Of a stretch of 64,000 nucleotides of DNA, positions 1 through 64,000 are shown one piece after another. The position numbers and the translations under genes are program-made. Numbering within the stretch: the stretch's first letter is position 1; each line of letters opens with the position of its first letter. The DNA lies in NCBI GenBank assembly GCA_951406725.2, contig OX597823.1:30628001-30692000 (forward strand), given 5' to 3'. The stretch comes from Octopus vulgaris. Lineage: Eukaryota. The notes beneath the pieces were generated by a model that had not been told where the DNA came from, ran no database searches, and saw nothing but the letters and a program-made list of their open reading frames with translations.

Positions 1-112
1 CAGTATCACATCTAACAAGATAAAGTAGAGCCCCAAAATAGACTAGTAACCCTAAAACTCCAAATTGAACTGCGACTAAAATCAAGGATGTTTTAGTTGC
101 ATAATGCCTATT

Positions 113-426
113 GGCTATAGGCAGTTCAGCAATTACCTAAGGGCAGTTCAGCAATTGGCTATGGGCAGTTCAGCAATTGGCTATGGACAGTCCAGCAATT
201 GGCTATAGGCAGTCCATCAGTTGGCTACGGGCACTCCATCAATTGGCTATAAACAGTCCAGTAATTGGCTTAGGCAGTTCAGCAATTGGCTATAGGCAGT
301 CCATTAACTGGCTATAGGCAGTTCATCAATTGGCTATAGGCAGTCCATCAATTGGCTATAGGCAGTTCAGCAATTGGCTATGGGCAGTTCATCAATTGGC
401 TATAGGCAGTCCATCAATTGGCTATA
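113..426. repeat. 22-bp tandem minisatellite, ~14 copies (consensus GGCTATAGGCAGTYCAKCAATT)
   Basis: Unit starts at 113,135,157,179,201,223,245,267,288,310,332,354,376,398,420 (22-bp period, one 21-bp unit). Confidence 0.95.
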
Positions 427-527
427 CAAACATAAAAGGGTAAAATTTGAACAGGCAAAAATCATTGTTATCAGGTTAGATTATGACATTTTCTTCTTTT
501 CAAACATGATGTTACATTAGTTTAGAT

Positions 528-874
528 TAGTGGTTTTCAACCAGGGTCTTTATGGCTCCTGAGGATCCACATAAAATTTCTGGGGGTCAATGTAACAAAG
601 TTGTAAATAGGGGATCCACAATTGTGTATTTTGGTCCCTTGAGAAAAATTTGCTTAAGATGTATGTATTGGTAGGTATTGCAAGAAACAGCTAAATTTCT
701 TTCTTCAATATTTTACATAGTTCAACCTACTCAAGTTAATGTTTGGAAGACAAAATAGGAATTTTGTAAGAAATCTATAAAACTAGTTTTTAAACATTGA
801 ATGGCTATGGGGGTCCACCAGAGTAAAATAGTAATCAAAGGGCTCCATAGGTGAAAAATGGTTGAGAACACCTG
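528..874. mobile_element. hAT/Charlie-like MITE
   Basis: TIRs TAGTGGTTTTCAACC ... GGTTGAGAACACCTG; degenerate 8-bp TSD gtttagat/gtataaat (6/8). Confidence 0.7.
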
Positions 875-1270
875 GTATAAATCATAAGAAGGAATGAAGT
901 AAATAAATGTGCAGAAATTTTCTTACAGCTGTTTCAAGAACAGATGCACAGATGATACATGTTGTGCAAAACAAGGAGTTCATATATCGGTGATCTTTTC
1001 CATTATCAGAGGGAGAATGGGAAGTATTATAGAAAGCTTTGACTTACTAATGTAGTTAGGTATAGAGGAATGCTAAAATGAGAAGAGTAAGGGAAAATAA
1101 GGTCACGATCCCTTGCAAGTGAGATATGGTTATAGTGCATTCTTCAATGCAGATGTGTCTTATCAGGTGACTTTTCAAAAGATACCTCATTTAATAAACT
1201 CAGTTTTGCTTGTTTCAATTATACAGCTTGTTGTTATTTGCCTGTAGGTGGTTGCTTGTGTGTTGGTTCT

Positions 1271-1443
1271 ATGTAAAAAGCACTGGTGATTGTACCATGT
1301 AAAAAGTACCCAGTACACTCTGTGAAGTGGTTAGTATGAGGAAGGGCATTCGGCCATAGAAACCATGCTAAAACAGAGCATGGAATCTGGTGTCCAACCC
1401 ATGCCAGCATGGAAGGCAGACGTTAAATGTTGATGATGATGAT
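1271..1443 (+). mobile_element. RTE-LINE-tail-derived short repeat (family D), 3' fragment
   Basis: Ends CCCATGCCAGCATGGAA..GACGTTAAA(TGA)n; the same tail recurs >10 times in the window. Confidence 0.8.
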
Positions 1444-2247
1444 ATGTGTGTGTGTGCATGTGTATAAAAATATATACAGAGACACACATACACACAGACA
1501 TGTATATGCCTTACATGCAACAGATCAACAGATTTCTCTTGTTTACTTAAATAATAAAAATAACAATAATTTAAATAACCATATCCTGTTTGTAGTCACA
1601 CGCTTTTACTAGGATACAGAATATATTAAATACAGGAACAGCAGGCTGTTTATTGTATTACAGTCACACATTGTGATACAGGCACTCCTCTTTCGATTGC
1701 CTGTGATGTTTGAACTGTTCTAATTATTTGCATCTCTTTACACTGCTGAAACTGTTTTTCTTCAGGTGTTCACTGACCATTTTTCATTACATTCCTGTCA
1801 GCTCACCAAAAGAAAGCTTAGAGTAACTCTTTAGAGACTCATTGTCCATATTTGAAGAGAGTTAGATTTTGAAATAATGTGTGTCTCGAAAAACATACCC
1901 AACCAGCAGAGGCAATGAAACGAGCAAACAAAATCAGTCATCTGTGAAGTTATAAAGATCAAAAATGATCAATATCATGAAATAGTATGTTGTTTCTATC
2001 CACACACACACACACGCACTTTTCAGTCTGAGGTAAAAGGTATGCATTGGTCTGCCTTTGCATCACTAAATCAAATGCATTTTGAAACTACAGTGCTTTA
2101 TGCATATCTTACATTAGTAGATATGCATATATGTGTGTGTTTGTGTGTGTATTAGAAGAATACAGTTGGCACTTTTCTAATATCAAAATATTGAATTTTA
2201 TGCATTAAATTAGCATTTTTTAATTAATTGGAAATGGTTTACTTTTT

Positions 2248-2508
2248 CATCATGTAACGTCCGCTTTCCATGCTGGCATGGGTTGAATGGTTTGACTGAG
2301 GACTGGCAAGCTAGACGGATGCACCAGGCTCCAATCTGATCTGAGAAAGTTAGTACAGCTTGATGCCCTTCCTAAAGCCAACCATTTCGAGATTGTAGTG
2401 GGTGCTTTTATGTGCCACCAGCACGAAGGCTAGTCATGCGGTTCTGGCAACGACCACGCTCAAAAGGTGTTTTTTTACGTGCTACCTGCATGGGTGCCAG
2501 TCTGGCAG
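2248..2508 (-). mobile_element. Family D repeat (RTE-LINE 3' tail)
   Basis: Reverse complement of the family D tail (catcat..aacgtccgctttccatgctggcatgggtt). Confidence 0.8.
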
Positions 2509-3034
2509 GGCCCAGTTAGAATTTTCTTCAGGTTGAGTAGCCCATTCTGCTCAAAACGTCCCTGAATATATATAATCGACTGGCCCCCTCCCTAAAAATT
2601 TCAGGCCTTGTGCCTAGAGTAGAAAGGATTATGATTTAGCAGTCCCCTGCCCAACACACACACACACACACATACCCACACACACACTTCCTTGGTGTTT
2701 GCTAAATCTAGGCTGGTGCTGCGGCTGTTATAAAATTGCTGAATCATCTTAGTTTTGTTTTTGTTGTTTTATATTTACTGATTCCCCCCTCCCCATCTCT
2801 CCCCTTTGGTTTGTTTTACTTTCTGTTAATTTAACATTTTTACATCGAAATGTGTTAAGAATGGGTGGGAGAGAAAAATCTAGGAACCCATAAAAATCTT
2901 TAATAATGTTAACTGGTGCCACCCAAGATAAGATTCAGATTCCCTTATTAGCTGTTGGGTGTCTCCGTCTCCCGGCATCTTTCTGTCTATCTCTCTGTCT
3001 CCCTCTCTTATTTACATATATATATATTCTCTAT

Positions 3035-3070
<36 letters not shown>

Positions 3071-3680
3071 ACTTCCTCACAGTTCAACCCATGCCAGCTT
3101 AGTAAAGGTATTATGAAGGTGATGATGATGATTGATAGAGAGCTATCAATCATTAACACTGAAACTGATTATCACTATTCTCTCTCTCTCTCCCTCCCTA
3201 TCTACCTCTGTCTCTCCCTCTCTGTCTCTATTTTTAGTGATAATCTATCTGCCTTTGCCTTCTCTCTCTCTTAACCTCTCCCCCTCCCTCCCTCCCTCTC
3301 TACCTCTGTCTCTCCCTCTCTGTCTCTACTTTTAGTGATAATCTATCTGCCTTTTACCTTCTCTCTCTTCCTCACTTTCACTTTTTCCTGCTTTCTCTTT
3401 ACCTCTGCCCACCGCACCCACCCTCCATCCCGTCTAACCCATCATGCGATGATACATTGGTTATTTACAATAACCAACTTCCCCAAATATTTTGTTTCCT
3501 CACCCCACCTCTCTTTCTCTCTCTCCATCCTTTTCCTCTTTCATCTCTTTTTATGTCTTCCTGTTTATCAAATCCACCCTGTTTGGTAACTAGGGTAGAT
3601 ATTACCAGGCAACTTACATCATTTTCACATGTCCATATATTTGTTATGTGCCTTTGATGCATATTTATACATATGTGATG

Positions 3681-4060
3681 TGGAGGTGCAATGGCCCAGT
3701 GGTTAGGGCAGCGGAGTTACAGTCATAGGATTGCGGTTTCGATCCCCAGACCAAATGAGTGTTTATTGAAGGAAAATGCCTGAAAGCTCCACCAGGCCCC
3801 AGTAGGTTGGGTGTAGTGGCGAGCCCTGCTGCACTCTTTCACCACAACTTTCTCTCACCCTTTCCTCCTGTTTCTGTTGTACCTGTATTTCAAAGGGGCC
3901 AGCCTTGTCACATTCTGTGTCACGCTGAATCTCCTTGAGAACTACGTTAAGGGTACACATGTCTGTGGAGTGCTCAGCCACTTGCATGCTAATTTAATGA
4001 GCAGGCTGTTCCGTTAATCGGATCAACTGGAACCCTCATCAATGTAACCAATGGAGTGCC
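3681..4060 (+). mobile_element. tRNA-derived SINE (family C)
   Basis: tRNA-like head TGGCCCAGTGGTTAGGGC..GGTTTCGATCCC (A/B boxes); homologous copies at 45354-45705 (-) and 40270-40558 (+). Confidence 0.85.
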
Positions 4061-4987
4061 GTAGTTATACATATGTGTTAGTATGCGTGTGTCTATGTAT
4101 GTTTATGTATGTGCATGTATGTATATTTGTGTGTGTATATCATGATCATCGTGTATATGTATAAATATGTATATATATGCATGTATGTATAAGTATGTAT
4201 ATATATGTATGTATGTATAAGTATGTATATATATATGTATGTATATATATGTCTATATATGCATGTATGCACTTGCATACATGTAGGTGTGTCTGTATAA
4301 ATGGGTGTGTGCAAGCACAAAAGGCATATTGAAGTGGTTAAGCAGTCCTCCTTGTAATCAAAAGGTCCTGGTTTCCATCCCCACTGTAGCATCTTAGACA
4401 ACTTCCTTTTATCCACCTAACTCTGGGTAGAGAGGGACTGTGCAGGAACCCTATTGGCTGAACATTTCCGGTATTTTAAAAATCCCGCTTCCTTAAATAT
4501 TGCATCGCCAATTCTTTCCATGAATTACATTAGGAGGACAAGTGAGCGTCTGTGGGGTACTCAACTACTTTTATTATAAATCTATGAGTAGATAGTTCTG
4601 TTGCTAAAGCAGAAAAAGTTCCATTTAGTTTTTTTAAATAAGACAGCTTTTTGGTTGAGTTCAATCCTGCTAAATTGGCATTGTCTTTGGTCCTTCCATC
4701 ATCAGCATCCTTGTCGATGTTATCATCATCATTATTATCATCATCATCACTGTTTTAATGTCCATTTTTCCATGCTTGCATTGGTCGTCAGAGTTCATTG
4801 AGGCAGATTTTCTATAGCTGGATGCCCTCTCTGTCACCAAGCCACACTTGTTCCTAAGCAAATGATTTTAAAGTTTTGGCCTACATGAAGGCGCCACCCC
4901 AATGACTGGTGAAGGAGTATTAGAGTTAGCTGCTACAAGGGTAAATGTGATGACTTAGATAGAAACAACTACAGAAGTATCAAACTG

Positions 4988-5170
4988 CTAGACCAAGTTA
5001 TGAAAGTTACTGAGAGGATTATAGCTCAATTGATTCGAAATAGAATTAAAGTAGATGAGATGCAGATTGGGTTTTGTACCTGGGAAGAGTACCACAAATA
5101 CCACCATCCTAGTGAGACAGCTGCAGGAAAAATACTTGGCCGAAAGCAAGCCATTGTATTTAGCCTTCAT

Positions 5171-5207
<37 letters not shown>

Positions 5208-5945
5208 CAGTAGTATATATGTATATATATATATATATAGTAGTTGAGGGAACCTGTGGAAGTGGTAGACTCAGGAAGACCTGGAATGAGGTGGTGAAGC
5301 ACAACTTTCGAACATTGAGCCTCACTAAGGCAATGACAAGTGACCGAGACCTTTGGAGATATGCTGTGATTGAGAAGACCCAGCAAGCCAAGTGAGACCA
5401 TAACCGTGGCTTATGCCAATGCTGCATAACAAGCCCATTTAAGAGTACCCTTAGATAATAAACTATGCTTGCAAAAACCTGTTGAAGCAAGTGAAATCGT
5501 TATTGTGGCCAATGACAATACCATCTGATTGGCACTCATGCCAGTGGAACATTAAAAGCACCATTCAAGTGTGATCATTGCCAGGGCCGCTATCTGGCTC
5601 CTGTGCAGGTGGCATGTAAAAATCACCATTCAAGCATGATTATTGCCAGCATCACCTAACTGGCTCCTGTGCCAGTGGTGCATAGAATATACCATTCAAG
5701 CATGGTCATTGACAGTGCCATCAGACTGGCTCCTCTGCAGGTGGCACATAAAAAGCACCATTCAAGCGTGGTTGATGCCAGTACCTCCTTACTGGCCCTT
5801 GTGCTGGTGGCATGTAAAAGCACACACTACACTCTCAGAGTGGTTGGCATTAGGAAGGGCATCCAGCTGTAGAAACTTTGCCAGATCAGATTGGAGCCTG
5901 GTGCAGCCTTCTGGCTCTCCAGTCCTCAGTCAAACCATCCATCCC
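4988..5945 (+). mobile_element. Internally deleted RTE-clade LINE: RT remnant, ORF C-terminus and 3' UTR with ~59-bp subrepeats
   Basis: Translates to MKVTERIIAQLIR..VDEMQ.GF and (frameshifted) VRQLQEKY..PLYLAF (RT), then GRLRKTWNEVVK..DRDLWR..* (RTE C-terminus); the UTR carries tandem GGCTCCTGTGC..GGCA..TAAAAAGCACCATTC units and the family D tail. Confidence 0.85.
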
Positions 5946-6260
5946 TTCAGATTGAGTTGGATGGTGAACAAAGGTGTGGAGTGGAGTGAAAGCATTTGAA
6001 GAGGCCAGGATAATGCATGTAAGACTCTTTGAATGCAGTGTATGCCAGAAGGTTTGCCAATCCAACGGAGGCCTCAAGAGACATTTTAAGATTCACAAAG
6101 AGCAGAACTTATCTGCAGCTCTTGGTGTTCCAAATCAGAGGTGCAATCTGTGTGGGTGTCTTTTCAGAACATTGTCTGGTTTAAAAGCCACATCAGATGC
6201 CATGATGGTTCTAAGGTGTAGGTACAGGAGGTGGTAAAACTCTGAATAGGGAGTAGACAA
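5945..6260 (+). mobile_element. 3' end of an RTE/BovB-like LINE with C-terminal C2H2 zinc knuckles (decayed)
   Basis: WSGVKAFEEAR followed by CSVC..GGLKRHFKIH and CNLC..SGLK with a frameshift, as in RTE ORF C-termini. Confidence 0.65.
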
Positions 6261-6506
6261 CCACCATATATATATATATACATATAGGGGAGGAAACAAC
6301 AACACAACCTCACCATTTATTGATTTATATATATATATGTATATATGTATGTATGTATATATGTATGTATGTATATATGTATGTATGTATATGTATGTAC
6401 ATATGTATGTATATATATATATATGTATACATATGTATGTACATATATATATGTGTGTGTATGTATATATATATGTATGTATATATATTATGTATATGTA
6501 TATATA

Positions 6507-6697
6507 TTTCGTTTTGGGATTTGGTTTGCAAGATTCTTTATATGAGTTCGTGTGTTGAAGCATATTATGTCAAGACTATTGAAAATATTGCAAGACGCAA
6601 CAAAAATTTTAGAAAATAAAAATAAGTGGAAATTTTACCAGTGAGTGTGTTAAATAATAAGGTACTAAAAGAGAATGACTCTCCCCAGACACAACAT
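6507..6697. mobile_element. Repeat family I (Penelope-like terminal repeat relic; inverted junction)
   Basis: Homologous to 33714-34040 in both orientations; carries a degenerate hammerhead-like motif at 6574-6612. Confidence 0.6.
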
Positions 6698-6770
6698 TAT
6701 ATATATATATATAAATATATATAAATATATATATATGTGTGTGTGTATATATATATAAATATACACATAC

Positions 6771-6805
<35 letters not shown>

Positions 6806-6834
6806 AATTTACATATAGATATATATATATATAC

Positions 6835-6873
<39 letters not shown>

Positions 6874-7454
6874 CATACATAAATGCATAGACTACATATA
6901 GAATTTTACGATTCAGTTAACGTAAATTAGAATTATAAAGCAAGTACACAGACACAAACAAAGCCATGTACATTGTTTCATGTCAGACTGTCATGAGTTG
7001 GTAGTCTTTAAATATCTGTCCTTGAATCCTCTGCTTCACCATTAACAATACCACAATGCTGGCTGACGTAAGACCCTAGGCTGTCACCATGGATCGCTCG
7101 CCTCTACTTAAGCACAGATTCCACCTGTTATCTGATTAGCACTTGTTCCGTTGAGCAGTTAATCCGCTTATCTAATCAGACGGACAAATAAGGATCAGCT
7201 ATGACTAATGATTTTATTAATCATCTGATCTTGGCTTATAAAGTGACCAAAGGGTCTCCCTGACTATTGGTCCCTAACCCAACCTGCTCTTTTAAAAGGG
7301 AGTTTATTGCTTGTCTGGATTTAGATTAGCTGGAGTTTGAATTTTTTTTTTCCTTTTCTTCTCAAATTCCATAAATTCCATTGACTTAATGATTTCTGGA
7401 CATTGTGTGTGTGTGTGTAAGTTTGTACACATACATACATACATACATACATAC

Positions 7455-7491
<37 letters not shown>

Positions 7492-7494
<3 letters not shown>

Positions 7495-8317
7495 ATATAT
7501 AAACGGCAGTTTGTCTGTCTGTGTGTCTGTCAGGTTGTACCCTCACCCTGACCACGGCTTTCAACTGATTCTGATGAAACTTGACACACACATAGCCCAA
7601 TGTCATAATTCAAAACTAACGTAGCGACAATTTTGAAAAGTTCCCCCAGTTCTGAAAAAAAGTGATAAATTCGACATGAGGTCGAGAATCTAAGCTTCTT
7701 ATATGCAACACATTTTCTGTTGTAGTTTTCGCAACTTGCAATCGATTTTCACCAAACTCATGGTGAAGCTTAATGTTACCCTAAGAAAACTTAATTCTGA
7801 CGTTAGTTTTCCATGCAATACCTTACCATCAGAAAAAATCGATAAAATCATGCCATTTTGGGAAATCGCGTTCAAATTCAAGATGACATATTTTCGACAA
7901 TATCTTTCACAAATTGGCAGGAATTTTTTAAAATTCACAGCGAGCATCATGTCTGCTCCAAGGAGCTATATGGCCCTTTTTATTCCAATAGGATACTTTA
8001 TTACTGGAAAAAATCGGTTAATTAAATCATATGTGGCACACATAGCAAATCGTTTTGTGTATTAAACACAAACCGCAGACTGTCTAGGGGACGCAACTCG
8101 ACCTTTTTAACTCTCTTGGGAGGCGCAATGATGTTTTCATGTTTTCGCCCAAAGGGACAGCTAGGAACATCGTATACACAGAAGTATTCGAGTGAAGAGA
8201 AGACATTGCAACCTACACATGCGCCTTCGTTCCCTAGGGGGAAAGGACTAGATTGGGATTAGTCGTTGCCTACTAGGGGCTCTTACATACCCGGGCAACG
8301 CCGGCTTATGCTGCTAG
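7492..8317 (+). mobile_element. Non-autonomous Helitron, copy 1 (826 bp)
   Basis: 5' TC after host A (7491); 3' GC hairpin CCGGGCAACGCCGG (8291-8304) then CTAG followed by host T; no TSD; near-identical to 11860-13003. Confidence 0.9.
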
Positions 8318-8472
8318 TGTATTTATATATACACACACACACGCATACATACATGTATATGTAGCCGTATATATACATATATATATACTAAGTATACATA
8401 TATACAGCAGTATATATATATATATCATCATCATCATATGTGTGTGTGTGTGTGTGTGCTAAGCACTTTTTT

Positions 8473-8876
8473 AGGTGCAAGAGTGGGTGTGTGGTAAGTA
8501 GCTTGCTTTCCAACCACATGGTTCCGGGTTCAGTCCCCCATTGCATGGCACCTTGGGCAAGTGTCTTCTATTAGAGCCTTGTGTCAACCAGAACCTTATG
8601 GGTTGATTTAATAGACGGAAACTGAAAGAAGCTCGTCGTATGTGTATATATATGTTTTGTATATGTTTCTGTTTCTGTGTTTGTCCCCCACCATTGCTTG
8701 AGAGCCAATGTTGGTGCGTTTGTGTCCCCTAAACTTGGCAGTTCGGCAAAGGAGACCAATAGAATGAGTACTAAGGCTTACAAAGAGTAAGTCCTGTGGT
8801 TGATTTTTTTCAACTAAAGGCGGTGCTCCAGCACGGCCACAGTCAAATGACTGAAACCAGTAAAAGAATAAAAGAA
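8473..8876 (+). mobile_element. tRNA-derived SINE (family A, CORE-like body)
   Basis: Head GTGTGGTAAG..GGTTCAGTCCC, GGCACCTTGGGCAAGTG segment, tail GGCGGTGCTCCAGCA.GGCC..TGACTGAAAC; many copies in the window. Confidence 0.85.
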
Positions 8877-9395
8877 AATACCTAGAGAGAGCGAGAGACA
8901 CTCACACACACTCGCACGCAAACACACACACACACGCACACACATATATACATATATATACAAAAGATGTAGCCCAGAGAGGCCATTAGATGTACAGCAA
9001 TGTGTATCTCAATGAACAGATAATCCACTGTCACATATCTCCTCTATTGGTATGTCTTGCTGTTGGCTATTCTGGACTTATTTTTTAATCTGACTGGATG
9101 GTCATAACTTCTCTTCCTTCACCAGGGGAGGTGGGGGAGGATTTAGTAGAAAGGGACTCATTCTATTAATTTATATGGTATCAACAGCTGCTAAACTCTG
9201 ACTTTATTATATTATAGATTTAAAGAGGATTTAAATAGCTTTATCATTTAAGATATCGGAATGTAGCAGATTTAAATGTGAACGTGCACAAATATTTTGA
9301 TGTGCACGAGCCAGAACATTCGCACACATTCATGTACATTCCTTTACTGATTTCAGTCATCAGACACCGACCATACTAGAGCAATATCTTAACCT

Positions 9396-9832
9396 TACAT
9401 TATTTACATCATTTACATTTAGTGGATATTTATCCTCATTTTGTTTGTTGTTAACACAACATTTTGGCTGATATACTGGGGTTCTCATTCCTAAGGTAGT
9501 TTTCGATGTTATTATTATCATCATCATCATCATCATCATCATTGTCATCATCATTATTATTATTCAGGTCACTGCCTGGAATCGAACTCAGAATCTTGGA
9601 GTTAGTAGCCCATGCTCTTAACCAGCATGCCATACGCCCATGGGCGTATGGCATAGTGGAGGGTATATCAGCTGAAACGTGTTAACAACAAACAAGATGA
9701 GGACAAATATCTGTCAAATGTAAATAATGTAAATAATTCCTCATCTCTTAAATATAGAACTGAATAATAATAATAATAATAATGATAATGATGATTATGA
9801 TAATAATAATAATAATAATAATAATGATTATG

Positions 9833-9875
<43 letters not shown>

Positions 9876-10045
9876 TAACATCGAAAATACCTTAGGAATG
9901 AGAACCCAGGTTTGAAATTTCCCCAAGACACCTGATGAAGGCTGGAGAGTATATCAGCCGAAACGTGTTAACAACAAACAAGATGACAAATATCCGTCAA
10001 ATGTAAATAATGTACATAATTCCTCATCTCTTAAATATAGAACTG
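9396..10045. mobile_element. Family E composite: tRNA-headed, hammerhead-bearing element; inverted plus partial tandem arrangement
   Basis: Minus copy 9396-9640 head-to-head with plus segments 9641-10045; 28-bp perfect palindrome at the junction; flanked by AATATCTTAACC duplication (9383-9394, 10047-10058). Confidence 0.85.
9927..9969 (+). ncRNA. Minimal type I hammerhead ribozyme motif (Penelope-type), 3-nt-deleted subvariant
   Basis: GACAC CTGATGA A GGCTG gagagtatat CAGCC GAAAC GTGTT: intact CUGAUGA/GAAA core and helix II, but lacks 3 nt around the cleavage site relative to the 41958-42004 copy. Confidence 0.6.
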
Positions 10046-10052
10046 TAATATC

Positions 10053-10209
10053 TTAACCCTTTAGCATTCAGAATGCTCTATCAAATGTCATGCTTATTTA
10101 TTCATTTTGCACCTTCAAAATTTCAATGATGTAATTGCTTATTTTTAGAATGACATTGTAGGGTAGGTGTGAGAGATTGGATCTGGCCAGTTTAAATGCT
10201 AAAGGGTAA
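10053..10209. mobile_element. piggyBac-like TTAA MITE (TIR CCCTTTAGCA)
   Basis: TTAA-CCCTTTAGCATT ... AATGCTAAAGGG-TAA. Confidence 0.7.
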
Positions 10210-10800
10210 AAGGATTTTTTTTGTGGTGGGGGTCAGTTATATCAGCCTATTTTGGATTTTGCAGGATACTTACCTTAATTTCATAAGGAATAAATGTGGA
10301 AACTTAAGCAAAGATTTAGACATAACTACAGAATAATATAATACCACAAGGCATTTTCAGGATGTTTCACCATCCCGTGCCAACACAGACAGAGGCTTCC
10401 TGACATCTAGATTTATTTCTATATTTCTGATTCACATTGTGTTGCTTTCTAGTTATGTGTTTCCGGGTTCAGTCCCACTGCATGACACCTTGGGCAAGTA
10501 TCTTCTAATATGATCCCTAGCTGACCTATGCATTATGAATGGATTTAGTCAGCAGAAATGAAGAAACTTCTCATGCATGAATGAATTTGTATTCCCCGCA
10601 TGTTCACTGGTTTGGAAACAATGGCTTCCTAACAGTAAGAGGCATGGTTAGGTTGTCTGATATCTGACGGACAAGGAGAGTGTTACCTCATCTGGAAATA
10701 AGTAAGTGTTGGTGACAGGAAGAACGTCCAGCTGTAGAAAAGCTCGGCCTCGATGTATTCTTGTCTGACCCATGCAAGCTTAAAAAAGTAGACTTTAAAA

Positions 10801-10840
<40 letters not shown>

Positions 10841-11574
10841 GCATACATATCTATATATGTGTACACTATTGAAAGAAAGATATGACACTGTGATTTTGTC
10901 TGAGGGAAAAGCTCTTCATAGACATATTGTGTTAAAACCACAATATATACACTGGAGCCAGATGCCCATCTTCTCAGAAGTGACTCAAAAATAACAGACA
11001 CATTTCAGCCTTAGGTATTATCAATGACTTGTACACACTTGTCATATGTCAATTGCTTAAATAAAATTCAACCCCTCTCCATAAAGGAAACTGAATAAAA
11101 TAGTCACTGATATTGGTGGAAGCTTGCTGGGCTGTAACAAACTCAGTGTATGCATTTGACACAGTATTAAATCAAAATTACTATTTGTGTATCATAAAAG
11201 TAAGTATACAGTTGCTTAAGATGAGAATGGAATATGCTTTTCATTTCTTATCCTAAAAAGGAAATAGAGAAATGAAAAAAACATTCCATTCATATTAAGT
11301 AACTGTATACCAACTTTTGCCCAACTTTTCAGTTATATACACCATTGAAAGTTATGACGCTGTGAAATTTGTCTAAGCAAAATCTTCTCATAAATATGCT
11401 GTGTTAAAAATATAAAATGTACATGAGAGCGAGGCACTTGTCATCTCAGTTGGGATGACAATGCCAGACATGTCTCAGTTTTTGTGGACATTTATTGCGT
11501 ACAAATAAACACAGAGACTCACTTGTTGTTTGTTTTTGTTGTTGTTCTCATTGTTGTTGACAGCATTGTTACTG

Positions 11575-11815
11575 TTCATAGCAACAGGTCACTCCTGATC
11601 CAGTGAGATTCAACTTTTATTTCTAGCAGGCCATATGACCACATAGAGACCACAATGCATAATGCAGCATGTTCCAGCCACAAACACATCACATCTGCTA
11701 TTCAAACATAGTCTATCAAGGACTATGCTATTTCATGTGCCCTTCCCTTTTTTTAAGATAGTAGAGTGAGGTTCGACTTTTATTTCTAACAGGCCATATG
11801 ACCACATAGAGGTCA
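11575..11815 (-). mobile_element. Short interspersed repeat family H (fragments, internal duplication)
   Basis: Homologous to 20350-20526, 39806-40020, 44645-44822 and 17040-17125; direct repeat TTTTATTTCTARCAGGCCATATGACCACATAGAG twice. Confidence 0.55.
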
Positions 11816-11859
11816 CTTTTCATGTGACATCAATGCTGAGCTGTCAATCATTCTATCTA

Positions 11860-13003
11860 TCTCTATATAAACGGCAGTTTGTCTGTCTGTGTGTCTGTCA
11901 GGTTGTACCCTCACCCTGACCACGGCTTTCAACCGATTCTGATGAAACTTGACACACACATAGCCCAATGTCATAATTCAAAACTAACGCAGCGAAAATT
12001 TTGGAAAGTTCCCCCAGTTCTGAAAAAATCGATATAAATTCGACATGGGGTCGAGAATCTAAGTTTTTTATATGCAACACATTTTCTGTTGTAGTTTTCG
12101 CAACTTGCAATCGATTTTCACCAAACTCATGGTGAAGCTTAATGTTACCCTAAGAAACTTAATTCTGACGTTAGTTTTCCATGCAATACCTTACCATCAG
12201 AAAAAAATCGATAAAATCATGCCATTTTGGGAAATCGCGTTCAAATTCAAGATGACATATTTTCGACAATATCTTTCACAAATTATCAGGAGTTTTTTTT
12301 TTTAATTCACAGCGAGCATCATGTCTGCTCCAAGGAGCTATATGGCCCTTTTTATTCCAATAGGATACTTTATTACTGGAAAAAATCGGTTAATTAAATC
12401 ATATGTGGCACACATAGCAAACCGATTTGTGTATTAAACACATACCACAGACTGTCTAGGGGACGCAACTCGACCTTTTTAACTCTCGGAATACGGGTAA
12501 ATATCCCAAAATGTATAAAAATGTACAAAAATGGCAAAAAAGCGAGCAGCAATGTGAGTGACAACAACGAAAAAGTCGAAAGTGACCCAACTGAACAAAC
12601 GAATGGAAAAGGTTTTTTGATGCAAACGACAAAAGCAGTTTATAATAAACCAAGAGTTTGCAACTAGCGTCCGAGGACCCTTAGGGTACGTCAAAAATTT
12701 AAGGTAAAACGTTTGGAGTGGTAGTTATAAAGCAATTTTAAACAAAGAAAGTATTCGAATAACTTGCGGCTGCAGCAGCTATTAGCAGAAGTTGGGGGTA
12801 AAGTCTCGAATGTAATTTCTTCCTGGTAGGAATTGGTTGGGTTGAATTATCGATAGCTGTTTGATAGTTATTTGGGAGTGAAGAGAAGACATTGCAACCT
12901 ACACATGCGCCTTCGTTCCCTAGAGGGAAAGGACTAGATTGGGATTAGTCGTTGCCTACTAGAGGCTCTTACATACCCGGGCAATGCCGGGCTATGCTGC
13001 TAG
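11860..13003 (+). mobile_element. Non-autonomous Helitron, copy 2 (1144 bp)
   Basis: A|TC start, CCCGGGCAATGCCGGG hairpin, CTAG|T end; near-identical to 7492-8317 except for reciprocal indels. Confidence 0.9.
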
Positions 13004-13045
13004 TAAAAAATAAATGTGATGTGCAATACTTTTTTTTATTATTTA

Positions 13046-13438
13046 TCTTTTTATCTTTGCCTTGTTTCACTCATTAGAGTGTGGTCATGCTGGAGCACTG
13101 CCTTCAAGAATTTCAAACAAAGAAATTGACCCCAGTACCTATTTTTTTTAAAGTTTGGTACTTATTCTATTTGTCTTTTTTGTTGAACCACTAAGTTACA
13201 GGGCCATAAACACACTATCACCAGCTGTCAAGTGGTGGTGGTAACGGGGTCAAATATAGACACAAACACACACACATACGCACGCACACCAAATCCGTCT
13301 GCAAAATCCACTCATAAGGCTTTTGTCAGCCAGATGCTTTAGTAGAAGCGACTTTGCCAAGGTGCCATATAGTAGAATGGAAACCAGAACCATGTGGTTG
13401 GGAAACAAATCCCTTACCACACAGCCACACCTGCGCCT
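13046..13438 (-). mobile_element. Family A SINE
   Basis: Reverse complement of the 8473-8876 family, from head (..cagccacacctgcgcct) to tail. Confidence 0.8.
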
Positions 13439-14469
13439 ATAAAATAAAAAGAAGTTTTAGTTTCCAATGGCAGCAGTTATCCAAAATTACGAATTTTGGT
13501 TGTCCAAACCGCTCCGGATAAACAAAGAGGAGCAGGGCTGGAGAGTGGAGCAGATGCCGGGCAGTACAGGTTGGGGTAGGGAAGATTCCAGCTAATCTGT
13601 TGACGGAGACAAGCATAACCCAACATGAATTGTGGTGAGAGGTTGTCGAATAATGCAGGTATGGACCCGTTAGAGGAGGTGAGTGATGAAGATGGGGTGA
13701 GGCGCGGATGAAGAGGATAATTAGAGAAATGAAATGTTAGAAAACCAGAGAAGGATGGGTGGTGGTGGTGATGGCAGTGGCGGTGGTGGTGGTGAGTGTA
13801 ATCACAGAAGATTGATTTCATTAAATAATGATGATAATAATGAATACAGTTATATGTGTGTGTATGTATTTACACACATGGTCACATAGTCATACACAGT
13901 CACATACACAACCATATACACACATGTACAATCATGCACATACACACTCACACACACACACACATAAACGTAACTCATTAATTATCCACAAAATTAGTTG
14001 CCTATGCATCACTAAACTTGATCTCCTTCTAGTCATTACGATACAGGCTTCAACTTGAAAATTTAATTGTTCTTGTTGTTGTTGTTATAATTACATGAAC
14101 CACAGCAGCTCCACTTTGTTTTCTACCAAACAAAAGAGAATTATTCAGGGATTCATTCTCAGCAAGCTGAAGATATATAAGGAACCAAATTCCATCAAAG
14201 GCTTTCCATGTACAGTAAGGGAACTGTCTTCGGCCTCTGAGGATTATCTGGAAACAGGTTGAGACATCCAAAAATTGGTGTCTTGTATCAAGAAAGAACC
14301 AGACATCAGACTATATCGTGTTTTAGTGATAACATTGAACAAGTCTGTGATATGATTATGTTGAATAAATGAGTGTCTTTAGAAGAAATGGTAAAAGATA
14401 TCTAAATTAGTTGTCATGGTTCTGCCTTTGAGATCATTCTCAACAGAAGACATTTGTGTAAAATGATTT

Positions 14470-14598
14470 GTGTTCGAAAATGTAAGGACACAGATCGTGT
14501 CTTATAGCCAACTGGAGACAATGTCTCCTGGGGCTAAATTACAGCAACATTTGTCCTAAACCAGGACTACCATATTATGTTGGTAAACGATCTTTACT
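14470..14598. repeat. Family G structured repeat (four short hairpins)
   Basis: Homologous to 29910-30038 and 30262-30391. Confidence 0.8.
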
Positions 14599-15081
14599 AA
14601 AAAGAATTTTTGTTGTCCAAAGTAATACACACACACGCGCGCGCGCGCACAAAATCTTTTACTAAACCCTCCCACTTCACATTTTAGACTAGCTTAACAT
14701 CAAAACAAAACCCTTTCTTGCCTAATGAATAAAATATCTATTTCTGAATTGAATAGATTGTCTGGTGACTGTGCAGTATTGAGCCTTCCAGTTCTAGTAA
14801 TAAATCTTTAAACATATTTGAAGTTTATTATAGTGAACTATATTTGGTTTATTATAGAGAACTAATTAACCACAATAACTATTATACACACGCATACATT
14901 TGTGAAGGTGAGTGTGTGTATATATAGATATTTATTTGTCTGTGGCTGTATGTTGGTTTGGTAATAAAAGTTGGAAAATAGGACTCCAAGCATGAGTTTA
15001 TGTATTTTATATTCTATCAGCAAAAGTTACAAAGTGACTCAAAAACTAAGTTTCATGTCAGTGCATAAAATTCTTGACCCT

Positions 15082-15311
15082 ACCCTTTCGTTACTGTATT
15101 TATTTTGAGATGCTCTGTGTTTCATCCAATTACTTTTAAATATAACAAAGAATTTAGTAACATAACTTAGTAATCATTCAGCTAGTGTTAGGAACATAAA
15201 TTGTGACTTAGATTTGGTGGAAGAATTAAATTCAAAACTTATGAAAACAAGACATTTGTACTCAGAGCCAGAGCCGGTTTCAGCCAGGTTGGTAATGAAA
15301 AGGTTGAGTTA
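15082..15311. mobile_element. piggyBac-like TTAA MITE (family F, ~225 bp)
   Basis: TIR CCCTTTCGTTAC ... GTAATGAAAAGG; homologous copies at 18757, 28143, 40823, 52286 and others. Confidence 0.8.
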
Positions 15312-15354
15312 ATTTCTAATTCCTGCTAATTAAATGTGGGTATGTGTTTATAAT

Positions 15355-15446
15355 ATATATTGTATGTATGTGTGTATGTATGTATAAAATGTATGTGTGT
15401 GTGTATGTGTATATATATATATATATATACACACACACATACATGC

Positions 15447-15486
<40 letters not shown>

Positions 15487-15603
15487 TACTATATATATAT
15501 ATATACACACACATACATGCATACTATATATATATATATACACACTTGCATACATACATATATATATATATGCACACACATATATATATACACATACATA
15601 CAT

Positions 15604-15656
<53 letters not shown>

Positions 15657-15690
15657 CATATGCATACATACACAAACACACACACACAGA
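15355..15690. repeat. Compound (AT)n/(AC)n/(ATAC)n microsatellite
   Basis: Direct inspection; source of the spurious YI/HT ORFs. Confidence 0.95.
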
Positions 15691-15947
15691 AAGAGAGGAG
15701 GAGGGGGGACACTAGATAAACAACACTAACAAACAGCACAATATGCGATGCTTTAATTAAATTGTACTTTTGCAAACCAATTCTCCCTCTGCTTATCTTT
15801 CACTCTGTGAAACATTATCTAACCGGGTGCAAGGAAGATTCGGAGAGTGAGGGGAAAAGAGGTTGAATCTCAATGGAGCTGATAAGAAAATTTAAGACAA
15901 GGAACAATCCAGAAGATACTGGGGAGGTCAGTTACTGGTACCATGCC

Positions 15948-15981
<34 letters not shown>

Positions 15982-18056
15982 CCATCCAACCCTACTCTGT
16001 TCTACCTCCCACCCCTACCCCACTACCTACCTACCTACCCACCAGTGATTAAGGTCTTTGTTCAAACGCTACCTATTTTTGGAAAGTTCTTGTAAGCAGA
16101 TGGGCGTGATGTTTATTTTGGGATGAGGTAGTTGTATGATAGAAGAAAAGGGTCAGCATCATGTTTTTGATAAGGTGTGGATGGGAGGGATATGTTGTCC
16201 AGTATGTCAAGAAGACCAGCGACTGTTTTAGCAGTGGTGGACGGGACAGAGAGAGGCCACGCAGCTTAATAAGTACTGGGGTCAATTCCTTTGACTTAAA
16301 AAATCTTCAAGTCAGTGCCCCAACATGGCCACAGTCTGATGACTGAAACAAGTAAAAGATGGAAGATGTGTGTGTGCGTGCAGTGGTTTCCTTGCTTTGA
16401 CATCACATGATAGTTGTAAACGAGTAACATTGTCATGCAAGAGGTGTCCTTCATTTCCAATCTTTGGAAATGTATCTGGTCGTGGTGAAATCTTACCTGA
16501 GATGGAAATAGGTGAGTGTTGGTGACAGGAAGTGTCTAATCATAAAAAGTCCACATCAACAGATTTCGTCTAAGTCATCCAAGCATGGAAAAGTGAACAT
16601 TATACAATGATGATGATGATGTTTAGCCACAGGTCAGCCCTGGTCAACAAGCATATTGTGTCCTTTCTCTGTCTTCTCTGTTCTTCAGATTAAAGTTCTT
16701 TTCTGATTTGTCCATCATGTCTTTTTTCTTCTTGCATACTCTGTTCTTTCTCTGTCTTTTCTTTCACCTCTGTAATGGCCTATGTTCCTTGGAACTGGTT
16801 GATCTTGCACCTTCACCACTCAGGTGCTCATTTGGTTCCACAGTAACCATTATACTTAGTCCTTTCTCCCTACAATATTAGCCCTCTGGAATCTTCTCCT
16901 TGTTAATAACTTTCCTGCAGGTAACGGTATCAAGCACACCTGACAGATAGGATTTGTAAAGGCCATGGGCGCTGCCTCCTCCTTCGGACTCAACCATTAA
17001 AAGAACAATGGGAAATCAGACTATATTATCCAGCCTGTACTCTTTTTAAAGATGATAGTAGAGTGGGATTTGAGGGGGATTTAGCTGCTGCTTCTAGTAC
17101 ATTAAGTAACCAAATAGAGCTTTCCATTTGTGTGATCGTTGTTCTTTTGACCCATAGGCAGGGAGGAAGGGAACTGAATGAGGTTGCTTGACATGCTAAG
17201 CATAGCAACTAAATCTGCATCAAATCACAGCCTTCCAGCTTCAAAAAACAGAACATACCAAACACTGTGCTTGGAGAATTTGTGACAGATTCCAGGGATT
17301 CTCCTGCAAACATGCACACAATAACATACACATTGGAATACACCTGCATTTACATGCATAAACAATATGCATGTTTGCATATTAAAGCGACATGCACAGC
17401 CACTATGCATGTACAGGGTTAGGTGCATACACATGTATGCACACTTTAAAGAATTCAGACAACCACGAATCCCAAAAATTATCTTCACTTAAACAAAAGA
17501 ACTTTACATTTTTTCACAAGTGGCAAGCTTAATTCTACCAAGATAAAAACTTACATAAACCCCAAAGAAAATCTCTCTCTCTCTCTCCCTCCCACTCTCC
17601 CTACCTCTCTCTTCCTCTCTCCCCCTCTCCCCACTCTCTCACACACTGTCGAACATTTGTCTGGAGTGTAGTCTTAGAAGATTAAAGACTTAGTATTCCA
17701 GAAAGAATTTAAATGGCATGAATTAATTTCTAATTAACTGCTAATTAACTGCATTTCTGTCTCAAATTAGTTTTTATAATGTTTATACCAATCTAAATTG
17801 TCATTGTCCATTCAAACTAATCATGTGATCTTGCTGACTTGGACATCCACCTAAATGATATCTTCACAGCTAAACCGTCTGTGTTCTGTGTTTTTATACA
17901 CAAAACAGATTATTTCATTTAGCATTTGGGGCAATATGTGATGAACGTCAGTCAAACAGCAATGCTTTATGTACAGAAAAGACTTTTCTTTATCATCATC
18001 ATCTTCATGATCCTCATCATAATCATCGTCCTCATCATCATCATCATCATCATGGT

Positions 18057-18365
18057 CAATACCAGTGCTGCCTGAAGTGTGGTTGATGCCAGAGCTGCCT
18101 GACTGGCTTCTCTACTGGTGGCACATAAAAAGCACCATTCAAGTGTGGTTGATGCCAGTGCTGCCTGACTGGCCCCAATGCTGGTGGCATGTAAAAAGCA
18201 CCCACTACACCCTGAGTGGTTGGCATTAGGAAGAGCATCCAGCTGTTGAAACTTCGCCAGATCAGATCAGAGCTTGGTGCAGCCTCCTGGCTTGCCAGCC
18301 CTCAGTCAAACCATCCAACCCATGCCAGCATGGAAAGCAGATGTTAAACAATGATGATGATGATC
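18057..18365 (+). mobile_element. Family D repeat (RTE-LINE 3' tail with subrepeats)
   Basis: GGCAC.TAAAAAGCACC subrepeats followed by CATGCCAGCATGGAAAGCAGATGTTAAAC(GAT)n. Confidence 0.8.
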
Positions 18366-18756
18366 ATCATCATTGTTATTTTAGCATCCACTTTTCCATG
18401 CTTGCATGAGTCAGATGGAATTTGTTAAGGCAGATTTTCTATGACCAGATACCCATCTTGTTGCCAACCCTCACCAGTTTCCTAGCAAGGTAATATTTTC
18501 CCATGACCAGGTATGTTTTTAACAGAAGATTGGAAATAAATACACTGCTTGAATGACAATGATGTTTGTCTAAAACTCATGCACTGTCAGGACATGGATA
18601 CAACGTTTTGGTTCACCGAGGACTATAGCAGAAGATACTTGTCCAAGGTGCCACGCAGAGTGACTGAACCCAGAATCTGGTAGTTGGAAAACAAACTACT
18701 TCCCACTCAGCCACTCCTGTACCTATATGCATAAAACTGGAAGAGGAATCTGTCTG

Positions 18757-19240
18757 TTAACCCCTTTATTACCGTATTTATATTGAGATGCTTTGTGTTT
18801 CTTTCAATTATTTTAAATATAGCAAAGAATTTAGTAAAATAACTTAGTTATCATTCAGCTAGTATTAGGAACATAAATTGTGACTAAGGTTTGGTGGAAG
18901 ATTTTAATTCAAAACTTATGAAAACAAGGCCTTAGTACACAGAGCCAGAACCAGTTTCAGCTGGGTTGGTAATGAAAGGGTTAAGCTAGTGTTAGGAATA
19001 TAAATTGTAACTAAGGTTTGGTGAAAGATTTTAATTCAAAACCTATGAAAACAAGACATTTGTACTCAGCGCCAGAGCTGGTTTTAGCCAGGATGGTAAT
19101 GAAAAGGTTAAGCTAGTGTTAGGAACACAAGTTGTGACTAAGGTTTGGTGGAAGATTTTAATTCATAACTTATGAGAATAATACATTTTTACTCAGAGAG
19201 CCAGAGCTGGTTTCAGCCTGGTTGGTAACGGAAGGGTTAA
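18757..19240. mobile_element. Family F MITE followed by two tandem copies of its 3' half
   Basis: TTAA at 18757, 18981, 19108 and 19237; 127-129-bp repeats each starting TTAAGCTAGTGTTAGG. Confidence 0.85.
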
Positions 19241-19763
19241 TCCAAGAATTTATGAATTTTATGTTTGTGTGTATTTTAGCTAAATCTGACAATACTGCTA
19301 TATCAATACATCTAAATCCCTTGGTCAGTTCTGAGACTGAAAAACATGAAACAAAAACAATCATAATATAATTTTACTTTGAAATTGTGAGACTTCTTTT
19401 GGAAATCTTAATCTCCTTGGATTATAACAGAATTTCTGAACTATGATGTATTTACGCTTTTTTTAAGGCACTTGAGTTATTTTTGTATCCCTTTCTTCTA
19501 CTGATTGTAGTTCCTGTTTAGTATCAGATCTTTCAAAGATCTTCTGTGCACACATACACACTTAAATATGTATATATTTCTATATATAGTATAAATGGAT
19601 GTTTATATCTTAACCACACGCAACATATATGTATACATGTGTATTTACCGCACCTTTCATCAAAGCTTGTGCATGTGTGTGTGTACTCGCATGTGCATGC
19701 GTGTGCCTATTATTTATATATATATATACACATGTTTGTGTGTGTGTGTGTGTGCATGTATAT

Positions 19764-19794
<31 letters not shown>

Positions 19795-20349
19795 GGGGTG
19801 AGGAGGAAAGTAGTGGGTCGAAGAACTTCCTGCCTTAAGACTGCTCTTTGTCTTTTAATTTAGAAACAACAAACAGCAGGTGGCATTGTTCCTGACCCTT
19901 CTTTAATCTCCCTTAATATCTCTCCTACAAAGAAGGAACACTGCTGTCTGCCCTCCTTTTACAATAGCCTCCTTACTTGGTCAGCTTTTTAAACAATGTC
20001 GGCATTATTATTTCTTGTTGTTTTAACTAAAATCTTAAGTGATTATGTGGTAATTTGGTGTAGGCCAGCTGCATTGAGGCCAGCCAGCCTTTGTTGATTC
20101 TTCTGTCTTCACCACACCAACACCACTGGCACTACTGCAGCACCAACACTACCACATGTAACACCACTACCATCGCTACCACCATCACCATACAACAACC
20201 ACATTACCACTATCACTAAATCGCTACTATTCCACCACCGTTGCCGCCACCTTGCATTACACTCCACCACCACCACCACCACCCCACACACACCATCTCT
20301 CACTACACACCACTATCACCAGCACCATCACACAGAGCCAACAAAAGAG

Positions 20350-20526
20350 TCTCTTTGCAGTTACTTGACCTGTTAAAAATAGCAACCCGATCTCCCTTCA
20401 AATCACACCTTACCATCTTAAAAACAGGAAGGGTATGTCTGATGATGTAAATCCTGGATACCCTTATAAAGACTGGAATGCTTTTGATCAGAGATATACT
20501 CAGCCAGGAGGTGAACAACAACAACA
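20350..20526 (+). mobile_element. Family H short interspersed repeat
   Basis: AAATAGCA.CC.ATCTCC.TCAAATCACACC..CTGGAATGC.TTTGATCA..(AAC)n tail; also at 39806-40020 and 44645-44822. Confidence 0.6.
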
Positions 20527-20605
20527 TACACCCCACACCACTATCACCAATGGTTATATTCCCTATCAAAACACTATTTCCGTTATCATTTACTAATAAT
20601 ATAGA

Positions 20606-20887
20606 TGAGCCCTGACTGGCTCCCATGCCAGTGGCACGTAAAAAGCACTATCCAAATGCAATCGATGCCAGGCCCACCTGACTGGCGCCTGTGCCGGGAG
20701 CATGTAAAAAGCACCTACTACACTCTCAGAGTGGTTGGCGTTTGGAAGGACATCCAGCTGTAGAAACATTAGCAGATCAGATTGGAGCCTGGTGCAGCCC
20801 ACTGGCTTTCCAGACCTCAGTCAAATCGTCCAACCCATGCCAGCATGGAAAACGGACGTTAAAAGATGATGATGATGATGATGATGA
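20606..20887 (+). mobile_element. Family D repeat
   Basis: Family D body and (GAT)n tail. Confidence 0.8.
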
Positions 20888-21027
20888 GGGGAAAATACCT
20901 CAAGGGAATATTCTTATATACTAAATACTCAAACTATAGGGTCCCTCGTTTTTAATATTAGGAGTTAAAGGAAAAACTTTGATCAGTCAGAATTAGTCAA
21001 GCAATAAATATCCCTTCAAGAGACTGT

Positions 21028-21252
21028 TTAACCCTTTTAATACCAAACTAGCTGAGGTTGCCCCAATTCTATAATACAAACTTCCTGTTTAAAAACAATC
21101 TAAAATAGTCTCCCATCAAGATTTCTTGTTAATTTATGTTCTAAACACCAGCCTAATTAATGACCAAATTACTAAATTACTTAATGCTTTATTTTCAAAA
21201 TCAATTGAAACAAAGGTAGGTATTTCAACTGAAATTTGATAATAAAAGAGTG
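21028..21252. mobile_element. Family F-related TTAA MITE (diverged)
   Basis: TTAACCCTTT start; body homologous to the reverse complement of family F. Confidence 0.55.
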
Positions 21253-21882
21253 AAAATCTAAAATACAAAGAAAACTAGAGATAACTCTATTAAACTCTGT
21301 TGATTGAAATTTGGGGGCAATATAGACATAAGTTGTCAGAAAGAGACTTGATATTTTATAGCATTTAGTCTTGTCATTCTACGTTGTGAGTTCAAATCCT
21401 GCTAAGGTCGACGTTTTTGTATCTCCTTGGATCAATAACAAATTTAGCAGTCATATAATGAGGACTAAATTCATTCACCTCATCAGCAATTATTAATCAA
21501 TTTTTGATTCATTATTATGATGTTTCCCCAGGTCAGCTTTAAGCTGGACCCCAACTCACTGCTGATATGCTACATATGATAAAATTCAAATGTAGCAGGT
21601 AACTAAGTTCTATAAAACAGCAATTAACCAGGTACCATATCTGTAGAGCTAGCAAATATTTTACCATTTCAGAGCAGCAGAAAATATTGAAGTTCTCATA
21701 AGATTAATAAAGAGATGGTGTGGCTTAATATTGAAAATACAAACTTGTGGCGATATTCCTTGTCTTATTATCTTTGACTCGTTTGCCGTGCTATTGCTGA
21801 CAGCTCCGCAAGACAATGACTTTGAAACATCTACCTTGACGTTAACTCAAACTCATATGTATATCACATACACACACACACG

Positions 21883-21955
<73 letters not shown>

Positions 21956-22244
21956 AGGTTTGGAGATGATGTGCAGGTATTATATATTAGAAGAAATGAG
22001 GTAATCAGAAGATCGGATGGTTCATGTTTATAGATATTTATTTATATATTACATTTTTTACATATATATATCATATCATTCAGATTATTAGCGCTTTCTC
22101 CCATTCTATTGGGGTTTTCAAATCAAATCAATTCCTTTGTGGGGAATTTGGTCATTTTATAGAGTTTCGTAGTAGTGAGGAGGAACAAGATAGTATAAGA
22201 GGGTGAGGTAGATGAGGAGGAAGTGAGAGAGAGAACACACACAC

Positions 22245-22293
<49 letters not shown>

Positions 22294-22479
22294 AACATCG
22301 AGACAGTTAAGTTATACAAAAAAGGGACAACAAAACATCCAGATAGATGATACAAAGAAAACAAGGATGGGTCATTTGAAGTTTTCTTTCCACAGTCAAG
22401 TACACCAGATTATCTTTGCAATATATATATATATATATATATACTTATATATATGTATACACACATGGTGCCGAAGGAA

Positions 22480-23210
22480 GCTCAGCAGTTGGGCAGCCAC
22501 GTGAATCAGTGTGTGAGAGAAGAGATATTAGGCTAGCTACTGAGTTGAAGGTATACCAAACAGTTGTACAACCTACTCTGCTGTATGCCTGTGAGACATG
22601 GACAGTTTAGGAATGCCACACCAAAAAGCTAAACCACTTCCACATGAATGGCCTGAGAAGGCTACTGAAAATCATTTGGTAAGATAAGGTCCCAGACAAA
22701 GAGGTCCTCCCTGTTGCTGATCTGCAAAGCATCTCCACACTATGGAGGAGAGCCCAAGTCAGGTGGACAGGCCACCTTGTCCAAATGCCCAAGACACACC
22801 TTTCTAAGAGACTCTACTCTTCTATGGTGAACTGCCAGAAGGTAAGCGCATGCAAGGTGCACAGGAATGGCACTTCAAGGACACAATCAAAGACTCATCA
22901 AAAAGCTTTAAGATCAACCCCTAACCCCCGGGAAACACAAAAACAAAACAGCATTGCCTGGTGAAGCTGCACTAGCAGAGGCGCCACCTTCTATGAACAG
23001 AACGAGATCACAAGGGTACAAAGAAAATATGCACTGCACCAGTTCAGGACTGATATCTTGCTTTCAGTCCCTGCAGACCACCAGTGCCTGACCTGTGTCA
23101 GAGCCATCCATGCATGAATCACAGTGATTGGACATAGACAGATACAACATGCTTCGTCTTCATCTCCCATGTGTGTCCTTGGCCATCGTCAACAATGACA
23201 AACAACATGA
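22480..23210 (+). mobile_element. 5'-truncated RTE/BovB-like LINE (ORF C-terminus, decayed)
   Basis: Translates to KVYQTVVQPTLLYACETWTV, KKLNHFHM..LRRLLKI.W.DKVP..EVL, AQVRWTGHLVQM, YGELPEGKR, with stops and frameshifts. Confidence 0.9.
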
Positions 23211-23236
23211 TACTATACATATATATATATATATAT

Positions 23237-23295
<59 letters not shown>

Positions 23296-23632
23296 CATAT
23301 GTACACATAAGTAACACTATATGTGCAAGCAACCTGCTCACTTGTGAAACTATGAATATTCTCCAGCTGTGCCTTTTTTTCTACCAATTGAACTCTGTGA
23401 CAGAAGTGGCAATCAGCTGCCAACATTTCTCCAGCTGCTGGTACCTGGAAGACACTTAACCAGTTGAAATAGCACAGCATATCTGTTTGATCAAGGTCAC
23501 AGTTTTCATTCAGAGCTAAGAGATATTTATAGGTGTGTGTGCGCGTGTGTGTGTGTATGTGCTAGTATGGGAGGTGGCCATCTGAAGATGATTGAAGATC
23601 ATGATGATATATATATACACACACACACAACA

Positions 23633-23789
23633 CAAGCATGGCTGTGTTTGCTTCCCAACCACATGTTTCGCCACATCGTGCAAGTGTCTTCTGCTTTACC
23701 GCTGGGCCAAGCAAAGCCTTGCAAATGAATCTGATTGAAAGAAACTGAAACGAGTTCACTGTCTGCTGCATACACACATACAAACACAG

Positions 23790-23840
<51 letters not shown>

Positions 23841-24200
23841 TATATGTTTCTTTTATTTGCTACTGTGGCCATGCTGGACCACCACATTTAGTCAAACAAA
23901 TCAACCCCAGGACTTATTCTTTGTAAGCCTAGCACTTATTCTATCGGTCTCTTATGCCGAACCGCTAAGTTACAGGGACATGAACACACCAACATCGGTT
24001 GTCAAGCGATGGTGGGGAGGACAAACACAGACACACACACACACACACATATATATACAACAGGTTTCTTTCAGTTTCCATCTGCCAAATCCACTCACAA
24101 GGCTTTGGTCAGCCTGAGGTTATAGTAGAGGACACTTGCCCAAGGTGCCACGCAGAGGGACTGAACCCGGAACTATGTGGCTGGTAAGCAAGTTACTTAC
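23633..24200. mobile_element. Two family A SINEs in opposite orientation (23633-23760 +, 23848-24200 -)
   Basis: Homology to 8473-8876 on both strands. Confidence 0.75.
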
Positions 24201-24202
24201 TC

Positions 24203-24256
<54 letters not shown>

Positions 24257-24442
24257 TATACATTAAAGTTGAATTTAACATATGCTAGCGTCTTATAAAA
24301 CTAAATTTATATATCCTAAATTTGCAGAAGAATTTGTCATTGGGTCAGTTTAACTTAATGGTAAAGCATTGGACACATAATCACAGGGATGTGAGTTCAA
24401 GTCTCATGGCCGGCCACCGACAGATTTTTATGCAAAATATGG

Positions 24443-24489
<47 letters not shown>

Positions 24490-25680
24490 CACACATATAT
24501 ATATATACACACATACACACAGATATATATATACATATATATGGTGTGTATGTGTGTGTTTAAGTGAGGGAATTCATATTTCTTTTGTTTTCGCCTGTGT
24601 TTGCAGATTGGAAAAAACTGCTCATTCGCACAGTGTTGTTTGTTTCCATTTTTCCACATAACCATGTTTGGATAGAATGGGGGAGATTACTACCTTATTT
24701 GGAAATAGAAGGATTTTAAGTGATAGGAAGGGTATCCTGCCATGGAAAGCCCTGCCCCTACACACTCTCACCTGATCCGTGGAAATGTGGAAAAGCAGGC
24801 ATTAAAATGATGATGATGATGACGACGATGAGGATAAAAGTGATAATGGTTGCGGTGGTAATGATGCCTCTGTCTACCAAACTCTTTCAGAAGATATATG
24901 TGTGTGTGTGTGAGTGCTTATTTCTATGTAAGTGCACCTGTTTGTATCTGTGTGTCTGCAGATGTGTGAATTTGTGTTCTTCTGGGAGATAATAATCATA
25001 ATCTATAAATAATTCCCATGAAAATGTGTTGAAATGTTGAAATCTTCTTCAAAGAACTGTTTACCATCATGATGGTGCTTCCTCTACATCTGTTTTCCTG
25101 TGTGATATTAAAGTTCAAAATATAAAGCTGCTCAGAACTGACACTTTGTGTGTGTGTGTGAGAGAGATTGTGTGTGTGTGTGAGAGATTGTGTGTGTGTG
25201 TGAGATTATGTGTGTGTGAGAGAGATTGTGTGTGTGTGTGTGTGTGCGTGCGTGTTTCAAAATTGAAGCACTGACATGTTAGTAATTTTTTCTCACTCAA
25301 AATATAAATCCTCTTTGTATTTTTATAAAGTTTGTCACATGTTAATAATTGCATTTAACAGAACTGTATGCTTTGTGTTGGTGTGTGCGTGTGTGTGTAT
25401 GCAAGCAATGTGTATGTCTGTGGGTGGGGTTCAACGTCTAACAGTTGTGTGTGCAGTATGTATTACTTCAGAATGATTCGTTGTTGATTTACCTCGTTTA
25501 ATAAAGAGACATGGCTGTGGGCTTAAGTGGTACAACTGCATGATCCCACATTCGATCTTACTGCATGCACAGAACCTTGCACAAGTGTTTTCTCTCACAG
25601 CAGCCATTCAACAGAACTGGGACACTTTTGGGGATAAAACACCAACTTGGTCAAGGCTGACCTGGGACCAAATTACCCAA

Positions 25681-25860
25681 CATCAACGTTTGTTGTCATT
25701 TCACATCTGTTTTCCCTTCTGGCATGGATTGGACGACTTAACAGTATCTAAGAGGCTGCAGGACTACTTCTGGCATCAGTGTCTCAGTTTTGGCATGGTA
25801 TCTATAACTGGATGCCCTTCCTAATGCCAACCACCTTCCAGAGTGTACTGGGTGTTTTTT
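25681..25860 (-). mobile_element. Family D repeat fragment
   Basis: CTGGATGCCCTTCCTAATGCCAACCAC motif of family D. Confidence 0.7.
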
Positions 25861-27222
25861 GTTACTTTCTAACCTCACAAGACTAAGGAGCCTCCTTGGC
25901 TGAGAGGGAAATGTCTTTATGCCAAGGGTTGAAAGGTTAAAGTATGACAGAGGAGACAGGAAAAGATTTGTTGTTGCAGAGAAGATACATGGTTCCACCC
26001 CACTAACATGTATAAGGGTGGGTAGGAGTAATTGGGTTGTAGCTGGAAAGAGAAGTAAAGATGGTGGTAACGAGGCATCAAAACATAGCCACTAGGCACA
26101 AAAGGGTTTAAAGAAGTGATCAAAGGGACAGACCAGGAAGGGTGGGTGAATAAAGATTGCAAGAGTGTGGATGGGCACTGGGAGCTGATTAGATGGAGCT
26201 AGGTGTAGGGGTGAATGCTGAACAAGAGTAGAGGAGAAAATTGGAGGAAGAGGAATAGAAGTGGACGCTTGCCCTAGTGGACAGGGTGACCAAAGTTTTT
26301 GTTGACTTTCCACAAGTAGCCATCAGAAATCTGTCCCCTTTTGGAGAATTTTTCTATACTTGAAAATTTAGGGTTTTTTTTTTTTTATTTCCCTTGGTTA
26401 CACATTTTTTATGAAATACCACACTATCATTCAGTACTTTCATCAATTGTTTTGTTAACCCTTGTGGTTAATAAAGAAAACGTTGTTGTTGTTGTTCTTC
26501 TTCTTCTTTCACTTGAAAAGGAAGTTGAGGGTGGAGAGGAAAGTGTTGCCTTGTAGCAAGTTTGTTGAAATGTGGGTGAATGTTGGAAGAATAGCCAATG
26601 TGAAAGGACCAATTCTGAGTGTGCACCTGTATAAAAAAAAAAGAGCTCTTGCCCTGTTATTTAGGCACCCATGGCTTTTGTGGGGTTTTCCACGAGGACC
26701 TTCAAGCACCTCCCCTATTGGAAGTTTTAATTTAATTTCTAATTGTTATTTATATTATTTACACGTTGTAAAACCCATTGTCCTCTCAATACATGGCTAC
26801 GATGCTCCCCCACTACTTCTGCTTGGGATCAGAGATGCACATATTGTCAGCCACTAAGGGACATGCTTAACCGATTAAAGTCAAACAACAGACAAGCAAA
26901 TCTGTGGTATTGAGCAGAATATTTGCTGAGGTCCATCTTTTATACCAAGACAAAACTATGTACATGATAACACTTCCAATCAGTCAAGATCCAAAGCCAT
27001 GAGAGCCACTGCCTGCTACCGCATCAGGGCATTATTATTATTATTATTTTTATCATTATTATTATTATTATTATTGTTATTATTATTATTATTATTATTG
27101 TTAGTATTCTCATCATCATTGTTGCCATTGTTGTTATTAACTATTGTTGTTATTAATTATTGTTTTGTGTGTAAATAACCTTTGATTAAATGATTGCATT
27201 TTTATTTCTGATGTTGTTGCAG

Positions 27223-27333
27223 TATGTGGTGCCATTATACTGGTCGGTGTTGTGATCCTAGGAAAATTGTTTATATCTCGGGACCTGAGACGGCCTCCAC
27301 AACCTACACATGCCTGTTTTCAAACTTGTTCTG
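27223..27333 (+). CDS. Internal coding exon (phase 1-1) of a single-pass membrane protein with PY motifs
   Basis: Acceptor ttgttgcag| and donor |gtatga; 111 nt; reads CGAIILVGVVILGKLFISRDLRRPPQPTHACFQTCS (hydrophobic segment then basic residues) and joins in frame to 31078. Confidence 0.75.
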
Positions 27334-27825
27334 GTATGAATCTAATGAATTTTCTATCTTTCATTCAATAATTGTTTTCTCTCTTTTGTTTCTTTCTTTA
27401 TTTTTATTCTTACTCAAGCAATTTTGTTTGAGTTGAAGGGGACATGTTCATCGCTTTTGTACACCTTCCCAAGCTATGGAGGTAAATGATGGCCATGTCA
27501 GACTTATTGCTCTGCAAGTTGGTGCCTGTCGAGAATACAAAAGCAGGGAAAGGGAAAAAGTTTTGTGGAAAGAAGTACTGGGATGGAAGGATTAAGAGGA
27601 AGGCTGAACCACTTCTCTTATATTGCCCTTGTAACTTGAGGGTATGTTCTGATACCTCTGTACCATATTCTCTTCTTTTCCAACAAGAGTAGCCATGTAT
27701 CTCCTCTGCTGCAAGACACCTGTTTTTATCCCCCTGTCATACTTGGCATCACTTGGCATAAAGCCACCTCACTCAATGCTGCTCCCCACCCCTCAGTTGA
27801 AGGGTCTTGTCTTGCAAGTTACTTT

Positions 27826-28050
27826 ATGCCAGTGCTACATTAAAGGCACCCACTGCACTGGTTGGTGTTAGGAAGGGCATCCAGCTGTAGAAACCATGAC
27901 AAAGCAGACAAATGGAGAACAGTGCAGGCCGCTGGCTAATCAGCTCTGTCAAACTGTCCAATCAGCTCAAACTGCCAAACTGCTCAATCAGCTCCTGTCA
28001 AACTGTCCAATCCATGCCAGCATGGAAGACAGATATTTAGTGGTGATGAT
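27826..28050 (+). mobile_element. Family D repeat fragment
   Basis: TAGGAAGGGCATCCAGCTGTAGAAAC..CATGCCAGCATGGAA. Confidence 0.7.
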
Positions 28051-28142
28051 AGTGTTTGGTTCCACTGTGAGGATACTTAGGAAGAGCATGGCGGATTAAT
28101 CAAGAAGGTATGGATAAAGAGAGGTTGGTGAATAAGGAGGGT

Positions 28143-28511
28143 TTAACCCTTTCATTACTGTATTTATTTTGAGATGCTCTGTGTTTATTTCAATTACTTT
28201 AAATATAACATAGAATTTAGTAAAATAACTTAGTTATCATTAAGCTAGTGTTAGGAACATAAATTGTGACTAAGGTTTGGTGGAAGATTTTAATTCAAAA
28301 CTTATGAAAACAAGATAGTTGTACCAGAGCCTGAGCTGGTTTCAGCTAGGTTGGTAATGAAAGGGTTAAGCTAGTGTTAGGAACATAAATTGTGACTAAA
28401 GTTTGGTGGAAGATTTTAATTCAAAACTTATGAAAACAAGGCATTTGTACTCAGAGCCAGAACTGGTTTCAGCCAGGTTGGTAATAAAAAGGGTTAAGCT
28501 AGTGTTAGGAA
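28143..28511. mobile_element. Family F MITE with tandem 3'-half duplication
   Basis: TTAA at 28143, internal 28240, 28366 and 28494; same architecture as 18757-19240. Confidence 0.85.
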
Positions 28512-28859
28512 TGTTGATGGTGGAGGTGTATACAGCAGTTCAATTCCCATGTAAAACTTCATTCACTAACAAGCATTGTTGACTTTGTGCAGATGCATCA
28601 TGTAATCTGCTCTTCATTCAGAGCAAGAATTCCTTCTATTATCAATGCTACAGAAGAACTGACCACCCCCCATGCGAGCATGGTGAAATGTATGTTAAAA
28701 TTGTAATGCTGGTGGTGAGGTGAATGCTAGTAGTAGTGGCTGAGGGGAAAGGGAGTGATGACTGGCAGTGCAGAAAAGGTGAGAGCAGCAAAATAATACA
28801 ATAAGTGGAGGAGGCATAAGAGATAAGGAAATGGGATTTGGGGTCGGTAATGTTTCAAG

Positions 28860-29340
28860 GGTGCCTTGTATAGTTCTCTACTGCATCAATTTTTCCAGTC
28901 TTTCCAAGCCTGTCTCCTTGGTTTTATGGCTACAATTACATTACCCATTGATCTAACTGGAACATTGCACCAGCCATGGATTTGATCCTTAGCCATCAGT
29001 AGGTTGTCCTGTAAGGACTTCCAGCTGTTATGTATCTTCTCCTCCTCCTCCTCATCATCATCATCATCAAATACCTCAACTAGTGTTTCTGTCAATTTCT
29101 GACTCTTCAATAGACCTTTAAAACTTCTCGTCCTCCTTTACCAGGCTGGTTTGCATCTCTGAAACTTATCCAGCTCTAAATCTGAAATCACTAATCACTA
29201 ACCTATACTGTGCTATACATTCTTCACCAGAGAAAGACTTGCATTTACAGCCATCTGTCTGTCCCATTTCCTAGAGAAAGTGTAGTCAATCTGACTTCTG
29301 TGTTCACCAGATTGATGGATGATCAGATGGCTGGCTGGCT
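28860..29340 (-). mobile_element. RTE-like LINE fragment (endonuclease/linker region, decayed)
   Basis: Minus-strand peptide remnants such as SQIDY, WKSLQDNLL..DQIHGW and RRQAWKDWKN resemble RTE ORF segments. Confidence 0.5.
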
Positions 29341-29361
29341 GGCTTCCTGATGTTAATGCAA

Positions 29362-29530
29362 CAAGCTAGCAGAAACATTAGCACACCAGGTGAAATGCTT
29401 AGCAGTATTTCTTCTGTCTTTATGTTCAGAGTTCAAACTTCGCCGAGGTTGACTTTGCCTTTCATCCTTTCGGGGTCGATAAATTAAGTACCAGTTAATT
29501 TTGGACCTTGTGCCTAGATTAGAAAAGGAT
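29362..29530 (+). mobile_element. tRNA-related SINE (family B)
   Basis: GCTGGCAGAA..GAAATGCTTAGC..GAGTTCAAA..GACTTTGCCTTTCATCCTTTCGGGGTCGATAAATTAAGTACCAG; >10 copies in the window. Confidence 0.8.
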
Positions 29531-29713
29531 GTTAATGTTGCAGATCAACAAATCATTTGCATCCCAGAACTCCAGCAGCTTTGTTCCATCTCCATTCCAA
29601 GAACCAGTGCTCTAACCTCTGCACACACAATGGAATCCATCAGTGTGCTACATATACACATTTATAAAAACATAGCTACTTATGTGTGTAACATGTGAAG
29701 AACAGAGTCAGTG

Positions 29714-29860
29714 ATTATTATTTACATTTGACAGATATTTATCCTCATCTTGTTTATTGTTAACACGTTTCGGATGATATACCCTCCAGCCTTCATCAGG
29801 TGTCTTGGGGAAATTTTGAACCTGGGTTCTCATCCCTAAGGTATTTTTTGATGTTGTTGT
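29714..29860 (-). mobile_element. Family E fragment with hammerhead motif (29762-29804)
   Basis: Reverse complement reads GACAC CTGATGA A GGCTG..CATCC GAAAC GTGTT. Confidence 0.8.
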
Positions 29861-29864
29861 TGAA

Positions 29865-30391
29865 GCACCCCTACTCGGCTCAAAACAATATCTGTGTATC
29901 GAAGTTCCCTTGTTCGAAAATATAAGGACACAGGTCGTGTCGTATAGCCAACTGGAGATGATGTCTCCTGCAGCTAAATCACAGCAACATTCGTCCTAAA
30001 CCAGGACTGCCATGTTATGTTGGCAAACTATCTTTACTACAAAGTACTGTTGCTGAATATCTCTTGTTGTGAGATTTAAAAATAGTAATTTTCTAATTTA
30101 TAGAGCAATGACTAGTTGTCACTTTGAAAACTATATATTTCAAATGGAAATTTGGCAGCGCCACTTCTAGTCAAATAATTATTCAGTACTGATGAAGAGA
30201 AATAACCCAGAAATCGCAATACACAGATATTGTTTTGAGCTGAGTCGGGGTGCTAGATTCCATTGTTCAAAAATATAAGGACACAGATCGTGTCGTATAG
30301 CCAGCTGGAGACGATATCTCCTGGGGCTAAATTACAGCAACATTCGTCCTAAACCAGGACTGCCATGTTATGTTGGCAAACAATCTTTACT
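29865..30391. mobile_element. Family G composite (two direct copies plus a 34-bp inverted segment)
   Basis: Direct copies 29910-30038 and 30262-30391; 29865-29898 is the inverted repeat of ~30220-30255; CTGATGAAG..GAAA relic at 30189-30213. Confidence 0.65.
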
Positions 30392-30501
30392 CCATATATT
30401 TTTTTTATATATATTCTTTATTTGGATTATACCGGTGGACTTAGATGTTTGACATCCCTTTGAAGGATTTCAGTTCTCACCTCAGCCGCAGCTCTGAGCT
30501 G

Positions 30502-30557
<56 letters not shown>

Positions 30558-30560
<3 letters not shown>

Positions 30561-30927
30561 GGTGACCCAAAAGTAGGTGAACTGTAGGTTGAATAGGGTT
30601 TGTGTTAGGGTTATATTATAACCTGTGTTGATAAAAATTTTCAGTGCTTTTGTATTGTATTGTTGTATACAATAAAATTTAATTGTATATGTAATAATCG
30701 TTTATCAAAATTTAATTGTATTAGTATGTAATCTCGAAATAAGGGCAGCTGCATCGAACTCTGTCATGCACCAAATGGCAATTGCTAAAAAGCATTCGTG
30801 AAGTAAAATCATGTAGCAACACCAAATGGCGGTGCCCCAGCATGGCCACAGCTCGTGAGCTAAAACTAGATAAAATAAAAAAATAAAATAAATAAATTTA
30901 CAGTCCACCTACTTTTGGTTCATCTTG
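30558..30927. mobile_element. Tc1/mariner-type MITE with a nested LINE 3' end
   Basis: TA|CAGGGTGACCCAAAAGTAGGT ... ACCTACTTTTGGTTCATCTTG|TA; insert at ~30733-30895 ends GGCGGTGCCCCAGCATGGCCACAG..(TAAAA)n. Confidence 0.75.
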
Positions 30928-31077
30928 TATATACTCTGCTTTATGTATTGACTTGCCATTCCCCCTATAAAATCAAACATCTCTGTATACATACACACCT
31001 GTTTGTTAATAAACTCCGTGCTCCTTCTCACATCAAATTCACTTATGCCCCACAATTTTCCTTTCTTCTCCTTTCAG

Positions 31078-31325
31078 TGGTTTACACACACTCTCAAGAC
31101 CAAATTAGCCCGGTGTTTATGGATCCTCCTCCAGCCTACGACACAATAGCTTACGAACCGCATCCAAATATTGGCTTAATCGACCTAGGACGTTCTACCA
31201 CGTCGGACACTATTCTCACCACTGTGGACATTCACCGTGACGGCAGGGCTGTTATCTTGCAACCTCCCAAGTATTCTGATGTAGCCACACCGTTGCCTTC
31301 CTATGAATCGGTCACTGCTGAGTGA
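31078..31325 (+). CDS. Terminal coding exon of the PY-motif membrane protein (Nedd4-family WW-binding adaptor-like)
   Basis: Long polypyrimidine tract and cag| acceptor, phase 1; encodes VYTHSQDQISPVFMDPPPAYDTI...QPPKYSDVATPLPSYESVTAE*; CpG-richer than flanks. Confidence 0.85.
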
Positions 31326-31407
31326 CATTGCAGCCTTCATACACCTCTCTTTTTCTTTTCTTTTCTTTTTTTATTTTCATAAATTATTATCATTATCATT
31401 ATTATAT

Positions 31408-31598
31408 AAGGTAATGAGCTGGCAGAATTGTGGCATATCTTTTGGCTTCATGTTTCTGAGTTCAAATTCTGCCAAAGTCAGCTTTGCCTTTCATCCTATT
31501 GGGGTTGATGAAATAAGTACCAGTTGAACACTGGAGTTTATCTCATCGATTTACCCTCTCCCTAAATACGCTGGCCTGGTGCCAAAAAATAAGAAAGC
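31408..31598 (+). mobile_element. Family B SINE
   Basis: GAGTTCAAATTC..CTTTGCCTTTCATCC..GGGGTTGATGAAATAAGTACCAG. Confidence 0.75.
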
Positions 31599-31868
31599 AT
31601 TTTTTTGTTTTTTTCTTTTTTCACATTGCCACAATCAATACTGACACGCACAGTTTTCAGTGAAGTAAAAAAAAAAAACAAACAAACACAAAGGCAAAAC
31701 ATTAGCAAAACAAAAGCAAACCTTTTTTTTTATTTAAATTTTATAATTTATTATAATTTATTAGCATCAGTACCAAATAACAACCACCTCTTTTCAAAAT
31801 TGCTGGCCTTGTGCCAAGACAGTTTTGATACCATCATCATTATCATCATCATTATTATCATCCAAATT

Positions 31869-31906
<38 letters not shown>

Positions 31907-32188
31907 TAAGATGTTTCAAAACGGTTTCATGCCAGATTCTACTTATTATTTTCTATTGTCCATTCCGCAGGAGTAGTTTCGTTTAGACAAAACCAAAGGA
32001 GAAGCTGCCATATTATTCACAGACTCACAACTAATCTAGCAGGAAATATCTTTTAGAACACAAACTCTATCCAACCGAGTTTTCTTAAAGTTATTTTTAT
32101 TATTATTTCGTTCCCTTTCTTTCTATTTATTTTGATTGCTTTTTTTTTCCAAAGTACCGATCACATGTTGTATGATAGTATATACATT

Positions 32189-32415
32189 GAAGCCCGTCGT
32201 GTATATATGTGTGTGTGTGTGTGTTTGTCCTCCACCATCGTTTGACAACCGATGTCGGTGTGTTCACGTCCCCATAACTTAACAGTTCAGCAAAAAAAAA
32301 CCAATAGAATAAGTATTAGGCTTACAAAGAATAAGTCCTGGGGTCAATTTGTTCCACTAAAAGTGGTGCTCCAGCATGGCTGCAGTCAAATGACTGAAAC
32401 AATTAAAAGAATAAA
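32189..32415 (+). mobile_element. Family A SINE, 3' part
   Basis: Homologous to 8630-8876. Confidence 0.8.
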
Positions 32416-32579
32416 TGTATGTATGTGTAATGTCCTGATCATTGTGTCTTGTAATGGTCATATTAAAGGTCAAATTAGGTGTATTTGTATTTGAGTGGAC
32501 AAGACTAGAGTAAATGCCCAGCCATTGAAGCTTGAAATTATCATTAAATGACAGTGTCCTATGACTGACATTGTAAAAC

Positions 32580-32832
32580 GATGACCACCCCCTGAGAACA
32601 TGTGTCTGAACAGTAATATTTAAAATGGCCACTCTGAGATCATCCTTTGAGAATGAGTCAGAGCACTGATTCCTGAAGTGGCCCTCCCTGGAAAATGTGT
32701 CTGAGCACTTATGTTCGAAGTGGTCATCCCTAGAGCAATGACATTTAAAATGGCCTTCTCTATAGAATGTGTCTGGACACTGATGTTTGAAGTAGCCAAC
32801 TCTGGAGCAATGATGTTTGAAATGGTCACACT
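32580..32832. repeat. Degenerate 30/42-nt minisatellite
   Basis: Recurrent AGCAMTGATGTTTGAARTGGCCA.YCT unit with an optional AGAATGTGTCTG insert. Confidence 0.7.
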
Positions 32833-33480
32833 TTATGCTGGACGCTTTATACAGAAGTTGAAAGGTGCTTTTTATTTTCTCCCATTTTCTCTGTCAGCAG
32901 TTTGAATTATATTTTCACCTAGAGCAGTAAAGCAGAGGACAAAATGCTTGATTCCAAATTCAACCAAGGTCAACTTTACCTTTCATATTTCTGGGATTCA
33001 TAAAACAAAATACCAGTAACGTACTGGAATCAATATTATTACCATGCCCTCCTTATCAAATTTGTGGCCTTGTATCTCTGCTGGAAATCAATGTTTTCAC
33101 TTCTGATGAGGACAGTGAAGATAATCAATTCAATAGAACATCGAAGAACCTTGCCAAAGGAAAGAGTCCTGGCTGATAAAGGACTCCTTTTCTTTGTCAT
33201 GACACGGCCACTGCCATCAGTATTTACTTAATTCTGAAATCTTGCCAATATGACCACCACAACTGTCCCTGTGCTTATATTAACAGTATTAGACTGGACT
33301 GGACAAATTTAAGAATGTAGTTATATATTTCTTGCCATACTTTTGAAACACTTTTGAAATTAAAACTCTTTGGGAAAAACAAAGAAGTTAGACAAACAAA
33401 TCTGGAAATAATATATTTCTAAATCTCTCAGAGAGATTTATGCATTAGCAGCATGATAAAGTGATAGCATGTTGTCGGCT

Positions 33481-33570
33481 TAATGTGACATTCCCATGAA
33501 AGGGAAGAATGCTACTGTTTCCCTGGGCTAAATAACAGTAGCATTCTTCCCTTTTATGGGACTCACATTA
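33481..33570. repeat. Near-perfect inverted repeat (28-bp stem, 14-nt loop)
   Basis: 33492-33519 pairs with 33534-33561 with one G-U; outer TAATGTGA/TCACATTA also pairs. Confidence 0.9.
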
Positions 33571-33680
33571 AAAAAATCTGGGTTTCAAATTTATTGGATC
33601 TTCTTCAGCTTCACTTTAGTTAGAACAAGAAATCTCTATAAGTCAGATGTGTGTGTTTGTGTCTGTATAAATATATATAG

Positions 33681-33711
<31 letters not shown>

Positions 33712-33713
33712 CA

Positions 33714-34040
33714 CTTCGTTTTTGGATTTGGTTTGCAAGATTCTTTATATGAGCTCGTGTGTTGAAGCATATTTTGTTGTGTCCGGAGTGAATCATTCTC
33801 TTTTAGCAACTTATTATTCAACACATTCACCGGTGAAGTTTCCACTCATTTACTTATATATTTTTCCTAAAATTTTCATTATGTTTTGCAACCTTTCTGA
33901 AATGACTATTGAAAAGGTTGCAAGACACAATGAAAATTTGCAGAAAAAATAAATAAGTAAATGAGTGGAAACTGATCCGGTGAGTGTGTTAAATTATAAG
34001 GCTCTAAAAGAGAATGACTCTCCCCAAGCACAACAATATA
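33714..34040. mobile_element. Family I head-to-head inverted pair (~125-bp arms)
   Basis: 33770-33897 is the approximate reverse complement of 33912-34040; homologous to 6507-6697. Confidence 0.75.
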
Positions 34041-34959
34041 TATTAAACAAAAGTTATCTAAGAGAAGTAACTATGAGTGGCTGGTGGCATGTATTTGAAC
34101 AACAAAGACAAATAAGGATATATTATATTCCATATATTTTTGATTTTTGAAATTATCTCTGTTTCCGGAGAAGGTAGAAGAAATGCTTGGAGGTACTGGG
34201 GGTGGGGTGGAGGCCTATGTGAAATAAAAAGGGGAGATAATATCAAGAATTAAAAATTCTACAAAATTGACATGTCATTAAGAAAAAAGTTTGATTGTTT
34301 AGATATAAGAGAGCAGCTGTTGACACATCTTTCTGTCTCTATAGGCATCATCAGCACAGCATGTGTATGTATGTGTATCCCAAGAGACTTTGATAACTAA
34401 AATTTGATACAAATAGTGAAAATATTAGTTTGTAACTAAAGGGAAAGGCCAGAAATATATAGAAAGTGAAAGGAGATTATGTAGTTTTCATACTTTTCTC
34501 AGTGGTATATGTATACATATATAAAGGTATAAATGGTAGAGCTGTGGCATAAATGCATCACTATTTAGTTTCATCTCCCTAGATTCTATGTTCGATTTTT
34601 GCCAGGGTTAATTTCACCTTTAATCCTTCCTAGATTCAATTTGATTAACTTTATCACCTGTATTGTAAAGTTCAGTCTTGTGTGTAATGAACATAATTTG
34701 TAAGTGGAGAGATTTTACCTCAACTGGGAATTGAACTAGATATGTTTAGTGTTTGCCTTCTGTTCTTGAGTTCTTCAACTCAGCAGAAAGTGGAAAATAT
34801 TTATTTCTTAATAATTCAGGTTGTGCCACAAGCTTTGGAACTCTTTCAAGTTGGTTTATTTTCTTTAAATTTTCTTTTTGACTGTTGGTAGTTTAAGATT
34901 TCAGACAGTTTATCATGTTCTAGCCAAAGAACACGAAATTTCAGTAATAAAGAGAGCGT

Positions 34960-35001
<42 letters not shown>

Positions 35002-35176
35002 GAAAATTGTCTAGAATAATCCTTAAGTTTATCCAGTGGTGTGAAAACTCCAAGAATTTTATGTATCACCGAATAAGTTTATCACTCAGTCCTCTCTCAC
35101 TCTATTTATATATATGTGTGTGTGTTTATATATATGTATGTATATAATATGTATATATAATGTGTGTATGTATACA

Positions 35177-36190
35177 CAGGGTGCATCAGTTTTTTGAGGT
35201 CATTTGTATGAATTTAGAAAAATTCAAATAGGTCATCAAAGAAAAACTGTATTTGAAAACAAATTAGTACAAATAATCTTGAGGATCGCATTATCACATC
35301 TATTTAATGAATCCATTGTTAGCATCAATGGCTGCTTCAATACATGGCCAGAAGCATTGGCATTGCTAGGAACTTAATATGCATGACTGTTGGAATCTTG
35401 TTCCAGTCTCTGCATAACCATCTGTCATTTTTTTTGGTTGAGCTTTTGATCCTGATTGAAGTTTTTCTTGTCATGGAAAACCCAAAGCATTTGAGCCTCT
35501 TGGTGTTATAACCTGTGTAGCAAGCACTTTGCATGGATCACTCAAATCTCTCATGTCAAATCCAACACAAACTGACCCCTTCGTATCACATACAACTTGT
35601 ACCAGTTGCTCTTATGCACTACTCTTCTGATGGTGTATTCTGAAACCTTGAGGCCCTTTGCAATGGCTCTGATTAACTTTCTAGAAATTCTATCAATTAT
35701 TTCTTAGACTTTTTGTACAAAATTATGTGTTCTGATGTTGTTAGGACCCTGGCATGCATTTTACATTTAGCTGCTTCCAGCTCCATTTGAACTTAGACAG
35801 TGAAGGTTCAGGCAACTTTCAGGAAGCGAGCTATACACTGCATTTTTAAGGCAATAGTTACAGCATGCATTTTTATTTGTAAAGCAAGGCAACAAGCTGG
35901 CAGAATTGTTAGCACACCAGGTAAAATGCTTAGCAGTATTTCATCCGTCGCTATATTCTGAGTTCAAATTCCACCGAGGTCAACTTTGACTTTCATCTTT
36001 TTGGGGTCGATAAATTAAGTACCAGTTGAGTGCTGGGTTCGATGTGATCAACTGTCCCCCTTCCCTCAAAATCCAGGTTGTGTGCCTATGATAGAAAGGG
36101 TTATTTATTTGTAAAGTAAAGGAGAAAAAAAAATTAAGTTAGAAGAAAGAACTCTTGAAAAAGGTGTCCCTAAAAACCTGATGCACCCTG
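35177..36190 (-). mobile_element. Deleted Tc1/mariner element with a nested family B SINE
   Basis: TIRs CAGGGTGCATCAG/CTGATGCACCCTG; minus-strand transposase C-terminal relic IEAAIDANNGFIK*; SINE 35886-36104 flanked by a TTTATTTGTAAAG duplication. Confidence 0.75.
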
Positions 36191-36469
36191 TGTGTGTGTG
36201 TATGTGTGTGTAAGTATGTATGTAAGTACTCATGTATATTGTGTGTGTTGTGCAATGTATGCAGACAAATAATTACAAATTATATATTAAAAGTCAAATC
36301 CCACCAAGGTCACCATTGCCTTCCTTCCATCCTCCCTTCCTTCCTTCCAAGGGGTTAATCATGTATTATCAGTTGATCAGCCAAACTTTTTCAGTACACC
36401 ACCTCAAAACATTTCTAGCATTGTGCCTAAGTTAGAAATCATTATTATTATTAATATTATTATTATTGT

Positions 36470-37418
36470 GATGGTGATCTGGCAGGATTGTCACTATGCC
36501 AGATAAAATTCTTAAAGCATTTTGTCTGTCTTTCCGTTCTGGGTTCAAATTCCACTGAGGTCAACTTTGCTTTCCATCCTTTCGGGGTCGATAAATTAAG
36601 TACCAGTTAGGCACTGGAGCAGGGTGAATGTAATCAACTAGCTCCTCCCACCAAATTTCTGGCCTTGTGCCTATAATAGAAAGAATTATTATTGTTATGA
36701 TTGCAGTTACTATTTTGCCAAAATTATTAGCACATCAGACGAAATGCTTAGCAGTTTTTCTTATCATTATTTTATGTTCTGAGTTCAAATCCCACCGATG
36801 ATAACTCTGCTTTCATCCTTCCAGCATTGATGAAATAAAGAACCTGTTAAGTACTGGTGCCAATGTAATCAACTAAACCACTTGCATGGGAGCTGCTGGC
36901 CTTGTGTTTGAATTAGCAACCATTAAGGTTAACGAACTGGCAGAATTGTTTGGGCATCAGAAAGTTATATTGCAACGTTTGTTCCAGCTGTTTACATTCT
37001 GAGTTCAAATCCTGCTAAGGTTAATTTTGCCTTTCATCTTTTTGAGGTTGATGTATTAAAGTACCAGTTATATACTGGGTTCAGTGATATCAATTGGCGT
37101 CTTTGCCTAAAAATTACTGACTTTGTACCTAAATAACAAACCTTTATTACTACTGCTACTACTATTATTATTATTATTAAGGTGGCAAGCTGGCAAAATC
37201 GTTAGCAAACCAGGCAAAATGGTTAGCGGTGTTTCGTCTGATCTTACAATCACGAGTTCAAATTCCACCGAGGTTGACTTTGCTTTCATCCTTTCAGGGT
37301 CAATAAATTAAGTATCAGTAACCAAGTACTGGGGTCGATGTGATCAACTAACCCACCACCACCACCACCTCACCTCCCAACAAATTTCAGGCCTTGTGCC
37401 TTTAGTAGAAAGGATTAT
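36470..37418 (+). mobile_element. Cluster of four co-oriented family B SINEs
   Basis: Copies at ~36470-36690, 36715-36920, 36926-37100 and 37180-37418. Confidence 0.8.
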
Positions 37419-37426
37419 TATTATTA

Positions 37427-37800
37427 CCTTTGCACAGCTTCTAATGCTGGAGGTGTATTACAGTGTCAGCTGTTCACTACCAGTCTGAACTAAGGTAACA
37501 CCTCTTATTTTTCGAGCACCTTCAGGAGTATTCAAGCAGTTCCAAGCAGTGCTGTTTTCTGCAAGTGCTCCACCCTTATTGCAGCCCCTATTTGTTCCAC
37601 GTACTCCTCAAGATTTTTGCTCATTGTTCCCAGGGCTCCGACACTTATTGGTACTACTGCTACATTTTTCATGACCACAACTGCTTAACTTCCCAAGCTA
37701 ACCTGTCATATCTCTCGACTTTTCTTTCTTCCTTATCACATACCTTGTTGTCAGCTGAGCATGCTATATCCATGATCCAGCATAGTTTTTCTTTCTCAAT
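37427..37800 (-). mobile_element. R4/Dong-clade LINE 3' end (decayed)
   Basis: Minus strand reads ..LQKTALLGTA*ILLKVLE, matching the LQK..LLGTA.ILR.VL C-terminus of RLE-endonuclease LINEs; (TAA)n tail. Confidence 0.7.
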
Positions 37801-38486
37801 TAAGACTATGTCTGTCTTCAAATACTATTGGTGTCACTTTGCTTCTTTTAGTCATCTGAAGTACCAGTCATGAACTGGGGTTGGTCCTTGTTGGTCAAGT
37901 TAGAAACTGTCATTGTCCTTGTCATCATTGTCATTGGTTTTATTATTTTCTACTCCAGACGAGTGTTTCTTTCTTTCACCTCCTGCTCCACCTTTTTTGA
38001 TTGCGGCTGGAACCCACATACAACAGACAATCATTTGAGATCCCTTCCATTCTGAGTGTGTGTATGTGTGTAAGGCACATAGTATAGTGCAGGGGGTTAG
38101 GGGCACGGGACTGAAAACATGTGATTGTATAAATTATTTGTAATAATAATAATCATAATAATTTCATTTATTATGAGGGGGACTACTCATAATAAAGACA
38201 GGATGAGGGGGACAGTACAAAGACAGACATAAAGTGTGGGGGTAACGATAATAAAACATATGCGACAGGGCGGTGAGGTGCTAAATTATTTTGTTAGAGC
38301 TCCTTATGGTCTCAGTTCTAATCCTACTGATGCTGACTTTGCTTTAAATGGAGGTGCCCCAGCATGGCCACATCCCACTGGCTGGAAGTGGTGAAACAAT
38401 ATATACATGTCATGACTGATGATGTGTTTGGCAAGATGGAGATACGGTTAATAATATTCTCCCTATATTAACACTAATATTGATCT

Positions 38487-38517
<31 letters not shown>

Positions 38518-38987
38518 GATATAAGTGCAGATTGAAACAGGAGATTTTAAGTATTTTCATAACAACTTCTTACAAGTAGTTACGTAATCTTACATGTGTT
38601 TCACTGGTGAATCTTCCATGCATTATGTAATAATTGTTATGTAAATGAATGCATAATAGAGATGGAATACCAGATCTTCAGAGGAATGTTGTAATTCAGT
38701 TCTGTATTATATGAACATAATTTGGTGAAGACATGTGAGATAAACTATGAAAGTAGTCAACAATTATCTACTAACCAGTCTCAGAGCTAATGAAGAAAGA
38801 GTCATTGGTTGCAGCTTTATTCTCATGATCCATTGCTGCTTACATTCAAATATGGATATAACATGCAGCTGTCGTCATTTCTTTTATAAATGAGGCCAAG
38901 AGGTGTTAGGAATGTTATTGTGCCAAATTAAACATAAAGGACAAATACGGAAACAGAAAGAATCTTTAATTAAAAATAATTAATCTT

Positions 38988-39268
38988 TAGCATAACCATA
39001 TCTTTAGTAGATTTTACCAACAGATAAAATTTCATCAGCACCAGCAGAACTTTGGCATAATTTTCACATCACCATAGTGACAGACACCCAATCACTGAAT
39101 GTTAACCTAAAGCCTCAATTTGATGAGAATTTTGTTTGGCTTTTGGTGAATGGGTGTACGTTGTTGATGAGGTGAAAATTGCACTGAAATCAGGTGATAC
39201 AAATCCGATCTGCTGGTGCTGATGAAATATCATCTGCTGATATAATACTATGATATTTGGTAAGTCTA
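38988..39268. mobile_element. MITE-like inverted repeat (~60-bp arms)
   Basis: TTTCATCAGCACCAGCAGA (~39030-39048) vs TCTGCTGGTGCTGATGAAA (~39209-39227), with extended degenerate pairing. Confidence 0.55.
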
Positions 39269-40269
39269 TACAAGATGCTTTCTCAGGATGAATATTATAG
39301 TTTATGGCATCTAAAACAACACTTGAGTTAATACCACAAAAATCAACTTAAAAATGACTTAACAGATCCTACTATCAGGTGGTGCTATTAACTTAAACAT
39401 GGCCTGGGATAATTTTTGGCTGAAACATGTCTAAAGTGTCTAAGCATATTGTGTGCATGTGCGTGTGTGTATCATGACATTGCTTTGGCATAGTAATACT
39501 AATAACCAGTTGTTAGAACTTAAACGTACTAACGCTAAAGCATGAGGAGAATACAGAATATAGTATCAATTAATCAATGACTACAGAACAGGAGTTACTT
39601 AATCAATTTATTAGCTTTAAATACATATTTCCTGGGTTTTTTTTACATTAATTGATATATACACAGACATATATATATTTATATAAGGGACTTTTGAACC
39701 ACTCCAGACACACAAATAATGTGGGAGAGAAGAAAAAATTGTTCCCTCTAAACTCTACTTTCAAACATCATGTTGAAAACACCAATAAAGAAGCTGTATC
39801 AAGATCGTTAGTCTTGCTAGAAATAGCAGCCAAACCTCTCTCAAATCACAACCATGTCGTACTGCCTCAAAAGATAAATGGTAGAACACATTAGATATTA
39901 TAGTACTGGTTTTACACTAAAACAAAATATAAACAGGGAAGTCACGGCTAGAATGCCTTTCACAGTGAGCCAGCTGGATCAGGACTGATCTGGATTTATA
40001 CAACAACAACAACAACAACAACTTTGTAGAAATAGCCAAATTGTATATTTGAACCTCCAAAATTTCTCTGCAAACTAACAACCATTTCTGTGTGTGTGTG
40101 TGTAGGAAAGACACATGGTAATATGCGTAAAATATGACTGGTTTGTATGCCATAAGGTGCAGCTGGAAAAGAAAAGCCCTTTCTCAGAACTAACCCCTCT
40201 TCCTTCTACAACTCACAAGCTTATAGAAGAGTATGTCAAAGCTTACCATCTTTAGGGTCCATGAAGTGA

Positions 40270-40558
40270 GGGCACCTGACTTAGTGGTTACAGTATTCAG
40301 CTCTTGATTGTACATTCTTGAGGGCAATTCCTGGCAGTGCATTGTGTCCTTAAGCAAGACACTTTATTTTCACTTTGCTTCAGTCCATTCAGCTGACAAA
40401 AAGGAGTAGTGGCTGTAATTCAAAGGGGCCAGGCTTGTCACACTGAATCTCCATGGAAGCTACACTAAGGGTACATGTGTCTGGAGTTCTCAATCTTCAC
40501 TTGCAGGCTGTTCCATCAATCAATTGGAATCATCAATGTCATAACCAATTGAGTGCCA
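40270..40558 (+). mobile_element. Family C-related SINE (diverged)
   Basis: TCAAAGGGGCCAG.CTTGTCACA..AAGGGTACA..GCAGGCTGTTCC shared with 3681-4060. Confidence 0.65.
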
Positions 40559-40822
40559 ATGTTTTTGTGGAGTTGGGGTCACTGGGGTGCATGTGTATGT
40601 TTTTTTAATTCTCCCCAAATTATATATGCATTCTTGTTTACCTAACTGAATTCCAAAGAAAGACCCAGGTTCCATTTCTGTTCCTTCTTACTTTGGAGTC
40701 GAGCCATATGCAGCATGTTGCTTCAAACCCACTTGGATATGTTGGGAAAATTAGAAAACACCCTACCCACTCCAAAAAATGGTAGAGCATGATTATAACA
40801 ATTTGTTAGTTTAGCATTATAA

Positions 40823-41201
40823 TTAACCCTTTTGTTACTAACCCGGCCGAAACCACCTGACTCTGTAGTACAAATGTCTTGTTTATGTTCCTAACACTAG
40901 CTTAATGATAACTAAGTTATTTTACTAAATTCTTTGTTATATTTAAAATTAATTGAACAGAACAGAGAGCATCTAAACTGAAATACAGTAACGAAAGGTA
41001 CATTATTTACATTTGACGGATATTTGTCCTCATCTTGTTTGTTGTTAACACAACATTTCTGCTGATATACTCGCCAGCCTTCAATAGGTATCTTGGGGAA
41101 ATTTCAAACTTGGGTTCTCATTCCTAACAAATATCCATCAAATGTAAATAATGTACATAATTCCTCATCTCCTAAATATAGAACAGTAACGAAAGGGTTA
41201 A
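40823..41201. mobile_element. Family F MITE with a family E composite (40999-41183) inserted in its TIR
   Basis: CAGTAACGAAAGG duplicated at 40986-40998 and 41184-41196. Confidence 0.85.
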
Positions 41202-41550
41202 ACAAATGAGAAATTAATCCCAAACTGGATATGTTATCACCACCTTTCCAGTTTGTGTTCCCTGAAGCTATAATCCTCACCATTCCACCCCACTTGCTCC
41301 TCACAGCATCTCAATGAAGTGAATCCAAAATAGAACAGTGTGAATCGAACACGTAATCTTTGAGTTGGTAGCTAATACTCTTATTATCTTGCACCACCAC
41401 CACCACCACCAAGATACCTGTTTCTTTTCTCATTCCAACTCATCCAGTTTTAAATTAATTTGGCTTCTACAGGTGATTCCCTTGCCTTCCTTGACAAGAG
41501 TTGATTATTAAAATTCCTATTATTTTTCTCTTCATTACATATGTAATCTT

Positions 41551-41800
41551 TACATTATTTACATTTGACAGATATTTGCCCTCATCTTGTTTGTTGTTAA
41601 CACAACGCTTCGGCTGATATATCCTCCAACCTTCATCAGGTGTCTTGGGGAAATTTCAAACCTGGGTTCTCATTCCTAAGGTATTTTTCAATGTTATTAT
41701 TATTATTATTAGTATTATCATTATTCAGGTCACTGCCTGCAATTGAACTCGGAACCTTGGGGTTAGTAGCCCATGCTCTTAACCACTACGCCATATGCTT
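41551..41800 (-). mobile_element. Family E element, nearly full length (tRNA head + (AAT)n + hammerhead)
   Basis: Reverse complement: ATATGGCGTAGTGGTTAAGAGCATGGGCTACTAACCCCAAGG.TCCGAGTTCAATT..(AAT)n..GACAC CTGATGA..GAAG CGTTGTGTT. Confidence 0.85.
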
Positions 41801-41878
41801 GTGGACTAGTTTTTGATGGAGTTTTTTCTCTATGTCTCCATTGAAGTCTAATGTTGGCTCTGTACCAATTAGATAATA

Positions 41879-42255
41879 CAGCTCTATAGTTAAGAGATGA
41901 GGAATTATGTACGTTATTTACATTTGATGGATATTTATCCTCATCTTGTTTGTTGTTAACACAACGTTTCGGCTGATATACCCTCCAGCCTTCATCAGGT
42001 TGTCTTGGGGAAATTTCGAACCTGGGTTCTCATTCCTAAGGTATTTTTTGATATTATACATCATCATCGTTTGACGTCCGTTGTCCGTGCTAGCACGGGT
42101 TGTATTATTATTGTTGTCGGCGTTATTGTTCAGGTCACTGCCTGGAATCGAACTCGGAATCTTGGGGTTAGTAGCCCATACACTTAACCACTATGCCATA
42201 TATCCATCAAATGTAAATAATCTAAATAATGTATATCTCTTAAATATAGAACTGT
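41879..42255 (-). mobile_element. Family E element, full length with an inverted 3' tail
   Basis: Minus copy 41879-42200 followed by the plus-strand 3' end (..CTTAAATATAGAACTG). Confidence 0.85.
41958..42004 (-). ncRNA. Minimal type I hammerhead ribozyme (Penelope-type, dimer-dependent helix III); best-preserved copy
   Basis: Reverse complement GACA(A)C CTGATGA A GGCTG gagggtatat CAGCC GAAA CGT T GTGTT: full core, 5-bp helix II, palindromic ACGU helix III, helix I GACAC/GTGTT with one bulged A. Confidence 0.7.
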
Positions 42256-42487
42256 ATGCAATTTTTAGTTATTCAAAAGATTTGGAAGCTTGTCGCATTA
42301 CGTATATTAGCCTCCAATTAACTATATAGTTGATTGTCCAATCTCCTGATAATAGTTGTTAGTTGAATATCTTGTTCTATTAACTATTTTATTATTTCAA
42401 TGTCTAAATTCTTCAGTTAAATGCGATACATTCAGATAAATGTAGTTTTCCTGTATATATATATATATATATATATTTTATATATAT

Positions 42488-42520
<33 letters not shown>

Positions 42521-43096
42521 GATACCTGTATTATATAAAATATAGAACTGTGATGATAAAGTATAAGCATTGTTATATTAAAATACACTATTCTTATAAA
42601 ATAATATTCTTGTAATAAAATATGGTATTGTTATATAGAATCTATATGAAACAATATTCTTATAATAAAATATATCATTGTTATAATAAAATGCATTATT
42701 GCTGATGAACAGTATTGTTATGATAAATATATAGCAGTGTTATAACTACACAAAACAATATTCTTATAATATATATATAATATAGTTATGATAAAATATA
42801 TATAGTGCAACGTTATGTAACAATTTGATGAAATTGTCTGTGCATTACAATGAATTTGGAAATCAATATTAATGTCTAAGAAATTGAATGGTTAACCTAC
42901 CAAAAATGTAAGAATAAGCAAATAGATATTCTATATGTGTGAAAGCAGAATCAAAGCTGGAAAATTATCAATTTACCTCTCTCCGTCCTCAATTCCACTT
43001 TATTTCTTAAAGCTGGAAATATATAAAACTCGATGTTTATTTTATTAGGAATTCTACTGTGACCTGACCTGCAGAGTGTCTCCGATTCCATTTCTC

Positions 43097-43317
43097 TTAA
43101 ACCCTTTTGTTACCAAATTCTTGCTGAAATACATCACTTTTGTTTTAATTAATTTTGAAAATGGTGAGGAATTTAGTAAAATAACAACTTTCTCATTATT
43201 AACTTGATGTTGTAAGATAAATTAACATATTTTGATGGAAGGTTTTAATGTAAATCATTATAAAACAAGGAAGTTTGTATCATACAACCAGGGGCAGTTT
43301 GATATCAAAAGGGTTAA
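43097..43317. mobile_element. Family F-related TTAA MITE
   Basis: ACCCTTTTGTTACC ... GATATCAAAAGGGTTAA. Confidence 0.65.
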
Positions 43318-45353
43318 ACAAAATAAAGGGTTTTCATTGTTTTCCAGGCAGTGCAGGACTTGATGCAGTCATTAGTTTATTGGAATCTTAATAAGGATTG
43401 ATATAACTTCAATAATATTTGTTACTTAAGCATAAAGACAATTGTCGACAATGTTAGAAGGATGTGATTAAATTCATCAACACTTGTACATTACCGGTAC
43501 ATATTCTCATCAGTTTTGGTGGGATAAAAGACAAAGCTGACTCTTGAAGGAGTTTAAATTTGAACCAAGGGAAATAAACTAAATACTTCTAAATAAAGCT
43601 TCACATTGACACTACAGACTATTTGAGCCAGCTTCACCAGTTTGATACTCCATAGTCTTAAGTCTGATTCATCAGTTTTCCAATATATTTATGTGTGTGT
43701 GTATGCATGTATGTATAGCCTGAACAACATTCAATAGTTGATATTGTTCAGTCTAATTCATGTTCAACAAGTTGACATGACATTGTCTGCGGCATCATCA
43801 TCAATCGCTTGACACTAACAATGTGAGCAAAATTTGCAATCCTGGAACGGCATTGTCTGAACTAGATTCAGCAGTTTGTCACTGCTACACCATCTGAGCC
43901 AGTTTCACGTATAAATTTTAAATGTATTTGTCAGTTAAGTCTTCTGAAGTGAGTTTTCCTTGGTGCTAAATTTCCCGTTTTGTTTTCCCATTCACAGCCA
44001 TTGTGATAAACAAAATGTACTGAAGTAGATGATTAAATGTGACACAATATTGTGATGATGGAGGAGAATAAGAACTGCGATAATGTAAATGTAAGAGATT
44101 AGAAATGCTTCAAGCTAGACCCTAACCCAACCCACACCAGAAAAGGAAAACAAATATTGATATGACAATGATGATGACAATGACGACGACTCAATTATAA
44201 TTTCTTTTATTTTTAAAAAGCATTTAAATATCGGGAACTGATAGAAAAGTAAAGCAGTGTCATGTTGCTGAAGACAAGGTCTTTAGTCATGTTTGCATGA
44301 CGAAGAGAGTGAGAGGTGTCAATTGTATGCAAAGAACATGTAAAGTAAATGGACCAAACAGGAATCGAACCCTTATTGTAAACATTACTTCCCAAATGTT
44401 TATTAAGACTATATAATGTATAGTTAAGATAACTATGCAACATTATAACACCTGGCAACTAGGTAGGGATACCTAAGTAGCCTTTGTTTAAAACAGTTGT
44501 AATTCAATTCTAGTAAGGTTGACTGCAGCATAATACCTCGCCTGGGTTCAAATTCATTGGCAAGAGACAGAATCTCATATGTTTGTGTAAGATGTGGAAT
44601 GATTGAAAGCCACTACACTAAATTACAATATATAGAATAAGCTCAGCATGCTTGCCCTGTAAGAGATAGCAATGAAATCTCACCTAATACCTACTGGTAT
44701 GATATAAGAGGCATTAGACAACATAGGGTAGAGTACATTATGCTGAGGCAAGATTAACAAAGCTGGAACACCTTTGATCATAGGTCTGCTTGGTGAGGAA
44801 TAGCCTGGGGCTAAACAATAACACATCTAGCATTAGGTGATTGGTTACATTATCAATTAGTGACCCGCAAGTCAAATATCAATCAATGACTTTTGGTTAT
44901 AATTAATTTATGTATTATTTATTTACTTGGAGAAATTTTCCAATACAAAACATGAATTCTCATCAAAATATCTTCCATTGTAGTAAAGAACTTTACTTTT
45001 AAAAGACTTTACACTTTATGAATGACTTCTATGTTTATACTTGTTGCTATGGAAGCAGTTGTCATGTGACCACTGATACCACTTCTAGTAATAAACCCTT
45101 TATCTCTCTCTTTCTCAGTTTTTATATCTGTCAACACACACATGCATACATATATATGCATACATGTGGGTTTTCTTGAACCACTGCATTTAATTTCTAG
45201 GTAAGATGTGTCATTTTAAGCAAAACATTCCACTATTTCATTTCAAGTCTTCATAATTTAATGAATTTAACATTCCTTTATAAATTGTGTTTGTGTGCAT
45301 ATATATATGTGTGTGTATGTATGTAATATATATATATATATATCTACTACTTC

Positions 45354-45705
45354 GGCACTCCATTGGTTATGATGACGAGAGTTCCAGTTGATCTGATCAA
45401 CGGAACAGCCTGCTCGTGAAATTAATGTGCAAGTGGCTGAGTACTCCACAGACACATGTACCCTTAACGTAGTTCTCAGGAAGATTCAGCATGACAAGGC
45501 TGACTCCTTTGAAATACAGGTACAACAAAAACAGGAAGAAAGAGTGAGAGAAAGTTGTGATGAAAGAGTACAGCAGAGTTTGCCACCCCACCCCATGCCA
45601 GAGCCTCGTGGAGCTTTAGGTGTTTTCACTCATTAAACACAATGCCTAGTCTGGGAACCAAAACCACAAGTCTGCTACCCTAGCCAATGGGCCATTGCAC
45701 CTCCA
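45354..45705 (-). mobile_element. Family C SINE
   Basis: Reverse complement of 3681-4060. Confidence 0.85.
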
Positions 45706-45805
45706 CATATATATATATATATTATACATCGTATGTATATGTATATATACATGCACATATAGCATTCTTCTATAACTAATTCACTCAATGTCTGATATAC
45801 ATATG

Positions 45806-45840
<35 letters not shown>

Positions 45841-46687
45841 GTATGTATGTATATATATACATATGTGTGTGTGTATATATATACATATGTGTGTGTATGT
45901 ATATATATATATACATACATATATATAAACATATATATATACATACATACATATATATAAACACATATATATATATACATAAATATATATAAACATATAT
46001 ATATATATATACATATATATAAACATTTATTTATTCATGATTTTCATTACCTCATCTACTTGCTGCTCGTTCACATGCTTCGTTCATAACAAACAAAAAG
46101 TCCATTCAGGTGTGGTGGTCATATATGTTTCTTCTTCAAATGGCTGCAACCAAGATGCTTTTCACAATTACCACACCAGCAATTCAGGTGATACATGGAG
46201 TCTAAACACGGATCGCCTCTTACTTGAATCCATCGTCCCTTGCACACACACACATACACACTTGCTCTCTCAACCACATCCATGATCACTTTCAGACTCA
46301 CCGCTGCAAACTGACAAAAACCACACTTTTTACTTTACACTGTGCCATCCTGCAAACCCCAACGCTTACAGCAGTAAACTCACCTTCACATGGCTGCTTT
46401 TGACAGCTTGTTGGACTGTAACCAGTAAGAGTAATCTCCCTTGGTTATGAAACCTAGCACTGTACCAGGTGGATTTTCAACGAACCACCGACTTTTTTGC
46501 TTTGTTAATCCAACAGCATTTTTAGCCAGTTGTCAAACCACAATTACTTCTCGGTCATTTGAATATTTCTACATTTTTCATTCATTTTTATTTGTGTGTG
46601 CGTTTTTTATTAACCCATTCATTGTGCAGTGCTTTTTGCCTTTTCATTTGTGTATTTTTTTTGTTTATGTATGCGTGTGTCTATTTG

Positions 46688-47710
<1,023 letters not shown>

Positions 47711-48791
47711 CCCCCAGATATGTTTTCTTTTGTGCCTTGTTTAATGCCAAAGATTACTTAATTACAAATACCTCTTGGATCCTTCAATAACTTGTCTATA
47801 TTGAATCTATGATTATCAGTTAAATGTGTATGTATAAACGTTTACGTATGTGTTCATACATATATATATATATATATATATACAAATGTCTGTGTATTTT
47901 TCAGTGTTTACAAATAACATGGAAAAAATAAATAAATAGTTACCATGGTTGCAAAAATTCACATAAATGCCAAGGATGTAACAGCCTACTTATAAAGGTA
48001 GAAATTCCAGGTTTTGGTGAAATGTTTTTAGATAACATAGATAAATAAATGGAGTTAACGCAGGTGTTATTCAAAGATTTGAATAGCACATGCGTTTAAC
48101 TCCATATATATATATATATGTGTATGTATGTATGTGTTGTTGAGAAGACTAATTTTTTAAGCTATTAACCTCATCTTTGGAGACAAAACATTTTTTTAAA
48201 ACTATTTACATCAATCTAGACTTATTTTGATAAGTTTGATCACCATTTAACATTGAGTGTCTATGGATAAGAGCAGTATTATCTTCAGTTTAGAAATAAA
48301 TTTTCTAGTTCAAATCCAGTCTGGTACTTTGTACATATCCAGGAATAAGACACTTGATGACAATCAGCAGCCAAAGCAGTGAAAACATGATATAAATGTA
48401 AATATTAAAAATAAAGAAGAAAAAAAAACCTTCACCACTAAAAATAAGGTTAATAGTTAAAAAAAAAATTATAATCTTATTTTAATAATCTACGTTTATT
48501 CATTTATATACTAATTACATCATAATTATCTGTTGCAGTTTTCCTTGATTTTGATTTTGTTTTGAGCTTGGGTGGGGAGTATTTTTTCATTTTATTTTTC
48601 ATTTTTCATTTTTCATTTTTTTTTCTAGATGTCATTCTTGAATAATTTCACATAAAAACAACAGCAAAACTGTTTTAAAAATTCATTGACAATATAGCAA
48701 AAAGAAAAAAAACAATATATATATGATAATGAATAAATATATACATATATATATATGGTAATAAATAAATGCATATATGTGTATATATATA

Positions 48792-48866
<75 letters not shown>

Positions 48867-50400
48867 AATTCCAAATATACTACAAATTATAATTTATATT
48901 ATTAGAACAATTGCTTTGTGAAAAACAGAGCCTTTGGAGTCACTTGTGCTTACATTCCTGGCAATAATTTCTGTTCATTCCTTCTTCTTTTCAAGCACCG
49001 ACTTTGAGCCATAATTTGGAATTGTTGGTTTAAATATAAATAAACGTTTCTCAGCCAAAATGTGAGGACATTGCAAGTGTGAGGTGTCATTTATGTCACC
49101 CTACTGAAACCAAATATATAAAGAGAGTTTAAAGATTAAAAGAAACACAATAAAATATCTAGAATTTTCTCATGTTTTCTTCGTGTTTTTTGTTATTTTT
49201 GTTATTTATTTATTTCTTCTTCCCATTGACCTAGCAGTTAAGGTGTTGCGCTCAGAATTCTAAGGTCATGGTTTCAATTCCCAGACATAGCATTGTGTTG
49301 TGTTTCCAGTCCACTCAGCTGTAAATGAGTTCCAGCAATTGCAGAGAAGTTAACCCTGAGAGGGACTGGCATTCTATTCAGGGGGAGTTTTGTAATCCCG
49401 GTCACTTATATGCCATGGAAACTAGGTTAAACTTTAGTCTTATGAGTCCCAAAGTTCATAATAGACCCAAGTCTTCACCTTTAAAACATGTTCTCATCTG
49501 ACCCCAGCATTCATCTCTAAACTGAAGCATCACCCATCTCTGACACTGCACTTAGTTCCTGTCAAAGAGTCTTAATTTTCAGCTGCTCTGTCTACATCAT
49601 TGCTTGTGTTATATAATAGTTACCGTGGTAAGGTGTTTTTGTCTTCATCTGATGTAAGTTTGCTGTGTTTTTTGCTTTTGAGCCCAGCCTAAAGAGATCA
49701 GTGTAGTTGTTCTACTGAACAACTACAAGAAAGGGAATTCTACAGGGCTGGCATCCTGAACGGCATAGCGGTAAATGCGGGGTCAATGTAGGTGGGGTGG
49801 ACACAATATCAATGACAAGACAAAACAAGTCAAGTGAACCGTTATAGAAGCAGCTCGAGATCTGGCAAATCTGAAGAATCCATGATGCTGTGGAATTGTC
49901 TCTTTGTAGAATAGTTATATTAAAAAACATGGTATATATATATCAGAGCGACAGAAAGAAAACCAGAATAAGGAAACAATATGTCTGTGGTTCAAAGACA
50001 CGAATGTGTTGAGAGATATTTTGCCAATCAGTTGGGGTAATTTATTTCTATGTTTAGTCTTAGATCTCTCTACTTGTAGCAGCAGTCCCAAAATTCTTTC
50101 TGTTACTTTAAAAACTTGGTCCATTAATAATTGCTTTTTTTATTATTATTATTATTTAGAGCATCTCCATTACCTATGTAGCAGTATCTAGATGATACAG
50201 TATGAACCCTTTACTCACTGGTTGACTATGGAAGTGTCTAGCTTTGAGCCCTACTACATCAGACTCATTTCATGGCATTCGTCTTACAACCACTCTATGA
50301 AGAGATTTTATCTCAGGCAATTCCACAGCATACCCTCTAATGGTGTGCCTATATTTTGTAGGATACACAGATGGTGATGCAGTCACACAGATGTGTATGT

Positions 50401-51165
50401 CATCATCATCATCATCATCGTTTAATGTCCGTTTTCCATGCTGGCATGGGTTGGATGGTTCGACTGGGGTCTGGGAAGCCAGGAGGCTGCACCAGGCTCC
50501 AATCTGAACTGGCAGTGTTTCTACAGCTGGATGCCCTTCCTAACGCCAACCACTCAGAGTGTAGAGGGTGCTTTTTACTTGCCAGAGGGAATGGCATCGA
50601 CTATGATCGGATGATGCTATTTACGTGCCACTGGCACGGAAGCCAGTCAAAGCAGCACTGGCATTGGCCACGTTTGGATGGTGCTCTTTACGTACTATCG
50701 GCATGGGGGTCACAACTGCAATTTCCATTTGATTTGATTTTGATATTGCTGATGTTGATGTACTTGACTCAATAGGTCTCCTCAAGCATGGCATGTCACC
50801 CTACAATCCAAGGTACATTTGAGTGGGCTGGTTATGTGACACTGGTGTAGGTTACAGCTGTGAACTCACTTTATTTGCCGAGTCTTCTCAGCCACAACAT
50901 ACCTCCAGAGATCTCAGTCTTTTGTCATTACCTCTGTGAGGCCCAACGTTCGAAGGTCATGCTTCACCACCTCATACCATGTCTTTCTGGGTCTCCCTCT
51001 ACCCCAGATTCCTTCCCTGGCACATAAAAAGCACCCACTACACTTAAGGAGTGGTTGGCAGATCAGACTGGACCTGGTGCAGCCTTCTGGCTTCCCAGAC
51101 CCCAGTTGAACCGTGCAACCCATGCTAGCATGGAAAGCGGACGCTAAACGATGATGATGATGATA
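50401..51165. mobile_element. RTE-LINE 3' end (minus, 50401-51012) abutting a plus-strand family D tail (51017-51165)
   Basis: Minus strand encodes GRGRPRKTWYEVVKHDLRTLGLTE; (GAT)n tails point outward on both sides. Confidence 0.8.
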
Positions 51166-51649
51166 TCATCATCATCATCATCATCATTTAACATGTTTTC
51201 CACACTGGTATGAACTGGACAGTTTGACCAGAGCTAGCAAACTGGAGAATTGTACCAGTGTCCACTCATGCATTTTGACCTGGTTTCTACAGCTAAATGC
51301 TCATCCTTAAAGAGTGTACTGAGTCCTTTTTACATGGCACTGGCACATGATTTTTATATGACACCAGCACCTGTCACTGCTGATGCCAAAAGAGGAATAA
51401 AAGTTCTTAGATATGTACAACAAAATATATTACTGATGACAGAAAAATAAGTCAGAAGTGATGGAAGTATTTTTCCTTCATTTATATACAGACCTAAAGT
51501 GTCTAGATTTTGTTATTTGTTATTGCAGGAGGCACTGTTCTTGTTTCTGGCCTGTATTAACAAAATAGATGCTATAAATAGAAGCATATTACTGTGTTAA
51601 AATGTGAATAATTGGTATTGTATCTTGTGATCAAAAGAACAGATCCTGT

Positions 51650-52285
51650 ACACACTAGATCTTTTCTGCAATCTGACCTGGAAACAATGCTGCAATGGAC
51701 TACCAACTGGCCGCTCAGGCTGGCAATAGACAAGTGTACCACTATATATTTTGGGCTAAAAAAAACTTGGAATTTTTTTAGCTACTTTCTCTATAAAACC
51801 AGCCATAAGAAGTCTTCTGGTAAATGTAACCCAGGCGTTATTATTGAGAATATTCTGCACTGGATGAACCTCATTTCTAAAATCGTCAAAAGGACCCAAG
51901 TTGTCATAGCATCATTTGTCAGCCACTTACCTGTTATCTATTTAAAACTATATATGGCTATAGTACATCAGACTGCTTACACTTCCAATCTGGAACTCCA
52001 ATCTTGTCCAAAATATTGATCTACTGGAAACCGTCAAAGACATGCAAACAGACAAATACCCTCCATCAGACACTAGTTTTGAATGTCTTAATACTCCAGG
52101 CATCGACACGCTAAACATTCAATGTTGAGCAGCTGGCTTGGAGGAACCCCACAAGATTATCCAATATATTTCCAATGATAACTTTTTAAATTCAAAAATT
52201 TAATATCTCTACAACACAGAGACATGATTATGAAATCAAGCACCCATAAATTTCAGAAATATTTTTTTCACACTCTGTCAAAGCA
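51650..52285 (+). mobile_element. CR1/L2-type LINE RT C-terminal relic
   Basis: LQSDLETMLQWTTNWPLRLAIDKC matches the LQ.DL..L..W...W.L..N..KC motif; heavily decayed downstream. Confidence 0.75.
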
Positions 52286-52638
52286 TTAACCCTTTCATTA
52301 CCAACCCAGCTGAAACTGGCTTTGGCTCTGTAATACAAATGTCTTGTTTTTCATAAGTTTTGAATTAAAATCTTCCACAAAACCTTAGTCACAATTTATG
52401 TTCCTAACACTAGCTGAATGATAAATAAGTTATTTTACTAAATGCTTTGTTATATTTAAAGTAATTGAAATAAATACAGAGCATCTCAACAGAAATACAG
52501 TAACGAAAGGCACATTTTTTACATTTGGCAGATATTTGTCCTCATCTTGTTTGTTGTTAACACGTTTCGGCTGATATACTCTCCAACCTTCATCAGGTGT
52601 CTTGGGGAAATTTTGAACCTGGGTTCTCATTCCTAAGA

Positions 52639-52674
<36 letters not shown>

Positions 52675-52932
52675 CATTATTACTATTATTACTATTAAGG
52701 TCACTGCTTGGAATCGAACTCGGAATTTTGGGGTTAGTAGCCTGCGCTCTTAACCACTACTCAAGTACTCAAGTTCGAAATTTCCCCAAGACACCTAATG
52801 AAGGCTGGAGGGTATATCAGCCAAAACATTGTGTTAACAACAAACAAGATGAGGACAAATATCCATCGAATGTAGATAATGTACATAATTCCTCGTCTCT
52901 TAAATATAGAACTGTAGTAACGAAAAGGTTAA
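52286..52932. mobile_element. Family F MITE with a family E inverted composite (52511-52915) inserted in its TIR
   Basis: AGTAACGAAA(A)GG duplicated at 52499-52510 and 52916-52928; hammerhead motifs at ~52559-52602 (-) and 52790-52836 (+, core mutated). Confidence 0.85.
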
Positions 52933-53221
52933 ATAGATTATCTACATCAGCTATTTGCTGTCAGAACATGGCTTCCTACAAAATCTCTCTGCTTCCAGAA
53001 ATTCACCAACACTGCTTCTGATGTACCTCTGCTTCTTTTACTCTTTATGGTTTTTTTACAGTTCACTTTTTCTCTTCTTTTGTGTAACGTGAAGAATTCT
53101 AACCTCCATTGCTGTCTTTCTTAACTTGACTTGTATGTCTTTTTTCTGTGTCCTCTTTGGCTTTATGATAAGTTATACTGAGTCTGAGCACCTTATACAA
53201 AAGCTCATTCATTCACCCATC

Positions 53222-53605
53222 TTTGAGTTCAAAGCCCACTAAGGTCAACTTTGCCTTTCATCCTTTCGGGGTCAATAAAATAAGTACCAGTTACATAACT
53301 GGGGTCAATGTAATTGAACTGGCCCTCCTCACCACCCCCTGTCGAAATTGCTGGTCTTGTGCCAAAATTTGAAATCATTGTTGTTGTTTAGTTAATTATT
53401 ATTATCAATAAACAAAAGGCACCAAATTAACAGAATTGTTAACATATCAGAGAAAATGCTTAGAAGCATTTATTCCAGCATTTTACAAATCCAGCTTTTG
53501 GTCCTTTTGGGCTTGATAAAATAAATACCAGCCAAATACTAGGGTCCATGTAATTGTCTTGCTGCCTCCCCTCAAATTTGATGGCCTTGCACCAAAATTA
53601 GAAAA
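53222..53605 (+). mobile_element. Two family B SINE fragments
   Basis: CTTTGCCTTTCATCCTTTCGGGGTCAATAAAATAAGTACCAG and a second diverged copy. Confidence 0.7.
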
Positions 53606-53966
53606 TAATTTTTTTTCCTTTCTTTCTTACGAAAACTTTTAGCTTATTTTGCTGAATATGATGGAAAGTGTCAGCTGCCCACAGCCAGCAGACTAAGGCA
53701 ACACTTGTTTACTGATCATGCTTCAAGAACCCTGCAGGGAACTATCATCATTGTCATTATTATTATTATCAATTGTAGTATTGAAAGCTATACATGTGCC
53801 TTAACCCTCTCTTTTGCTTCTTTGTCCCTGGCTACTTATCCTTACAGTTATATCTATTTACGTCCTGTATCTGCTTCCCTGGTTTCAATAGCCATCAACA
53901 ATTGAGACCACTTGGTGCTTTCTAGCATCAGACTTCATTTGACCAATGAAAATATAGTATGTTCTT

Positions 53967-54007
<41 letters not shown>

Positions 54008-54389
54008 ATACATCATTGTATCTGTATACAAATGTATAAAAACATATTTGTGTCATGTGTGTGTGTGTGTGTGTTTATACACTAACATATTTACATCTGT
54101 TCTTGCACTGGTGATACATAAAATGTGTCACATTCAATATAACTATATAACTATAACTATATATATATATGTATATATGCATGAATGTATACACACATAC
54201 ATATACATACTTGTCCACATACATATATATATATAAGTGTATGTGTATAGATACATGAGTGTGTGTTTATATATATATATATATATATTTTATTATAGAG
54301 TAAGAGCAGGGAAAATTGCATCAAAAAATTTATCACAGAAAATATACGTCCAAAATAATATTGTATTAATAGATTGATATATAAATTGT

Positions 54390-54766
54390 CATCATCATCA
54401 TCATTGTCATTTAACGTCCACTTTCCATGCTGACATGGGTCGGACGGCTTGACTGAAGATGGATGCGCTTCCTAACGCCAACCACTCCAAGAGTGTAGTG
54501 GGTGCTTTTACATGCCACTGGCACGAGGGCCAGTCAGGCAGTACTGGCAACAACCACACTCAAAAGGTGCTTTTTACATTCCACCTGCACGGGAGCCAAT
54601 ATGGTGGCACTGGCAAAGACCATGCTCGAATGTTGTTTTTCACGTGCCATCGACACATGACCCAGTAAAGCAACGCTGGCAACGATCACGCTCAAATGGT
54701 GCTTTTTATGTGCCACCGGCAGAGGAGCCAGTCAGCAGCCCTGGCAATGATCCCACTTGGATGGTA
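54390..54766 (-). mobile_element. Family D repeat with ~58-bp subrepeats
   Basis: Reverse complement of the 5520-5945 type; a further copy at 55228-55570. Confidence 0.8.
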
Positions 54767-55869
54767 TACTTATTTAAAAAGTTCAAAATATCTTACGAAC
54801 ATTTGATGAATGTATTACCCTTTGAAATGAAATCTAAAATCTAAAAGCTGCCATTCTTTGTTTGCTGTCTGCAAGTCATGCATTTCATTGATGTTCAGTT
54901 TCAGATGTAGATCAAGCTTTCTTTCTCAAGATGAGATGTTAGTCTGTCACAGGGTTATTCACTGGGCTCCTCACAGGGTTACTCAAAAACACGTGTGATC
55001 TGGTCCAGGAATCAAAGCCATGATTTTACAATTAGGAGTCCAACACACTAACCACTAAGCCATGCACCTCCACACAAGGATGTGTGTGTGTGTGCTTTCA
55101 CATATACACACAAATGTGTATCAAAGTAATTTCAGTTGAGAAGGGAGATAAAGTATCCACACTTCTTGTATGTGGTGCATTAATATAATCCTGTTCAGAC
55201 GTAGAATGCATCCATATTTCAGTTTAATCATCATCCTCATCGTTTAATGTCCGTTTTCCATGCCAGCATGGGTTGGATGGGTTGGACGATTTGACTGAGG
55301 TCTGGAGAGCTAGCAGCTGCACCAGGCTCCAATCTGATCTGGCAATGTTTCTACAGCTGGATGCCCTTCCTAACACCAAACACTCCAAGAGTGTAGTGGG
55401 TGCTTTTTACACGCCACCAGCACAGGAGCCTGGCATTGATCACATTCGGATATTGCATTTTAAATGCCACCATCATGGTGGCCAGTCAGGGGTACTGGTG
55501 TCAACCACGTTCAGTTGGTGCTTTTTACGTGCCATTGGCACAAGAGCCAGTCAGTGGGTACTGGTATCAGCAGTCCGGGGTTAGTATTTAAGATATCCAC
55601 ACTGAGTCTACAAATTGATCCTTTCCATCTATCCAGTCTATGTTGGTAAAACACAGATTTAGGTTTCTTCTTGGTATATAACTGTTCCAATACTCATTGA
55701 TACTCTGAGTTGTCTTTTCTGTGTAAGTTTAAAGGTTTTTTTGAGAGCCTCAATTCTTTAGCATTTAAATTGACAATATATGTCCCAATTGCTCTGTTTT
55801 ATGTTCAAACTGGCCAGATCCAGTCTCTTACATCTATCTTATCATGTCATTCTGAAAAAATAAGCAATC

Positions 55870-56027
55870 AGGCATAGGAGTGGCTGTGTGGTAAGAAGTT
55901 TGCTTCTCAACCACATGATTCCAGGTTCAATCACACTACATGGCACCTTGGGTGAGTGCCTTGTACTATGGCCTCAGGCTGACCAAAGCCCTGTGAGTGG
56001 ATTTGGTAGACAGAAATTGAAAGAATC

Positions 56028-56035
<8 letters not shown>
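55870..56035 (+). mobile_element. Family A SINE, 5' part
   Basis: AGGAGTGGCTGTGTGGTAAG..GGCACCTTGGG..GGATTTGGTAGAC. Confidence 0.8.
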
Positions 56036-56058
<23 letters not shown>

Positions 56059-56680
56059 GACTCAGGAAAACCTGGGATGAGGTGGTGAAGCACGACCTTT
56101 GAGCATTGGGCCTTACTGAGGCAATGACTAGTGACCAAGACCTTTGGCGATATGCTGTGCTTGAGAAGACCTGACAAGCCAAGTGAGACCATAGCCCATG
56201 GCCTTTGTCATTGGGTGTAACCATCCCACTTATGAGCACCCCTCATTCATTGGACAATAAATTTTGTTTGTTAAGACCTATTGAGGCAAGTGAAATCAGA
56301 ATCAAAATCGCTGATGCCACTGATGACAGTACCACATGATTGGCACTCATGCCAGTGGAACGTTAAAAGCACATCTGAATGCGGGGTGTAACCGGCCGAC
56401 TTATGAGTACCCTTCATTCATTGGACAATGAACTTTGCTTGCGAAGATCTATTGAGGCAAGTGCAAACAAATCAAAATCACTGACGTGGCCGATGACAGT
56501 ACTGCCTGATTGGCACTCATGCCAATGGAACATTAAAAGCACATCCGAACGTGATCGTTGCCAGGGCCACGGATTGGCTCCCGTGCTGGTGAAACATGAA
56601 AAGCACCATTTGAGCATGATCGTTGTCCAGCGCCGTCAGACTGGCTCCCATGCAGATAGCACGTAAAAACACCTTGTGAG
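56059..56680 (+). mobile_element. RTE-LINE ORF end and 3' UTR with a 172-bp internal duplication
   Basis: RKTWDEVVKHDL..DQDLWRYAVLEKT; GGGTGTAACC..TTATGAG.ACCC at 56213 and 56385. Confidence 0.8.
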
Positions 56681-59600
56681 CTAATGCTGCGTCAACTGCT
56701 GCTGCACAACCTGCAGAGAATGAACACCAGCGTAAACTTCGACGAACTGCTAATGCTGCATCAACTGCTGCTGCACAACTTGCAGAGAATAAAAAACGAA
56801 CGCACTACACGCCTGATTAGGAATGCTGCCAACATGTCTACTGCACGAGCTTCCCACACCTTACAACAGAGATATACTATGCTGCAGATATCCGTTCAAC
56901 AAAGAGCTAATAGACGTGGAATTTTCAACGCCATGCAGCTCACGATGGTCATTAAAGGCTTTCGACTACAACCCTAAGCTTCATTATGATTGTCACCCAG
57001 ATATGAACATTAGAGATATGTCCATCACTTGATCTTTCTGCAATGCTAAGAAGTGGTCAAGAGAAACTCCTGCTATGTGTTGCGCTAATGGAAAAGTTAA
57101 CCCCACTCCGCTGCAGGATGCACCACAGCTGTTAAAGTTACTCTACACTGGCACAACTACAGAGTCGAAACATTTCCTCAATAACATCCGGAAGTACAAT
57201 TGTGCATTCCAAATTACAGCTTTCAGCGCTAATGTTGTTCAAGAAGGCGGGTTTATGCCTACTTTCAAAGTGCAGGGACAGATTTACCATAGGATAGGAT
57301 CGCTTGAACCTGCTGAAAATCAAGATCCTTCAACTGTACTTTGTAGGCAATTTATATGAACAAGCCACCCGACGAAACTCCATTTCCACTGGCACTAACT
57401 TTCACCTGATAATGCAATTTCAAAACCTTTTGCACCAGAAAAGCTGCTACGTACGCAGCTTCAAGTATGCCTTGGAAACAGAAGCTCTATCAAATTTTAA
57501 TGTTGTCATTAATGCTCAGAAAAGACCTTCTGTTACAATGCACCCACATGCAATGAAATAGCGGTACTCCTTCACGGTGAACAGCACAATCTCAGAGACA
57601 TTGTCCTTAGGCGACGTGACAACACTCTCCAACGAATTAGTGAAACGCACCGATCCTACGATACGCTTCAATATCCACTTCTGATTGTTAACGGTGAGGA
57701 CGGCTACCACATCGGTATACTACAGCAAGATCCCCAAAAGCGTAATGAACATCTCAACAAAGCAGTATCCTGCATGGACTTCTACTCATACCGATTTATG
57801 ATCCGAAACAACTGCTGTGATCACCTCGAGAGCTGTTTCATCGATTTGCAGTCGATATGTGCGCAAAAATGGAATCAGAGAGATTGTATTTCATCAGGTC
57901 ACATAAAAAAAATTGCGTTCTGACAGCTAGATCCATCTCCGAGATGTCATCAACAATGATGCTGCTCCAACAAGCATAGGAAGAGTTTGCATCTTGCCCT
58001 CCACGTTCACTGGAAGTCCCCGATACATGCATGCAAGAACACAGGATGCAATGACCTTTGTCCGCCACTACGGCAGGCCTGACCTGTTCATAACTTTCAC
58101 ATGCAATCCTAAGTGGAAGGGAGATTCAGACCGAACTCTTCTTCGGCCAAAAGCCTAAAGACAGGCATGACCTCCTCGCCCGAGTTTTCCATCTGAAGTT
58201 AATCACTCTCATGGAGCTCATAAAAAAAACGGAAGTCTTCGAACCCATACAATGTGACATGTACACAATCGAATGGCAAAAAAGAGGCCTTCCACATGTT
58301 CATATCCTGCTTTGGCTGTCAACGAAGATCAAATCCACTGACATCGACAAGATAATCTCTGCAGAGCTTCCTGATCCAGCTTTACACAAAGTACTATACG
58401 AAACAGTTACGGCAAACATGGTGCATGGTCCATGTGGGCGTGGATTCAACATAAACTCACCATGCTTGAAAGACAGTGTATGTTCGAAAAGGTTTCCAAG
58501 GAAGTTCCTACAAGAAACTCAGACAAGTGCTGATGGGTATTCATCATAGAGACGGAGAAAACCAGAAGACGGCGGTTTCACAGCAACTATCGGACAGCAC
58601 GCGGTTGAAAATAGGTGGATTGTTCCCTACTGCCCAATCCTGTCAAAGAATTTCCAAGCCCACATCAACGTTGAGTTTTGCAACTCCGTTAAGTCCATAA
58701 AGTACGTTTGTAAGCATGTGAACAAGGGTTCTGACACTGCAATGTTTGGACTTCAACAAGAATACTGCCAGGATGAGGTGATGCACTATCCGGTGGGGCG
58801 GTACTTAAGTAGCAACGAGGCTTTCTGGCGCATCTTTGGCCTTCCACTTCACCAACGACACCCCGCCATTCAACAGTCTGTTAGAAGATAGTGCACAATG
58901 GGATGCAACTTTGGGAGAGGCTGCTTTATCAGAATCACCTACAAGTCTCAGGGCACTATTTGCGGTATTACTACAGACATGCGAATTGTGTGATCCTGCC
59001 ACACTATGGATCAAATACAGAGACAACCTGGCCGAAGACTTTAAGCGGCAAGCTCAACTGCTCTATCCTGGCATGGAGGGTATCGGCAATGAAGTCTACA
59101 ATAAAACTCTCATTGACATTGAAGACAGAATTGCTACACTCGGTGGAAATGAATTGTCCACGTATGGCCTGCCACAAACATTCAGGCCTTCCCACTGCTG
59201 TCATTCATGAAACATCCAATGGCACTCAAGCGCTTTCAAAGTACATTGTTGAAAACGAGCCTAAATTACTTCTGGACCAGCTGCAGGCCTACAGAACTAT
59301 TCTCAACAGTGTACGCCAACGCGAGGGACGAATCTTCTTCCTGGATGAACAAGAAAAACATTTATTACGAAGCTTCTCTTTGCAAAGTTAAGCAGCACCA
59401 GGACATCGTGGTAGCTGTGGTTTCCTCTGGGATTGCAGCTACTTTGTTATCCGGTGGCAGGACAGCACACTCGACTTTTAAACTCCCTCTGAATTTAGCA
59501 GCATCCGTGATGCATTCATGCAACATCAGCAAAAGCACAGATCAGGGGCAGATACTTAAAAGGTGTCATCTAATCGTCTGGGATGAGTACACCATGGCTC

Positions 59601-60049
59601 ACAAGGGAGCTTTGGAAGCATTAGATAGTGCCCTGAAAGACATCCGAGACTGTCAGGCTCTAATGGAAGGTGTAACACTTCTGTTGTCAGGTGATTTCAG
59701 GCAAACTCTTCCTGTCATTCCGGAAGGCACAAGAGCAGATGAGGTCCAAGCATGCCTGAAGTCCTCTGCCCTGTAGCATCATGTTACGACCCTCAGCCTT
59801 ACCACTAACATGAGAGCTCAGCTACACGGCAACCAAATGTCCGCAAAGTTTTCACAGGACATTTTGACACTTGGTGATGGCAAAGTGCCTCTCGATGCTG
59901 CAGGAGAAATGAAAATGTGGCCATTTTCCTCTGTTATTAATTCTGTGGATGAGCTCAAATACAAAGTCTTTCCCAACTTCACAGAAAACTACCAAAATCA
60001 CAATTGGCTGTGAGAAAGAGCAATATTAGCTCCAAAAAACGTCGCTGTT
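56681..60049 (+). pseudogene. Decayed Helitron Rep-helicase (HUH Rep + PIF1-family helicase) coding region
   Basis: N-terminal 23-aa repeats; FC.AKKW..E..MCCANGKV; NIRKYNCAFQ; FKVQGQIYHRIG; PDLFITFTCNPKW (58078-58116); EWQKRGLPHVH (HUH); KYVCKHVNKG; SSGIAATLLSGGRTAHSTFKLP; LIVWDE; GDFRQTLPV; AILAPKN. Many stops and frameshifts; termini missing. Confidence 0.95.
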
Positions 60050-60769
60050 AAAAAAAAAGTTCATTTTCCATGTTTTTTTTTATGTTCTGGTTTTTTTTTG
60101 ACGTCCTGTACCCATATATGCATGTATATACACACACACATATATATGTAGGTATGTACATATATGTATGTATATACATATATATTATTATTATTACTAT
60201 TATATATACATTATTAAATCTCAGAACGAGATGAAAACAGTAATCGCTCGACAATGTAAAGTATAATAGCCATCTCAATATGGCTAAGCTACAGTAACAC
60301 TCCCCCCCACTTTGTGGTTAGCCATATTGAGATGGCAATTATACTTTATATATACATTGCTTGCCAACTAATGTTGGTATGTTTACGTCCCCATAAATTA
60401 GCAGCTTTACAAAAGAGACCGATAGAATGAGTACGTGGGGTCGATGCTACTCGATTCCTTTATGCGAAGCCTGCAAGGTTTAGTATGTGTTACATGGTGT
60501 TGATTCAGTAATTATCGACCACCTTTAATTATACTCAATGTTAGACTCTTTGAGGTGTTTAATGTATGATGCTAATGTCATGGAATTTTTGGGGTGAATA
60601 ATTGAATTCTTGTGTCCCCTATATCTATTTTTAAAATCAATAGTACTTCCTATCTAAATTTTCCTGTGTCACGTAGGGCTTACTGATCTAACTTCGCAGC
60701 CCACTCTCTATATATGTACATTGCATGCAAATCACACAGACGTAGGTGTGTATGCATATACACCCCACG

Positions 60770-61180
60770 TTCGCCAGCGCGCATTTTTTTTTCATATTCG
60801 TTTACTACACGTTGTTGTACACATATTACCTATTACGCGATTTAAAAAAAAAATTTGGGGGGGGGGGCTGTGTTGAGACGACGCGGAACACTCACGATGT
60901 GAATTTTCCGAGTCCTCTCCCCCACCCCCGTTCACCAGCGCGCATTCTTTTTCATATTTGTTTTCTACATGTTGTTTTACACCTATTACACTATTTTTTT
61001 TGTTTTTGCTCGGATCAAACACTGGAGTTTAAAGGTCAAGGTTTGACGATGTGAATTTTCCGAGTCCTCTCCCCCACCCCCAATGGCGAGCGCGCATTTT
61101 TTTTCACATTCGTTTAGAGCAAGTTGTTTTACACCTGTTACACTATTTTTTTTTTCTTTCTTTTTGCTCTGGTCAAACCC
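60770..61180. repeat. Degenerate ~150-bp direct repeats (2.5 copies) in a probable DNA-element relic
   Basis: ACGATGTGAATTTTCCGAGTCCTCTCCCCCACCCC at 60894 and 61046; GCGCGCATTTTT..TTCA.ATT.GTTT three times. Confidence 0.7.
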
Positions 61181-61882
61181 TTTAGTCTAATTCCACCCCC
61201 TTTTTGTTTCCTTTGCCAGAGGGGTTGGAGAGGCGGAAAATAAAAATTTTGAAAACGTGTTTTTGAGGTTTCCAAAATCTTCAATTTTTAAGTAGACTCC
61301 AACCGGAAAGTTCGACAAGTTAGAAACAACAGCCAAACCGAAGATCCACTTTCTAAATACGAAATACCAAAAGAGAAAAGGAATTTAAAATGTTATTTTG
61401 TGTGTGTGTGCAAAAACTAAATTTTACATACCTCTCTTAATTCCGAAAGACCCTCAACCACAACATGTTCACTTTCTGTCACAGACAGATACGCTGGCGG
61501 AGGGGAGGGGTTAGTTATTTATTTTTGAAAAATTGAAATTTTATAAATTTTTTTTTTTTCAGAATCATAATCTCCGTATGTTTCTATGTATTTCGCAAAA
61601 AAGAATTTCTTATAAAACCCCCAGATTTGGGGGTGGGTTGGGTTGGGTTAGGGGAAATTCAAATTTTGAAATGCCGATTTTTTTTTTTTGCAGATTCGGA
61701 ATCTCTGCAGTCGAAAAAGTGGGTTTCTGTAGAATAAAAAAGACAAAAAAAAAAAAAAAACGAAAAGGGGGTGCAGTCCATGTCCCTTACCTCCGCCAAG
61801 TAATTTACCAACATTAAACCAAAAATTATCAAGAAAGTATCAATGAAGCAAATGAAAAATTGTTAAAAAAAAAAAAAAGGCA

Positions 61883-62292
61883 ATCTTTCGTCTCTAGTAG
61901 ACCTTTCCGTCGATTTCCGTAAAAATTTTTTATTTTTTTACATATGGGCTTGCGGGAACTTTTGAAGTAATAAGAGCGAAAGAGACTAAGAGAAAGCGAT
62001 TGTATGACGAGGGAAGTTCTTTTGAAGTTACCGTGCATGGCAAGCATTGATGTACATGTGTGTGTGTTTGATGGGGTGTGGGAGACAGACAGTATGTTGT
62101 GTAAGTGAAGTGCTTCTGTTAGTGTGTGTGAAGAAACAGAGTAATGTGTGAAAGAAAGAGATAACTGAAATTTTTTACTCGGTGTATGTGTATTTGTATG
62201 TATATTACTTCAAAAGTTCCCGCAAGCCCATATGTAAAAAAAATATATTTTTTTACGGAAATCGACGGAAAGGTCTACTAGAGACGAAAGAT
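61883..62292. mobile_element. MITE-like element with ~90-bp terminal inverted repeats
   Basis: 61883-61972 (ATCTTTCGTCTCTAGTAGACC..GAAGTAATA) is nearly the perfect reverse complement of 62203-62292. Confidence 0.85.
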
Positions 62293-62607
62293 CGCCGGTA
62301 ACCCGGTAATAAATATACACACAAAATAAAAACCATGTCAGATGAAAATAAATATGTTTTGTAACAGATTTTACTAAATAAAAAATAATTATACAGGTGA
62401 GAATTACATGAAATAAAAATGTGGTCTGAAAACTGGTGGAATAAATTTCTGCTGTAATTCATCCCATTTTGGACAGTTTTGTTTTGTTAGAAAAATAAAA
62501 TAGAAAGTTATGTGAAAAACACGTGTTTTTTTGTAATATGTATTATTATAAAAGAGTGAGAGAAAGTATGTGTGTGTGTGAGATAAACAAGAAGTATATG
62601 GACGGAC

Positions 62608-63999
62608 TTAGGTTTTGAGTATAGTGGTAGCTACTAATAAATAACCACCAGTACCACTCATGTTTACAAGAGGGTGGGTCCTCATAGGTAAAACCTGAAA
62701 CTCTCGCAACCATGTTTCTGTTAAACGGAAATTTACCAAACATCCAAGTTCTCGCAACTGAGCATAACATTCCAACAAACTCTCCTTGTATTGGGAATAC
62801 ACGACGATTTGTCGTGATGGTCGAAGATACCGTAGTAAGTTTAATACTAGAGGGGTCGGATAAAATTTAGAAGCAATTATAATACAATCCAGTTCTTTAC
62901 TGACCATCAGGCTTTGTGTTGTAACCAACTTTTTTACAAAACTTTCACGTTTTGCTTCACGATTTTCAAATGTCCCACGATATCGTTTTTTCTCTGGTTT
63001 CACACTATCCACAGTTTCATTTTGTTTTTCCTCTAAAGATGTCGCTTTAGAATCAGTAACGCTGCTGTCCACATTGTTTTTGCTTTTATCTTCGCAATTG
63101 TCAGATTCTTCATTCTTCATTTCACTTTTGTTATCATTTGTGTCTTCGGGCGAAAGTTCTGGGTTCGATTCCATCTCATTATCGGTACCTTCAGACTTAA
63201 CAATAGTAGCTGCAGTTTCGTTACTTTCCTCGTTGTCAGGACTAGTTTCAAGTTTGAGCGCTTTCACTTTTGGTTCGTTTTCGTCAACAGCAGCAGGTTT
63301 ACTATCATCATCAATTATAATGTTACCGGTGTGTTTCAGTAAATTTAATTTCTCCATGGGGAACGAATGTAAAGTATCCATGTGGTCTTGATCGAAATCG
63401 TAACAGTCAACAGCAGGACGTGAAGGATGCTGACCATGATAAACATGGATCACATTTCCTCGGCCACCTAACCGCTCCATAACTGCCCCAACAACGATTC
63501 CAAGACAAGTGTCTACCACAGCAACGTTCATATCGGCACGAATATTACCTAGCATGAGAATCTGAGCCAAAGAATCGATTCTCAAGTGACAAATTTTGGC
63601 AGGGCTTTTCGCAAAATACATTTCGATTAGTATTCTTGTGGTAGGTCGTAGAACTACGAAGACTAGCATGTATTTTCGTTTCTTTTTCTTAATATATTTG
63701 TCCTGGGCGTATTCAGTTTTCAGAGAAAATGTCGAACTGTTTTCAATAAGACGTCCAACGATGCTTTCACCAGCCAAACCATCTTTTTTCATGGCCATTA
63801 TTTCTTCGTGTGACAACTGCTGGTTACTGTCTTTACCAACAATGTTGCGGTTGTCAACACCCTTTCCACAATCAGGAATGTTAACCTTCCACGAATGACG
63901 ATCTACTTGGACGATGGTGTCATTCTTCACTTCGAATCTGGAGCCATACGGACAGCCAACCATGCCATCCAGTTTAAATTTGTGCTTATCAACGAAGAC
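62608..63999 (-). CDS. TRMT6: tRNA (adenine-58-N1)-methyltransferase non-catalytic subunit TRM6/Gcd10; intron-free, 5' end beyond the window
   Basis: 464 open codons up to the window edge (VFVDKHKFKLDG precedes the tracked Met); motifs DNRNI..QQLSHEEI..MK, ENSSTF..KTEYAQDKYIKKKK, LRIDSLAQIL, ERLGG.G, L.ETWLREFQVLP.RTHP..MSGTGGYLL are characteristic of TRM6. Confidence 0.95.
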   Translation of the reverse strand, partial: VFVDKHKFKLDGMVGCPYGSRFEVKNDTIVQVDRHSWKVNIPDCGKGVDNRNIVGKDSNQQLSHEEIMAMKKDGLAGESIVGRLIENSSTFSLKTEYAQDKYIKKKKRKYMLVFVVLRPTTRILIEMYFAKSPAKICHLRIDSLAQILMLGNIRADMNVAVVDTCLGIVVGAVMERLGGRGNVIHVYHGQHPSRPAVDCYDFDQDHMDTLHSFPMEKLNLLKHTGNIIIDDDSKPAAVDENEPKVKALKLETSPDNEESNETAATIVKSEGTDNEMESNPELSPEDTNDNKSEMKNEESDNCEDKSKNNVDSSVTDSKATSLEEKQNETVDSVKPEKKRYRGTFENREAKRESFVKKLVTTQSLMVSKELDCIIIASKFYPTPLVLNLLRYLRPSRQIVVYSQYKESLLECYAQLRELGCLVNFRLTETWLREFQVLPMRTHPLVNMSGTGGYLLVATTILKT

Positions 64000-64000
64000 A

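What the first reader, a model, noticed from the sequence alone, without database searches (positions are those of the whole stretch)
41879..42255. tRNA-headed non-autonomous element carrying a Penelope-type hammerhead ribozyme (retrozyme/SINE hybrid), ~7 ribozyme motifs in this window
Seen: family E has a tRNA-like head (A box TGGCGTAGTGG, arm GGG-CTACTAA-CCC, B box GAGTTCGATTC), an (AAT)n spacer, then consensus GACAC-CUGAUGA-A-GGCUG(loop)CAGCC-GAAA-CG-U-U-GUGUU and a fixed 3' end ..CTTAAATATAGAACTG. Motifs lie at 9927(+), 29762(-), 41047(-), 41599(-), 41958(-), 52559(-) and 52790(+). Two copies have GGUUG/CAGCC, which still pairs. Established: minimal type I hammerheads with a palindromic (ACGU) helix III that fold as dimers typify Penelope-like element terminal repeats; Schistosoma SMalpha couples a tRNA-derived Pol III promoter to a hammerhead; metazoan retrozymes give small circular RNAs. 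Inference: this is a Pol III-transcribed, self-cleaving, PLE-mobilised element family in a cephalopod-like genome that a repeat annotation could easily label as a plain SINE.
Basis: partly seen in the sequence, partly recalled or inferred. Interest (0 to 1): 0.85.

Follow-up and report, generated by a model that had tools for sequence, protein, structure and literature searches.

The report
Penelope retrotransposon carrying tRNA-derived promoter

Summary
The unit is not a separate SINE or retrozyme. It is the pseudo-LTR (pLTR) of a Penelope/Poseidon-type element (PLE). In 30 of 30 loci picked on a GIY-YIG-like C-terminus, the tRNA-derived head follows the stop codon. The 'fixed 3' end' runs on into the ORF, whose family consensus (835 codons, RT plus endonuclease) starts in the unit and reads through the ribozyme. 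Insertions show the PLE signature: 71 of 98 have an inverted arm, 50 of these end 27-37 nt short, and 38 of 49 have target duplications of 10 nt or more. The new feature is the head. A and B boxes are kept in two subfamilies, 47 of 169 arms start at the head, copy counts jump about five-fold there, and the 2.66-kb unit has no TTTT terminator (P about 0.02). Pol III transcription is inferred; RNA-seq showed no start or cleavage peak. New variant of a known kind.

The parts
41551..42256 (.). whole PLE insertion: tail-bearing arm and tail-less arm, head to head
   Evidence: mapping to family consensus
42197..42256 (+). short inverted arm, body positions 118-178, with the full tail
42130..42201 (-). 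tRNA-derived head (best match tRNA-Arg among the classes sampled); A box 42198-42188, B box 42153-42144
42056..42129 (-). (AAT/AAC)n spacer holding a nested 3' fragment of another abundant repeat (about 42105-42060)
42031..42033 (-). predicted start codon of the PLE ORF (frameshifted in this copy by the extra A)
41958..42004 (-). minimal type I hammerhead inside the ORF frame; predicted cut between 41963 and 41962; extra A in stem I
41877..41957 (-). 3' part of the pLTR with the proximal (body 141-151) and distal (body 176-178) ends, inferred RT start sites; the interval is the PLE tail
   Evidence: PMC11167929 for the interpretation
41806..41874 (-). 68 nt of ORF N-terminus beyond the tail, then a jump to the next pLTR
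41551..41804 (-). second pLTR from the GCCCAC hairpin to body 145 (no tail); hammerhead 41599-41644 with GAAG
41540..41550 (+). left copy of probable target-site duplication (right copy 42255-42265; 9 of 11 identical)
9399..10047 (.). composite insertion of the same family (inverted arm with head, two forward bodies), about 12-nt target duplication
29717..29855 (-). single tail-less body, hammerhead lacking the cleavage nucleotide
40998..41188 (.). head-to-head insertion (body 17-146 and 117-178), about 14-nt target duplication
52512..52916 (.). head-to-head insertion (head plus body 8-144, and body 26-178), about 13-nt target duplication

Best explanation
The unit is the terminal repeat (pLTR) of a Penelope/Poseidon-type retrotransposon, and its tRNA-derived head likely works as an internal RNA polymerase III promoter, so that RNAs predicted to start about 6 nt before the head would be copied by the element's own protein into SINE-like short insertions. 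Shown: the order ORF stop - head - spacer - start codon - hammerhead - tail - ORF; head-to-head arms; a tail on one arm only; target duplications of about 10-15 nt; a sharp peak of 5' ends at the head. Inferred from those data and from the PAc biochemistry (PMC11167929): the RT-endonuclease nicks both target strands about 12 nt apart, primes two cDNAs at two internal start sites (with and without the tail), and the two cDNAs join at their 3' ends through short homology or the GCCC-AC-GGGC hairpin. Short copies come from the same masters as ORF-bearing copies. The hammerhead is likely a real, protein-assisted ribozyme at master loci but probably not needed for insertion; cutting would separate promoter and start codon from the ORF.
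For: Head directly after the ORF stop in 30 of 30 best hits to the ORF end (three are loci seen before and two are near-identical duplicates). L115 holds tail, ORF and pLTR in order; RVT_1 E 5.8e-8; the C-terminal piece aligns to the PF01541 domain of P0066, E 2e-13. Majority consensus gives one 835-codon frame with 57% identity over 830 residues to unnamed homologues whose N-termini carry the same ribozyme-overlap peptide. Of 98 loci picked on the tail alone, 71 have an inverted segment, 50 of these end at body 141-151, and 38 of 49 tested have a duplication of 10 nt or more against 2.6% of shuffled pairs. The tail-less arm is longer in 23, the tail arm in 21, equal in 9. Recurrent arm-specific variants (position 130 G/T in 5 pairs, reverse 0; position 132 T/A in 6 pairs, reverse 1) do not fit one cDNA folding back. 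For Pol III: 47 of 169 arms start within -8..+8 of the head and 21 go on into the ORF; in 27 of 36 such insertions only one arm ends there. Exact 21-mer counts are 850 and 806 just upstream, 4006 in the head, 5449 at the tail and 88 past it. An older subfamily differs at 12 of 76 head positions yet keeps box-compatible A and B boxes. No TTTT in the 2658-nt unit at depth 15 or more (3.05 expected, P 0.023), against 8-9 runs in a co-resident PLE ORF; 24 of 30 tRNA loci here have a run of 4 or more T within 40 nt.
Against: No direct sign of Pol III transcription or cleavage: three RNA-seq runs show family reads equally on both strands and no place where many molecules begin or end. The TTTT test is one post hoc test with modest P; GGGG is absent too, a 1.1-kb LINE piece also had none, and the older subfamily alone gives P 0.14 and is not independent. 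A weak hairpin lies exactly at the boundary, and palindromes at pLTR 5' ends occur in PLEs without tRNA parts (PMC3846280). A Pol III RNA would be a poor mRNA for an 835-residue protein. Stem I has a pairing probability of 0.02 in the pLTR context. Arms of one insertion share the N7 subfamily marker (AA 8, TT 23, discordant A/T 2), so they come from one lineage and possibly one RNA. The sample of 98 is the first 46 Mb of one contig.
Confidence: 0.6

Rival explanations
1. An ordinary Pol II-driven PLE whose pLTR captured a now silent tRNA-SINE head. The peak of 5' ends comes from a Pol II start site at the pLTR edge or from RT stalling and self-priming at the GCCC-AC-GGGC hairpin. Short copies are plain 5'-truncated insertions.
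For: TATA/Inr-like motifs and 5' palindromes are described for rotifer pLTRs (PMC3846280, passages). The protein needs a translatable RNA. Some copies run ORF - pLTR - ORF (L163), so longer read-through RNAs existed. RNA-seq shows no start peak. Short and long copies are one family.
Against: Boxes stay box-compatible in two subfamilies while other head positions change. No TTTT in 2.66 kb. The boundary lies 13-14 nt before the A box, where Pol III starts on tRNA genes (own knowledge). The hairpin is only 4-5 bp, and 27 of 36 cases are one-sided.
Confidence: 0.3
2. A separate non-autonomous SINE family (tRNA head plus borrowed PLE 3' end) with its own masters, moved in trans.
For: Head-bearing arms outnumber ORF-linked ones about 4- to 10-fold. 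The short form meets the structural SINE definition (PMC3531059, passages).
Against: The head is part of the autonomous element in 30 of 30 loci and in both subfamilies. No diagnostic difference between short and ORF-linked copies. Only 88 exact matches past the tail, with variable junctions, so no fixed short master was seen.
Confidence: 0.06
3. A retrozyme: tandem units self-cleave into monomers that circularise and are re-inserted.
For: This locus has two hammerheads in tandem, 359 nt apart; three other close tandem pairs appear. Animal retrozymes are proposed PLE derivatives (10.64898/2026.07.22.740005).
Against: Most insertions are head-to-head. Tandem junctions fall at 51 to more than 800 nt into the ORF with no fixed unit. 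Copy ends cluster at the head and the tail, not at the cleavage site (8 of 169 arms start at body 89-100). No such joint among the 15 joints listed from reads (92 more not shown).
Confidence: 0.04

Closest known systems
Penelope/Poseidon-clade EN+ PLEs, e.g. PAc from the green anole (PMC11167929) and rotifer Pen2a_Av (PMC3846280)
   Same: Single ORF of about 835 codons, RT then GIY-YIG; ORF start and hammerhead inside the pLTR; 27-37 nt tail on one arm; inverted 5'-truncated arm; target duplication; two internal ends downstream of the ribozyme.
   Different: The pLTR begins with a tRNA-derived A/B-box head directly after the stop codon; the sense strand has no TTTT; most copies start at that head. 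The rotifer pLTR was described with TATA/Inr-like motifs.
Minimal hammerheads of metazoan PLEs (PMC4209133)
   Same: [quoted passage not shown]
   Different: Helix II is 5 bp here (7-8 in the Schistosoma families described). Activity untested.
Schistosoma SMalpha / Sjalpha (as reviewed in PMC6765202)
   Same: Pol III-type promoter followed by a hammerhead in a short repeat.
   Different: Those are non-coding tandem repeats whose ribozyme cuts multimers in vitro. Here the unit is the end repeat of a coding PLE with a minimal ribozyme, mostly in inverted pairs.
TRIMp3: Cassandra, Helenus, Ajax (PMC10886601)
   Same: Small-RNA-derived Pol III promoter inside the terminal repeat of a retroelement.
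   Different: Those are non-autonomous LTR elements, and the paper states that their autonomous partners must use Pol II. Here the same repeat flanks the RT-endonuclease ORF.
Octopus tRNA-derived SINEs OK, OR1, OR2 (Ohshima and Okada 1994)
   Same: Possibly the same family as OR1. That OR1 and OR2 are tRNA-Arg-derived is recalled, not from a call; only the title was seen in reference lists, and OR2 is called a CORE SINE in PMC4758252.
   Different: Could not be compared: paper not held, no SINE database available.
Animal non-LTR retrozymes (PMC7229834; 10.64898/2026.07.22.740005)
   Same: Type I hammerhead in a unit of about 300 nt, link to PLEs.
   Different: No fixed tandem unit, minimal ribozyme, no circular RNA evidence; the preprint has no mention of tRNA or Pol III.

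Membership tests
EN+ Penelope-like element | single ORF with RT and C-terminal GIY-YIG endonuclease | tested here: met
   835-codon consensus frame; RVT_1; C-terminus aligns to a PF01541 domain, E 2e-13, but scores no Pfam hit itself
EN+ Penelope-like element | pLTR that contains the ORF start and a hammerhead | tested here: met
EN+ Penelope-like element | inverted 5'-truncated arm, 30-40 nt tail at one end, target duplication | tested here: met
   71 of 98 inverted; 50 ending 27-37 nt short; 38 of 49 with duplication of 10 nt or more
Penelope/Poseidon clade | no Zn-finger-like linker between RT and EN (present in Neptune and Nematis; PMC8557442) | tested here: met
   absent from the consensus, present in the co-resident 781-codon family
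Penelope/Poseidon clade | RT phylogeny with named references | not tested
   no clade-labelled reference sequences were available
Minimal type I hammerhead | CUGANGA and GAAA cores, helices I and II, palindromic helix III, NUH site | tested here: met
   consensus; core and helix II kept in the older subfamily; the one frequent core variant is at N7, 26 of 117 arms. Individual window copies mostly fail
Minimal type I hammerhead | self-cleavage as dimer or with protein | not testable with these tools
   RNA-seq shows no end peak; fragmentation would hide one
SINE | tRNA-derived head with A and B boxes | tested here: met
SINE | Pol III transcription | tested here: inconclusive
   indirect only: 5' end peak, boxes, no TTTT; no start peak in reads
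SINE | separate non-autonomous family moved by a partner LINE, simple-repeat 3' tail | tested here: not met
   same consensus as ORF-linked copies; fixed non-repetitive end and PLE-type junctions
Non-LTR retrozyme | head-to-tail repeats of a fixed unit, each with a hammerhead | tested here: not met
Non-LTR retrozyme | abundant monomeric linear and circular RNA | tested here: inconclusive
   standard RNA-seq only

The most novel reading that the evidence does not exclude
An autonomous, protein-coding retrotransposon that became a 2.7-kb Pol III transcription unit: it captured a tRNA promoter into its terminal repeat, purged TTTT terminators from its whole ORF, and so is its own SINE source, with each insertion built from two independently primed cDNAs and a ribozyme placed to cut promoter and start codon off the coding RNA.
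Probability: 0.3. Interest if true: 0.85.

Novelty: new variant of a known kind. Interest (0 to 1): 0.6.

Why it matters
Pol III promoters in terminal repeats are described for non-coding elements only, and PMC10886601 expects autonomous partners to use Pol II. A coding PLE with such a promoter would blur the SINE/LINE divide and show how a SINE-like burst can arise with no separate SINE family. It would also mean that part of what is annotated as SINE in octopus genomes is Penelope. The family gives a large natural data set for the unsolved PLE integration cycle: equal odds of either arm being longer and arm-specific variants favour two cDNAs over fold-back, which makes the dimer model suggested for PAc directly testable. 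The family is old (copies about 6% from consensus, no intact ORF seen among 150 listed hits), which limits direct experiments.

Tried and rejected
Rfam and ARAGORN do not detect the head or the ribozyme. A Tc1-like MITE was considered because the finding's ends look like TA-CAG..CTG-TA; rejected because arm lengths vary, one arm lacks the tail and duplications are 10-15 nt. The 781-codon GIY-YIG family from the PF01541 search is not the partner: none of 15 loci shared the unit. Excess core conservation across copies: none. Cleavage scars: deletions peak at body 90-92 (19 of 125) but also at 98-100 in short repeats, so slippage explains them as well. A headless older subfamily: L316 lacks the head, but the other old-type loci with the ORF end carry it, so this is probably a deletion. 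Metagenome relatives L189-L202 (36-50% identity) were decayed and showed no pLTR, head or hammerhead; the viral collection gave none. The run index listed no RNA holder. PDB sequence search gave only weak RT and telomerase hits. Ten literature searches found no report of a tRNA-derived or Pol III promoter in a PLE pLTR; Repbase, SINEBase, subscription papers and supplements (including the curated library of PMC13282606) were not seen and may hold this family.

Full report
Setting. The window is G000:C10:30628001-30692000 in a 2.80-Gb, 227-contig genome. Size and repeat style look octopus-like; this is my inference and I did not identify it further.

Observation. All seven motifs exist at the stated places, and four exact core matches exceed chance (0.38 expected). 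None of the seven window copies is perfect, and three lack the cleavage nucleotide. In 98 genomic loci, 34 of 111 arms covering the motif are intact. The head aligns best to tRNA-Arg (z 7.2-7.3) among Arg, Ala, Thr, Cys, Lys and Glu genes from 30 loci; other classes were not sampled.

What lies upstream. Several copies shared the sequence before the head, and it translates to a GIY-YIG-like C-terminus. All 30 best genomic hits to that segment continue, about 8 nt after the stop codon, into the head (three repeat earlier loci and two are near-identical duplicates). An older subfamily, 80-86% identical, has the head at the same place.

What lies downstream. In L115 and in the window itself (41874-41806) the 'fixed 3' end' continues into the ORF N-terminus. 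A majority consensus at depth 15 or more gives one frame of 835 codons that starts 30 nt before the hammerhead and reads through it. It has an RT domain and a C-terminus that aligns to a PF01541 domain, with no Zn-finger linker. No full-length open frame appeared among the 150 hits listed (longest 569 codons). The unit is therefore the pLTR of a Penelope/Poseidon-type element.

Insertion anatomy. I took 99 loci covering the first 100 of 5449 exact tail matches (all in the first 46 Mb of C1) and dropped one near-identical duplicate. Of 98, 71 have an inverted segment and 50 of these end at body 141-151, 27-37 nt short of the tail end. Target duplications of 10 nt or more (one mismatch allowed) were found in 38 of 49 tested, against 2.6% of 500 shuffled pairs. 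This is the PLE pattern of PMC8557442 (passages) and PMC3846280 (passages). PMC11167929 (parts 1-2 of 4 read) shows that the tail is the interval between two internal RT start sites, that both strands are cut and extended, and that the hammerhead needs protein and is dispensable for insertion in vitro. Here the tail-less arm reaches further 5' in 23 cases, the tail arm in 21 and they are equal in 9. Variants recur with fixed polarity between arms (position 130 G/T five times, position 132 T/A six times, reverses 0 and 1), while the N7 marker is shared (AA 8, TT 23, A/T discordant 2). I infer two cDNAs from two pLTR templates of one lineage, joined head to head.

Why so many short copies. Exact 21-mer counts are flat over the last 160 nt of the ORF (850, 806), rise to 4006 in the head and 5449 at the tail, and fall to 88 past it. 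Rough calibration from small samples gives about 16,000 tails, 22,000 heads and 2,000 ORF ends. In the sample, 47 of 169 arms start within -8..+8 of the head and 21 pass into the ORF; 27 of 36 such insertions have only one arm ending there. Short and ORF-linked copies have the same consensus and markers, so there is no separate SINE lineage. The boundary behaves like an RNA 5' end. The A and B boxes fit the Pol III consensus (own knowledge of the consensus) and stay compatible in the older subfamily despite 12 differences in 76 positions. The 2658-nt unit has no TTTT (3.05 expected under codon shuffling, P 0.023), while a co-resident PLE ORF has 8-9.

Against that reading. The TTTT test is post hoc and modest, GGGG is absent too, and the older subfamily gives P 0.14 over 1790 nt and is not independent. 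A 4-5 bp hairpin sits at the same boundary. Three RNA-seq runs of one study (organism A, same species label as one DNA holder) gave 6,752-10,099 family reads each, equal on both strands, with no start or end peaks; loose ends mirror the DNA junctions, as expected for copies inside long transcripts.

Ribozyme. It fits the minimal PLE hammerhead of PMC4209133 (parts 1-2 of 4 read). Helix II is predicted at 0.92 and helix I at 0.02 in the pLTR, where an alternative hairpin competes. Core and helix II are kept in the older subfamily, whose changes fall in loop II, the outer part of helix I and the flanks. The only frequent core variant is at the free N7 position. Copies decay evenly. Activity is untested. 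A retrozyme cycle is not supported: sequence past the tail ends at variable points from 51 to more than 800 nt in 30 loci.

Comparison. PLE membership is met on every structural feature tested; clade placement rests on domain order and the missing linker, not on a tree. SMalpha (review PMC6765202, passages) and TRIMp3 (PMC10886601, passages) are the nearest precedents for a Pol III promoter beside a ribozyme or inside a terminal repeat; both are non-coding. PMC7229834, PMC3531059, PMC4758252, PMC8967140 (passages), PMC13282606 (part 1 of 3 and passages) and the 2026 retrozyme preprint (parts 1-2 of 5 and passages) do not describe this arrangement in what I saw. The short form may be the OR1 SINE of 1994, which I could not read. 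Three unchecked notes of this scan describe tRNA modules in PLE-type insertions in other genomes, a hint that the pairing recurs.

Verdict. PLE pLTR identity: about 0.97. Pol III drive of the short copies: about 0.6. Whole-ORF Pol III unit: about 0.3. New variant of a known kind; interest 0.6.

Noticed in passing
L067, L072, L076-L083 (e.g. G000:C16:20835500-20841000): A second, young PLE family with many intact 781-codon ORFs and a CxxxxCxxC linker (Neptune-like); my hammerhead pattern found nothing in L076 and L080.
   Followed up: partly
window 1395, 2247, 18313, 20831, 50410, 51116, 55232 and about 42105-42060: 3' end of another abundant repeat ending in (GAT)n, probably a SINE; a fragment is nested in the spacer of the finding's copy and in L014, L019.
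   Followed up: no
window 40998-41188, 52512-52916, 9399-10047: Two insertions lie at the same position of another repeat with a TTAACCCTTT-like end, and a third next to the same motif: target preference or an old duplication.
   Followed up: no
family body positions 86-103: Deletion hot spot around the predicted cleavage site (19 of 125 arms at 90-92), mostly discordant between the two arms of one insertion; slippage or cleavage scars.
   Followed up: partly
L313, L329-L348: Older subfamily (80-86% identical) with the same head position, a longer segment before the ribozyme and a mismatch in helix I.
   Followed up: yes
proteins P0019, P0097, P0111, P0093: Unnamed homologues encode the hammerhead-overlap peptide; P0093 begins with what reads like the inverted pLTR, suggesting the same insertion anatomy in another organism.
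   Followed up: partly
L116:6400-7500: RT-coding fragment of an unrelated LINE next to a PLE copy.
   Followed up: no
G000:C1, about 7.9-9.1 Mb and 36.86 Mb (L084-L086, L287/L288): Near-identical repeated loci, probably segmental duplications or assembly duplicates.
   Followed up: no
runs X15-X20: Six runs labelled with five organisms hold 30-52% of the words of one family copy; only X19 was laid.
   Followed up: partly
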